NCBI RefSeq assembly: GCF_009914755.1
Contig: NC_060926.1
Source: the human T2T-CHM13v2.0 reference genome, Homo sapiens
Length of the DNA: 64,000 nt
Direction: 5' to 3' (one strand)
Shown here: in pieces, positions 1 to 64,000 of the stretch
Numbering within the stretch: position 1 is the first letter of the stretch
Layout of the letters: the number at the start of each line of letters is the position of its first letter
The notes under the pieces: model-generated
The model's input: only the letters and a program-made list of their open reading frames with translations
Told to the model about the DNA's origin: nothing
Database searches by the model: none
Program-made: the position numbers and the translations under genes

Positions 1-684
1 TTCAACCTTGGTGAATCTGACAATTATGTATCTTGGGGTTGCTCTTCTCGAGGAGTATCTTTGTGGTGTTCTCTGTATTTCCTGAATTTGAATGTTGGCC
101 TGCATTGCTAGGTTGGGGAAGTTCTCCTGGATAATATCGTGAAGAGTGTTTTCCAGCTTGGTTCCATTCTCCCCGTCACTTTCAGGTACACCAATCAAAT
201 GTAGATTTGGTCTTTTCACATACTTCCATATTGCTTGGAGGCTTTGTTCATTTCTTTTTACTCTTTTTTCTCTAAACTTCTCTTCTTGCTTTATTTCATT
301 AATTTGATCTTCAATCACTGATACCCTTTCTTCCACTTGATCAAATCGGCTATTGAAGCTTGTGCATGCCTCATGTAGTTCTCATGCGATGGTTTTCAGC
401 TCCATCAGGTCATTTAAGGTCTTCTCTACACTGTTTATTCTAGTTAGCCATTCTTCTAATCTTTTCTCAAGGTTTTTAGCTTGTTTGCGATGGGTTCGAA
501 CATCTTCCTTTACTTCAGAGAAGTTTGTTATTACTGACCTTCTGAAACATACTTCTGTAAACTCGTCAAAGTCATTCTCTGTCCAGCTTTGTTCTGTTGC
601 TGGCGATGAGCTGCGATCCTTTGGAGGAGAAGAGGCGGTCTGGTTTTTAGAATTTTCTGCTTTTCTGCTCTGGTTTCTCCCTAT
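1..684 (-). pseudogene. L1 ORF1 N-terminal part, start codon mutated
   Basis: Minus strand reads ATAGGGAGAAACCAGAGCAGAAAAGCAGAAAATTCT from 684; L1PA ORF1 starts ATGGGGAGAAACCAG, so ATG has become ATA. Confidence 0.85.
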
Positions 685-1259
685 CTTTGTGGTTTTATCT
701 ACCTTTGGTCTTTGATGTTGGTGACTTACACGTGGGGTTTTGGTGTGGATGTCCTTTTTGTTGATGTTGATGCTATTCCTTTCTGTTTGTTAGTTAGTTT
801 TCCTTCTAACAGTCAGGTCCCTCAGCTGTAGGTCTGTTGGAGTTTGCTGGAGGTCCACTCCAGACGCTGTTTGCCTGGGTATCACCAGCAGAGGCTGCAG
901 AACAGCAAATATTGCTGCCTGATCCTTCCTCTGGAAGCTTTATCTCAGAGGGGCACCTGGCTGTATTAGGTGTCAGTTGGCCCCTACTGGGAGATGTCTC
1001 CCAGTTAAGCTACATGGGACCCACTTGAGGAGGCAGTCTATCCATTCTCAGAGCTCAAACACCATGCTGGGAGAACCACTGCTCTCTTCAGAGCTGTCAG
1101 GGACATTTAAGTCTGTAGAAGTTTCTGCTGCCTTTTGTTCAGCTATGCCCTGCCCCCAGAGGTGGAGTCTACAGAGGCAGACAGGCCTTATTGAGATGAG
1201 GTGGGCTCCACCCAGTTTGAGCTTCCAGGCTGCTGTGTTTTCCTACTCAAGCCTCAGCA

Positions 1260-1586
1260 ATGGCAGACGCCCCTTCCCCAGCCAGGCTGCTGCCTCGCAG
1301 CTGGATCTCAGACTGCTGCGCTAGCAGTGAGCAAGGCTCTGTTGGCATGGGATTTGCTGAGCCAGGCATGGGATATAATCTCCTGGTCTGCCGTTTGCTA
1401 AGACCATTGGAAAAGTGCATTATTTGGGTGGCAGTGTCCCGATTTTCCTGCCATAGTCTGTCACGGCTTCCTTTGGCTAGGAAAGGGACATCCCCCAACC
1501 CCTGTGCTTCCCGGGTAAGGCGATGCCCCACCCTGCTTTGGCTCGCCCTCTGTGGCCTGCACCCACTGTCCAACCAGTCCCAATGA
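1260..1586 (+). CDS. ORF0: L1 antisense ORF0 homologue, open and extended to 108 aa (translation unproven)
   Basis: MADAPSPARLLPRSWISDCCASSEQGSVGMGFAEPGMGYNLLVCR aligns with L1HS ORF0 (MAGAPPPASLPPCSLISDCCASNQRDSVGVGPSEPGVGYSLVVRR, from memory). ATG is in a strong Kozak context (gcaATGG). Confidence 0.6.
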   Translation: MADAPSPARLLPRSWISDCCASSEQGSVGMGFAEPGMGYNLLVCRLLRPLEKCIIWVAVSRFSCHSLSRLPLARKGTSPNPCASRVRRCPTLLWLALCGLHPLSNQSQ

Positions 1587-1687
1587 GATGAACCCGGTAC
1601 CTCAGTGGGAAATGCAGAAATCACTCATCTTCTCTGTCAATCATGCTGGGAACTGCAGACGGGAGCTGTTCCTATTTGGCCATCTTG

Positions 1688-1793
1688 AAAAATATGGAAT
1701 GCTTCATGAATTTGCATGTCATCCTTGCACAGGGTCTTGCTGGTCTTCTCTGTATTGTTCCAGTTTTAGTATATGTGCTGCCGTAGTGAGCAC
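1688..1793 (-). pseudogene. RNU6: Full-length U6 snRNA retrocopy fused to the L1 5' end (U6/L1 chimera)
   Basis: Minus strand GTGCTCACTACGGCAGCACATATACTAAAACTGGAACAATACAGAGAAGACC...AAGGATGACATGCAAATTCATGAAGCATTCCATATTTTT matches U6 over 106 nt. About half the differences are CpG transitions. It ends in 5 T with no poly(A). Confidence 0.97.
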
Positions 1794-1809
1794 CATAAAA
1801 ATTTTATAT

Positions 1810-2760
1810 TTGGTAAGGCAAATAAACTCACAGATATGATGAAAAGGCAAGTCATAGTCTCGAAATGTATTTATAATACATATAAGGAATTAATTTTCTT
1901 AATATTATTATGTATTAATTAATATGTATGGGATATATAACGAATTAATTTCCTTAATATTTAAGTGAATCTTATAGGTTAATGAGAAATGACAGCCCCA
2001 GTAGCAAGAATGAACTAATAATCATAAGGGATAATATTAATAATCATAAGGGATAATATTCATTGTCATTAGTGATTAAATAAATGCTAATTTAACAAAA
2101 TCATATTAAGGCTTTGAGATTATAAAAGAAAAATATATTGTGTTAATAAAGGTATGGTGAAAAGATAATTTCATATACTGAAACAATAATGGTTGAATTT
2201 TATTTAATAAGTTCTATGTGTCAGATCCCATTTTACATTTTATGTATATTTTCACATTTAATCTTCAGAACAACAATAAAATTTGATATTTTACCTATTT
2301 TTCATATGTGGATACTAAGAAGAATTCAAGAACTTGCCCAGTGCCTTCAACCAGATGAGGGTGAGCTAAGATTTCGACCTACAGGCTACTAAGAGGCCAT
2401 GGTCTTACTCATCACTTGAAAGCTACTTTCACTTATGGAAAAATATCAATTGATAATGCCTTTCTAAGAGATAATTTGGCAAAAAATCAATTTAATTACA
2501 AAAGTTGTTATACTTTTACCCACAAATTCTTCTTTTAGGAATATAATAATGTGAGAAAAATACAAAATTATATGTGCAGAAATATTGTTATAATATGGAG
2601 CATAGTGAGAAGATAATGCAAATATGAAAGAATTAGGAAATGGCAGTGTAAATTTAAAGAACAGCTATAGTGGAATATTATGTAGATATTAAAAATGATG
2701 TTGAAACATATTTAATGGTCAGAGATACACACTTTGAGTTCAAGAAGCATGGTACAAGCA
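1810..2760 (+). mobile_element. Ancient L1M(E) 3' fragments, interrupted by a MIR
   Basis: Degenerate A-rich L1 ORF2-end/3' UTR-like sequence (e.g. TATAGTGGAATATTATGTAGATATTAAAAATGATG). Confidence 0.5.
2185..2415 (-). mobile_element. MIR SINE
   Basis: CATTTAATCTTCAGAACAAC...AACTTGCCCAGTG MIR core in reverse orientation. Confidence 0.65.
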
Positions 2761-3240
2761 GTTCCTGTATTCAAATTGCTGCCAAGTCCGATTACAAGCC
2801 CTTTTGATGGTAATGATCTTCTTATTACTAACATTCATAGAGCTCTTTATGAATGTTACTGAGCATTTATAAACAAAAATGTATTTTCATTGCCATGGAC
2901 TTTATATTCTAGTGGAAGAGACTGACAATAAGAACAAAATGGAAAATATACAGCACACTATAAGGACTAAAGAGAAAAACATAAAGCATATGCAACATTG
3001 GTAAGGGCAACTAAAATTTACAGAGAATGACCAGGGGCTCACAAAAGAATCAACTCATAAAACAGAGATCATAAAAAAGTCAACTTTTTACCAAACACCA
3101 TAGATCACCAGAGGAAATTGAATTACAGAGTCAGGGAATAATTTTTCAGAGTTCTGACACCGAGTTAGAACAAAAGGTAGAACACAGGCACTCTGATTTT
3201 CATATGTTACAAATGGAAACTTCAAAAGAATACCATCTAA

Positions 3241-3693
<453 letters not shown>

Positions 3694-4289
3694 ATTTATT
3701 AGACATTTTTTGAATGGATTTCAAGGCACACTAAATCTGACTCACATCTTTGGCTTCTGCTGTAGTTGCTGTACTCCAGCTCCATACTTTATTTTTTATA
3801 ATAACTTTATATCCTATGTATGAAGTCTCCAGAGTGGCTTCTTCTGTGGACTGCCTGTACAATGACACCACTATGACTAAAGCCACTGGATTTCTCCTTT
3901 CTATACTCTGTACTTTTCATGTGCCATGTTGAATAAATGGCCGAATCTAATAGACTTTTACTTTCATCATTTTCTCACATATGCCCTCTGTTTTCCATTG
4001 TCATGACCATGGTATGTTTAGGCTTTAAATTTCTCTCTCTCTCTTTTCCTGAGATAGGCACCACACCAATCTCCCTATTCTCTCACAATTTATCCAGAAA
4101 GCCATCTTCAGACCTTCTGGTTAACAGCTAGATTATCACCAAACCCAATCAGATCATCCTCCTAATCTTGTTCATTCAATCTCACCCTAGTTCCTAGGGT
4201 TAGTGTAAATTCTACATCCTGACAGTCACTACTGGAAGTGGCTGACATTTTCCATCTTATCTTTTACTCTCCATTGTATATGTTTCATA

Positions 4290-4670
4290 GCCCAGCCATG
4301 AAAGAGATAACAATGCTTACCAAATAATCTCCTTTCTCCCACTTTATGCAGCTTCTTGCCATTGAGCTGGCCATATGGCTAGTTCTGGTTAATTGGCTGT
4401 TAGCAGAAAGAACATACGTCATTTCTGTGCCTGAGCCTAGAAGAACAGGTGTGAGTTCTCCATGCTTCTTTATTCTCTTCCTGAAGCAACAAGGAAAGTT
4501 GCACATTTAAATCCTGCAGCTACAAAGTAGTGGAATCTGAGACCTCATTGATCTAGTGTGTGAGCAAAAAATAAACATTTGATGTGTGTTGGTGTGTTGG
4601 TGTGTTGTGCTGCTGGGATTTTGAAGTGAATCTGTTACTACACATAACTTAGCCTCTTTAAACTAGTACA
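4290..4670 (+). mobile_element. MLT1-family MaLR LTR
   Basis: GGCCATATGGCTAGTTCTGGTTAAT...AATAAACATTTG...TGTTACTACACATAACTTAGCC...TACA. Confidence 0.6.
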
Positions 4671-4710
4671 TCAACCAAAGTGGATGAACTCACCAATTCC
4701 TGCACCACAT

Positions 4711-4770
4711 TGTGCTTTCCCTTATTCTTAACTTTGCCTTTGTGCTTTCCCTTATTCTTACCTTTGCCTT
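4711..4770. repeat. 30-bp tandem duplication
   Basis: TGTGCTTTCCCTTATTCTTA(A/C)CTTTGCCTT twice, 1 mismatch. Confidence 0.9.
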
Positions 4771-5559
4771 CGTGTATCTCTCCATTGGGAATATCTTTCT
4801 CTGAATGATCAATTCCTCCATCCCTCCATTGCCTTATTCTAATTATTGGCATATTACTCACCCTTCCAGAACCATCTCTAATGTTAATCATGTCTAGATG
4901 CTTGCCAATCAGATGTAATTTAACTTTCTTCTAATCATGAGGAGGCTTGATAGTCACCTTTTTTATTGCTATTCACAAATTCTGTCTCATCCTATACTTA
5001 TTGGTATACTTACTTTTCCTCTCTGTTAGAAAGCAGGCCCTTCAGAGGGCCTGAATTATACTTACATGTCACACCTGCACAGCCCTTTGTATCTAAGTTT
5101 TCTGGAAAATATTTACAAAACTGAGTTGAAGACTCAGAGTGTGCAATATAATTTTCAAAAATTCTATCATAGTAGCTAAAAGAAATTATGTTTTGATATT
5201 TAGAGAACATCTATATGATGATTTTTGCAGAGTTTTTACTTTCCTGTTTCTTTTCTATTTTCATGATGAAATGGTGAACTCTTTTTTCACTATTTTCTTC
5301 TCTGGGCCTAGCACATTGCTTGGCACAAAATCAAATACTAGATAACTTGTGGGTGAATAAAGAAAGATTCAGTACATAAAACATTACTATATTAAAAATT
5401 GAGTTAGCTAAGACTTAATTGCTTACAAGACCTCTATAGCTGGAAAAAGCATTTAATATATAAGAGTTTTTAGAGGTAACAGTGACTTCAGAATAAGAAA
5501 AATGAAAACTAAATTTAGAAGTAGGTGTTATATTTCATAAAATATTCTCATATATGTTA

Positions 5560-5720
5560 TCTCAGTTGATTGTTGTTCTCATTGTCTGCAGTAAACAGAT
5601 ATTATCCCTACTTTACAGATGAAAAAACAATCACAGCAAAGTTAAGTGACTTGCATAAGGTCAAACAGCTGCTTAAAAACTTTCTCAGGTCTTAATTCCT
5701 GGTCCACAGCTCTGTATTCT
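5560..5720 (-). mobile_element. MIR fragment
   Basis: ATTATCCCTACTTTACAGATGAAAAAAC...GTTAAGTGACTTGCATAAGGTCA. Confidence 0.7.
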
Positions 5721-6904
5721 ACGTTATTACCTTTTTCTAAGTTCAAGACAAGGAACACCTTTAGGATCATCATTTTGCTTGTGTAATGTGTTATCTTGGC
5801 AGCAGCAGCTAGGTAAGTAGTGTAGCTGAAGAAGGCATACATGTACACACACACACACATACACACAAACATAATTATACAAGCGTCCTCCAGTCTGGGC
5901 CAAAATAGAATTAATCCTGTGTTCACTGCTGGTGAATGCTGAAATCTTCCATCTCAGTGTTGTGTTTAAGTCCATATACACACTCTGTAATTGAATGTCA
6001 GGAAATATGAAAATATATTGTTTTATTGCTACTGTTCATTGATTTATCGAAGTGATTTATTGACGATGGACATGCAGTACAACAAATCATTTTGCTGACA
6101 CCATCAGCTGCCTTAACTAGGTTGTCAGCTCACGACATTAAAGGTAATGGATAGTGATTATTTTACAGTAATGGGTTTAATCAGCACTTTGAATGACTTA
6201 GCAGTCATGTCAGAGGAGAGCCAACTTATCATTTATCATGGCAGCATTTTGTTTACCAATATCATCTATAATTCATTTGATTGTTAACAATCATCAGCAA
6301 GTACCTCTCAGGCAAACTTATATCAGAGATGGAAATCTGCGCAGCTGCAGCATGCTAAGTTACCCCAAGGGGCTGCCTGAGCAGACACAGGTGGGGAGGC
6401 ATGCTGTTACCCTGGCCCGAGAGAGGTGGTTTCCAGCAACTGGGCTTTTAATCTTCTCACAGTGGGTTGGATTCTTTATGTTTCCATCTCTTCAACCCCC
6501 TGATTCCATAGGATCTTCAGTAACCCAGAAAGGTTTCAGGTAAAAAATCTATGAAGGTAGGAAAATGAGAGGCACAAGATCTTGTGTTAAGCTTGAGTCA
6601 GCTTAACATAGCTAAATACATCATCTTGGCTCTGCTACTTGTCACAGTAGAAGCCTGAGCTGATCCACTACTGAAGTATCAGACATGTCTGGGGAGGTTT
6701 GATGACCCAATGGGACAGACATAGCAGGAGTCTATTTTCATAAAAGATTGTACAGCTTCCTACAGGAAAGCTCAACAAAATGCTAGGACATTCTTTTTGC
6801 CCTTTGAGCACCTGAAATTTATCTCTAGAGGGTAAAAAGCACATGCATACATCATTTTAAATATAATTTTAGTGATTTTGCAAGCTCTCTAAAGTCTAGC
6901 CCTA

Positions 6905-7160
6905 GGCAGTAAAATAAAGTAATTAGGAGCTTGGATTCTGGAGGAAAGCACACTTGAATAGAACATCTGCTTCGCCCATTGCCAGTTTTGAGACCTTGGG
7001 CAAGTGACTAAACACATTTCAGTTTCATTCATTCACAGCAATAATAATATTACCTTTGTCAAGGGTGCCTATGAATATTAAATGAATTAATGTTGGTGAA
7101 GTGCTTAATGTCATGCCTACACAGAATAAGTGCTCAAAGATTAGTTTTTATTATTGCTAT
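6905..7160 (+). mobile_element. MIR SINE
   Basis: GACCTTGGGCAAGTGACTAAAC...AATAAGTGCTCAAAGATTAG. Confidence 0.75.
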
Positions 7161-8439
7161 TTTTTAACTTATGAATTCAGTCTTACAGCACCTGTCTTTA
7201 CAGAAGAGAGAATCAGAAAGCCAAATTAAGGTGGAAACAAAGCCTTAGTTGTATGAATCCCTTATTGTGTTTTAGTCCTGTTTGTCTATTCATTTTCAGA
7301 CACAATGCCAGCAAGAGACAGAGGGAGGAAAACAGGAGCCATAAATAAGAAGCTGAAAGAAAGAGCTGTTCTGCTAAATCTTGGTGGTGGGCTGCAATAT
7401 AAGTTACACTATCTTGCTTTTCTCTATAACATAAGAAAGCACTACACGGCACATAGCTTTGGCATCTTAAAAGTCCCAGGGCATCAATGCGGGTAGAATG
7501 CCCAGGGGGAGATGACAATACCAATAGGAGGGGCAGCAATGCCTAACACAAGCAGCATGCTCAGCAGAAACAGCAGTGGGAACCACAAAAGCTATAGGAC
7601 CTGGACGTGCCATGGACCCAGATGTATATAAAGCATGAATGAGTAATTCAAATAGCTGATTGAGAGAGGGAGAAGAGGAACAGAGGAACCATGCAGTGGC
7701 TAACAGGACCGTCTGACTTTAAGCATTAGTGGAATATCCCCTGAGGGCTTCCAGAAATTATTTTATTTGGGGGCAAGCATATGTCACCAGAGGCTGGAGA
7801 CCTAAACTAAACTATCAGGGTAGGGATAAAAGCCAGAGAAGCACTGCTCTACAGTCATTAGCAACTTGTCTTTGGCAGAGCCATTTATCCTCTCTTGTCA
7901 TCATTTTTTTTCTCCTCCGTAAACTGAGAGTATTAGTATTAGACAGGATGTGTAGACACCAGTGGGTAAGGGGTCGGTAGAAATACATCAGAATCCTCCT
8001 ATAGTCTTTTTCAAAATACATATAGTTGTGGTCCTCAACAAATCTTATCAAATCCCTGGTCGGGGTTTGGTAGATGTTGGATGGGATGAAGTTGGGAGAG
8101 TTGCACTGGGGTGTGTGTTTGTGTGTGTGTGTACTGGGGTGATGGTATGTATATTTAAACTCCCTGTTATTCTCATTGATATTTCTACTTCTGATAACCG
8201 TAGATTAAACCATCTCTGATTTACTTTCAGTCCTGTGATTCTATACATTTTTGATATGTTAATTAAATTCTAATAGTTATATTTAGTTTCCTTTCATAGA
8301 TCTTTTCTTAGTTCTTTGCCTGGTCCAACCATCCCTGGTCATGGAGTAAGCAAGCCCCTCTAAGTTAGGTACTATAGGAGAGACATTAGAAAAGGGGAGC
8401 ACTCTCAAGTAGTTTAAGAAATGAGTACAAATATTATAA

Positions 8440-8685
8440 TAATAACTTTCATTGATTGCAACGTGATAAACACTGTTCAAAGTGCTTTTAATGTATGAAT
8501 TTATTTAATCTTCACAACATACTTATGAGGTAGGTTTGGTTATTATTCCTGCTTTATAGATGAAAAAAATTCAAGCACTAGGAAGTCAAACAATTTGCCC
8601 AATGTCAACCAGCTAGAGAGTGCTAAAGCCATTCTTTTAACTCAGGCATCTGATTCCGGGGACTGGGCTGTTAACCCTTTCTCTA
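8440..8685 (-). mobile_element. MIR SINE
   Basis: TTTAATCTTCACAACATACTTATGAGGTAGG...TTTATAGATGAAAAAA. Confidence 0.75.
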
Positions 8686-9087
8686 CAGGGCTTGAGAATG
8701 ATTAACACATAAACAAACAGCTAGGGGAGAATGACTCACACAGTGCACTCCTCTCAGATGACAACTGGCACACAGGCGGGTAAGAAACCCTTTCTGAACC
8801 TCACTCATGTGGGTAACCGAAAGACTAATATTGTCCCTATTGGAATTGACAATTAAGATGTGCAGCCAACTTCTTTACTTGGCATGTTATGCAGTATATG
8901 CACAAATCATACTCTCTTTGGTGCTGAAGGGAGAAGGGAAGTGTGGAGACAGGCTGGCCTGGGAATCACAAAGGTGATATTCCAAACATTGGAGCCTGAA
9001 GCACTGAAGACAACTTTGCCTACTTCACAACGTAACTGGGGACAGGCTCTACTTTTGAACCTGACCAACTCCTTTTGGCCTGGATAA

Positions 9088-9382
<295 letters not shown>

Positions 9383-10184
9383 CAAGCAGTCTTTTATCTA
9401 TACAAATCCCAGGGAAAGAGGATAATGTCCAGGAAAAGAGGGACTGTTGAGAATGGCCACCATGATGATGAGATTACAATCACATTCCTGTGGCATGATC
9501 AGGAATCAAACAGGCACTGACCCCTGAAGGAGTGGCATCTTATGACCCCTGGAATAGTGGCAGGGATTTTTAAAAAAAGAAAAGACTTAAATCCTGGTAG
9601 AAGAAAGTGATGATGCAGCTTGCCTAATAGCATGCACTTTATTAGCTAAACATTTCTTTCCACCTATTTCATCATCTGCAAAAAGCTAGGAAATATTCAG
9701 ATTTAAACAACTGGTGTGAAAAAGAGAAACCAATAAAGGAAACTTTTATTGCTTTTGAAATAACCCCATTTACTTATACCTCCATAATGCAACAGTAGTT
9801 GTCTGTCTCCGCTCTGGCTCCAGGAAATATTAACTTGAAAGTCTTCTCTCTGCCAAAACCATCTTTTCTCATCTCCGGGTGATAAGCAGGATACTCAGGA
9901 AGGAGGTAGAGGAGAATAAGGGGTCTTCAAAATGAATTTGTACACAACAAGCAAAAGCTGCTAGTGCAGAGATATTTCCTCATTTACTAAAACTTCTTCC
10001 TGCCACATGCCCCTCACAGGACTCCAAAATGAGGATATGCCTGCTCAAATACCAGTACATTCCACTTGGAAGGAGAGTCCCTTGCCAAAAGTGATGTCAC
10101 AGCTCAGAAGAAATGAGAAGTGCTCATAATCAGGAAGTATATACCACTTTCTCTCCTGCTGCAAGGGAAAGGATGGAAGCTGGG

Positions 10185-10537
10185 TGTATTAGTCCCCACT
10201 CATGATGCTAATAAAGACATACCCAAGACTGGGTAATTTATAAAGGGAAGAGGTTTATTGGTCTCACAGCTGGGGGTGCCTCACAATCATGGTGGAAGGT
10301 GAAGGAAGAGCAAAAGCACTTCTTACATGGCAGCAGACAAGACAGCATGTGTACGGAAACTGCCCTTTATAAAACCATCAGGTCTCATGATACTTATACA
10401 CTATCAGAAAACACCACGGGAAAAACCCACCCCCATGATTCAGTTACCTCCCACTGGATCCCTCCCATGACACATGTGGATTATGGGAGCTACAATTCAA
10501 GATGATATTTGGGTGGGGACGCAGCCAAATCATATCA
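10185..10537 (-). mobile_element. THE1 (THE1C-like) solo LTR
   Basis: TGTATTAGTCC...CCAAATCATATCA termini. Perfect 5-bp TSD CTGGG at 10180-10184 and 10538-10542. Confidence 0.92.
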
Positions 10538-11310
10538 CTGGGATTGCTCTTTTTCTCTGAAAATCCAAATGCTTGATTTATTAAAATTTGAAGAAATTTA
10601 AATAATCAAAGTTTTCTGCTCAAGTGCTAAACATGAAGCTCAGAGCTTTTGAGAGATTTCAAATATTCAATTAATCACTGTTTTATTGAGGGCCTGCACA
10701 TACATAAGATAAGCCACAACATAACCAAATGATCAAACAGACTGTACAAAGAGGAGATATTAGTGTTGGCTAAACAAGCCTTTAGAACAAAGTGGGCCTT
10801 GAGGAAATGATTGACCACAAAAGGGGTGAGGACAATCAAGAAGACAAAAACTGCATCAGCAAAACTTTGAAGATGGAATATTATTGAAAAATGAGGTCAT
10901 CCCCATGAGGATAACTTGATTTGGCTACAAGTGTGTGTATATAAATTACTGCCTAAAAGTATGTTAATATTACTGTAATTTTTGATGAATATCACATGAG
11001 TCATATCTAATTTTCAGTCCTTCAAAGTTAACTGGATGGGTGCAATTTAGCAAAGTTGTGACAAAATAGTAATGGCAGTGTTGCAAATTTCCTTTCTAAT
11101 GAATGAGGGCGTGACCAATGTCTCCATATGGTACTTTTGCTATCAAACGTGCATTGTTTAGACATTTTAACAATTGGACCATTCTACATTTTGGACAGGA
11201 TATGTTAACAGACAACTTTTTCTGAACTAACTTTAAATGTTTAATAGAAACAATGCATCCTATATATGCTCATTGTAGATTTTTAAATTCAGATTTTAAA
11301 AATGAAGAAA

Positions 11311-12115
11311 AAAGGTTAGACGAATTGCTAACTAGAACAACCAGTGCAGAGAAGAACATAAATGACCTGATGGAGTTGAAAAACAGAGCATGAGAACTTC
11401 ATGAAGCATACACAAGCTTCAATAGCCAAATCAATCATGCAGAAGAAAGGATATCAGTGATTGAAGATCAACTCAATGAAATAAAGTGAGAAGACAAGAT
11501 GAGAGAAAAAAGAGTGAAAAGAAATGAACAAAGCCTCCAAGAAATATGGGACTATGTGAAAAGACCAAATCTACATTTGACTGGTGTACCTGAAAGTGAT
11601 GGGGAGAATGGAACCAAGTTGGAAAACACTCTTCAGGGTATTATCCAGGAGAACTTCCTCAACCAAGCAAGGCAAGCCAACATTCACATTCAGGAAATAC
11701 AGAGAACACCACAAAGATATTCCTCAAGAAGAGCAACCTGAACATGCATAATCATCAGATTCACCAAGGCTGAAATGAAGGAAAAAATGTTAAGGGCAGC
11801 CAGAGAGAAAGGTCGATTGCCCACAAAGGGAAGCCCACCAGACTAAGAGTGGATCTCTCAGCAGAAACTCTAGAAGCAAGTAGAGAGTGGGAGCCCATAT
11901 TCAACATTCTTAAAGAAAAGAATTTTCAACCTAGAATTTCACATCCAGCCATACTTAGCTTCATAAGTGAAGGAGAAATAAAATCCCTTACAGACAAGCA
12001 AATGCTGAGAGATTTTGTCACCACCGGGCCTGCTTTACAAGAGCTCCTGAAGGAAGCACTAAACATGGAAAGGAACAACTGGTACCAGCCATCACAAAAA
12101 CATGCCAAATTGTAA
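11311..12115 (+). pseudogene. L1 ORF1p remnant (RRM/CTD region)
   Basis: Fragments NEQSLQEIWDYVKRPNL and LLKEALNMERNNWYQPSQKHAKL; frameshifted. Confidence 0.9.
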
Positions 12116-12178
12116 AGAGTATTGATGCTATGAAGAAACTGCATAAACTAATGGGCAAAATAACCAGCTAGCATCATA

Positions 12179-15100
12179 ATGATGGCATCAAATTAACACA
12201 TAATAATATTAACCTTAAATGTAAATGGGCTAAATACCCCAATTAAAAGACAGAGACTGGCAAATAGCATGAAGAGTCAAGACCTAGCAGTGTGCTGTAT
12301 TCAGAAGACCCATCTCACATGCAAAGAAACACATAGGCTCAAAATAAAGGGATGGAGGAAGACTTACCAAGCAAAAGGAAGGAAAAAAAAAAAAAAAGCA
12401 GGGTTTGCAATCCTAATCTCTGAAAAAACAGACTTTAAACCAACAAATATCAAAAGAGACAAAGAAGGCAATTACATAATGGTAAAGGGATCACTGCAAT
12501 GAGAAGAGTTAACTATCCTAAATATATATGAACCCAATACAGGAGCACCCAGTTAGAGACCTACAAAGAGACTTAGACTCCCACACAATAATAGTGGGAG
12601 ACTTTAACACCACACTGTCAATATTAGATCAAAGAGACAGAAAATAACAAGGATATCCAGGACTTGAACTCAGCTCTGGACCAAGCAGACCTAATAGAAG
12701 TCTACAGAACTCTCCACCCCAAATCAATAGAATATACATTTTTCTCAGCACCACATCACACTTATTACTAAAATTGACCAAATAATTGGAAGTAAAACAC
12801 TCCTCAGCAACTGTAAAAGAACAGAAATCACAAAAAACTGTCTCTTAGACCACAGTGCAATCAAATTAGAACTCAGGATTAAGAAACTCACTCAAGACCG
12901 TACAACTACATGGAAACTGAACAACCTGCTCCTGAATGACTACTGGGTAAATAACGAGAGGAAGGCAGAAATAAAGATGTTCTTTGAAACCACTGAGAAC
13001 AAAGACACAACGTTCTTTGTGTCTGGGACACAAAGAATCTCTGGGCCACACTTAAAGCAGTGCATACAGGGAAATTTATAGCACCAAATGCCCACAAGAG
13101 AAAGCAGGAAAGATCTAAAATCGACACCCTAATGTCACATTTAGAAGAAATAGAGAAACAAGAGAAAACAAATTCAAAAGCTAGCAGAAGATACGAAATA
13201 ACTAAGATCACAGCAGAACTGAAGGAGATAGAGACACAAAAATCCCTTCAAAACATCAATGAGTCCAGGAGCTGGTTTTTTGAAAGATCAACAAAATAGA
13301 CTGCTAGCAAGACTAATAAATGAGAAAAGAGAGAAAAGTCAAATAGACGCAATAAAAAATGGTAAAGGAGATACCACCACCCATCCCACAGAAATACAAA
13401 CTACCATCAGAGAATACTGTAAACACCTCTACACAAATCAACTAGAAAATCTAGAAGAAATGGATAAATTCCTGGACACATACACCCTCCCAAGACTAAA
13501 CCAGGAAGAAGTCGAATCTCTGAATAGACCAATAGCAGGTTCTGAAATCAAGGCAATAATTAATAGCCTACTGACTAAAAAAAGTTCAGGACCAGACAGA
13601 TTCACAGCAGAATTCTACCAGAGGTACAAAGAGGAGCTGGTACCATTCCTTCTGAAACTATTCCAAACAATAGAAAAAGAGGAATCCTCCCTAACTCATT
13701 TTATGAGGCCAGCATCATCCTGATACCAAAACCTGGCAGAGACACACAAAAAAGAAAATTTTAGGCCAATATTCCTGATGAACATTGATGAGAAAATCCT
13801 CAGTAAAATAATGGCAAAACAAATCCAGCAGCACATCAAAAACCTTATCCACCATGATCAAGCGGGCTTCATCCCTGGGATGCAAGGCTGGTTCAACATA
13901 TGCAAATCAATAAACATAATCCATCACATAAACAGAACCAATGAAAAAAGCCACACAATTATCTCAATAAATACAGAAAAGGCCTTCGACAAAATTCAAC
14001 CACAGCCCTTCATGCTAAAACCTCTCAATAAACTAGGTATTGATGGAACATATCTCAAAATAGTAAGAGCTATTTATGACAAACACACAGCCAATATCAT
14101 ACTGAGTGGGCAAAAACTGGAAACATTCCCTTTGAAAACTGGCACAAGACAAGGATGGCCTCTCTCACCACTCCTATTCAACATAGTGTTGGAAGTTCTG
14201 TCCAGGCCAATCAGGCAAGAGAAAGAAAGAAAGGTATTCAATTAGGAAAAGAGGAAGTCAAATTGTCTCTGTTTGCAGATGGCATGATTGTATATTTAGA
14301 AAACCCCATTGTCTCAGCCCAATATCTCCTTAAGCTGATAAGCAACTTCAGCAAAGTCTCAGGATACAAAATCAGTGTGCAAAAATCACAAGCATTTATA
14401 CACACCAATAACAGACAAACAAAGAGTCAAATCATGAGTGAACTCCCATTCACAATTGCTACAAAGATAATAAAATACCTAGGAATCCAACTTATAAGGG
14501 ATGTGAAGGACCTCTTCAAGGAGAACTACAAACCACTGCTCAATGAAATAAAAGAGGACACAAGCAAATGGAAAAATATTCCATGCTCATGGATAGGAAG
14601 AATCAATATCTGGATAATGGCCATACTGCCCAAAGTAATTTATAGATTCAGTGCTTTCCCCATCAATCTACCACTGACTTTCTTGACAGAATTGGAAAAC
14701 CCTACTTTAAAGTTCATATGGAACCAAAAAAGAGCCCGCATTGCCAAGACAATCCTAAGCAAAAAAGAACAAAGCTGGAGGAATCATGCTACCTGACTGA
14801 ATTCAAACTATACTACAAGGCTACAGTAACCAAACAGCATGGTACCGGTACCAAAACAGATATATAGACTGATGGAACAGAACAGAGGCCTCAGAAATAA
14901 CACCACAGATCTACAACCATCTGATCTTTGACAAACCTGACAAAATAAAAAATGGGGAAAGGATTCCCTATTTAATAAATGGTGCTGGCAAAACTGGCTA
15001 GCCATATGTAGAAAGCTGAAACTGGATCCCTTCTTTACACCTTATCCAAAAATTGACTTCAGATGGATTAAAGACTTAAATATAAGACCTAAAACCATAA

Positions 15101-15995
15101 AAACCCTAGAAGAAAACCTAGGCAATACCATTCAGGACATAGGCATGGGCAAAGACTTCATGACGGAAACACCAAACAATGGCAACAAAAGCCAAAATAG
15201 ACATGGGATCTAATTAAACTAAAGAGCTTCTGCACAGCAAAAGAAACTATCAGCAGAGTGAACAGGCAACCTACAGATTGGGAAAAAAGTTTTGCAATCT
15301 ATCCATCTGACAAAGGGCTAATATCCGTAATCTACAAGGAACTTAAACAAAATTAGAAGGAAAAAACAACCCCATAAAAAAATGGGTGAAGGATATGAAC
15401 AGACACTTCTCAAAAGAAGACATTTATGCAGCCAATGAACTTACGAAAAAATGCTCATCATCACTGTTCATTAGAGGAATGCAAATCAAAACCACAGTGA
15501 GATACTATCTCATGCCAGTTAGAATGGTGATCATTAAAAATCAGGAAACAACCGATGCTGGAGAGCATGTGGAGAAATAGGAATTCTTTTACACAGTTGG
15601 TGGGAGTGTAAAGTAGTTCAACTATTGTGGAAGACAGTGTGGCGATTCCTCAAGGATCTTGAACTAGAAATACCATTTGACCCAGCAATCCCATTACTGG
15701 GTATAAACCCAAAGGATTATAAATCATTCTACTATAAAGACACATGCACATGTATGTTTATTGCAGCACTGTGCACAATAGCAAAGACTTGGAATCAACC
15801 CAAATGCCCATCAGTGATAGATTGGATAAAGAAAACGTGGCATATATACACCATGGAATACTATGCAGCCATAAAAAGGATGAGTTCATGTCTTTTGCAG
15901 GGACGTGGATGAAGCTGGAAACCATCATTCTCAGCAGAGTAACACAAGAAGAGAAAACCAAACACTGCATGTTCTCACTTATAAGTGGGAGTTGA
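12179..15995 (+). pseudogene. L1 ORF2p remnant (endonuclease, RT, C-domain), disabled
   Basis: ORF2 pieces lie in several frames. The RT motif FADD reads FADG (~14272-14283). Confidence 0.92.
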
Positions 15996-16328
15996 ACAAT
16001 GAGAACACATGGACACAGGGAGGGGAACATCACACACTGGGGCCTGTTGGCAGGTGGGGGCCTGGGGGAGGGATAACATTCGGAGAAATACCGAATGTAA
16101 ATGACGAGTTTATGGGTGCAGCAAAGCAACATGACACATGTATACCTACATAACAAACCTGCACACTGGGGTATGCACATGTACCCCAAAACTTAAAGTA
16201 TAATAAAAAGAAATAAAACATTTGTAACCTCTTTCCCCTCTCAAAGATAATATTTTTGTGTATTTCTTTCAGACTGTATGCGTGAGAATGTATGTGTGTT
16301 ATGATATGAATATAAAGGGCATGCAATT

Positions 16329-16704
16329 TGTGGTAGATTATACGTTTCCCAATGTGTCAAACTTCCATGTATGCTAAGTCCTGGCAGAGTGTCCCTTCCC
16401 ACACTGACTCTGGGGTGAGCCGTGTGACTTACTTAAATCAGTGGGACACCAGCAAACAGAAGACTTGGTCAGCTCCAGATCTAGCTTTCTTGAGAATAAA
16501 AGACCACATTTATAGAAAAGTCCAGTCATCCCACTTGTCCCAGATGAGCCAGGCCTTGAGTAACCCTGTTGCTGCATTGCATAGCACAGCTGTGTGAGTC
16601 ATCCCATGAGAATCCCACAGAATGACTGCTTAGCCAACCAAAAAATTATGAGATATAATATATTGTTATTTTAAGTCACCAAATGTTAGTGTATAACTGA
16701 TGCA
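16329..16704 (+). mobile_element. MLT1-family LTR inside an old L1ME fragment
   Basis: TGTGGTAGATT...GAGCCGTGTGACTTACTT...TTGTTATTTTAAGTCACC...TAACTGATGCA. Confidence 0.6.
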
Positions 16705-19399
16705 GTGTTTTAAACCTGATTTTTCATTTAGTGTACTGTGAACATTTGTTTTTGCTCTTAAGTAGAATTCAGGAACCTAATTTTTAAAATGATTTTATCA
16801 CATTCCATTACAACATGTACCATAACCTGTTTAACTAATGTCTCATTGTTTGACATGCTTACAATTAATTTTTAATACCCAATTGGTGACTCTCTAATGC
16901 CACTTCCACTATGTAAACTTATTTTAAAACAAGTTTATATGTAATTACCTTCTAAGCTCTTTGAGAATAGTAGCTGTGAATAAATAAGCCTTTCTCCGTC
17001 TTAAGCTCTTCTACTGTTCATGGCAAATAGTCAGTGCTCAAAATATTTATTGAATGAAAAAATGAATAAATAGCTTATAAATGTTAGAGAAATAGCATTT
17101 AATAATAGCCTACACATTTTAATACAATGTTATATTCAGGCAAAACATTATAGAGAAAGCTTGCTATTGGTAGACTCTTTTCCCTCACCTCATACTTTCA
17201 TGCTGTCCAAAAACACTAAGAAATGAGCATTTTTATGAAATCAGCGTTGCTGCATTAAAACCTATTATTCCCCTGTCCCATTCTTTCAATGTCTTGTTTA
17301 GAGTGGAGGTGACAACCAGGTAAACTGATGAAAAAATTTGTACTAAATTGATACTCTACTCTGTTTACCATCCTGAAAAATGTGTATGTTCATGAAGAAA
17401 TCGTTTGTGTTTCCTCAAATCATACTACATTTACCCATATTCTGACATTTATGACAAGAAAATACTTCGAGGCATCTACTGTTTTAGAGTTTTTGTTTCT
17501 TTAGTTCACTTTGTAAATAAGGATAATTCAGAGATGACCACATTGTGTTTTTCAATAAATTATCATCTATCATTAAAGTTAATCCAATATCCAATTTAGG
17601 TTTGAATTGAAATGTTTTAAATCGGTAAAAGAATCAAGATAACAATTTCTTTTCCTATTAACCTTTAGGGCAGTTTCTTTTAATATTTTGTTTCCTTTGG
17701 ATAAGGGGAAGTACACTGTAATCTTTATTTTAAATTAGGTTTTATAGCATATTTAATCCCCAGGTTAAAGCATATTATTCACATTTAAAAGAGAAAATGA
17801 ACAAACTTAAAGATGTCAGCTTCAGACTGAAACCACAGTGGAAATAAGCTATTTGGATAACGTTGTCTAGGAGGTACCAAAACTTCAAAAGATATCCTTA
17901 TAGTTTGAAACTCTGACCCAGAAAACCCTTTTTCTTCACTGCTTTTCATGGTGAACCATTTTGAATATCTACTCATTTTACTTTACTTTTCCCACACTGT
18001 CATTCTTTCCCTTTGAGAGGCAGGCCCAGGAGTGGGAAGAAAGGCTCAAATGGAAAGAGGACCAAAACTATTTGAGCACAGTTTGTTGCCACCTGAAATA
18101 GAATCTATTACCAAATTTTACGCTAACAAAACTGAGGCGTAGGTGATTACAGAAGCAATCAGTTACAGAGTCGACACTCAGATCTCTCTAGATCCAAAGC
18201 ACATTATTTCTTAAACTGAGCAGTCAGAAGGCCCAGATTGTAGTTATGGTTCTTGCAATCCTTGTGACATCTTGAGAAGATACATGGGCTTCAGCTTCCT
18301 TATCAGCAATATACAGATAAAGCACCTTTCTTTTCTGTTCATGAGGATAACATCACCTTTCCTACCTATTTCATGGGGCTAGTATAATATGGTTGAGAAT
18401 ATGTTTTAAAAACGGAAACATCAAATAGGAATACATTGCCTTAAGTTCCAGGTTCTGAATGAATTTAAGTAATAGATTGACTGGGCCCACATAGGGTATC
18501 TTGGTCATTCCCATGAGAGGGAAAGAGTAGGGCTCTTCACAGTGTCCCTTTGAACTGAGCCTCTTGTTCTTCCTTTCATGGTGACTCATTGATTTTCTTT
18601 TCTTCTTTCCTCACAGCAGTCTTTGGGATTGAAAACAAAAAATAAAAAACCAAAACCCCTCTAATAAGGCAGAGATCTACTCACTGAGAACGGTTTATGA
18701 AGAGAGAAGAAGGGGCAACCATATAGGGCTAGTGCTGTAGGAACACATGTTTTGAATCTGGTGAGAGAAGAACTAAGTTGAATTGGATGATTTCTAAACT
18801 TGGAGAGAAATTTCTTTTAGTCAGTAATAGCCATTATTGACTTCTGTTTGTAGGTCTGGTGAGTCAACACCCCTTCTACTCTTCTCTACACCCTTAGGTA
18901 TCATTCATTTTCTTTCACAACTTTTATATCTCTGCAATGGTTTACCTCCTATGTTCTCATTCTCTAGGGGTGCATTCTAAAAAATCAACTTTGGTGCCAA
19001 GAATTGGACAGTAAATGATGGGGAACACTTTGGCCATTGCTTTGCATTATGGTGGGTCCATTTATTTTTTAGTGGCCCTTTAAACTTCCCCTGCAAAATG
19101 GGGATATGGCATTTGCTCAGGTCTCTTAATCTTGAATATTAAAAAGGTCTTTAAAAAACTCTAGGGTTTCTTTCATTGACACTGCTTGCTTATAGAACCT
19201 TTTTTGATGGCAAATACTAGTTCAGTGTTCCAGCACTTCGAACTTTTTTCTCCTCCAGAGGCAATATTCACTTAGACAAATAACATGTTTCTACCTGGTT
19301 GAACCGTATGCTATTGCTGTGTTTATAGGGCAAAAATGGTTAAACGCCAGAAATTTCATATAGTTCAGCCTAGCATCTCAAATTTTTATTTTTCTTCAT

Positions 19400-19653
19400 A
19401 CATGTCTTCCTCCCTCCTTTTATTCCCCTTTCCCCTTCCCCTTCCTCTTCCCCTCCCTCCCTCCCTTCTCTTTTCCCTTCTCTCTCTCTTTCTTTCTGTC
19501 TCTCTCTTTCCGCTCTTTCTCTCTCTCTCACCCAGGCTGCAATGCAGTGGCGTGGACACAACTCACTGCAGTCTTGAACTCCTAGGCTCAAGTGATCCTC
19601 TCACCTCAGCTTCCCAAAGTGTTATTACAGGTGTGAGCCACCAAATTGAGCCC
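19400..19653 (-). mobile_element. Alu monomer (FLAM/AluJ-like) with a long CT-rich tail
   Basis: TCACCCAGGCTGCAATGCAGTGG...GTGAGCCACC, preceded by a ~130-bp polypyrimidine tract. Confidence 0.8.
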
Positions 19654-20639
19654 ATATTTACCTTTTAATATATAAACAAAATGATACGCATTCTGCTTCC
19701 CCAAAGAAAAATAATAGCATTATGTTTTCCTGTTAATAGATATTATAGAGTAATAAAGTTTTCATTTCTTTTCTGCAACCTAAAATGCTGACTCACCAGA
19801 TGATACAGCTTAGGAGCTTGATACAGATGATACAGACATGAGTAAATACTGTATCCCCATTTTGCAAGTGAACATTTTTGTGGCATTTCAGTGCTTGGGG
19901 AAAGAGAAAGTAATGCAGACCATTCCTTGGAAGAGAGAAGGATGGGAAAGGAGGAGGTTGTGACCTGGGCCAGACAGGAAAGAGAGAAGGGATACCAAGA
20001 GGATTCCAGAGCCTTTTCTCTAGGGAATCACTTCCTGTAGAAATGGAGTTCTGACTGTTGAGAAGATACCCACTGACAGTAGGGAAGCCCAAGCTCTGAA
20101 AATTACAGGGTCTCTCTCCCCAGATCCCATTTTACCACTTACTCCAAGTATTACTTATAGTCTCATGATGAAAACAAAGTTTAGTGATTTAACTGTGATT
20201 TGTAATCTTCAGATTTAAAGTTTACATATTATATGCTTTTTTTATTAATTATATTTTTTCTACAATTTTGTTCTCAAAACTGATGTTAGAGTATAATATT
20301 AGAATGCCCAGTGGGGTACATATTTCTAGATATGTCTGTGAAACAATGCCTAGGATAGTGGAGTGCCTCTGAAACTGTGGTAGGGGTCCTGAATGGCAGC
20401 TGTAACCGCTGTAAAGGCAGCAGTGGTTACCCACGGTCATTTCACGAAAGGTGAATTTACTGTGCATTACAAAGCAAAGATCTTGGGGGAAAATATGAGG
20501 AAATAAATGGAAAATATGGGTGATCTATTTTTTTTGTTTTATTTTTCTCCCAGTTGATTATGCGTTGAATACTGTTGGAGTGTTTTTTGCTCATAGGCAT
20601 TCGCTGTATAGCATTAATGACTGCAAAAGTGATATCAAA

Positions 20640-20860
20640 CACATATTGAGCACTTTTTATAAGACAGATTCTCTAGGCCAAGATTAACTTGTATATCTCA
20701 GTTCATTCTTACAAAATTCTTGCATGAGAGATATCATTAGTTACCCCCATTTTGCAGAAGAAAAAAAAAATCTAAATTTAGAGAGGTTAATTACATGCAT
20801 TTCAGAAGGACAGAACCAAGACTCATATCATGATCGATCTGACACCAAAGGTAGAATCTT
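20640..20860 (-). mobile_element. MIR SINE
   Basis: TATTGAGCAC...CCCCATTTTGCAGAAG...AGAGAGGTTAA. Confidence 0.6.
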
Positions 20861-21644
20861 CAAAATGACCCTCTGTGACCTGTCAGTCATACCACTCTGA
20901 AGAGCTTATAAAAGGCCAGAAGGAAAAATCTGGCTGGACAGTTCAATGAGTTAAGAAAGAAGGATGAGAGTTAATGCAGGTAGAGAGGCAAGACTGGTGA
21001 AACAGCCAAGTACTCTTACAGTCTACGTATAGAAAAAAATCTCCACATCCCTACAGCCATTGTATCAGATAGTCTTCTTCATTTATTCCAGATTAACTGC
21101 CTGTTACTCTCCAGGTGATTCTCTATTCTTCCCTTTAGAAATCTAAACCATTTCTGAGTGAAATAAAACAGAGATCAACACAAACCTCCATACTCTTTCT
21201 CTTAAAGTTGGAAACACTGGCATGGCATTAAAACTTAAATATTTCACTGGCCTTTACTGGCCTAACATTTCTTCTCCCACATTGATTTTGCTCACCTTGG
21301 AAATGGAATTTGGAAGTAGATTAATAATGTTAGAACTTATGTTACTATGGTGACCCAGGATAGAGGGTATGAGATTTCTTCCCTTCAGATCTTGATATTG
21401 AGAAGTCTGCCTATTTGTCCCTGTCTTTTACAAAAGCTCATGGTGTGATAGAAGGGATAACATGTGGGAAGAAGCATTATTACAGAGAAAAGCAGATTTA
21501 GAACTGGCCTCTCCCTGCTTCTGAAAGGTCCAAGAGCAGATAACTCTGTAATTCCTGTTCAAAGACTAATAAAGTCTTGGATGGTTTGAAGTCTGACAAC
21601 TGTACCGAGTGATTTATTTATGGATTTCCGAAGTATATCCACAG

Positions 21645-22878
21645 GTCTCATCTCTTTTCTGTCCATATTCATCCCTAGGTAATCTCAGTCTCAGTTTTAA
21701 AATACATCACATTACGATGCCTCCTAAATTTTTATCTCCATCCAGAAATCTCCCCTGAACTTCAGACTTTTAACCCAAATGCTCTTTGACTAGTGTTGTC
21801 AGGTGAAATATAAGATGCTCAGTTAAATTTGAATTTCAGATGAACATTATTTTTAATGCATGTCACAAACATTGTATTTACTTATGCTAAAAGATTATTC
21901 ATTGTTTATCTGACATTCAGATTTAACTGGGCATCCTTTATTTCATTTGAAAAATCTAGTAACGCTACTCTTTAACCAAAGACCTCTATTTGGGTAACTA
22001 ACAAATGCTCATAGCTTAGGATGTTCAAACTCCCACATATCCTCAACTAAACATCCTTCTCTCACAGTCTTTCTCAAATCTGTGAATGACAACTACATTC
22101 TTCTGATTACTCAGACCAGAGCTCTTGACTCTTCTCCTTTTTGGGGCACTATATTGAATCTAAATATAAATGGTTTGATTCTACCTTTATTGTCTGTCTA
22201 AAATCCAATCACTTTTACCACATTCATTGCTACTACCTTGAACAAAGTCATTGCCATCATTTGCTGGACTATTAAAAGCACTTCCTTCCTTTTGTCCCTG
22301 TAGTCCTTTTTCCACACTGAAGTCAGACTGATTCTTTTAAACCAGAGCACGTCAGAGAGCTCTAATTGCGAGTAAAGGCCAAAGTCATCAAAATTGTCTA
22401 CAAGGCTCTCTGTGCCCAGCTCCTCGGCCACTGCCATTGCTTTGCCTCTCCTTCCTCATCCCTAAACATTCTTCTATTCACTTGCTCTGTGCCCTGTGTG
22501 GTGGGTGGCGGGGAGGTGCTGCTCACTGTTCCTCAAACACACCAAGTCTTTGCACGGCACTCTTGTTTGTCTGGAAGTTTCCTTTCTCCTTATATGCACA
22601 GCTTGCTCCCTCACAATGCCCTTTAGGTTTTCAAATATCTTATTAAAGATGCTCTCCTTTCTCCTTCACCCCTCAACATTCACGATTCCAGTTATATTGT
22701 TGTACTTTTTCCATATATGTTCACTACCTGACATATATGCATATATATATTTTTTTATTTTCAAGCCTGTGAATATAACCTCAATGAGGGTATGAACTTT
22801 TTTTGTAGTCCCAGAACTCAGGATAGTAACATGGCTCGAAGTTGGTATTCCAGGAAAATTTGTTGATTAAATGAATGA
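21645..22878 (+). mobile_element. L2 LINE 3' part, interrupted by MER53
   Basis: ATCTCCCCTGAACTTCAGAC RT-end motif; terminal TTGTTGATTAAATGAATGAA. Confidence 0.7.
21791..21967. mobile_element. MER53 palindromic hAT MITE
   Basis: Inverted arms CAGTTAAATTTGAATTTCAGAT / ATCTGACATTCAGATTTAACTG. Flanking direct repeat CTCTTTGAC / CTCTTTAAC. Confidence 0.85.
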
Positions 22879-23882
22879 AATCAACAATTGCTTTGCAGTA
22901 GTCAGATGCAGAAAAATCCCACGCAAAGATTAAATGGGCATATTAATGTGCATATAAATTGGAATATGCACATTTGTGTACTTGGACATATAGGAATAAA
23001 CATCTTTGTGCATATGTGTGGGTCTCACATAATCCCAGTTTGCTTACGGAGAAGAATACCATAAAACATACCTTTCCTTCTCTGTTCTTAAATCTGGTGT
23101 TATTACCAGAAATCCATCTGTGCCTCTGTCTAAAGCTTTATGTGTCTATAATTGGATTGTTTTTCTTTTTGCTTACTTTTTTTGGAGGAGACTTTAGTGA
23201 GTTTTTTTCCTTAGTATTTTAGGTAATGCCTCCCTGAGTCATATATTAACAGTGATAACTGTTTATCTGGCTGTCCCTCTTTCTCCTGGCATCTGTATGA
23301 TTTCTTTTAATCACATTCCCATTATCCTCTAATTGTGTAAAATTGTTATATTAAATATAATTTCTACTGGTAGCCACAGGGTGGCATTCATGTTCTTTGC
23401 TATCATTTTAATGACTGATAGATTACAAGGTCACTTTGAGTAGATAAATAGCCTATAGATTCTTTCCAGTGAGGTTCACATTCTGATTTTTCATATTAAC
23501 ACTTGTAAATTGCAGAACTTATTATGCTTTCCCACCCATCCCTCATTTTGCTTCCAGCACCTTCAGTCCCTTCCTACAGGAATCCAAGATGACTCTGTCA
23601 GGTGGCCTTGTTTTAATATTCGCCTCGGTCAGAGAGAATCTAATGAAAGCCAGAAGCTGACACTGCCTCGGTATTCATTTCAACTCAGCCATCATGGGAA
23701 GATTTGCCAGCAGCCTTTAGCACAGGGCTCTGACTGAACACTTGCTGGTAAACACTAAACTGAATAGCAAGTAGGATCACTCACCCCAACAGGTTTGTGC
23801 CAGTCTAGGTGTAATCTCCAGACAAGTACTTAAGGCACTAAAGCCATCTACTGAATATTTAAACATGACTTTGATTATCAGG

Positions 23883-23887
<5 letters not shown>

Positions 23888-23919
<32 letters not shown>

Positions 23920-23927
23920 ACACACAC
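23888..23927. repeat. (CA)n microsatellite
   Basis: About 20 CA units with one interruption. Confidence 0.95.
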
Positions 23928-24781
23928 TGAAATGTTTACCTGGGAAGTTCAGCTCTGAAGAAGCATTTGGATGGTATTTTAGATATGCAGAGCTTATTGC
24001 TTTTACTCTGGAGCTGGGTATTTCATTCATTCATTCATTCATTCTTTTAGGTAACCTAATTATCATTCATTTAACTTATGGTGAGTTCATACATCATTAC
24101 ATATTTTATCACATTAATTTATCAAATATTATTTTTCCCATTTTAGAGATGAGGAAAGTGAGTTAACAGTTAACAAGGTTAACAATTAATTGAAAGCAAC
24201 ACTGAGAGTAAACTACAGAGGTGAAATAAACATAAAGGACTTTTGACTAACTATTTTTTCTCTTTTCACATCCCCACAGTTGTTATGGGAGTGATATAAA
24301 CACTTCTTCCCTCCAGGTACCCCATACCTTGAAATATTACCATTTTTTCACTATCTCACGTGGACTTCTTTTAATAGGGTCTCTCCTGGCTTTCCTCATT
24401 CCAGCTTCTTCTCCATTCTCTTTCTGGAACCACCTTACTAAAACTCTGCTGTGATTTTTTTTTTCTGACTCAGAAAAGTAGAATATCATGCAAAACTCAG
24501 CTGTGTTTTTTACTCCTCATTGACCCTTTAAAATTAATTTGCTGAAAATTTCTTTCTCCTCCTTTCAATAAACATCTTAGCAATCCCCTGTGAATTTTCT
24601 GGGTACTTATAGGTAATAGAAAGTCCTATGCTTTCCTTAAGTCACAAATATAAACTCAATACAGAAACCAGGATGTCTATCCCAGTATCTTAAGGAAGAC
24701 TTTAATGGAAATGCTTCTCCCCTTTCACCTGCAGCTAAGCTTCCTGCCTTCAAGGAGCAGAGTGCAATCAGATTCACCTTT

Positions 24782-25088
24782 TTCTTTTCTTTTTCTTGAG
24801 ATAGTTTCACTCTTGTTGCACAAGCTACAGTGCAATGGCGTGATCTCCACTCACTGCAACCTCCGCCTCCTGGATTCAAGTGGTTCTCCCCCCTCAGCCT
24901 CCTGAGTAGCTGGAATTACAGGAGTGTGCCAACACGTCCAGCTAATTTTTTTTTTTTTTGTATTTTTAGTAGAAACAGGGTTTCACCATGTTAGCCAGGC
25001 TGGTCTCGAACTCCTGACCTCAGGTGATCCACCCGCCTTGGCCTCCCAAAGTTGTGGGATTTACAGGCGTGAGCCACCGTGCCCAGCC
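24782..25088 (-). mobile_element. AluSq/Sp-like SINE
   Basis: AGTTTCACTCTTGTTGC and GTGCAATGGC diagnostics. TSD TCAGATTCACCTTT at 24768-24781 and 25089-25102. Confidence 0.93.
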
Positions 25089-25887
25089 TCAGATTCACCT
25101 TTCTTACTTGCTCGCCTTTTCTCCTACTTCCTAGATGTTGTTACTGACTTTTCCAGGGTAGTGGATGAAAGAAGAGAAGTAGTGGAACTAGAAGTTCTTA
25201 CTTGACTGGTATAAGAAGATAGCTTTGCTTTCCTAAGCCTAAAAGATGCATAAAGCCAACTCTCTAATGGCATTTGTGGGTTCTCTAGATGCTCCTTGGC
25301 TCGACCCTCTTCTTTAACTTGCTTCTTGAAATGCCCTCGGTTTCTGCTTTTTTTTTTTTTTTTTCTGTTTTTTTGTTTGTTTTTTTCAGCAGTCCACTCT
25401 AGACCCTCTGTTGAAATGCCATTGCCCCAGAAGCAAATCTTTTGACCCAGAATCATTTAAAACATGATCACAGGCTCAAATTTTTACCATAGTTCCGTAT
25501 CTGGCCCCCAGGATTCATGCATCTTTGACCATCATTGGGGGAATAGTAGTTACTCCCTCAAGCATTTCACTCTTCTCCCATGAGATGCTTTAGCTGGCCT
25601 CTCATCTTTGGAGTCTTTCAGACTAAGCATCCTTCCTCTGTATTTTCTAGCTGCAGAGAATGTTTCTCAATTTCTGACTAGTCTTATAGATCGCTTCTCT
25701 AGTTGTGAAATTAAGCCTTTCTCCTCAAAAATCCATTGCTCTGTTGCATTTTGTGCAACATGTTTTTGTCTTCCTTGTGGACCAGTTGTCAAACTGGCTT
25801 TGTAGAATCTTCTTTGAAAAATCGGCTCCTTTGTCACCTCACTTTTGTATTTGATACCTATTGTTTGGCCTTCAAATTTTAATCCCA

Positions 25888-25888
<1 letters not shown>

Positions 25889-25927
<39 letters not shown>

Positions 25928-25953
25928 TAATATATATTTAATATATATATATT
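25889..25953. repeat. (TA)n microsatellite
   Basis: Interrupted TA run. Confidence 0.9.
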
Positions 25954-26059
25954 AAAAGATTATTTAGATTCCAAATGTTGGAACTGGTAGTTCAGCCTAG
26001 CCATGTCACTGACAATAAAACACAAAGCAACTTGGAAACTCAAAACTCTGAAAAGTGAT

Positions 26060-27915
26060 ACAGCATATTTGAAAATAATCCAATATAAATTCTTAAAATG
26101 GAAATGTAATAAACAAATTCACTGAGTTTATAATTTTGCTTAAGAGTGTATTAAACATAAAGAGAAAATTAGTGGAATGTGATATAGACTGAATAAAATG
26201 TCTATAAAGAAGTACAAAGAGACAAAAAAATGGAAAATTCAGGAGAGTGGGTAAGAGAAAGATGATGCAGTAGGGTCTAATACATGTTTGAGACAAATGG
26301 AAGAGAGGATAGTACAACCACATATATTTAAAGTGCTAATGTCTAAAAATTCTCCAAAACTGATGAAAGACCTCAATCCATAGATTGAAAAAAATTCAAC
26401 AAAACTATAGCAAAATAAATTTTAAAAATACCTAGACAAATCACAGTGAAATTACAGAAATCCATAGAAGACATCATCTTAAAAATATCCAGAAGGGGGG
26501 CAAAAGATTTCCTTCAAAAGAGCAGTATTTTGACTGAAAGCTGATCTCTCAAAAGCATTGCAGCTTTTGAAAATTAGAACAAGGCAATGAAGTAATATCT
26601 TTAAAATGGTGGAAGAAAATAACTGGAAACTTAAATTTTAGCCCTGTGACATATCTTTCAACAATAAAGGTGAATATGACAACTAAATGTACCGTTTGAA
26701 CTGGGACTAATTCTGGATCAGAAAAAAATGCTATAAGGGATACTATTAATACCATTGCAAATATTTGAGTATGTACATGAGATACTTGCTACTCATAGTA
26801 CCATCTGGGGATATGCCTCACCTGTGAGCTTCTTAAATTATGAGCATAATCACAGGCACCATTCCAGATCCAGTGGATCATTTTCATATTTTTACAAGAT
26901 CCCCAAATGGTTTGTATGTACATTAAAGTTTGGGCAGCACTGTATTAGTTAATTATATTTTATTTATGTTAAATGTCCTGATTTTGATAAGTAAGAGAAC
27001 GTGACATGTTGGAAAATGTCTTTGCTCTCTTGATATGTATGCTCATATATTTACAGTTGAAGGATTATGATGTCTGCAACTGAATCTAAAATGGTTCATC
27101 AAAATGATGACAGGACAATAAGTAAAAATATATAGTAATAATTATAAGAAAATGCATTGTTACCGTGAGAGACACTGCAAATATGGCAAAATGTTTTTAA
27201 TTGGTGAGTCTAGGTGAAGAGACAGGTGTTCATTGTGCTATGTTTGCAATGTGGAAAAATAGCTTTGGAAAGAAGTTTGGAAAACATATTCATTAAGGTT
27301 GAAGATACACATAATGTATATCCCAACATTCCACTGCTAAATGTGTATCCAAGAAAAATATTTGTGTAAGTCTACTGAAAGACACATGCAGGAATATTCA
27401 AAACAGTTATTATTTGCAATGATCCCAATCTGAAAACACTCAAAGTTCCATCAACAATGCAATGGATAAATTGTGACATATACAATGGAATATAATAGAA
27501 TATTACAAAGCAATGGAAATAAATTATCTATAATTACAGATAATATTCATGATTGTTATAAATGTAATATTGAATGAAAGAAGCAAGATCTAAAAGAATG
27601 TATGCTGTATTTTATTTCACTGTATAATTTTATTTCAGTTGACAGAGGCATAATTAAGTGCTAAAAATATAAATAAAAGCTAGCAATTTATTACTGCCCA
27701 TATCAAGATAGTGGTTACCTGTAGGAGAGAGGGAGATGGTTGGGATTGAGGAGGAGCATGTTCAAATTTTATATGTTGGGAAGAGTCTAACTTTTGAAAT
27801 GGGGGGTGGTTCTATAGATGTTTGCTTTATATTAATTTATTAAGCTAAACATTTATGTTTTATGTACTTTCTGTATATGTGTTTTATTTCCGGACAAAAG
27901 AAAGGTTTAAAAAAC
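26060..27915 (+). mobile_element. Composite of ancient L1M pieces (ORF1-like 26060-26680; L1MC/L1ME 3' ends) with a MER5-type insertion at ~26790-26942
   Basis: AATTCTCCAAAACTGATGAAAGACCTCAATCC (ORF1-like). ATGATGTCTGCAACT and AATATGGCAAAATG (L1MC 3' UTR). TAAAGTTTGGGCAGCACTG (MER5 end). Confidence 0.65.
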
Positions 27916-27924
27916 AAGAAAAAT

Positions 27925-29030
27925 ATGATTACTCTGGTTGGTATGTGGAAAATGCACTTGAAGAGATAAGAACAAAAATGGAGAGATAGGAGGAACTCAC
28001 CATATTCTGAGATAGATGGTGACAGTATGTACCAGAGAGGTAGCAGGAACAATAGAGAGAAGTGGATAGATTCCAGAAAGTTTGGAGATAGAGTCAGTGA
28101 GACTTGTCAGTGGAATGTATGTGCAGACTGAAACTTTCACCTCCAAAAAACTGTATAAAGAACAGTATCTTGGTTTTTGGATGGAGTAACTATGCAGATG
28201 ATGAGGCCATTGACTGAGATGGAGAACAAGGAAGGGACAATTTTGAAGGGAGAAATCAATAATGTATTCTGGGGTGTAGAGAGAGAAGACAATGGGATCA
28301 AGACCAAACCTTAGGGCATTTGGGTGAATATGGTATCATAAAAGCAAAGATAAAAGAGTGTTTCAAGAAGGAGGGATTAGATGAGCAAGATGAAGATAGA
28401 TAAGTGGCTTTTGATTCTGGCAAGATGAAGATTGTTAGTAATTGTATTACAATAAGAGCAGTTTCTGTGGAGAGGTAGGTAGGAATAGTAGCCTCCTCGA
28501 ACTGGGTCAAAAAGACAATGGAAATGAGGAAGTCAAGAAATCAAGGATTGAAAACCTTTTAAAGACATATTGCTGTGAAACTGAAAAGATAAATAGCGTT
28601 GTATGATAGCTAGAGTGGGACATAGGGTCAATTTTTGAAACAAGGACACATTTCCAGTTGATGAGAATAATCCAATGAAAGGAAAATTATGATGCAGAAG
28701 AAGGATGGAATACTTCTAAGGATGAAGGATGAAATCCTTGAGTAGTAGAGAGAATAGAATATAGGTGATAGCATTTATTATGTGGTAGTCATGGGTCAAA
28801 GAACTAGAGGTATACAGCATAAAAATTCATTTTCTGCCTTTAAGGACAGCACAGAGCAGTAGTAAGACAGGTTAGTAAACTAACAATTGTAACATAGTAT
28901 GCTGTTAAAATACAGGAATGCTCAGAATTACTCTAGGATTACAGAACTCAGCCTTGGAAACGGGATGGGGGAGGCTTTCTCAAAGAACTCAAAGGATGCA
29001 TCTAATCTAACCAGACATAAGAGGGATAAG
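27925..29030 (-). mobile_element. L2 LINE fragments
   Basis: Purine-rich reverse-L2 signature (GAGAGAAGTGGATAGATTCCAG; GCCATTGACTGAGATGGAGAACA). Confidence 0.65.
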
Positions 29031-29361
29031 TAAACGTTCTTTCACAAATTTACCACTGCTAAACTTATCAGAGCATCGCTTCCTCCAAACACGCACATCT
29101 GAACCTTCACTCACATCAAAGCATCTGTCATTTGTTTAACATGTCACGCTACGTTATTATGCATGTGCTGTTGGTTTTCTGTAAAATGCTTTTTCCTGCC
29201 TTGTGCATATCTCTTTGTCTACATATCTCAAAACTCAGCTTAAAGGCCAATTATTCTCCAGTTTGGTTTCTAACTCTACAGGCAGAAAAAAATCACTTTT
29301 GTCCCTGGGCTCCTATGGCACTTTCAGAGCACCTTTATAGCATGGGGATTTGTGACTTTTG

Positions 29362-30020
29362 AGGGAGTACCATACCATGGTTAAGCATGTGGATGCTGGT
29401 GCCAGGCTGCCTAGGTTCAAACTGTAGCTGTGCCATTTACTAGCTGTGTCATATTAGGAAAGTTCCTCAATCTCTCTGTGTCCCAGTTTTTTCCTTTCTA
29501 AAATGTGGATAATCAAACCAACCCACCGCAGTGGAAGTGAGAGAGATATGAAAAGAGAAAGAAGGCACAGATGATATAGAAACAAGGGACACCCAAGAGG
29601 AAAATTCCAGACCCTGAGGGTTTGCTTGGAGGTCTGTCCTGCTTCCTTGACCAGCCTTGCTCAGCTTTCCTAGAGAAGAGATGAATATATGTGCTGGAGG
29701 GAAAATTGGTCCTTGTTCCTATCTTTGAAAACATAACCGCGTTGCCTATGAATTATGTGTGATTCTAGAAATGAAACCAATTTTATTTTTGACAAGGTCT
29801 TTTTTGTCTTCTGCATTCTCTCCCTTTAGTTCTTTTAAGTGCACTGTCCATTTTGCCAATTTGTTCCCATGGAAACCATTGAAAATTTATAGCTTGTTTA
29901 AGTGGATCTGAGAAGAGGCACAGGTTGTTGTGGGTATTAAATTAGTTTACAATTCAAAGCACTTAGAGTGGTGTCCGGCAACTGAAAATATGCTCGCTAA
30001 ATCTTAGCTATTATTATGAT
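29362..30020 (+). mobile_element. MIR split into two halves (29362-29531 and 29919-30020) by an insert
   Basis: Left half ends CAGTTTTTTCCTTTCTAAAATGTGGATAAT...; right half resumes GGTTGTTGTGGGTATTAAATTAG...TAGCTATTATTA. Confidence 0.8.
29532..29918 (+). repeat. Local direct duplication, copy A (paralogue of 30546-30929)
   Basis: Shared blocks CTGGAGGGAAAATTGGTCCT, AAGTGCACTGTCCATTTTGCCAATTTGTT and GGATCTGAGAAGAGG. Confidence 0.9.
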
Positions 30021-30545
30021 AATTATATGTTTTTCCACTATGATAATAAAAATATCTCTTATTTATTTTTATTTATTCTTTGCATCCTGCCACTCTTCTA
30101 CCACCTACCAACTTGCTCTTAAATGACGTAAAGGAGCTCAATAGAGACATACAGAAGAAACAAATGAGTAGGTTTCCCTCCCCCACTACCCAACAGGTTT
30201 TTATAGCAAGGCTGTCTTCTTGATGTCTCCTTTGGGCTTAGCTAGGTTTGGACATAAAGCACGCAGGACATAGTGTTATTTTAATAATTTTTATACGTGC
30301 TTGCCCCTAAAGATTTTTTAAATAGCAGAAATATCAGGGGCAGTGCATTAAATCCTTAACACTTTAGTGCAACTGCTAACAAATCAAAGATTGTCAGAAT
30401 AAAACTTGAAGCTAAAAAAGTTGAATTCCCTTTTTGTTACGGAATCTTTTCTCAGCATCCATGACCAATCTTCTGTCATTTAGTCTCTGCCTAACCCCCA
30501 AAACTGGTTATCAAGAAACCTCTCTTGGGAAAATTTGAACATTGG

Positions 30546-30929
30546 GTGCCAGAGAGGGAGTAAGAGACAAAGAGGAGACAGGGACAGAAAAGACGGAAAT
30601 AAGAGACACCCAGGACAAAAATTCCGGATTCCTGTGGGTTTGCCTGCCAGTCCTGCCCTGCTTGGCCAGCCATAGCCAGCTTCCCCAGAGGAGTGATGTA
30701 CGCACTGGAGGGAAAATTGGTCCTGATTTCTATCTTTTGAAATCATAAGTGTAATGACAGTGACATCTCTGTGATTTTAGAAGGGAACCTGGTTTTATTT
30801 TTTCACAAGTTCCTTTTGGTCCTTTGCATTCTCTCTCTCTTGTTTTGAAGTGCACTGTCCATTTTGCCAATTTGTTTCCATGGACACCACTGACAATTTA
30901 CAGGTTGTTTAAACGGATCTGAGAAGAGG
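30546..30929 (+). repeat. Local direct duplication, copy B
   Basis: Collinear with 29532-29918; a 29-nt identical core lies at 30848-30876. Confidence 0.9.
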
Positions 30930-33735
30930 GAATAGTAATAAATAAAGCCGTGACATGGCTATAAATACCAAGAGTGCTCTGGACTTTCATCCTCCACCTC
31001 TCTACTTACCATTTAGCAAATCAACTCTTACAATAATAATATAAAAGAACACCGGACTTTTTTTTTCTCTGTGAGTGGCAGGAGGGAAGTAAATACATAT
31101 CAGTCCTTATCTCTTTGGATTGAAAGTGGTGGCCAATCTAAGGAGAAGAGGGCATTCTCGAAGGAATCTACGGATTATTAGTTGGTGTCTGGCCCACACA
31201 CAGCTGTTAGCACTTACTCTTTCTCAGAGTAACTAGGGAAACTGTGGCTCCTAATTTGATTGCCAACAGCAGGGAAGAAAGACCTGGGGATTTTGTCATT
31301 CTCACTGATAGTGAAAAGGGGTGGATGTAGCAGAGAAGAGATGGTTGCTGAGAGCGACAACAGAGAGATGCCAAGATTAGGAGGCTGAAACCCACAAGGG
31401 CAATCTCTGGTACTGCAGGGAGACCATCTCCATAGCATCCACAACGGAAGGGGCAAAGTAGAGGGTAGACGCCTGGGCCACCAGGGACTAAGGCCGACTC
31501 AAAGGAAGAGGGTTGCCTTTATTCAGAGAAGTGCTGCTCAGATTTAAATTAAGAGGGAGAAAGTAAAGGAGGGTTGTGACTCATAAGAAATTTTAAAAGG
31601 AAAGGGAAGCAGGGTGAGAAAACAAAAAGAAATGAATACAGTAGACATAGACATAGAGAGATAGAAATTCAAAACTATGTTCAAGGAAAACAAAATCAGC
31701 ATTTTCCAAAGGTACATCTTATAAGATTGACTCTCACAAAATTAGTGACTGTCTGCCATTTTTCCAGCATCCTGCTAGGCACACTGGGGAAAAAAAAAAT
31801 AAAGGTCAAAATTTCTACCCTGAAAAATTTGCAATCGATGAAAGAAAGCTTGAAAAAACATTTCTCCATCAAATACCATAGGTCTTTTCTGTTAGATAAG
31901 AAAGTGACAGCTCAAACGGAAGTTGATAGTTGTAATTTGGGTGAAGCTGGAAAGCCCTTGAGAATATAGCCACTCTTGTTGCTGTTCATCAGTGCTGAAT
32001 CAGTATCAGCCTAGAAAGTCAAAATGGCCCCTGGACAAATACCTTGGAAAATAAGGAAGTTGAAGAAAATGTTTTACATTTATGACATGGTAATGACTTA
32101 AGCAGGTTACCTTTACAATCACATCTGTTCCCAGTCTTGAGCAACATACTTGCTCTAAGGCTTAATTTGGATTTTACGTACTAATACCCAGGAGGTGGTA
32201 GAATTGGGGAACCAAGAAGAGGCTACCATGCTGAACAGCTTAGAACTCTACTCACAAGTTGGATATTCCAATTGGCTCATTGTAGAAAAGGGATGGAATC
32301 TAGAAAAATCTTGTCTGGCTCCCCTCTTGCACCCTCATACACACAGAGATTAGAAGTTTTAAGCAGGATGGAGATGGCACTTTTACAATTTAGAGTGCTG
32401 ACATACATGGAGTTTGATGGAGTATTTTAAAGAATAGCAAAATACTCATTCTATATATCAATTCAAGTAGCCTGGAATTGCCCTGTGATTATATGATGTA
32501 AGGTGCTCTGAATAAGTTAGGTAACAGAATAATTGATTGACATAATTAGATAGAACTAAAGGTCCAATATGGGGTCTAAATAGGAAGCACGAGGAACTTT
32601 TCAAAAAAGGCTGGTAAATATGGGCCACTCCTTTAAGAAACTCAAGGAATGAGCCAAGTAGACCAAGTAGATAAAATATCCAGTGAATGATATATTCCTA
32701 TACAAGATGCTGAGAAACTTGCCCATTGACATCCTTACCAGTTAGACAGAAGACATGAAAACAGATGAACAGCCAGATAAATATTGCATATAGTAATTAT
32801 GCACCAGCTATAAATATGGTGACTTGATGTTTTCTGCCTCCAGGGAAGTGCAGTTAAAATTGGGATCGTGATTTTCATGAGAAGGGAATCAGAATTCAGG
32901 GAACCTGAGTTCAGAATTTTAAGTAGCCCTAGAGATTGAGTCATCATAATAAAGCATTATAGACTAGACCACCAAGGAGAACTTTATTTTCTCATGTCAC
33001 TCCCATGATGTTTGCACGTGAAGAGGTTAAGATTCTTTCCTGCCTTTTTGTTTCTAGCAGGATTCCTTGGGCTATGATATCCATTTGTGTTAAAGCATTT
33101 AGCCACAGGCAATCTGGTCTGGTTGCCTTTTCTTTGTTTAGATGCTCCACTGAAGTAATAGTAAGATTAGCTCCCGAAAAACCAAAAATTTTGACCCCTG
33201 TCTTTGCTGAAAGTTGTTCTCTAATGTTAGGGAAGTGTAAATTCCAAAGCTAAATCCTGTGTTATAGGAGGAAAAAAGAAGCCTAAGCATACCTCAGAAA
33301 GATATCTCTGCTAGTGATTTATGTTTTCTGCTTTGTAAGCTGTGATAGAAATATGGTTTTAGATATGAGGATCAAGTGTAATATCCTAGTGTTCAAAATA
33401 TATATCCCCAGTGCAAGCTTTCCCCACTCTGAGTTGCTGTAATTTTGGTTAACTGCTTTCTTTCTTTTATTCTTGAAAAATCTGTTTCCTGGTATGTGAC
33501 ACAAATAGGCCAATGATAATTCTAGGAAGTGGCTGCTCTCCATCCATCTTGATAAGGCAAACAAGTAAAGGAAGCAGTTGCCATTTGTATGCTTTTATTT
33601 GTTGAAAATTAGTCCAGAGCCTATGGGGGAGGGGACCTCATGCTTGCATTGTGCGTTCTTGTGCATTCCTCTGTTGGAATTCTTCCTTAACATGAAAGTG
33701 CTCAGGACACATTTCTACTTTAAAATATTACCTGG

Positions 33736-34041
33736 GGCTGGGCACAGTGGCTCACGCCTGTAATCCCAGCAATTTAGGAGGTTGAGGCTGGCGGATCACC
33801 TGAGATCAGGAGTTTAGGACTGGCCTGGCTAACATGGTGAAAACCAGTCTCTACTAAAAATATAAAAATTTGCTGGGTGTGGTAGCGCATGCCTGTAATC
33901 CCAGCTACTCCGGAGGCTGAGGCAGGAGAATGGCTTGAACCCGGGAGGTGCAGGTTTCAGTGAGCCGAGATCGCACCACTGCACTCCAGGCTAGGCGACA
34001 GAAGGAGACTCTGTCTTGAAAAATAAACAATAAAAAATAAA
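33736..34041 (+). mobile_element. AluS SINE
   Basis: Full dimer. TSD TAAAATATTACCT at 33721-33733 and 34042-34054. Confidence 0.95.
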
Positions 34042-34859
34042 TAAAATATTACCTTGTTTCTTGTCACTTGCCGGTTTGAGTCTGGATTTCCTAGCATGGC
34101 ATCCAAAGCCTTTTATAATGTGACCCCAAGCATGCAAAGCTTCTCTATTGCTGTATGATCACTGATCATACATCCCTAGGACTACAACCAGCCCACCACA
34201 CCTTCATTTCTTTTTGCCTTTGACTAGTCTACCTTCTCTGTTTGGAATTCTATTATTTTGTTTTCCGTATCATGTTTCCTCTCCAACTCTTCTTCCTGAC
34301 CTACTCATTCTCCAAACTCCAGCTTAAAAGTCATCTCTGTGAAGTCTTCTTGAGTAACTCTCTTGATCCTAATGTAACAAAATGGTCTCTGCTTGTCCCT
34401 TTTGTTATAAATTGGTTCAATCAAGGTCAAGGATGGTGTCTCATTAACTTCTGTATTTCCCAGTGCCCAGAAGAGTGCTTAACACATACTAAGTACCAGT
34501 AGGAAAAAAAAAAAATCAGAGAGAAAATAATGAATAGGTACTAGTGAAATACAAATATTGGTGAAAAGAGAACTATGTTAAAAATTACATAACTGTCTTT
34601 TGAATACACAATTCATATTTTAACTTAGATAATTACATTACCCAGATTCATTTTGTTACTGAGAAATCAAACTATTGAAACTCAAAAGTAAATCACAAAA
34701 TTCAAGCTTTTTTGTTAGTCCATAGAACTTCAGATTTATATGATATGGACAATTGTTCTGATAATCTATTTTTTCTTAACAAGCCATCCTAGAGCCTAGA
34801 TGCTTAAAATAAAAATTCATTATTTTATTTATTAATTTTTTATTTATTGTTTTATTTAA

Positions 34860-35286
34860 AATGTTGTAGGTCAAGAATTCAGGGAGAATTTTACTGGATG
34901 GTTGGTCTCTATAGTTGGAGCGTAGGATCTCCTTACACATGGGCATTTTGGTGCTGCTTGGCTTCTTTCTATCTCTCCACGTGACATCTCATCCTCCAGG
35001 CCTCTTAACAGAGCCTGGAGTTCTCACATGATGATTTCTGAGTAGTTATACTTCTTACCTGGTGGCTGGTCTCCCACAGGCAGGAAGTGGGCACTGCCAG
35101 GCCACTTAAGGGCTAGCCCTAGAACTGGCACTGATTGCTTCCTCCACATATTATTGGTCAAAACAGTAACTGAGTCTATCAAGTTCAATCTCTCTTAATG
35201 GGATGTGATGAGATCACATAGAAGAAAAGCATGTAAGATGGAGCATGATGTTGTGGCTATATATGAGAAATGCAACCAATGACACA
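34860..35286 (-). mobile_element. MLT1 (J/K-like) LTR
   Basis: GGTCAAGAATTCAGG...CTAGAACTGGCAC...ATATTATTGGTCAAAACAG. Confidence 0.65.
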
Positions 35287-35645
35287 ATATATATTTGATA
35301 AATCAGCACCTAAAGGCCCTTGTCATAAACATCAATCAACCCTCTAGAAATGTTCAATGTCTCTCACTCTAACAAAGTATAATCCAGTATAAGCTTCTTT
35401 CTGTAGCCTCTCTGCCACAGAGATGGAATCTCTGAGGAAGAGAAAGAAATCCAAGTCTACTTTTCTTCACCTCAATGTTTTGATTCCATGTATATTATGA
35501 AATATACTACAGAATACAAGTAAGAGTCAGTTTTGCTTCATATTGTGAGTATTCACCCTGGCATAACTAATTTTCCCACAAGGTGGCTTTAGGTAAATTC
35601 ATGAGTATTAGAGCCTCACTGGGTTAAATAGAAATAGGAGTGTTA

Positions 35646-35896
35646 CCCCATGTTCTCACTCATTAGTGGGAGTTTAACAATGAGAACACATGGACACAGG
35701 GAGGGGAACATCACACACTGGGGCCCTCGGGGGCTTGGGGGGCTAGGGGAGGGAGAGCATTAGGAGAAATGCCTAATATAGATGACAGGTTGTTTGGTGC
35801 AGCAAACCAGCATGGCATGTGTATACCTATGTAACAAACCTGCACGTTCTGCACATGTATCCCAGAACTTAAAGTATAATTCAAAAGTATTAAAAA
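35646..35896 (+). mobile_element. Short L1PA7-like 3' end insertion
   Basis: L1 3' UTR only. Perfect 16-bp TSD AGAAATAGGAGTGTTA at 35630-35645 and 35897-35912. Confidence 0.95.
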
Positions 35897-35952
35897 AGAA
35901 ATAGGAGTGTTAGAAACCTATTCCTAGCCTTTGAGGCTGACAGCAAATAGAG

Positions 35953-36189
35953 CAAGGTTTCTTAAGCTTTGAGTTGTGATTCTATTAATGGGTCAGGAAA
36001 TCAGTTTAGTGGGTTGGGGCCAGTAGTTTAAAAAAAAAAAAGAGAGAGAATAGAATACAAAGTGTTAGTTTTATATACATAAGTATGTATAGGTGTGTTT
36101 TGTGCATGTGTGTGAATGTGAGAGCTGGATTACAATGTGATCTCTATTTCTAACTATGAGCCACAGTCAAAAATGTTTTAAAGCCACTA
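35953..36189. mobile_element. hAT-Charlie-type MER element
   Basis: GGGTCAGGAAATCAGTTTAGTGGGT...AAAAATGTTTTAAAGCCACTA; family name uncertain. Confidence 0.6.
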
Positions 36190-36214
36190 AAATAGAGCAT
36201 CTGTGTCCTCTCAT

Positions 36215-36302
36215 GAACCCTCTCTTGGTACCACTTTCAAAGGCAAACATGGGACTAAAGGGACCATTGGTTTGATCCAGCATGGCATTTCTGATGTTCT
36301 TA
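36215..36302 (+). mobile_element. Ancient CR1-type LINE 3' tail (Plat_L3/L3b-like)
   Basis: GGACCATTGGTTTGATCCAGCATGGCATTTCTGATGTTCTTA resembles the amniote CR1 terminus. Confidence 0.5.
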
Positions 36303-36864
36303 TAAAAAATATTCTGTTTGGGGCCCAGAATGACAAATAGCTCAGAGTCTAATAGAAACATTGTTTTCTAAGAGAAGAGATTGCTTTACAGACAGTGTAC
36401 AGCAAAATAAAATATCTCACCTCTACAGCTTGTGCCCTCTATCACCAATAAAGAGTTTTTATATAAGATTTTTTCTCTCTCTTTTCAAACTTACATTTGA
36501 TTGAATAGATTTCCCAAGAGCTTAATTCTTCACCTATCCAATGTTTCTGACCCTTGACAGGCTACAAGAGATGGTTCTGGCTAGACCCTGAAGTACTGAG
36601 AAATGCCTAGTTGTGCAGCAACAGCCATGTCTGATTGGATTGGAGGATTCCTTCTGCACTATTCTCAGCTCAAGTATGGGGGTCTTGACATAGAGGTATT
36701 TCTTTAATCTCTGTTCTGCCACATGCTACTCAGTCTTCTTCCTTCCTACTAAATGTTTTACCACTCCTATCTTATCTACACCTATAAAGGAAGAATGATT
36801 TATTTTAGTGTCTGTTTTTGACTCTCCAAATTAGGCCCCTTTAAGATTATAATTTGTTATGAAT

Positions 36865-37075
36865 AGTAAATAGAGCTTATACGTTGCTTTTCAAATATGT
36901 GGTTTCACTTAATATTCAGAAGAATCTTGTGTGATGGTTATTATAAATATGTTCATTTTAAAGTTGGAGAAGTTGAGGCTCAAAGAGGTAACGTTGCTTG
37001 TCCAAGGTCATAGAAATATATTAAGCAGCAGACATAAGATGACTTTTGGCCCCAAATCCTATACCATGCTGCCTT
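36865..37075 (-). mobile_element. MIR SINE
   Basis: TGAGGCTCAAAGAGGTAACGTTGCTTGTCCAAGGTCA. Confidence 0.7.
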
Positions 37076-37313
37076 CGGCCAGAGAGGAATAGGTCTGAGC
37101 TAACTTTCTGGACTTGTGAATTTTCTTGACTTTATTTTAGGTTTCTTTCCTAAGGATGCCTTTAGGGCATTCATCCCTTTATTAATCCAGCTCTCAAAAT
37201 CAGAGTTAGTTCAAATCTTGCCCTACTTCTAGAAGTCGATGTCATTGCAAAAAAAATAAAAGTGATATTAAGGCATATATCTAATGATAGCTAAGCAGAG
37301 ATATTTCACATAG

Positions 37314-37677
<364 letters not shown>

Positions 37678-37721
37678 TTAATTTGAGAATGTGGTGAATG
37701 AGCCCCCAAAACATTGGTATG

Positions 37722-38123
37722 TGTCTTAGTCAATTTGTGCTACCATTACAAAATACCCAAGACTGTATAATTTATAAAGAACAAAAATTTAGCTCCTTAC
37801 AGTTCTGGATACTGGAAGTCCAAGTCACCAGCAGCCATGGTGTCTGGTGAGGGCCCATTCCTTACATGGCACCATTTAGCAGTTTGCATATGGCAGGAGG
37901 AATGGAAGGGCGAAAGGGGATGAACACTGTGTCCTTACATGGTGGAAGAGCAGAAGAGAATGAACCCACTCTTCCTCAAGCTTTGTAACATGAGCCCTAA
38001 TTTCATTTATGAGGTGCCACCCTCCTAACTTAATCACCCCTAGAGCCCCCACATATTTATACTATTACATTGGTGATTAAGTTTTAACGTATACATTTTT
38101 GGGGACACAGTCAGACCATAGCA
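37722..38123 (-). mobile_element. MST-family MaLR LTR
   Basis: TGTCTTAGTC...CAGACCATAGCA termini; internal ACAGTTCTGGATACTGGAAGTCCAAG. Confidence 0.85.
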
Positions 38124-39609
38124 TTTCACCACCATCCCCCGATACCCCGCACCCAACAAACTTTGCAGATAGATCACTGCTCTACTGATGGATGTTGCGA
38201 ATATCTCTGCTTTGGCCTCTAGAGGGGACACTGCTTTTATTGGAGTTACTTTAAAATATAGACCAGGTCTTCCAACTGTCGCTGCTGCAAAAAAAGACAA
38301 TTCCTAAAGACCATACACCTAAATCAGACTTCAGAATCCCTTGGCGTATGAATTCCTTACCTCGCTCCCCTGCTGTTCATCACATGACAGTAACTAGTCT
38401 ACCTTATCCCCATTTTCCACCAATTACTAAAAATCTCCAGAACTTTCTACACTTTAGAATTCAGACCCAGCAAAATTCCCCTGATCCAGAAAGAGCTGTT
38501 GCTACCTCTAAGAAAAATGGTTAATGCCTGCCTTACATCTGTGTAATCAAATGGGCTTTGCAAATCATTCTCTCCTAGAACAAAGAGATTCTCTGCCCTA
38601 AAGGCAAACCTCAGAAGCAGAAATGACTTATATCTTTTAAAATGGCATTTTTTTCTCTCAGAAATTGGTTGGCTCAGTCTTTGTTGGACACTCCATTATG
38701 CAGAGAATTTTACATATTGCCATTGCAATTGCCCAGAAATTCAAAATCTTCACAACTGTTAGCCAGTTGTTTTTATATTTGTAAGTGGAGTGAAGTTGGG
38801 AACACCAATTTCCCTAAAATTTGGGTAATGAAGAAAGCACATGTGTTCCTGTAAGCCAGTAAGCACTAATCTTCAAACCCTTACATTCCTGAAACTTTCT
38901 GATAAGTTTTCATTTGATTTTAGTTTTTACTCATCTCCTATTTCATATACATAGCCTCTCCATCGTGTACCCTCAGTAAGGTGTACAGCATGTTGGCCAA
39001 AGGCCAGAGGCACATTGTTCCTATTCTATTGTCTCTTCCTCCAAAATTCTGGAGCCTAAAGATAAGTCGGGAAAGTGGCTTTTTAGTGCTGCTGCCTAGT
39101 CTAAGTTCTGTCTGCCTTAGGCCTGGAAGTCCATCAGCAGGCCAGTAATCTTGCTCAGCTGTGTATATTGATCAGATTACCAAAATGACAGCTGAATTGC
39201 CAAGTCATTTCTGTCAACTTTGTTCCTTACTCAGGGCATACCACCTGGAAGGGGTCCAAATTGTCTTTCGTAACATTTATTGTGAAGGACAGCTGTCTCT
39301 GTAACTTCCAAGATCCCCTCTCACCAGCTGAGCTGGGATCCTGGGCCAAACTCCCACATGCACTTATACCAGCTAGTGTCAATTTGCTGACAGCTGACAT
39401 TTCTTATTGCCAATCATTTATGATAGCATGGCCTATTTGGTTAAGAAATAATAGGACTTAGGAAAGGAGGAGAAATAAGACAGAGTGAGAGAGGAAAAAA
39501 TTGTGATTCTAAAATTACAAAAAAAAAAGCAGTAATTAAAATGACTGAACACATAAGGGCCAGGCTTTTGGATTATATTTGCAGTATGTCTGTTTTGTTC
39601 ATGTATTTA

Positions 39610-39657
39610 TCTCTCTCCCACTCTGTCTCTCTCCGTCTCTGTCTCTTTCTGTCTCTG

Positions 39658-39706
<49 letters not shown>
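39610..39706. repeat. Compound (CT/CTGT)n-(CA)n microsatellite
   Basis: Visible directly. Confidence 0.9.
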
Positions 39707-39707
<1 letters not shown>

Positions 39708-39904
39708 CAAACATAAATAAAAAGTCTCGTCATAACACAAGGCCGCTAAACCCACCTTTATGGTTCACAAAGCAAATTCAATATTACCACAACATTCTTC
39801 CTTGCTTACCTGGCATTCATCATGATTCTTATTAGGCCTGTAGCCTTTTATGAGATTTACTAATATCGATGAGGACTAGATTGGTAGATGACAGTTTATA
39901 AGTT

Positions 39905-40015
39905 CTTCCTTCCACCTTTCCTCCCTCCCCCTCTCCCTTCCTTCCTTCCTTCCCTCCTTCCTCCCTCCCTTCCTTCCCTCCTTCCTTCCTCCCTTCCTTC
40001 CTCTGTCCCTTTCTT
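39905..40015. repeat. (CCTT/CCCT)n polypyrimidine tract
   Basis: Visible directly. Confidence 0.9.
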
Positions 40016-40599
40016 CTTTTAAAAAACTGTCATTGAATACCTATAATTCATATTGTACTACTAAGTTTTGTGAAGGATTCCAAAAAGCATAGATGAAGGT
40101 ATCTTTGCCCTTAAGAATGTTGTACCTTGGAAAATGAAATAAAAGCACAGGAAATGTTAAACATTAAATGTCAAATGTTAATAACAACAACAACAATAAT
40201 ACAGTATATGCCACAAGTTAGAGTAAGGACCATTAAATTCCAAAAGGACAATACAGAGTAGATGCTATGTGCTCAGAGCAGGGAAAGAGTGTAAGCTCAG
40301 GAGATGTTTTGCAGAAGTGATAGGACTATGATAGAGCTTTTATGAAAATGTATGTTTGGGATAAATGGAATTAAGGTAAAGGAGAAATAGGTAAAAGGTA
40401 ATAGGTAAAAGAAGAGTGTCTGTAAGCTTCTTCCTGTTGGAGAACATCCGTCTGCTACCTCTTTAGAGCTGAGAATAAATATGCCTTTTGCCACTGAATG
40501 TTCAACAGAGGGCCTGGGACCACATGGTATCTGCCGAACAAATGCTGAATGCAAAGATAGGATTCCAAACAAAGCCACAAGAGCATACACACTTACTTC

Positions 40600-40609
40600 G
40601 TGTGTGTGT

Positions 40610-40646
<37 letters not shown>

Positions 40647-40648
40647 GT
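40600..40648. repeat. (TG)n microsatellite
   Basis: Visible directly. Confidence 0.95.
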
Positions 40649-42067
40649 ATCTGTATACTTTAATATGGAAGAGTTAGGGAGCAAAGTGATTTGTTTTCTG
40701 CCTTGCTTTGACTACATCTATAATGGCTACTGAAGAGAGAGCTGTAAGCCACTGTCAGGGAAGAGAAATACTTTAGGGGAAGATGAGCGATAAGGACAGG
40801 GAGGTTTATTGCTCACAACTTACATAATTATAGACCCCAAACAAGAAGCCACCTTATGGCCCCAAGCTTTCTAATTGTTTTTTCAAGTAAAGTGGAATGA
40901 ATAAGTTCCTAACATTCCCTTTTTAAGAGCTGTTCTTGAATTGGGAATATTTCTTTTATTACAATCAAGGGAATATATATCAGGATAAGGTAAGTCGTCC
41001 AGTTCTAGCCCAATACCACAGCCAGGAGCAGTCTATGAGGGAAAGTAGTCCCAAACCCACACCTGTCCAAGTTCCCAACTTGGAAAAAAAATTTTAAGAA
41101 ACAGTCTGTCAAACTGTTCTACTTTACCTAAGATTATGGTAGCTACATAGGAAATAAAACAATGATATTCTCTACCCCTGAGACTTTTTTTTTCCTTGTG
41201 GTGAGCTTGGTTCAATTTAGATGGAAGAATTGTCTTTTATCTTTCCTGCTTGTAAATACTAATATGTAATCTGATTGGTTCAGCTGTCAATACTTTTACA
41301 TTTCTTCCTGACAGCATAGTTGCGCATAGGCACCAAAGTTTGAGATCTTATTGCTAATTTGCCAGATTTATTGGGTTATTTTTTTATTACACTCTTCGGG
41401 GGTAAAAGTAGAAAAAAATCCAATTTCTGATGCAGCTTTAATCTAGTGAATACTGCTGGAAACTAATAGAAAAGCAGCCATAAATTCAGCATGCACAAAG
41501 AGTGCTGGATGGGTGATGGAGATAGAAAGGAGGTTTGTTCGTGTCAGATTTAGAAAGCAGGCATCTGTATTTCTCAATGATAAGGGATACAATGTAATAG
41601 GCAGCTACAGAAGTGCACAAATGGCAGGGGATTTTATGACTAATCCATTTATTTTCTTGAGTCTGCAACAATTATCACATGAGCTTGATGTTATGCTCTT
41701 TAATTATGAAGCTTCAGGTCCCAGGGTGCCCAAGGAGTGTGTACCTACTTCTCGTAAGACTCAGGTCAACAGGTTGCTATTGTCTTCTCAACCCACAACC
41801 TTGGGCAGCTCTCTTCAGTAATCCTGGCTATGAGGTGACTGTGAGGGGAAAAGGCAAGTCATCCTGCTCAGTGCCCTCAGAACATGCTTTTTTTCTTTCA
41901 GTATCTACAGTGCCTAGAACTGTGCCTGGACAAAGAAGACCTGAAGTACACATTTGTTGAACTGAGTCTCTTTTAATGTCTAGTAAGCCTGGTGCTATAA
42001 CTTTATCCTTATGCAGTCAGCAAATATTCGAATATACACTGAGAGAATCCCCAGAAAAAATGAGTAC

Positions 42068-42752
42068 TATAATGGTTAAGAGTACTATTATGGTTTGGAC
42101 TATGATTGGTCAACTTGACTGGGTCTTCACCCAGATACCCAGATAGTTGGTAAAACATTATTTCTGAGTGTGTCTGTGAGGGTGTTTCTGGAATAGATTA
42201 GTATTCAAATCAGTAGACTGAGTAAATAAGATCCAACCTCACTCCCCAGTGTGGGCAGGCATCATCTAATCTATTGATGGCCGAATTAGAACAAAAAGGT
42301 GGAGAAAGGGTGAATTTTATCTATCTTTCCTTAACCTGGAACATCCATCTTCTGGTACCCTCAGACATCCAGAGACACTTGTGGCCCCTCCTGGTTCTTG
42401 GTCCTTTGGCCTCAGACTGTGAGTTAGAGCATCAGCTTCCCTGGTTCAGAACTTTGGAGTCAGGCTAAATTATAACACTGGCTTTTCTGGTTCTCCAGCT
42501 TGCAGATGGTATGTTGTGGGACTTCCTTGCCCCCATAATTGTGTGAGTCAATTCCCATAATAAATATATATATGTATTATATATAAATATAAATATATAA
42601 TATATAAATATTTTATATAAATATATTATATAATACATTATATATGTTAAATATATATTATATTATATTATATTATATTATATTACATATATACATTTAG
42701 TTCTCTATTTCTCTGTTTGGCTCTGTTTCCCTGGAGAACCCTGACTACTGTA
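42068..42752 (+). mobile_element. MLT2 (ERVL) solo LTR with an internal AT-rich expansion (~42565-42695)
   Basis: GTCAACTTGACTGGG, TGTGTCTGTGAGGGTGTTTCTGG, CTGGAGAACCCTGACTA. 5-bp TSD AGTAC at 42063-42067 and 42753-42757. Confidence 0.88.
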
Positions 42753-44839
42753 AGTACCATTTAATGCCCCATTTTCTCTAACTGGGCTGGAAGAAGTAGA
42801 AAAACAGAGACATTCTCTCTTTGTCTTCTCTATCAGAGCTCTACATGAGTCCTGGTGAATTGCAGAATCCTCAAAAACTCTATTGCTTTTATAGAGTGTT
42901 TTTTAAATGGCCTTTTCCAGTCCTGATCCTTTATCTACTCACTGAAATCATGACTCTGGCCATGTCTAAAAGTCCTAAATCTACACCAAAGAAGCCAAAT
43001 TTCTAATATTCACGTCCAGAACACCAAGATGTAAATGGTAGGGTGAGAATATGCCATTCTGAGGCAGTTCCTAGAATGGTTTCTGCTGTTGTACCCCTGT
43101 GCCTTAGCACAAGCTCTGTCTAGAACTGCAGACTCTGCTGGTTACTGCCTATTAGTTCTACAACACTCAGCCCAGGCTCATGTCTTCTGGGAACCTTTCG
43201 GTGCACTCCACTCCGGGATAGGAACCATTCCTTTTTACTCCTATAAATTTCCATGTGTTCAGAAACTTTATTACTTGCTTCTCTGATTAAGCTGTTGACT
43301 TTAGTTATTCTTACACACAAATATATACACAGAATTATAAACACCTTTAAAGCCAGGTCATGCATTTTATTCATCTCTATTGTCTCTTTAATGACCACAA
43401 TGTTTGGCAGATCCTGGGGATGCAATACATATTTTTGAATAAAAAAGTGAAGCTGTTCCAAAGATACGAGGATTAGGCAAATGAAAATATGGTAGAAGGA
43501 GATAAAGAGTGGAAAGGCTGCTTTGGGTACTTCTTGGATTGATCTAATTTGTAAAATCATTAAAGTCCTAGGTTAAGGATGGTGGGCCTGGGCTCTCTAG
43601 TCACTGGGATGATGACTTCTCTTCTTCGAAAAACTGTTCCATTCCTGTGAGAAGAATGGAACAGTTCTGGTCACTTTCCTGAGCATAGAGACAAACACTA
43701 CCCCAGATTATTCTGTACACAAGAGGCTTAAGGACCAGGATATGCAAGGCCAGACTCACAATAAAGGGAAGGACAGCATCCTTTAGCCCCCTGTCCCACT
43801 TTACCATCTTGAGTGCATAGTCCAATGGACTGGACAGTCCACTGGATCTGTCCAGATGGGCTGACTACCACTAATGGGAAAAATAGTGAATTTCATAGAA
43901 CAAAACAACTTTACAATCCTGAGGGAAAAGATAATACTGTTCCCACAAGCATATTAATACTTATTGAGCCTCTCTTGTTCAGAACCTGTTTCTATAGGTT
44001 ATGTGAGGTTGCATAGACATGCAATGGTAAAAGATATATGACCCAGTTCCTTCTCTCCTGGGGCCCTGAGCTTACAATGTGGCCAATGACAGGGAACAGT
44101 ACAAAGCCACATATGTTGACATATTTATTAAAAGGTGAATAAAATCAAGTGTCATAAATGTATGTTCAGTAAATTACCATGAGTAGATCTGATGAAAAAA
44201 GTAAGTAATGACTGAAGTTATCAGGAGCTGAGAGGTGAGGTTTTTATACTCTTCAGGTTCCAAGGACATTGCAGCCCTTCAGGCTTTGTTTGATTCGTAC
44301 CAGTAGTCTTTCTCATATATGCCTCCAATCTTGTCTCCAGAGTTATCAAATATCTAGCCTCTGGCTCATAGCTGCTGTCTCTACCCCACTGCCTGCCATG
44401 TTTTGAGTGTGATTTCAAGGTCTGCGTGGGCAACTTTCCCCAAACCTTGTATACTTTGTCTCTTGATCTACTCAATTTTAGTGATGTTCATATCTACTCA
44501 TCTTCAGAAATTCTTACTTAGCTCTATCTAGGTTCCGATGTCCCTGTAACTATTCCTACTCTAAGATTTTAAATCCGAGCTCTACGATCACTTAGAGAGT
44601 GAGAGGGGTATGGCTAGACAAGAGGGCAGAGGCAGAACACTGGGGTACCACAGCATTCAGACCTTGAGTAGAGGAGAAGGAGTCAGCAAAGGTCAGTGAG
44701 TCGGAAGAAAACCAGGAGGGCATGGCATCACAGCAGAACAAAGCAAGTTTTTTTGAGACACTGTGGGGTCAATTGTGTCAATGCTATTGAGAGATTGATT
44801 AAGATAATGAGAGAAAAATGGCTGTTGGGTTTATTAATA

Positions 44840-45271
44840 TGTTTGAGGTCAAAAGACAAAGTTACAACAAATTTAAAGATTCAAATTGGCTTTTATTTGT
44901 TATTCCAGAATAAGGCAAAACTTCATTCTTGAAAATAGAATGAGTTTTCTGATGAGCTGACCAGAGGAGGTTGGTTTTACAGACCAAAAAGAGCAGAGAA
45001 AAGCAGAAAGAGGGAACAAATAGCTGATTGGTCATTTCAAAGTTACTTTTCTTATAAAGGTTGAAGCCAAGACTTCCTTATGACACCCACTAAAATTGGC
45101 CTGTTTAGGGATTTGGTTATTATTTCTCTCTCTCCTGATTTCTTGGAAGGTCAGTTAAACAGTTTGGTTTCAGCTTGGTGGCATGGAACTTCAGCATGAA
45201 TGATTCCATTTTGGGTTGGTCTATCGGGAGCTCAGTACAAACCAATGGCCTCCTATAAATTTTATTTAACA
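44840..45271 (-). mobile_element. ERV1-class solo LTR (MER67-like)
   Basis: Minus strand starts TGTTAAATAAAATTTATAGGAGGCCATTGGTTTG. Confidence 0.7.
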
Positions 45272-45521
45272 TTGGTAATCTTGTAAAGTGCAACTTAAAG
45301 CTTTCAGAATGATACCCTGAATCAAGCAAACCTCTAAGTAAATACTCCTAGGAAGGTGCTACTGACTGGAGGCAGAGGGAACAGCAGGAAATGAACCAGC
45401 TTGTACACAATGGAGAGTATGATTTTTGACAAATTGAAATGACTAATCAATTAAGGAACAGACCTGGGAGATTCTACTGAATCTTTAGACAATACTCTAA
45501 AAATGTTGGAGGGAAATTAAG

Positions 45522-45883
45522 TGTCAGGCCTCTGAGCCCAAGCCTGCACATCCAGATGGCCTGAAGCAAGTGAAGAATCACAAAATAAGTGAAAATGGCC
45601 GGTTCCTGCTTTAACTGATGACATTACCTTGTGAAATTCCTTCTCCTGGCTCAGAAGCTCCCCAACTGAGCATCTTGTGACCCCTGCCCCTGCCTGCCAA
45701 AGAACAACCCCCTTTGACTGCAATTTTCCACTACCTACCCAAATCCTATAAAACAGCCCCACCCCTATCTCCCTTTGCTGACTCTCTTTTCAGACTCAGC
45801 CCGCCTGCACCCAGGTTAAATAAACAGCCTTGTTGCTCACACGAAGCCTGTTAGGTGGTCTCTTCACTTGGACACGCGTGACA
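45522..45883 (+). mobile_element. HERV-H LTR7 solo LTR
   Basis: TGTCAGGCCTCTGAGCCCAAGC...CACGCGTGACA. TATA at 45747-45753, AATAAA at 45819-45824. Perfect TSD TTAAG at 45517-45521 and 45884-45888. Confidence 0.95.
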
Positions 45884-47264
45884 TTAAGTAGCCTAAGAAG
45901 GTCAGGAGGACTAAAACAAGCATCAGTTGGGTAGAGACAGGTGGATAGTAGAACCAAAGTGGAGTTCAAATAAGGACTAAAGCTGAAACTAAATATTTCC
46001 TGAACATATGCTGGTCATTTCTCATTACATAAAGAGGAGCTGAAATTTGGATTTGATAAACAACTTCAGGGAGAGAAAGGGATATATAGAAAGGAAGAAA
46101 AAGACTTGAGGCTACAGAGGAATTCAATGGTTAATACTATACTCTGAAAGGGTTTTGTCACATGGAAGAACAAATACATGGAATGTATATAATCTCCTTA
46201 GCTGACCACAACCCTGTGTTCAGACTTTCAGTGTTATGTAGAGAGATTAAAGCATTCTGCCTAAAAAGACCAGGAGAGTCACAATGTCTTCTGAAGTATA
46301 ATTAGACCCACAAGTACAGTGTTGCTTTGGGCCAACTATTTAATTCTCTGAGCTTCAATACATTTATATGTAAATTGAGGAGCAATGTACTCAGTAAGTC
46401 ATAGGAAGCCAGTTACTTTCTCATCTTTTCACTGACCTGCCTAAAGGAAGATAATTATCAAACTGGCCAAACCCAGAACAACCTGTTCCAATGAGGCATA
46501 TATACATTGCAATGGAGCTGTGGGCCCAGCAGAAGGGAGCTTGAAATAGCAATATCCAGAAAAGAGGTGCTGCTGAGACTCCATCTTTAGCCTCATGCAT
46601 TATGCCTTTGTTTTAAAAGAGGCAAAAATCTAAGGAAGGAACTGGAACAATTTGCTCTCGGCTGGTGACAAATCCTGTGGGCTGGTTCATGGCAAAAGGA
46701 GTTGCTATGTCGTTGTCAGTTCCCTCCTCTCTCTTTTCTGATGTGTCAAGACAATTCAAAGACTTTTTTTTTAACTTACTTATGTGATCCTGTATTAAAC
46801 ATGAATTGGAAACATACTGTGTGGTGGGAATAGAAAAATAAACTTGGATGTCATGGTCTCTGCCCTTGAGGAACTCCCAGTCCAGTGAGGAGGATAAATA
46901 TACATAACAGAGTTAAAATAACTGTAGGTGCTGTAACACCTGTATAGTACACAATGTGGGTATATCTCCAAACTCCAGTTCACCTGGCCTGTATGGACAG
47001 TATAGATAATTGACCCTTGGGAGTTCTGTTTGTTAATTCTGCCCACATCTATGTCTTCATTAGACTCTTTAATTTAACATTGTGAGTTTGCCATCTGTAA
47101 TTCTGGAAGAACTTTCAGAGTGCTATAAGTAGCAAACATTTTAAAGTACCTACTTTAAGTCATGAGTAATCCACAAGGCAAGTTTATTAGTGCCATTTCA
47201 CAAATAAGTAAACTGAGGTTCTGAGAGTTCATGTATTTGAACTGAGAGGTCCAATAAATTATCT

Positions 47265-47432
47265 GATTCAGTATATTTCAGAATCATTTTGAAGGTTTTT
47301 TAAAGTTAAGAGTGCTAGTCTTTCCCCCCTGATTCATTAGGTCTGGGTTAAGGCCTTAGAATTTGCATTTCTAACGAGTTTACAGATGATGCTAACTCTA
47401 GTGGTCTAGGGACCACACTTTGGGAACCACGG
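47265..47432. mobile_element. MER5A hAT MITE inside a MIR
   Basis: AGAATTTGCATTTCTAAC...GGGACCACACTTTGGGAACCAC. Confidence 0.8.
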
Positions 47433-47441
47433 CTCTAGTAT

Positions 47442-48151
47442 TGAAAGTGTCTTTACAAAAATTATAACAATGAGAAAAGTATGACAGTAAAAGAGATATA
47501 ACATAACAAACTCTATCTTGCCTTTACCTCCAAATTGTCCTGGGTCATTCCTGAACATGGGCCAAGCTGACTTTGGAAGAAACTTAGTTTATAGTTTAAA
47601 TAATAGCCCTTTCCAAAACTAAACTACCTTTGTAAAACTAGTGAAATACCACCAGGTTAGGAGAATGAGAGGGGTCTCAATTCTGTAAGTGTAGCTAAAC
47701 AATTACCAGCCATGATTCTGGAGGTCACAAGATTTGCAACTTCCCCAGTTACTCCGTAAATAACATCATTATTGTAGAGCCTAAGATTGACCTTTTAAGA
47801 TGTCTTTTCAGACTTTTGCATTTCTGACTGTGACTCCACTCAGACCAACATCTCCTCTGTAGCCCCTACCCAAAGGTGGACTCTGTTCATGAAGACCATT
47901 TTCCACACCTCCGTGATTTCATCCCCAACCAGTCAGCAGCACCCATTCCCTAGCCTCCTGCCTATCAAGCTATCCTTGAAAAATCCTAGCCTCTTAATTT
48001 TTGGGGAGGCTCATTTGCATAATAATAAAACTCCACTTTCATGTTTCACCAGTTCTATGTGTATTAAACTCTTCCTCTATTGCAAATCCCTCGCCTTGAT
48101 AAATCAGGTCTATCTGGGCAGTGGGCAAGAAGAACCCATTGGGTCTTTACA
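47442..48151 (+). mobile_element. LTR8-family (LTR8A/B-like) ERV1 solo LTR
   Basis: TGAAA...TTAGTTTATAGTTTAAATAATAGCCC...GGGCAAGAAGAACCCATTGGGTCTTTACA. Flanks GTAT/ATAT. Confidence 0.85.
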
Positions 48152-49317
48152 ATATTTGTTAGTATCTGGCAGAGCAGGTTTTTGAGACCAAGTCTGTCTG
48201 CCTGTGATAACTATGTCCTTTCTACTACACCATACTTTCTCTTCTTGCATAAGCATTGTTCTTAATGTTTCTTTTATGGAAGCTTAGCTTAACAACAAGA
48301 AGTTACATGGAATTAATTTTAGCAAATAGCAACACTCTACTGCCTTTTCAAAGGAATTGCCATACATTCCAGGACGCCTAGGATAGTTCTGTTTTTTGTC
48401 TATTAATCTTGCATATGCATATTAGTTTTCCATTTTCCTCCAATAAGTGTTCAAGGTTGGATAATACATTATAGGGCTATTCTGCTTTTAGAGATTCACA
48501 GCTCAACAACTCACATTCACATTTTAAAAACTCCAGAAAGTACTTGAAAAGGTTTTTGAACTTCATTTAACCCAGTGTTCTCAAATTTATATAAGCATGG
48601 GACTCCTTTATTCTATGCAGGTAACACCTTTCAATACTTTGGTGAATACTGACCTACATTCATTTTTTTGTATTATCTTTTTAAGTATGTGTACCACTAG
48701 AAAGTGGACTCCTAAGCATTATATCTTACACTCTATATCCTTCTATGGCACCTTGTTGGGTGCATGCCAGGCTCCCAGTCAATGTTTGTTAATTAAAATT
48801 GATTTAGGCAAAAATAAATCCCATATTTTTTTAGTAGAAATGTTATGGGACAGGGAAAAATTTCAGTGTTTACTCACACTCTACAGAGATGTGATCTGTG
48901 AACAGGGCATTGCATCTGGTGGAAAGCAAACCTAAGGCGCCCTATCATCTTTCAACGCAGCTCTAATCTTCTGAGGTGAAATAGACAAATAACAGCTTCC
49001 CCACACCAATAGGCTTATGATTATGAAACGCGTCATCCTGGAAACGTCCTCTTTTAGTAAACCAGTGAGAGAGGAAGGAGTCTCAGCCTTGGACATATCC
49101 ATATCCATGCTGGTTCTTGGGTGACTTTCTTATGTATCACCTTGCTGTTTACTGACAGGTGGAGACAAAGGGCAAAGAATGCTATAGACATCACACACTT
49201 GGGGTTAAAATTGACTTTGTTCACTGACATTATTCATTAAAATAGGCTAATAAATCTAAAATCTCATATAGAGCTTGCTAGGTGTCCAGTACTCTGAAGA
49301 ATTGTTATACATACATG

Positions 49318-49319
<2 letters not shown>

Positions 49320-49362
<43 letters not shown>
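49320..49362. repeat. (CA)n microsatellite inside a MIR remnant
   Basis: About 21 CA units. Confidence 0.95.
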
Positions 49363-49364
<2 letters not shown>

Positions 49365-49929
49365 CTCAGCCTTATCCTATTTATAAAAGTGGATTTGTAA
49401 AAAGTTTCATAGGTTGTACAATTACTGTACACATGAGCCAGTTATATTTGCAAAGAGAGAAATCTTTCTTGGTCCCAAGTCTACTTCTTAATATCCAATA
49501 GACAATTCTCAAATGGCTGTCCAAATGCCAAGGCATAATTCTACAACCAGACCCAAATCCACCTTCTCTTTAAAGATGAATTTATTCACTTTTCTTTCGT
49601 TAACTTTCTTAACCTCATGAATCAACTTACACACCCTCTCTAGGATGACTTCCTTCAACCTCTGTCTGGGCTGATAACCCTTCCGTATGGATGGTGGGAA
49701 TCCTGAGCTAAGCTCTAATGTATCACTTATGTTATATTGAAATTGTCTGTTTATGACATCTGTCTCCAGTGAGTTCCAGACAGGGATGATGTATTGCTCA
49801 TTTATGCACCTAGTGTGACCAGGGTCTAACACAGTACCTGACACATAATTTTTGCTCATTGAATATGTGTCGAATCCAACTGAGCTTTCTACAGGGGGTC
49901 TCATCTGTCACTGAACTCGTAGAACACAT

Positions 49930-50162
49930 TGGTGATATTTCAACAGGGGTGAAATGCCCCCTCAAGAAGGTGAATAGTAATACTTAGAAGGTGATGATAA
50001 TGTAGAAATTAAAATGGTTGTATCTTCCAAAGGGCCACAGTACATAAACAGATGTACAGTATATTTTGGAATTACAAGTTCATGGCAGAGTGTGATTTTT
50101 TATTAAAATGGTTGAAAAGGCTATTTGCCTGGTGATCGTTGATAAAAAGTTGAGAAACACTG
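49930..50162 (-). mobile_element. MER112-like hAT-Charlie element
   Basis: CCAAAGGGCCACAGTACATAAACAGAT...AAAAGTTGAGAAACACTG. Confidence 0.65.
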
Positions 50163-51433
50163 CTTCTGAATAGTGTTTCTAGAAAAATGGCCAAGAGGAC
50201 ATCCCTCCAAAACCAGCTTGAGAGTTTGCTAAAATGTGGATTACAGGCTCCACTGCAGATGTTCTGCCTCACTCACTTGGTAGGTGACAGAGACTAGCAC
50301 ACAGTAGGTGCTCAATAAGTGTCTGCTAAATAATTGTTTGCTCTTCTAATTTCCCATTTCCAGAACAATGACAGGACACCTTTCTTGTAAAGATTCATTC
50401 TTGTCAACTAAGGTTTGCATCTTGCTGACTTATATTCATTGCATTCATTACCCAAGGAAAAGAAAATAGTCCTAGTTGATCTACTGACAATGGAAGAGCA
50501 TCCACAACGTGGGAAAAATCATGCTTACTCAAATTTGGCTGGGTTAAAATGTTAAGCTGGGATAAACACCACATTCTCAGGCCCCACTGTTAACTTCAGA
50601 ATGTGTGTAGGAAAGAAGTCTAAAATTCCTTTCTTTTTTATCCTCAGCCAGAAGTCACTACTTCTAGAAGTTCCTACTTGCCCCATTATCACATGGCTTA
50701 ACTGCTCCAAAGGGCCTCAGCTGAGCCAGGGAAATCAGCTTTTTAAAGGCAATACAAACTTGTGTGAATCACAAAGAGACACACTGAGAGTCTCTTCAGA
50801 GGGTGTCAGAAGATTATGGATTGCTTTTTTTCTATACCTAGTTGTTAATATTCCTTCCAAGGCTAGCAGTGCCTTCTTGCTTTACTCCCTTGGGTGAGCT
50901 CTTTCATCTACCTCTTCTTCCACTCTAGTTTTTCCTTCTGCTATATACCTTGATCTCTTTACTTCCTTCATTCCCATTCAGTGTGTCTGCTTTCCTTTGG
51001 GCAATTATCCTGAATTATTTAACAGTTGTTCCATTTATTTCCTGCTCATTTCATTCCCTTGTTTTCTTTCTTTGTTGGTTTGTCTGGGTTTCCTTCTGCC
51101 CACATATGCAATGCATCCAGCATTTCTCCTCTTTCTAAACCATAAACCATGGTGGATTGTATTTGAACACCAGAAAGGAGAGATGCAGCCCTATGTGGGT
51201 GGTTAGAGGAGGAGCATGCATCAGTGACTTGCTTTTAGGAGATAAATGATTTGATCGTTTTTCGGGGAGCACAGTAGGCAGCCTATAATTAGTAATGAAG
51301 ATACATCTTTCCATCGATTTGCTAGACTGCACAGAACTTGGGTTCACTGTGTCTGCAGTTTTCAAATTTTTTCACTGAGCCTTTCTCCTGGCAACTCTGG
51401 GTCAAAGTAAAAAGAAAGTAATTTTGTTGTTAA

Positions 51434-52829
<1,396 letters not shown>

Positions 52830-53401
52830 GAAAATGATAAAAAGAAAACTGTAAAAATAAGGCAAGAATAAGAAAAGCCATATCAAATTGACAATTATAT
52901 AAATTGGTTATATTTCCCCATTAAAAGACAGAGATGCTGAGCAGGAAAAAAGAAAAAATCCAGCTACCTGCTATTTTGTAAGAGATGTAAAGAGATGTAA
53001 AGTGGGACAAAAGAAATATTTCATATTGGTGAAAGATATGATCCACCAAAATTATAAAACAATGTAGCTTCAGAATACATAAAGGAAAAATGGATAGAAA
53101 GCAGAGGATTTGACAAATCTACAGTGGTAACATATTTTAATGCTCTTTTCTTGGATCAGAGAGAGAAAAATTAGTAAAACTATCAAAGATTTGAATAACC
53201 CAGTTGTAAGCTTGACCATAGGTAATTTGCATTCTTTTCAAATACATGTGGGATATTTATAAAAATTTAACATGCATTAAGCCTCAAAGAGAAATCTCAT
53301 TTTCTAACCGCAATGTAATAGGAACAGAAATTAACAAAAAAAGATAGTCAAAAATAAAAACAAAGAAACAGTAAACTTGAAAGTTAAAAAATTTAAAAAA
53401 A
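52830..53401 (+). mobile_element. L1 3'-transduced segment (degenerate ancient L1M ORF2 5'-region sequence) with a second poly(A)
   Basis: Lies between the L1 A-tail and a second A-run (53395-53405). Right TSD AAAAGGAGAAAGTC at 53402-53415; AATAAA at 53353-53358. Confidence 0.88.
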
Positions 53402-55469
53402 AAAAGGAGAAAGTCCTTTTTCCACATGGCTCCTCACAAATACACATACCCTCATACACATTTGGGAAACTCCTGACATTAGATAAGTTAAGCCTTTGGT
53501 AATCTCTTCCTAAATGCTGTCTTTCCCTCCAGGAGCCTAGCCATGGAAGGCACCCAATGTATTTTCTAGGCTTCTCTCTCTAAATTGGAAGAAAAGAATA
53601 TTATAGGATAAAAATGGCTCAGTATGGAATGAGAGCCTCCTACCAAGGAAGACTGCAATTAAGAGGCACAAAAAGGGAGCCTAATCCACTATAAGCATTT
53701 CAATTTTCTGGCAATCCAGTTTGGGAGAGACTTTAGAGGTAGTGACAGTTACATTGATATTCCCTAAATCCTTGCTGTTATTTTCTCCTACTTTAGCAGT
53801 AAACTGAGGAGGAACCAGCTACGGGCATTTTGATGTCATTTGCCAGATGCTGCTGCTTAGACTGCTCTTTGGCCTAACTTTGTGATAGGGATGCTACCCA
53901 ATTGGGTACTTGTGAGTGCTTCATCCAAATTGACATTCCGTCTGTGGCCATTTACATCCTATTTAATCAAGTATGAAGCTTATTCATTCAACCAATATGT
54001 TCTCAGTTCCTATATGCAAAGCAAAAGGAGTCTTACTGAGTGACACAAATAAAAACAAAATCTAGTCTTCTGTCTCTGCATTCATGGCTGAGTCTCTGTC
54101 CTCTAGTAGGAGACAGAATGTATTCAGGTATTCACTAAATTGTTGTCTCTTTAGAACACCAGAGGCACCTGGTGGTGTTATAGAGTATTTGTTGTGGGGA
54201 ATGAGTTCCAGGGTGAAACAAACGGGGGAAACACGAAATTACACTTGGAAAATCACTGGGAAGTTAAAAAAAAAAAAAGTTTATTCACTACAAAGTCTTG
54301 CAGTAAAGTCTTTGATTTGCTAATGACATAGGAGCTGATCCTTTCAGAGTTTTTCCAGATTTTATCTTGGGAAAGGCTGCCTAGTCCAATGTGGATAGTG
54401 GTTAAGTACTACAAGAGACATATTACAACTTTGGTTTGAGTGAATAGAGGATTATTTTGATGCCTGGAAAATCAACAATTCTAGAGAGAAGATTGTATTT
54501 AAGTGGAACTCTTAAAAGATGGGTAGAATTTAGAATTGGGATTTGTGAGGGCACAACATGTAGAAGAAGGACACCTGAAGATAACATTAAAGAGGTAGGA
54601 AACGACACATACGTGAAAGATTAGGTGAGGTGGACAAAAGAATAGCTTGTGGAAAAGTCAATGGTGGTGGATGAAGGCTGGAAAGATAAATTAAAATTCT
54701 GGAAGATTTGACTCAGATGAAGAAGACTTTTTTTTTTTTTTCGGTATTTGTTTTACAGTAAAAATGATAAGCACTTCCTTTCTGGTCTAAAAAGTCCTCC
54801 AAGAACAATGACCAGCACAGAGTTTAAAAGCGTAGGCAGTAAGAAGAGACTTAGTAGTTTGTGTCCTAGAACAAGCTGTGTCATATTGTACTGATCCTCT
54901 ATTTTCCATCTGAAAAACATGTGGAGGATCATAATGACTCCTTGGGGTATTGTGGTCACTAAATGAATGTTCCATGTAGTATGTTTAGTACAGCATCTGA
55001 TCTATATGTGTGTATGTGCGTGTATGTGTATATATTCTCCCTATATATATATAAAACCTAGCGAATATTAGTTGCTTGAGTTAATACTTCCTGTGAAGAG
55101 AAGTATAAACAATGACTATAGGTAATTTTTTTAAAAATGTAAAACACTGGTCAATTCCATCTGCTTTGATCAGCATCTGTTAATTCTTTCATTTGTAAAG
55201 ATTTCCTGTGACCCAGATTTACACCTATACTTACAAATTTTAAATATGGAAATCTGAACTCATCATGTCTAATTTTCTGTCTTTGGAAATTTTACATTTG
55301 GTAATATCTGCTCTGTCTTTACTGGGTTTGTGGTACAACCATCTCTCTTATATATTCTATAACAATCATCTCTCTTATATGTCCTATAACATGTACATAC
55401 ACAAACACACACACACACACACACAGCACAAACTTATTATGAATCTTACTGACATGATGTGTGGCACAT

Positions 55470-56080
55470 GATTTACAAATCATAGTAAAATAACCAATAT
55501 TCTTTATGGTAAATTCCGTAAAGCCAATTGATTAGTATAAAATGTTTTTGTTGAAGTCGTAGACAGCCTATGATTGTATTTGATGAATAAGTATATTTCC
55601 AACCTAAATATTGGCTGAAATTTCTCTTTACATTAAAGAGAAAGATGAAAGTAAAACAATGAAAATGCATATAAAATTTGTTTATCAATGGCATAAGAAA
55701 CTTTCTTGTTGAGTCAGATAAAGTTTTTTAATATTGAAAGAATATTTCTTCAACTTTTTGTGCCATTAACAATGTGAAAACTAGAGAGTGACACACATAA
55801 GTTAAATGTGCATTATTACTGTTTTCTCCATCACTTAAAAAAATCTAGACAATCAACAAAACAATAAGCTAAACCCTGATTTTAGGGTTTGCTAGTTACT
55901 GTAATATAGATACTCCCACCACGGCCAATTTGAATAAAAGTAAAATGTAGTGAGTTAATAAGGAAGTGATGGGTTTTAAGAATCTGTTTTAAATTTAATT
56001 TAGTTGGAAATTTACAGAATTTAATTTAAAATAATGATTGTGTTTAACAACTGACTTTCATAATTCCTGAAAATTTAATA
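55470..56080. mobile_element. MER63-like hAT-Blackjack element
   Basis: ATCTAGACAATCAACAAAACAATAAG and ATACTCCCACCACGGCCAATTT. Confidence 0.6.
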
Positions 56081-56084
56081 GTCA

Positions 56085-56217
56085 GATATTGAGGGTAATC
56101 AGATATCGACACTGAGGAGTTTTTGCTAAAACTGAACTTTATAAGGAAGTGCACAGATGGGCTTGGGAGAAGGTTCTGGAGTCTGACTAGTTTGGCTGAC
56201 AAAGGAACCTTTGTCAC
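56085..56217 (-). mobile_element. ERV1 LTR 5' fragment (MER31-like)
   Basis: Minus strand TGACAAAGGTTCC...AGTCAGACTCCAGAACCTTCTCCCAAGCCCATCTGTGCACTTCC. Confidence 0.6.
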
Positions 56218-58411
56218 ATTGAATTAGCTTGAGTTGGCATTTATGTTTATGGTACTGGGAAAATGTTCTCATGATTGAGACTTTGGAATAGCCCTCTTTC
56301 CTGCTCTTCCCTCAGCAATTTCTTGCATTGTGAAAGAAAAATTTTCTGCTTTGATTTTCCAGCACAGACCTGCCTCCACTAGTGCTATTTTAATTTGATT
56401 CTGCAACACCCCTCAATCCTGCCTGCTCTAATCTCATCACAGCATGTTCCAATAACATTTCTTGGCTCATGTTTTTGCTACTTGGCATCAGCACCTCTAA
56501 AATGAATGCAGTATTTCATAGAGAGGCACATGATCAAGCACTAGGTAAAACATCACAACTACGGCCACTGTTTTGGGGGTATTCCGGCTTTAAGTTTCTG
56601 AAACAAATTTCATGCATGGAGATTTAGCCATTTCACTTGCATAATAATTTCACTTAATGATTAACTTGTACTTCCAATTTATGTCATCAAAATGTGTCCT
56701 TTCCAGAAAATGTCAATGATAACCTGCATGATTTATTCTTAGGACCTTCTCAAAAATGCTACATGTAAATGAGGAACATCTGAGTTTGAGGGCATCATTT
56801 CTCCAATTTGATACTTTTTATAAAGCTGCATCCCTCTCTTTGTAATGCACAAGTGACTGAGGCCAAATGGAGGAATTTTTCAAAGCCTCTCTGAAAGCAA
56901 AGAAATACAATTATCTGTATACCAACCACATCCTGCTGAGGTTAGAGTTAATTCTCATGACTAAAAATGGAGATATAAGTAGCAATTACATAGTTGTGGC
57001 TATCCACAGCACATTTAAACAATGGAAATATTAGTCCCCAGGTTTAAATATGTCTGTATTTCTCCCAGACTCCTCTTCAAAATCATGCAATAGGTTATTG
57101 GGATCTGCATTCCTAAGTTGGCTGTCCTTCAGGACAATGTTTAAAGGTATATTTCCCTATCTACACTACTTCCACTGGAATCTGCTGAACCGATCTGTGT
57201 TTTTATTTCTTAGAACATACTTATGTTTTTCAATTTAAACTGTGTTGGTTTTTTCTTTTCAGTCCCCTATTACAAAGGCTTTTCTGCAATGTCATTTCAA
57301 ACTACAACACAGTGATTATTTATATCATTGGCAGCTTGTCAGTGCCTCTCATGTGTTTGGGGTTCTTTTCTTTTCCCTCCTCTCCATCTTATGCAAAGAC
57401 AAATGTTATCCCTCATCTTAAAGGTTAATATGGATGGTGAAATCCCATGATCTCAAAGGCAGTGCAGTAATTTTTATAAGCATCAATACCTGCATTGTTT
57501 ACAGAGTACAGCAGGGATGAGTTTGCTCATTACCACATGCAGACTGAGAAAATTAGGACAAGTGCATGCTTAATCATTTCCCAAAGAAACAGAAATGCTA
57601 TCTTCCTCAAATGTTCCTCTGAGAAGGATGTACTGAATGTTAAAAATATAGGTATCCAATTACCAGATGAAAACTGAGCTACATATTCACTGTATCCTTC
57701 ATCTAAAAAGTTCCATACATAAGGACCTTGCCATATTTTCATACTTTTTCCCCTTCCATGTATCTCTCTGAGCAATTAAGTGATTTGCCTACTGGCAGTT
57801 CAATAAGCTTTTGATAGAATGGACCCATTTATTGTAAAGAAATATGCCTAAGGCTCCCTCTGGGACTCATAGCTAAGGCATGGGTAGTGTAAATATAATA
57901 TGGGGTAATATTCAAATGTTGGAGTCAAGTGTTCACCCGTCTCCTGGAATGATTTTTCTCCAACCGATCAATTGTGACTCTTTGCAGGGATAAAACAATG
58001 GCCACTATAAAAATGCAAAATATTGAATACTCATCTTAAATCTGTCTAATTTCTCTCAATCTCCATAACCAAACTCATCTCTATTATTGTAATAACTTCC
58101 TAATTAGTTTGTTTGCTGTTTATGTTTGTTGTTTATGAAAGATTTGTTTCTCTCTGACCAGGGGGTAACTCAGTGACATGCGGTCATTGTGCATTGGTGC
58201 ATAGAGGCTTCTCCACCATGTCTTCAGCTATACACATTTCATTGTGCAGATATTCCATGGTTTGCTTAACTGGTCCTTATCTGTAACCACCTTAGTTGTT
58301 ATCAATCAATTGCTGCTACAAAAAATGCTGTAACTTTACATAAACATAATTTCATGTAGCTAGAAATATAAATTCCCCCAAATAAGGTTGCTGGGTTAAA
58401 AGGAAAATGTA

Positions 58412-58839
58412 TGCTGTGTGTTGAATTTTGTCTCTAAAAAGTTATGTTCAAGTCCTAACATTTAGAACCCATGAATGTGGCTTTAGTTGGAAATAGGATC
58501 TCTGAAGATTTAATCAAGTTAAGATAAGGTTGTACTGGGGTAGGCTGGGCCATAATTCAATGACTGGTGCCCTTATAAGAAGAGAGAAGATTGGACAGAG
58601 ATATACAGGGAAAAACACTGTGAATATGAAGGCAGAGACTGGAGTGATGCATCTACCAACCAAGGAACAGCAAGGATTTCCAGCAACCACCAGATGCTAG
58701 TAAGAGGCAAGGAAGGATTCTTCCCCAGCACCTTGATTTCAGACTTCTAGCCTCCAGAACTGTGACATAATAAATTTCTGTTGTTTTAAGCAACCAAATT
58801 TGTGGCACTCAGTTATGGCAACCCTAGGAAACTAATACA
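58412..58839 (+). mobile_element. MLT1B-like LTR inserted in a minus-strand L1ME (~58200-59650)
   Basis: GAAGGCAGAGACTGGAGTGATGCATCTA...CCTAGGAAACTAATACA. Confidence 0.88.
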
Positions 58840-59659
58840 ATACCTTTGTAATTTTGACAACTATTTCTAGATTATGCTTCATGGACATTGTATCATGCTG
58901 TCCTCTCACTAGCAAAGCAAGGCAATGGTTCCTGTCCTTCAGCCTCACCAGCAGAGGGTAATGTTAAACTTCTGGATAACTTATTATCATCTATCGGATA
59001 GGCATCAAGGTAGTTTTCATCAGTGTAGTTTTAATTTATCATCAGTATAGTTTTAATTAATATTTTCCTTCTTATGAGTAAGTGTTTTGTCATATGTTTA
59101 AGGGCTATTAATATCTCTTTTTCTGTGAATACTCTGTTTATATTTTTTGTCATTTTTTTACTGTTTAGCTATTGTTGTTTTGTTTCAATTCGTAATTATA
59201 TTAGAGGATTAATTCTTTGTGGCAGATTTTGTAAACATCTTTTCCACTTTATCATTTGTCCTTTAAAATACCAATTCACTAAATTTTTGTTTAGACTAAT
59301 TTATTAATAATTTGTGTGGGTTCTGGAATTTGAATTGGAAAGATTTCTCTACTCCCAGTTTATAAAGGAATTCATCCATGATCTTTTTTTTTTTTTCATC
59401 AAAGCAGTTCATTGGAAATTTTGAAAGGATAAAGTTGGATCCAACTTTATCTTTTTCCAGATGGTACATAGTTTATTTCAACACCATTTATGCTTGAAAT
59501 GTTACCTTTATCATATACTGAATTCTCATATATGTTTGGATCTATTTCTGGGAATTCTATTTTGTTATATTGGCCTGACTTTCTATTCATGTGCCAATAG
59601 AAACCTGCCTTACTTTTTGAAGTTCTGAATGTGTTTGAATGTGTAAGCCATCTAGTCAA

Positions 59660-60700
59660 TTTTACCACTCACTCTCTCTAACGCACCCACTCCAATTAAG
59701 CCTCCATCTACATCACTTTACCCAAACTGCAGCCATCAAGATTTCCAATGAACCCCATGTGGCTAAGACAAATGGTTGGTTCTCAGCCCTCAACTAACTA
59801 GATTCGTCAGTGACATTTGACATAGTTGAAGAATTCCTCCTGAAAATACTTTCTTCAGTTACAGTCTTCTCTCTTGGTTATCTTACTACTTCACTGGTTG
59901 TTTCTTCTTAATCTCCTTGCACATTCTTTTCATTTCTCTGACCTGCAAGCCCCATGGCTTAGTCTTCTGACATCTCTATTCTCTCCATACTCACTTTCTG
60001 AATGATCCCATTTAGGGATAGTACATTAAATACCATCTGTATCCTAAAGACTACCATATTTTATATCTTTAACCAGGTCCTCTCCCATGAACTCAAGACT
60101 CATACATTTAATTGTTTATTCAATGTTTCTACTTGTACTTAAAAATTACTCTCTTGAAGACTCCATTCACAATTTCCCTCTACCAAATATGTTCCTTTTT
60201 TAAAAAAACAAAACAAAACAAAACAAAAATCTTAACTCTTTTTTCCCTCTCACACCTCACATCTATTACATAAGCAAATCCTGTCAGTTCTAACTTCAAA
60301 ATATTTCTGGAACCCAACCTCTTCTCAACATCTTCACTGCTAAGTTCTGGTCAAAGTCCAGTCCTCTTTTGAGAGGACTGCTGTAATATCCTCCTGCCTG
60401 GTCTCTGCCTCACCATATAGTCTATTCTTCCCACTGCAGTCAGATTCTTTAGAAGACATAAGTCAGATCATGTTGCTTTTCTGCTTAAAATTCTCCACAG
60501 GAATATCCATCTCGCTTAGAGCAAAGGAAAGGCCAAAGTCTTTGTCATGACCCAAAGACCCTAAAATAATGTGAGTTTCACGATGACCTGATCTCCTTCC
60601 ACACTTTCATATTCATTTCCAGCTGCAATGCCTCCTTGTTGTTTCTCATACCTGCTAGCTACTCTTTAATATTTTATTTCATTAAATCATCACAATTCTA
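59660..60700 (+). mobile_element. L2 LINE fragment
   Basis: GACATTTGACATAGTTGA; TAAATACCATCTGTATCCTAAAGAC; CATAAGTCAGATCATG. Confidence 0.7.
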
Positions 60701-60802
60701 CCATGTGGGGATCATCCTCGCTTTGCAGCTGATAAAGGGACACACAGAGAGTATACTATTCTTCCCAAGTCTGTACCATTAGTAGTAGAAGAACAAGGCC
60801 TC

Positions 60803-61178
60803 TGATATGGTTTGGTTCTGTGTCCCCACCCAAATCTCACCTTGAATTGTAATTCCCCAAGTCCCCACGTGTCAAGGGTGGGACAAGGTGGAGGTAATTG
60901 GATCATGGGGGTGGTTTCCCCCATGCTGTTCTTGTAATAGTGAGTTCTCATGAGATCTGATGGTTTTATAAGTGTCTGGCATGTTCCCTGCTTGCACTCA
61001 GTCCGTTCTGCTGCCCTGTGAAGAAGGTGCCTGCTTCTCCTTGGCCTTCTGCCCTGATTGTAAGTTGCCTGAGGGATTCTGCAGCAATGCAGAACTGTGA
61101 GTCCATTAAACCTCTTTTCTTTATAAATTACCCAGTCTCAAGTATTTCTTCATAACAGTGTGAGAATGGACTAATACA
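60803..61178 (+). mobile_element. THE1D-like solo LTR
   Basis: TGATATGGTTTGG...GGACTAATACA. Perfect TSD GCCTC at 60798-60802 and 61179-61183. Confidence 0.93.
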
Positions 61179-61227
61179 GCCTCTAACGTAGATCTCTTTA
61201 GAAGTTAATTCTAAATACTTTACTTCC

Positions 61228-61517
61228 TTTTGAGACAAGTTCTCTCTCTTGACCAGGGTGGAGTGCAGTGGTATGATCTCAGCTCACTGGGGTCAAGCAG
61301 TTCTCCCACCTCAATCTCCTGAGTAGCTGGGACTACAGGTATGTGCCACCACACCCAACTAATATTTGTGTATACACACATTTATTTATTTATTTATTGG
61401 TAGAGACAAGGCCTCACTATATTGCCCAGGCTCTTCTTGAACTCCTGGCTCAAGCGATGCACCCATGTCAGCCACCCAAACATCTAGGTTTATAGGTGTG
61501 AGCCACCACACCCAGAC
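61228..61517 (-). mobile_element. AluJ SINE with an internal deletion
   Basis: CACTATATTGCCCAGGCT and CCTGGCTCAAGCGAT are J-type features. Confidence 0.88.
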
Positions 61518-61573
61518 AATTCTTCCTATTATAGGAAATTTCTGGTTTGTAGTTATATCTATGTTGCTGTGTT

Positions 61574-61643
61574 ACCTGGAGCACCACCCTGAGTAACATA
61601 ACTTGGCCACCTGGAGCACCTCTCTGAGTAACATAACTTGGCC
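61574..61643. repeat. 35-bp tandem duplication
   Basis: ACCTGGAGCACC(ACCC/TCTC)TGAGTAACATAACTTGGCC twice, 2 mismatches. Confidence 0.9.
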
Positions 61644-63129
61644 TTAGTTTATTCACCTACAAAATGAGGACTTTGGTCTAAGTGTTCTCAAATTTCCTAC
61701 TCACTCAGAGGCTTAATAATTTCATGACTCTGGAATAGTCCCTGATACTTCTCAAAGAGAAGTTATTAGTGATTTTGCTGAGATGAGGAGAATGAAACAA
61801 AATATGAGAAGACATCAGTACAGAGAAAAACTTACTATAGCAGAAGTGAAGAGGTACTAAATGCATGTTTTTTATTACTCAGGAATTTTTTTTCTAGGTC
61901 TGTCCCTCTCAATTGTGGGGCATTTCAATTCAGTGTCCATATGTCAGTAAAATAACTTGCCTTTACCTGTTACTCTTTTCATCACCTCCATTTTCAGATC
62001 AGACAGTCAGCATGTGGAGAAAGGAGAAAACTTATTTTTATCCAGGCTCATGAAGCTTAAAAGAACTGTTTCCATTTCTTAAGTTTAGAAGGTTTATATA
62101 GCAACTCATCTCCCTAATTCTGCTTATAGTCAGGATAAAAGTTAAGTCACTCCAAAAGATAATGGTATACCTATAATCTACTATCTCAGTATCAATTCCA
62201 TCAGAGGTCCAAGGGGACAACACATTGGTTCCTGACTCTAAATCTATCCATGCTATCATACCAACATTCCTGCATCCTACTCACCTGAGGCAACTCTTCC
62301 ATAGCTTCTCTAGGGTTTGTCAGGTGGCTATGACATCATCCACTTGGGTTTAGTGCTGCTCTTGCCATTTCCTTGTGATGTAATTTGCTCTGTCTATAGT
62401 TGATGCTCCTCTCTCCTAAGGCCTGACTCTATAGGCTTGGGGGCAAGGCCTTCTCCAACTTTCTCCAATCTTTTACCTCTAGTCTCCTACAGTGCTATTC
62501 ACACTATCATTCTTTATCTTACATTCATGACGAATTGTTTTTTCCTTCTAGGAACCTGAATGGTTTCATTAGAGACTAGGATAGAAGCTAATTTGATAGA
62601 GTATAACGTATTACTGCTCCATGCTTCTGTGGAAGAAATAAAACTACTCAACTTGGGGAGTACACAAGAATTGCTGAATTTTTTTGTTGTTGTTTCTTTT
62701 AAATCAGATTAAATCTAACTCAGAGCCTCAGTCCACATACATAACAAAAAATGTAAGCTCACTTTTCACTGAGGAGCCCTCCATGAGCTGAAATAAGCAA
62801 AGTTTCTCATTTAGAGATTTTACATGATCAAAAGAGTACCTAGGTCCAACTTTCTGAGATCTCATGGCTGAAATAGCTGGTCAGGGAGCTGCATTTATAT
62901 GCACTGTGATGTGACTGGAAGCCCTGGGGATGAGCAAATATTTTTTAAAAAGTATACGTAAAATAATAAAAGAAATAATGAGTAGATGATTCCAGATGCT
63001 CTTTCTGTATAACTGTGATCCCCACTTTCCTTTAGAATCAGTCCAAATTCCCCACATCTCTGTTTTCTGTGGTCTGCACAGTGGTCAATGACACTGTAAC
63101 ATAAGACCAGAGAGCTCTGTGCTTTACCT

Positions 63130-63460
63130 GTCATAGCCCACTACCCTGGTGGGTAGGTAGAGGCCATTGTTTCTCCCACTTTACAGAGATACAGACATTT
63201 TAAGTAATTGGTGCAAGGTTACACAGAGATTAAATAGCAGAGCGAGGATTTGAGCCCAGATGCTGTGGCGCCAGAGTTCACCCTCTCAACACATGCCACT
63301 GTTAATCTCACATCAGCCCAAGAAGTTGGCAGTCTTCTGACTCCCACTTTACAACAGCAGAACTGAGGCAGGTGTGGGCTCTCTCTTGCTCATAATTACG
63401 CACCTATGAAAGGGAGAATGGAGTCCAGACCCAAGCCTAGATCTTCCAATCCCATAGCCC
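63130..63460 (-). mobile_element. Two adjacent MIR fragments
   Basis: CCCACTTTACAGAG...AAGGTTACACAG and CCCACTTTACAACAGCAGAACTGAGGCA. Confidence 0.7.
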
Positions 63461-63488
63461 TCATTTTTGGTTTCTCTTTAATCCTTGC

Positions 63489-63834
63489 TGCTATAGACCG
63501 GTTGTTTCTTTGAATAAACAAAATTCATATGTTAATACTAATCCTCAATGGGATGATATTTGGAGGCAGGGCCTTTGGGAGTTGATTAGGTTATGAGGGT
63601 AGAGGCCTCATAAAAGGGATTAGTGTTCTCATAAAAGAGACCCGAGATAGCCTGCTTGCTCTCCTTGCCATGTGAGAACACAGTAAAAAAGACTGCTATC
63701 TATGAACCAGGACACTGTGACAGTGCCTTGATATTGGACTTCTCCGCTTCCAGAACTGTGAGAAATCATTGTCTGTTGTTTATAAGTCACTCAGTCTGTA
63801 TAGTTTGTTATAGAAGCCCAAAAAGACCGAGACA
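63489..63834 (+). mobile_element. MLT1A-like solo LTR
   Basis: TGCTATAGAC...GGGCCTTTGGGAGTTGATTAGG...GAGACA. TSD CTTGC/CCTGC. Confidence 0.85.
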
Positions 63835-64000
63835 CCTGCTTTTCTCTTCGTTCCTCTTGTTTTAGAAAAAAGCAGATTCCCTTGAGAGGGGTAATGGGGC
63901 ACTCTGTTTGCTGTGTATCCCTGAGCTCACTCTTACATGCAGAGATGAGTCCAGGTGGGAGCAGCAGGGGTAGGAAACCTGTGCAGCGGAGGAGCCCAAG

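What the first reader, a model, noticed from the sequence alone, without database searches (positions are those of the whole stretch)
1640..1815. U6 snRNA fused to a nearly full-length L1 5' end (atypical U6/L1 chimera)
Seen: on the minus strand a complete U6 (1793-1688) ends in exactly five T and runs with no spacer or poly(A) into CAAGATGGCC, which is only about 10 nt short of the L1 start and keeps the YY1 core. Known: U6/L1 chimeras are a described class, attributed to RtcB ligation of the 2',3'-cyclic-phosphate U6 end to a 5'-OH L1 RNA or to RT template switching, but the L1 part is usually heavily 5'-truncated. Inference: U6 joined an essentially complete (decapped or 5'-trimmed) L1 RNA, so at insertion this may have been a promoter-bearing, potentially competent L1 capped by U6.
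Basis: partly seen in the sequence, partly recalled or inferred. Interest (0 to 1): 0.8.

Follow-up and report, generated by a model that had tools for sequence, protein, structure and literature searches.

The report
U6 fused to near-complete L1
An old, dead copy of the U6 spliceosomal RNA is joined head-to-tail to an almost complete L1 retrotransposon as one insertion event; it is a real and unusually long example of a known class of chimera, and it is already listed in a published catalogue.

Summary
A complete U6 (Rfam 91.2 bits, window 1793-1688, minus strand) ends in five T. It runs without a spacer into CAAGATGGCC, the start of an L1. In the 29 closest L1 5' ends of the same genome, an 11-nt leader precedes that motif, so the L1 lacks only about 11 nt.

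Upstream sequence shows the L1 runs about 6.2 kb to a degenerate A-rich tail. A 13-of-14 target-site duplication flanks U6 and L1 together. This was therefore a single retrotransposition event.

The locus is already a row in the 2026 Cell Genomics catalogue of 180 U6/LINE-1 chimeras: L1PA6, flagged as inserted contemporaneously by multi-species alignment. By my hand sums it has the longest L1 of the 180 rows.

The element is now dead. ORF1 has lost its ATG and has two stops, ORF2 is fragmented, and a mitochondrial COX1 piece replaces part of the reverse transcriptase. I found no progeny or second copy of the junction.

Sequence alone cannot tell whether the join was made by RNA ligation (about 0.5) or by template switching (about 0.35). 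Interest is low to moderate.

The parts
1794..1807 (-). 5' copy of the target-site duplication (ATAAAATTTTTATG on the minus strand), directly before U6 nucleotide 1. The 3' copy (ATAAAAATTTTATG) lies outside the window at L002 4472-4485, which is window -4528 to -4515. It sits directly after the L1 A-rich tail and is followed by unrelated flank (TTATCAAATC).
   Evidence: The two copies match 13 of 14. That score is reached by 21 of 20000 shuffles and by 5 of 20000 random window 14-mers.
1688..1793 (-). Complete U6 snRNA retrocopy (RNU6-439P), 106 nt, ending in five T
   Evidence: Rfam RF00026, 91.2 bits, model 1-105 of 105. It has 13 differences, including 6 CpG transitions and 1 deletion, over 107 aligned positions against six identical top-scoring genomic U6 copies.
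1678..1697 (-). U6/L1 junction CCATATTTTT|CAAGATGGCC, with no spacer, no A-run and no untemplated bases. The L1 side carries the CAAGATGGCC motif (YY1-site identity is recalled).
   Evidence: Read directly. It is unique in the window and in the genome.
685..1687 (-). L1 (L1PA6 by the published RepeatMasker-based table) 5' UTR, 1003 nt, lacking only about the first 11 nt
   Evidence: Positions 1-995/1000 are colinear with 29 of 29 relatives at 80-87% identity. The family name comes from the table read.
1..684 (-). Start of L1 ORF1, with initiator ATA instead of ATG at 684-682. The element runs on beyond the window edge to L002 4486 (window -4514): the ORF1 end, ORF2 in many pieces, the 3' UTR and a 13-nt degenerate A-rich tail. 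L1 plus tail is 6202 bp in all. Also outside the window: a 28-base A-run at L002 8436-8463 (window -564 to -537), and a 281-bp mitochondrial COX1 fragment at L002 6524-6804 (window -2476 to -2196) that replaces about 155 bp of the RT region.
   Evidence: 10 of 13 relatives matched by the motif carry ATG here, and the ORF1 frame has 2 internal stops. Pfam finds the L1 ORF1 domains and the two RVT_1 halves. Sequence. Colinear with three long relatives. ORF fragments. COX1 is PF00115, E 1.4e-30, under the mitochondrial code. Tail.

Best explanation
This is one L1-mediated (target-primed reverse transcription) insertion of a two-part template, made roughly in the L1PA6 era. The template was a mature U6 snRNA with five terminal U, joined in sense orientation to an essentially full-length L1 RNA that had lost its cap and about its first 11 nt.

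Shown:
- The U6 is complete.
- The join is direct.
- The L1 is nearly complete.
- One target-site duplication flanks both parts.
- The copy is now dead and has left no detectable offspring.

Inferred: I favour (about 0.5) that the join was made at the RNA level before reverse transcription. In that route an endonuclease cut close to the L1 5' end leaves a 5'-OH. The RNA ligase RtcB then joins it to the 2',3'-cyclic-phosphate end of U6. The ORF2 protein already bound in cis to the L1 poly(A) copies the whole 6.3-kb chimera. On this reading the locus is the extreme long tail of the ordinary U6/L1 pathway, not a different kind of element.

The retrocopied U6 brings no promoter of its own (recalled: human U6 promoters lie upstream of the gene). 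The L1 5' UTR was carried in almost whole. Whether it ever fired cannot be told.
For: Single event:
- A 13-of-14 target-site duplication abuts U6 nt 1 on one side and the L1 tail on the other.
- There is no A-run or duplication between U6 and L1.
- The published table flags the pair as found_by_msa_prediction = 1, that is, contemporaneous in a multi-species alignment.

Near-complete L1:
-.

Age agreement between the parts:
- U6 differs at 13 of 107 positions, 6 of them CpG transitions.
- The L1 is 80-92% identical to its relatives.

Ligation route:
- Passages of PMC6789731 report that RtcB joins U6 ending in a cyclic phosphate to 5'-OH L1 RNA in vitro and in nuclear extracts, independently of L1 reverse transcriptase.
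- The same passages say mature human U6 typically ends in 5 U, and that genomic chimeras have 5-7 T and 6-19-bp duplications.
- The join here is exact, with five T and no untemplated bases.
- The L1 lacks its capped end, as a ligase that needs a 5'-OH requires.
- PMC13174262 states that L1 parts of U6 chimeras are more often 5'-truncated than genomic L1 overall. In its table only 1 of 180 rows is near full length. That pattern argues against run-off template jumping as the general route.
- By contrast, the 5 mRNA/L1 chimeras in the 6 rows I read of that paper's Table S5 whose L1 is long keep their L1 5' ends. Three of those 5 carry untemplated bases at the join.
Against: - Under random cutting, a cut within 12 nt of the end of a 6-kb RNA is improbable. 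Among the 180 rows this is the only junction I can place in the 5' UTR, and it sits at nt 12 of about 1000. That is roughly a 1-in-80 chance if the position within the UTR were uniform (a post hoc estimate). It hints at a process tied to the RNA end.
- No nuclease that leaves a 5'-OH there is known to me.
- The L1 leader ends in TT(C) beside the U6 T-run. The break point is therefore ambiguous, and a short U/A pairing that would help a template switch cannot be excluded.
- Nothing in the DNA records whether the join was made in RNA or during cDNA synthesis.
Confidence: 0.5

Rival explanations
1. The insertion was the same single event, but the join was made during reverse transcription. ORF2p copied the L1 RNA to, or nearly to, its 5' end. 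That RNA was perhaps already shortened by about 11 nt, or was left uncopied at the cap-bound end. ORF2p then switched template onto the 3' end of a U6 snRNA held in the L1 particle and copied it to nt 1.
For: - The junction lies 12 nt from the end of the RNA, where a polymerase runs out of template. It is the only one of 180 catalogued junctions that I can place in the 5' UTR.
- Template switching is the classical model for these chimeras (PMC4476161, section 6), and PMC13174262 still lists it as an alternative.
- The L1 leader ends in TT(C) next to the U6 U-run. One or two A at the cDNA end could therefore pair with the U6 tail.
- U6 is reported as enriched in L1 particles (Taylor 2013, as cited).
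Against: - A run-off from a capped full-length RNA should keep nt 1-11, but they are absent.
- There are no untemplated bases at the join.
- If end-jumping onto U6 were common, near-full-length U6 chimeras should be as frequent as full-length L1 insertions. Only 1 of 180 is, and the paper reports more truncation than in genomic L1.
- I read no direct experimental demonstration of this route for U6/L1. The older papers were not held.
Confidence: 0.35
2. The chimera originally had a different junction, for example a complete L1 5' end or a few extra bases after U6. A small later deletion removed about 11 nt of L1 leader.
For: The element has suffered other small deletions and replacements since insertion: an A-run and gaps in the endonuclease region, and the COX1 piece.
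Against: The deletion would have to end exactly at a U6 T-run of normal length (five T) and leave no scar. One specific 11-nt loss at this spot is a small target.
Confidence: 0.05
3. There were two independent events. Either a U6 retrocopy landed exactly at the 5' edge of an existing L1, or an L1 landed beside an existing U6 pseudogene.
For: Nested and adjacent insertions are common in this genome.
Against: - The target-site duplication encloses both parts, and neither part has a duplication of its own.
- U6 has no A-tail and is not 3'-truncated.
- The published multi-species flag says the two parts are contemporaneous.
- The same orientation and zero spacer would be a coincidence.
Confidence: 0.02
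4. The locus is a daughter of an earlier U6-L1 'master' element that was transcribed and retrotransposed as a unit.
For: The L1 part carried nearly the whole 5' UTR, so a parent of this form might have been active.
Against: - No second copy of the junction exists in the assembly at up to 3 mismatches in 29-31 nt.
- The 9 loci I read have no U6 upstream.
- Transcription from the L1 internal promoter would not start at U6 nt 1. A retrocopied U6 also lacks its upstream promoter (recalled).
Confidence: 0.03

Closest known systems
U6/LINE-1 chimeric pseudogenes (Buzdin 2002/2003 and Garcia-Perez 2007, recalled or cited only; Doucet 2015 PMC4476161; Moldovan 2019 PMC6789731; Cell Genomics 2026 PMC13174262)
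   Same: A full-length U6 lies in sense orientation 5' of L1. A short T-run is joined directly to L1. One target-site duplication surrounds both parts, and there is an A-rich 3' end. This very locus is a row of the 2026 catalogue (hg38 chr2:49227587-49233793, L1PA6).
   Different: The L1 part is normally strongly 5'-truncated. Here only about 11 nt are missing and the whole 5' UTR and both ORFs were carried in. By my hand sums of the table's fragments it has 6170 bp of annotated L1, against 5118 bp for the next of the 180 rows. The 5'-most junction among the 38 chimeric RNAs cloned from transfected HeLa cells in PMC6789731 was at L1.3 nt 4387.
mRNA first-exon/LINE-1 chimeras ('5' transductions') with near-full-length L1 (PMC13174262, Table S5)
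   Same: A foreign RNA is joined in sense to the extreme 5' end of a near-full-length L1 inside one target-site duplication.
   Different: Those partners are Pol II first exons, often ending at splice donors. In 5 of the 6 rows I read the L1 is long and keeps its natural start (one of the 5 has an internally deleted 5' UTR). Three of those 5 have untemplated bases at the join. Here the partner is a complete Pol III snRNA, the L1 start is missing, and the join is clean.
Ordinary full-length L1PA6-type insertion
   Same: The 5' UTR, ORF1, ORF2, 3' UTR, tail and duplication are the same, with similar decay.
   Different: The 11-nt leader is replaced by 106 nt of U6.
LINE-1 5' UTR self-cleaving (twister-sister-like) ribozyme of L1PA6-10
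   Same: It would give a 5'-OH L1 RNA, the substrate RtcB needs, and it belongs to L1 families of this age.
   Different: It lies 650-750 nt upstream of ORF1, which is about 250-350 nt from the 5' end here, not at nt 12. The L1PA7 and younger consensus forms were inactive. No such Rfam match was found in window 1-4000. I rejected it as the source of this break.

Membership tests
U6/LINE-1 chimeric pseudogene | Full-length U6 copy in sense orientation immediately 5' of an L1 | tested here: met
   Rfam U6 model 1-105 of 105 on the minus strand at 1793-1688, with the L1 on the same strand from 1687.
U6/LINE-1 chimeric pseudogene | U6 ends in a short T-run (about 4-8) joined directly to L1 sequence, without its own A-tail | tested here: met
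   Five T, then CAAGATGGCC. The published range was read.
U6/LINE-1 chimeric pseudogene | One target-site duplication flanking U6 plus L1 as a unit | tested here: met
   13 of 14 match, abutting both ends. Controls reach this in 21 of 20000 and 5 of 20000 trials.
U6/LINE-1 chimeric pseudogene | L1 3' end with poly(A), and insertion at an L1 endonuclease-like site (TT/AAAA) | tested here: inconclusive
   The tail is a 13-nt degenerate A-rich stretch. Because tail and duplication are both A-rich, the nick can be read as AT/AAAA or otherwise. This is compatible with the feature but not decisive.
U6/LINE-1 chimeric pseudogene | U6 and L1 present or absent together in other species | not testable with these tools
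   No other primate genome is held. The published table gives found_by_msa_prediction = 1 for this row.
U6/LINE-1 chimeric pseudogene | L1 part variably (usually heavily) 5'-truncated | tested here: not met
   Only about 11 nt are missing. This is a usual property rather than a strict requirement, and it is the atypical point of this locus.
Retrotransposition-competent L1 | Intact ORF1 and ORF2 | tested here: not met
   ORF1 has ATG changed to ATA plus 2 internal stops. ORF2 is split into many open pieces, the longest 508 aa, and COX1 sequence replaces part of the RT domain. The state at the time of insertion is not testable.
Retrotransposition-competent L1 | Evidence of offspring | tested here: not met
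   No other copy of the junction in the assembly. Offspring that started inside the L1 would not carry the junction and would be missed.
Functional U6 gene | Sequence identical or nearly identical to the expressed U6 genes, with an upstream type-3 Pol III promoter | tested here: not met
   13 differences over 107 aligned positions against six identical best genomic copies. The sequence upstream is the insertion target, not a U6 gene flank. I did not search for promoter elements as such. RefSeq calls it a pseudogene.

The most novel reading that the evidence does not exclude
The junction sits only 12 nt from the L1 RNA end, and I can place no other of the 180 catalogued junctions in the 5' UTR. 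The locus may therefore be a natural fossil of a second, end-linked route. In that route L1 ORF2p ran to the end of a full-length L1 RNA that had lost its first ~11 nt and jumped onto U6, alongside the RtcB ligation route that makes the bulk of chimeras. It would then also show that a small-RNA/complete-L1 composite with a nearly whole promoter can be made. Such an event could seed new 5' ends for L1.
Probability: 0.35. Interest if true: 0.4.

Novelty: already known. Interest (0 to 1): 0.2.

Why it matters
The class (U6/L1 chimeras) and this locus are both in print, so the find adds no new kind of element.

Its modest value is as an outlier. By annotated L1 content it is the only one of 180 catalogued chimeras that keeps the L1 5' UTR, and its break is 12 nt from the RNA end.

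That single data point bears on an open question: whether all U6/L1 chimeras come from RtcB ligation of cut L1 RNA, or whether some come from template jumping at the RNA end. It also gives a concrete junction to look for in long-read retrotransposition assays. One locus cannot settle the question.

Tried and rejected
1. L1 5' UTR self-cleaving ribozyme as the source of a 5'-OH at the junction. It lies 650-750 nt upstream of ORF1, not at nt 12, and was reported inactive in L1PA7 and younger consensus forms. Rfam found nothing of the kind in window 1-4000. Rejected.

2. Progeny or duplicates. Whole-genome pattern searches for the junction gave only the locus itself. A looser 31-nt pattern gave 42 other hits, whose matched strings are ordinary L1 leaders. 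I read 9 of those 42 loci and none has U6 upstream.

3. A DNA search with U6 plus 128 nt of L1 scored 40 of 3782 candidates. Only the locus itself covered both parts. This is a lower bound, not a census.

4. A 7-nt identity (CGTTCCA) between the majority L1 leader and U6 nt 93-99 looked like a possible recombination homology. A join through it would delete the U6 TATTTTT end, which is present. Treated as coincidence.

5. Older primary papers (Buzdin 2003, Gilbert 2005, Garcia-Perez 2007) could not be read. Whether they list a near-full-length U6/L1 chimera is unknown to me.

7. An orthologue comparison was not possible, because no other primate genome is held.

Full report
**What is there**

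On the minus strand, window 1793-1688 is a complete U6 snRNA copy. Rfam RF00026 matches model positions 1-105 of 105 at 91.2 bits against a gathering score of 44, with E 2.7e-23. It ends CCATATTTTT. The very next base begins CAAGATGGCCAAATAGGAACAGC, which is L1 5' UTR sequence. No spacer, A-run or extra bases lie between them. The 20-base junction occurs once in the window, with 0 expected in 100 shuffles, and once in the 3.1-Gb assembly.

**How much of the L1 start is missing**

A DNA search of the window's own genome with U6 plus 128 nt of L1 returned 40 scored matches out of 3782 candidates. Only the locus itself covered both parts.

In the 29 other loci I could read, CAAGATGGCC is preceded by a conserved leader of about 11 nt:
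- The majority bases are GGGGTCCGTTC.
- Position -1 is C in 25 of 29, -2 is T in 28 of 29, and -3 is T in 26 of 29.
- Positions beyond -11 look like unrelated flank.

These 29 are the best BLAST matches, so they are not a random sample of L1 5' ends. The leader ends in TTC and U6 ends in five T, so the true break could lie up to about 3 nt further 5' in L1 if one substitution is allowed.

**The rest of the element**

I fetched 9 kb upstream of the window (L002; window position = L002 position - 9000). The L1 continues on the minus strand to L002 4499 (…AGTATAATAAA), followed by a 13-nt degenerate A-rich tail. L1 plus tail is 6202 bp.

- It is colinear with three long relatives across the 5' UTR, ORF1, ORF2 and 3' UTR, apart from one 281-bp stretch.
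- The first 1000 nt align end to end with 29 of 29 relatives at 80-87% identity.
- Pfam finds the three L1 ORF1 domains and the two halves of the reverse-transcriptase domain in the expected order.

**One event or two**

The 14 nt just before U6 read ATAAAATTTTTATG (window 1807-1794). They recur as ATAAAAATTTTATG directly after the A-rich tail (L002 4485-4472), followed by unrelated flank. The match is 13 of 14. That score is reached by 21 of 20000 shuffles of the downstream flank and by 5 of 20000 random 14-mers from the window.

Neither U6 nor the L1 has a duplication of its own.

**It is already catalogued**

Supplementary Table 2 of PMC13174262 (Cell Genomics 2026; I read all five parts of the file) has this row: chr2:49227587-49233793:-, L1PA6, U6 at chr2:49233794-49233899:-, U6:1-107, found by proximity = 1, found_by_msa_prediction = 1.

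The lengths and the break at the A-run match the T2T sequence with an offset of 4106 bases. The legend defines the last flag as a contemporaneous insertion inferred from a multi-species alignment. That flag supplies the orthologue test I could not run.

**How atypical it is**

I counted 180 U6 rows (6 + 59 + 57 + 58) and summed the annotated L1 fragments by hand.
- This locus has 6170 bp, of which 281 bp is the COX1 piece.
- The next rows have 5118, 5016, 4912, 4865, 4845, 4838 and 4805 bp.
- Twelve rows span 5 kb or more, but only this one has more than 5.2 kb of annotated L1.

The caveat is that the table gives no consensus coordinates. Old families have poorly annotated 5' ends, so another long junction could be hidden.

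The paper's text says the L1 parts of U6 chimeras are more often truncated than genomic L1 (passages). In the passages I saw, it does not single out this locus. In PMC6789731 the 5'-most junction among 38 chimeric RNAs from transfected cells was at L1.3 nt 4387.

**Age and state**

The U6 part differs from six identical top-scoring genomic U6 copies at 13 of 107 aligned positions. Six of these are CpG transitions and one is a deletion. This is in keeping with an L1PA6-era insertion. The date of roughly 27 million years for L1PA6 is recalled, not tested.

The element is dead:
- The ORF1 initiator is ATA, where 10 of 13 relatives matched at that motif have ATG, and the frame holds two internal stops.
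- ORF2 is in many pieces.
- A 28-base A-run replaces part of the endonuclease region.
- A COX1 fragment replaces about 155 bp of the RT domain.

**Offspring**

No other copy of the junction exists at up to 3 mismatches in 29 nt, nor with a gap-tolerant pattern. A 31-nt pattern at up to 3 mismatches gave 42 other hits whose strings are ordinary leaders. The 9 I read have no U6 upstream. Offspring that began inside the L1 would not be recognisable.

**Mechanism**

Both published routes fit the anatomy.

*For RNA ligation:*
- Passages of PMC6789731 report that RtcB joins U6 with a cyclic phosphate to 5'-OH L1 RNA, independently of L1 RT, and that mature U6 typically ends in five U.
- The join here is exact.
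- The capped end is gone.
- Near-full-length chimeras are very rare (1 of 180), which would not be expected if run-off jumping were common.
- In the part of Table S5 that I read (1 of 3 parts, 6 rows), 5 mRNA/L1 chimeras have a long L1 that keeps its natural start. Three of the 5 have untemplated bases at the join. That looks different from this clean, shortened join.

*For template switching:*
- The break lies 12 nt from the RNA end.
- It is the only catalogued junction I can place in the roughly 1000-nt 5' UTR. That is about a 1-in-80 chance under a uniform position, a post hoc figure.
- The TT(C) of the leader beside the U-tail could give a short pairing.

I put ligation at about 0.5, template switching at about 0.35, and the remainder on a later small deletion, two events, or a copied master element.

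I considered the L1 5' UTR ribozyme as a source of a 5'-OH and rejected it on position.

'A promoter-bearing L1 at insertion' is true in the sense that 1003 nt of 5' UTR, including the CAAGATGGCC motif, were carried in. 'Potentially competent' is plausible from cis-preference (stated) but untestable here. Nothing suggests the element ever moved again.

**Verdict**

This is a real, single-event and atypically long U6/L1PA6 chimera. It belongs to a known class and is already listed in print. It is worth a line as the extreme of the length distribution and as a test case for the two join models.

Noticed in passing
L002 6524-6804 (window -2476 to -2196), minus strand: A 281-bp mitochondrial COX1 fragment (Pfam PF00115, E 1.4e-30 under the mitochondrial code) sits inside L1 ORF2 in the same orientation. 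It replaces about 155 bp of the RT domain. It looks like a numt captured at a break, or less likely part of the original template. The published table does not split the L1 fragment there.
   Followed up: partly
L002 8436-8463 (window -564 to -537), and about L002 8540: A 28-base A-run stands where relatives have endonuclease-domain sequence, and a short deletion lies nearby. The published L1 fragment break falls at this run.
   Followed up: no
window 1009-1687: This stretch is not among the masked repeats listed by the hub, yet it is L1 5' UTR, colinear with 29 of 29 relatives. The mask under-reports the repeat here.
   Followed up: yes
L1 leader of relatives (loci L005-L033, positions -6 to +2 relative to CAAG) and U6 nt 93-99: The majority L1PA6/7-type leader and the U6 3' region share the 7-mer CGTTCCA. 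The join at this locus did not use it, because the U6 TATTTTT end is kept. Probably coincidence.
   Followed up: partly
window 3409-3692, minus strand: Sub-threshold Rfam matches to SRP RNA, mir-1268 and mir-3135 are consistent with an ordinary Alu element.
   Followed up: no
window about 1880-1965 and 2010-2060, minus strand: Short AT-rich direct repeats lie just upstream of the insertion site (for example ...attaattc.ttatat... twice, and ...tattatcccttatgattatta... twice). They were seen by eye.
   Followed up: no
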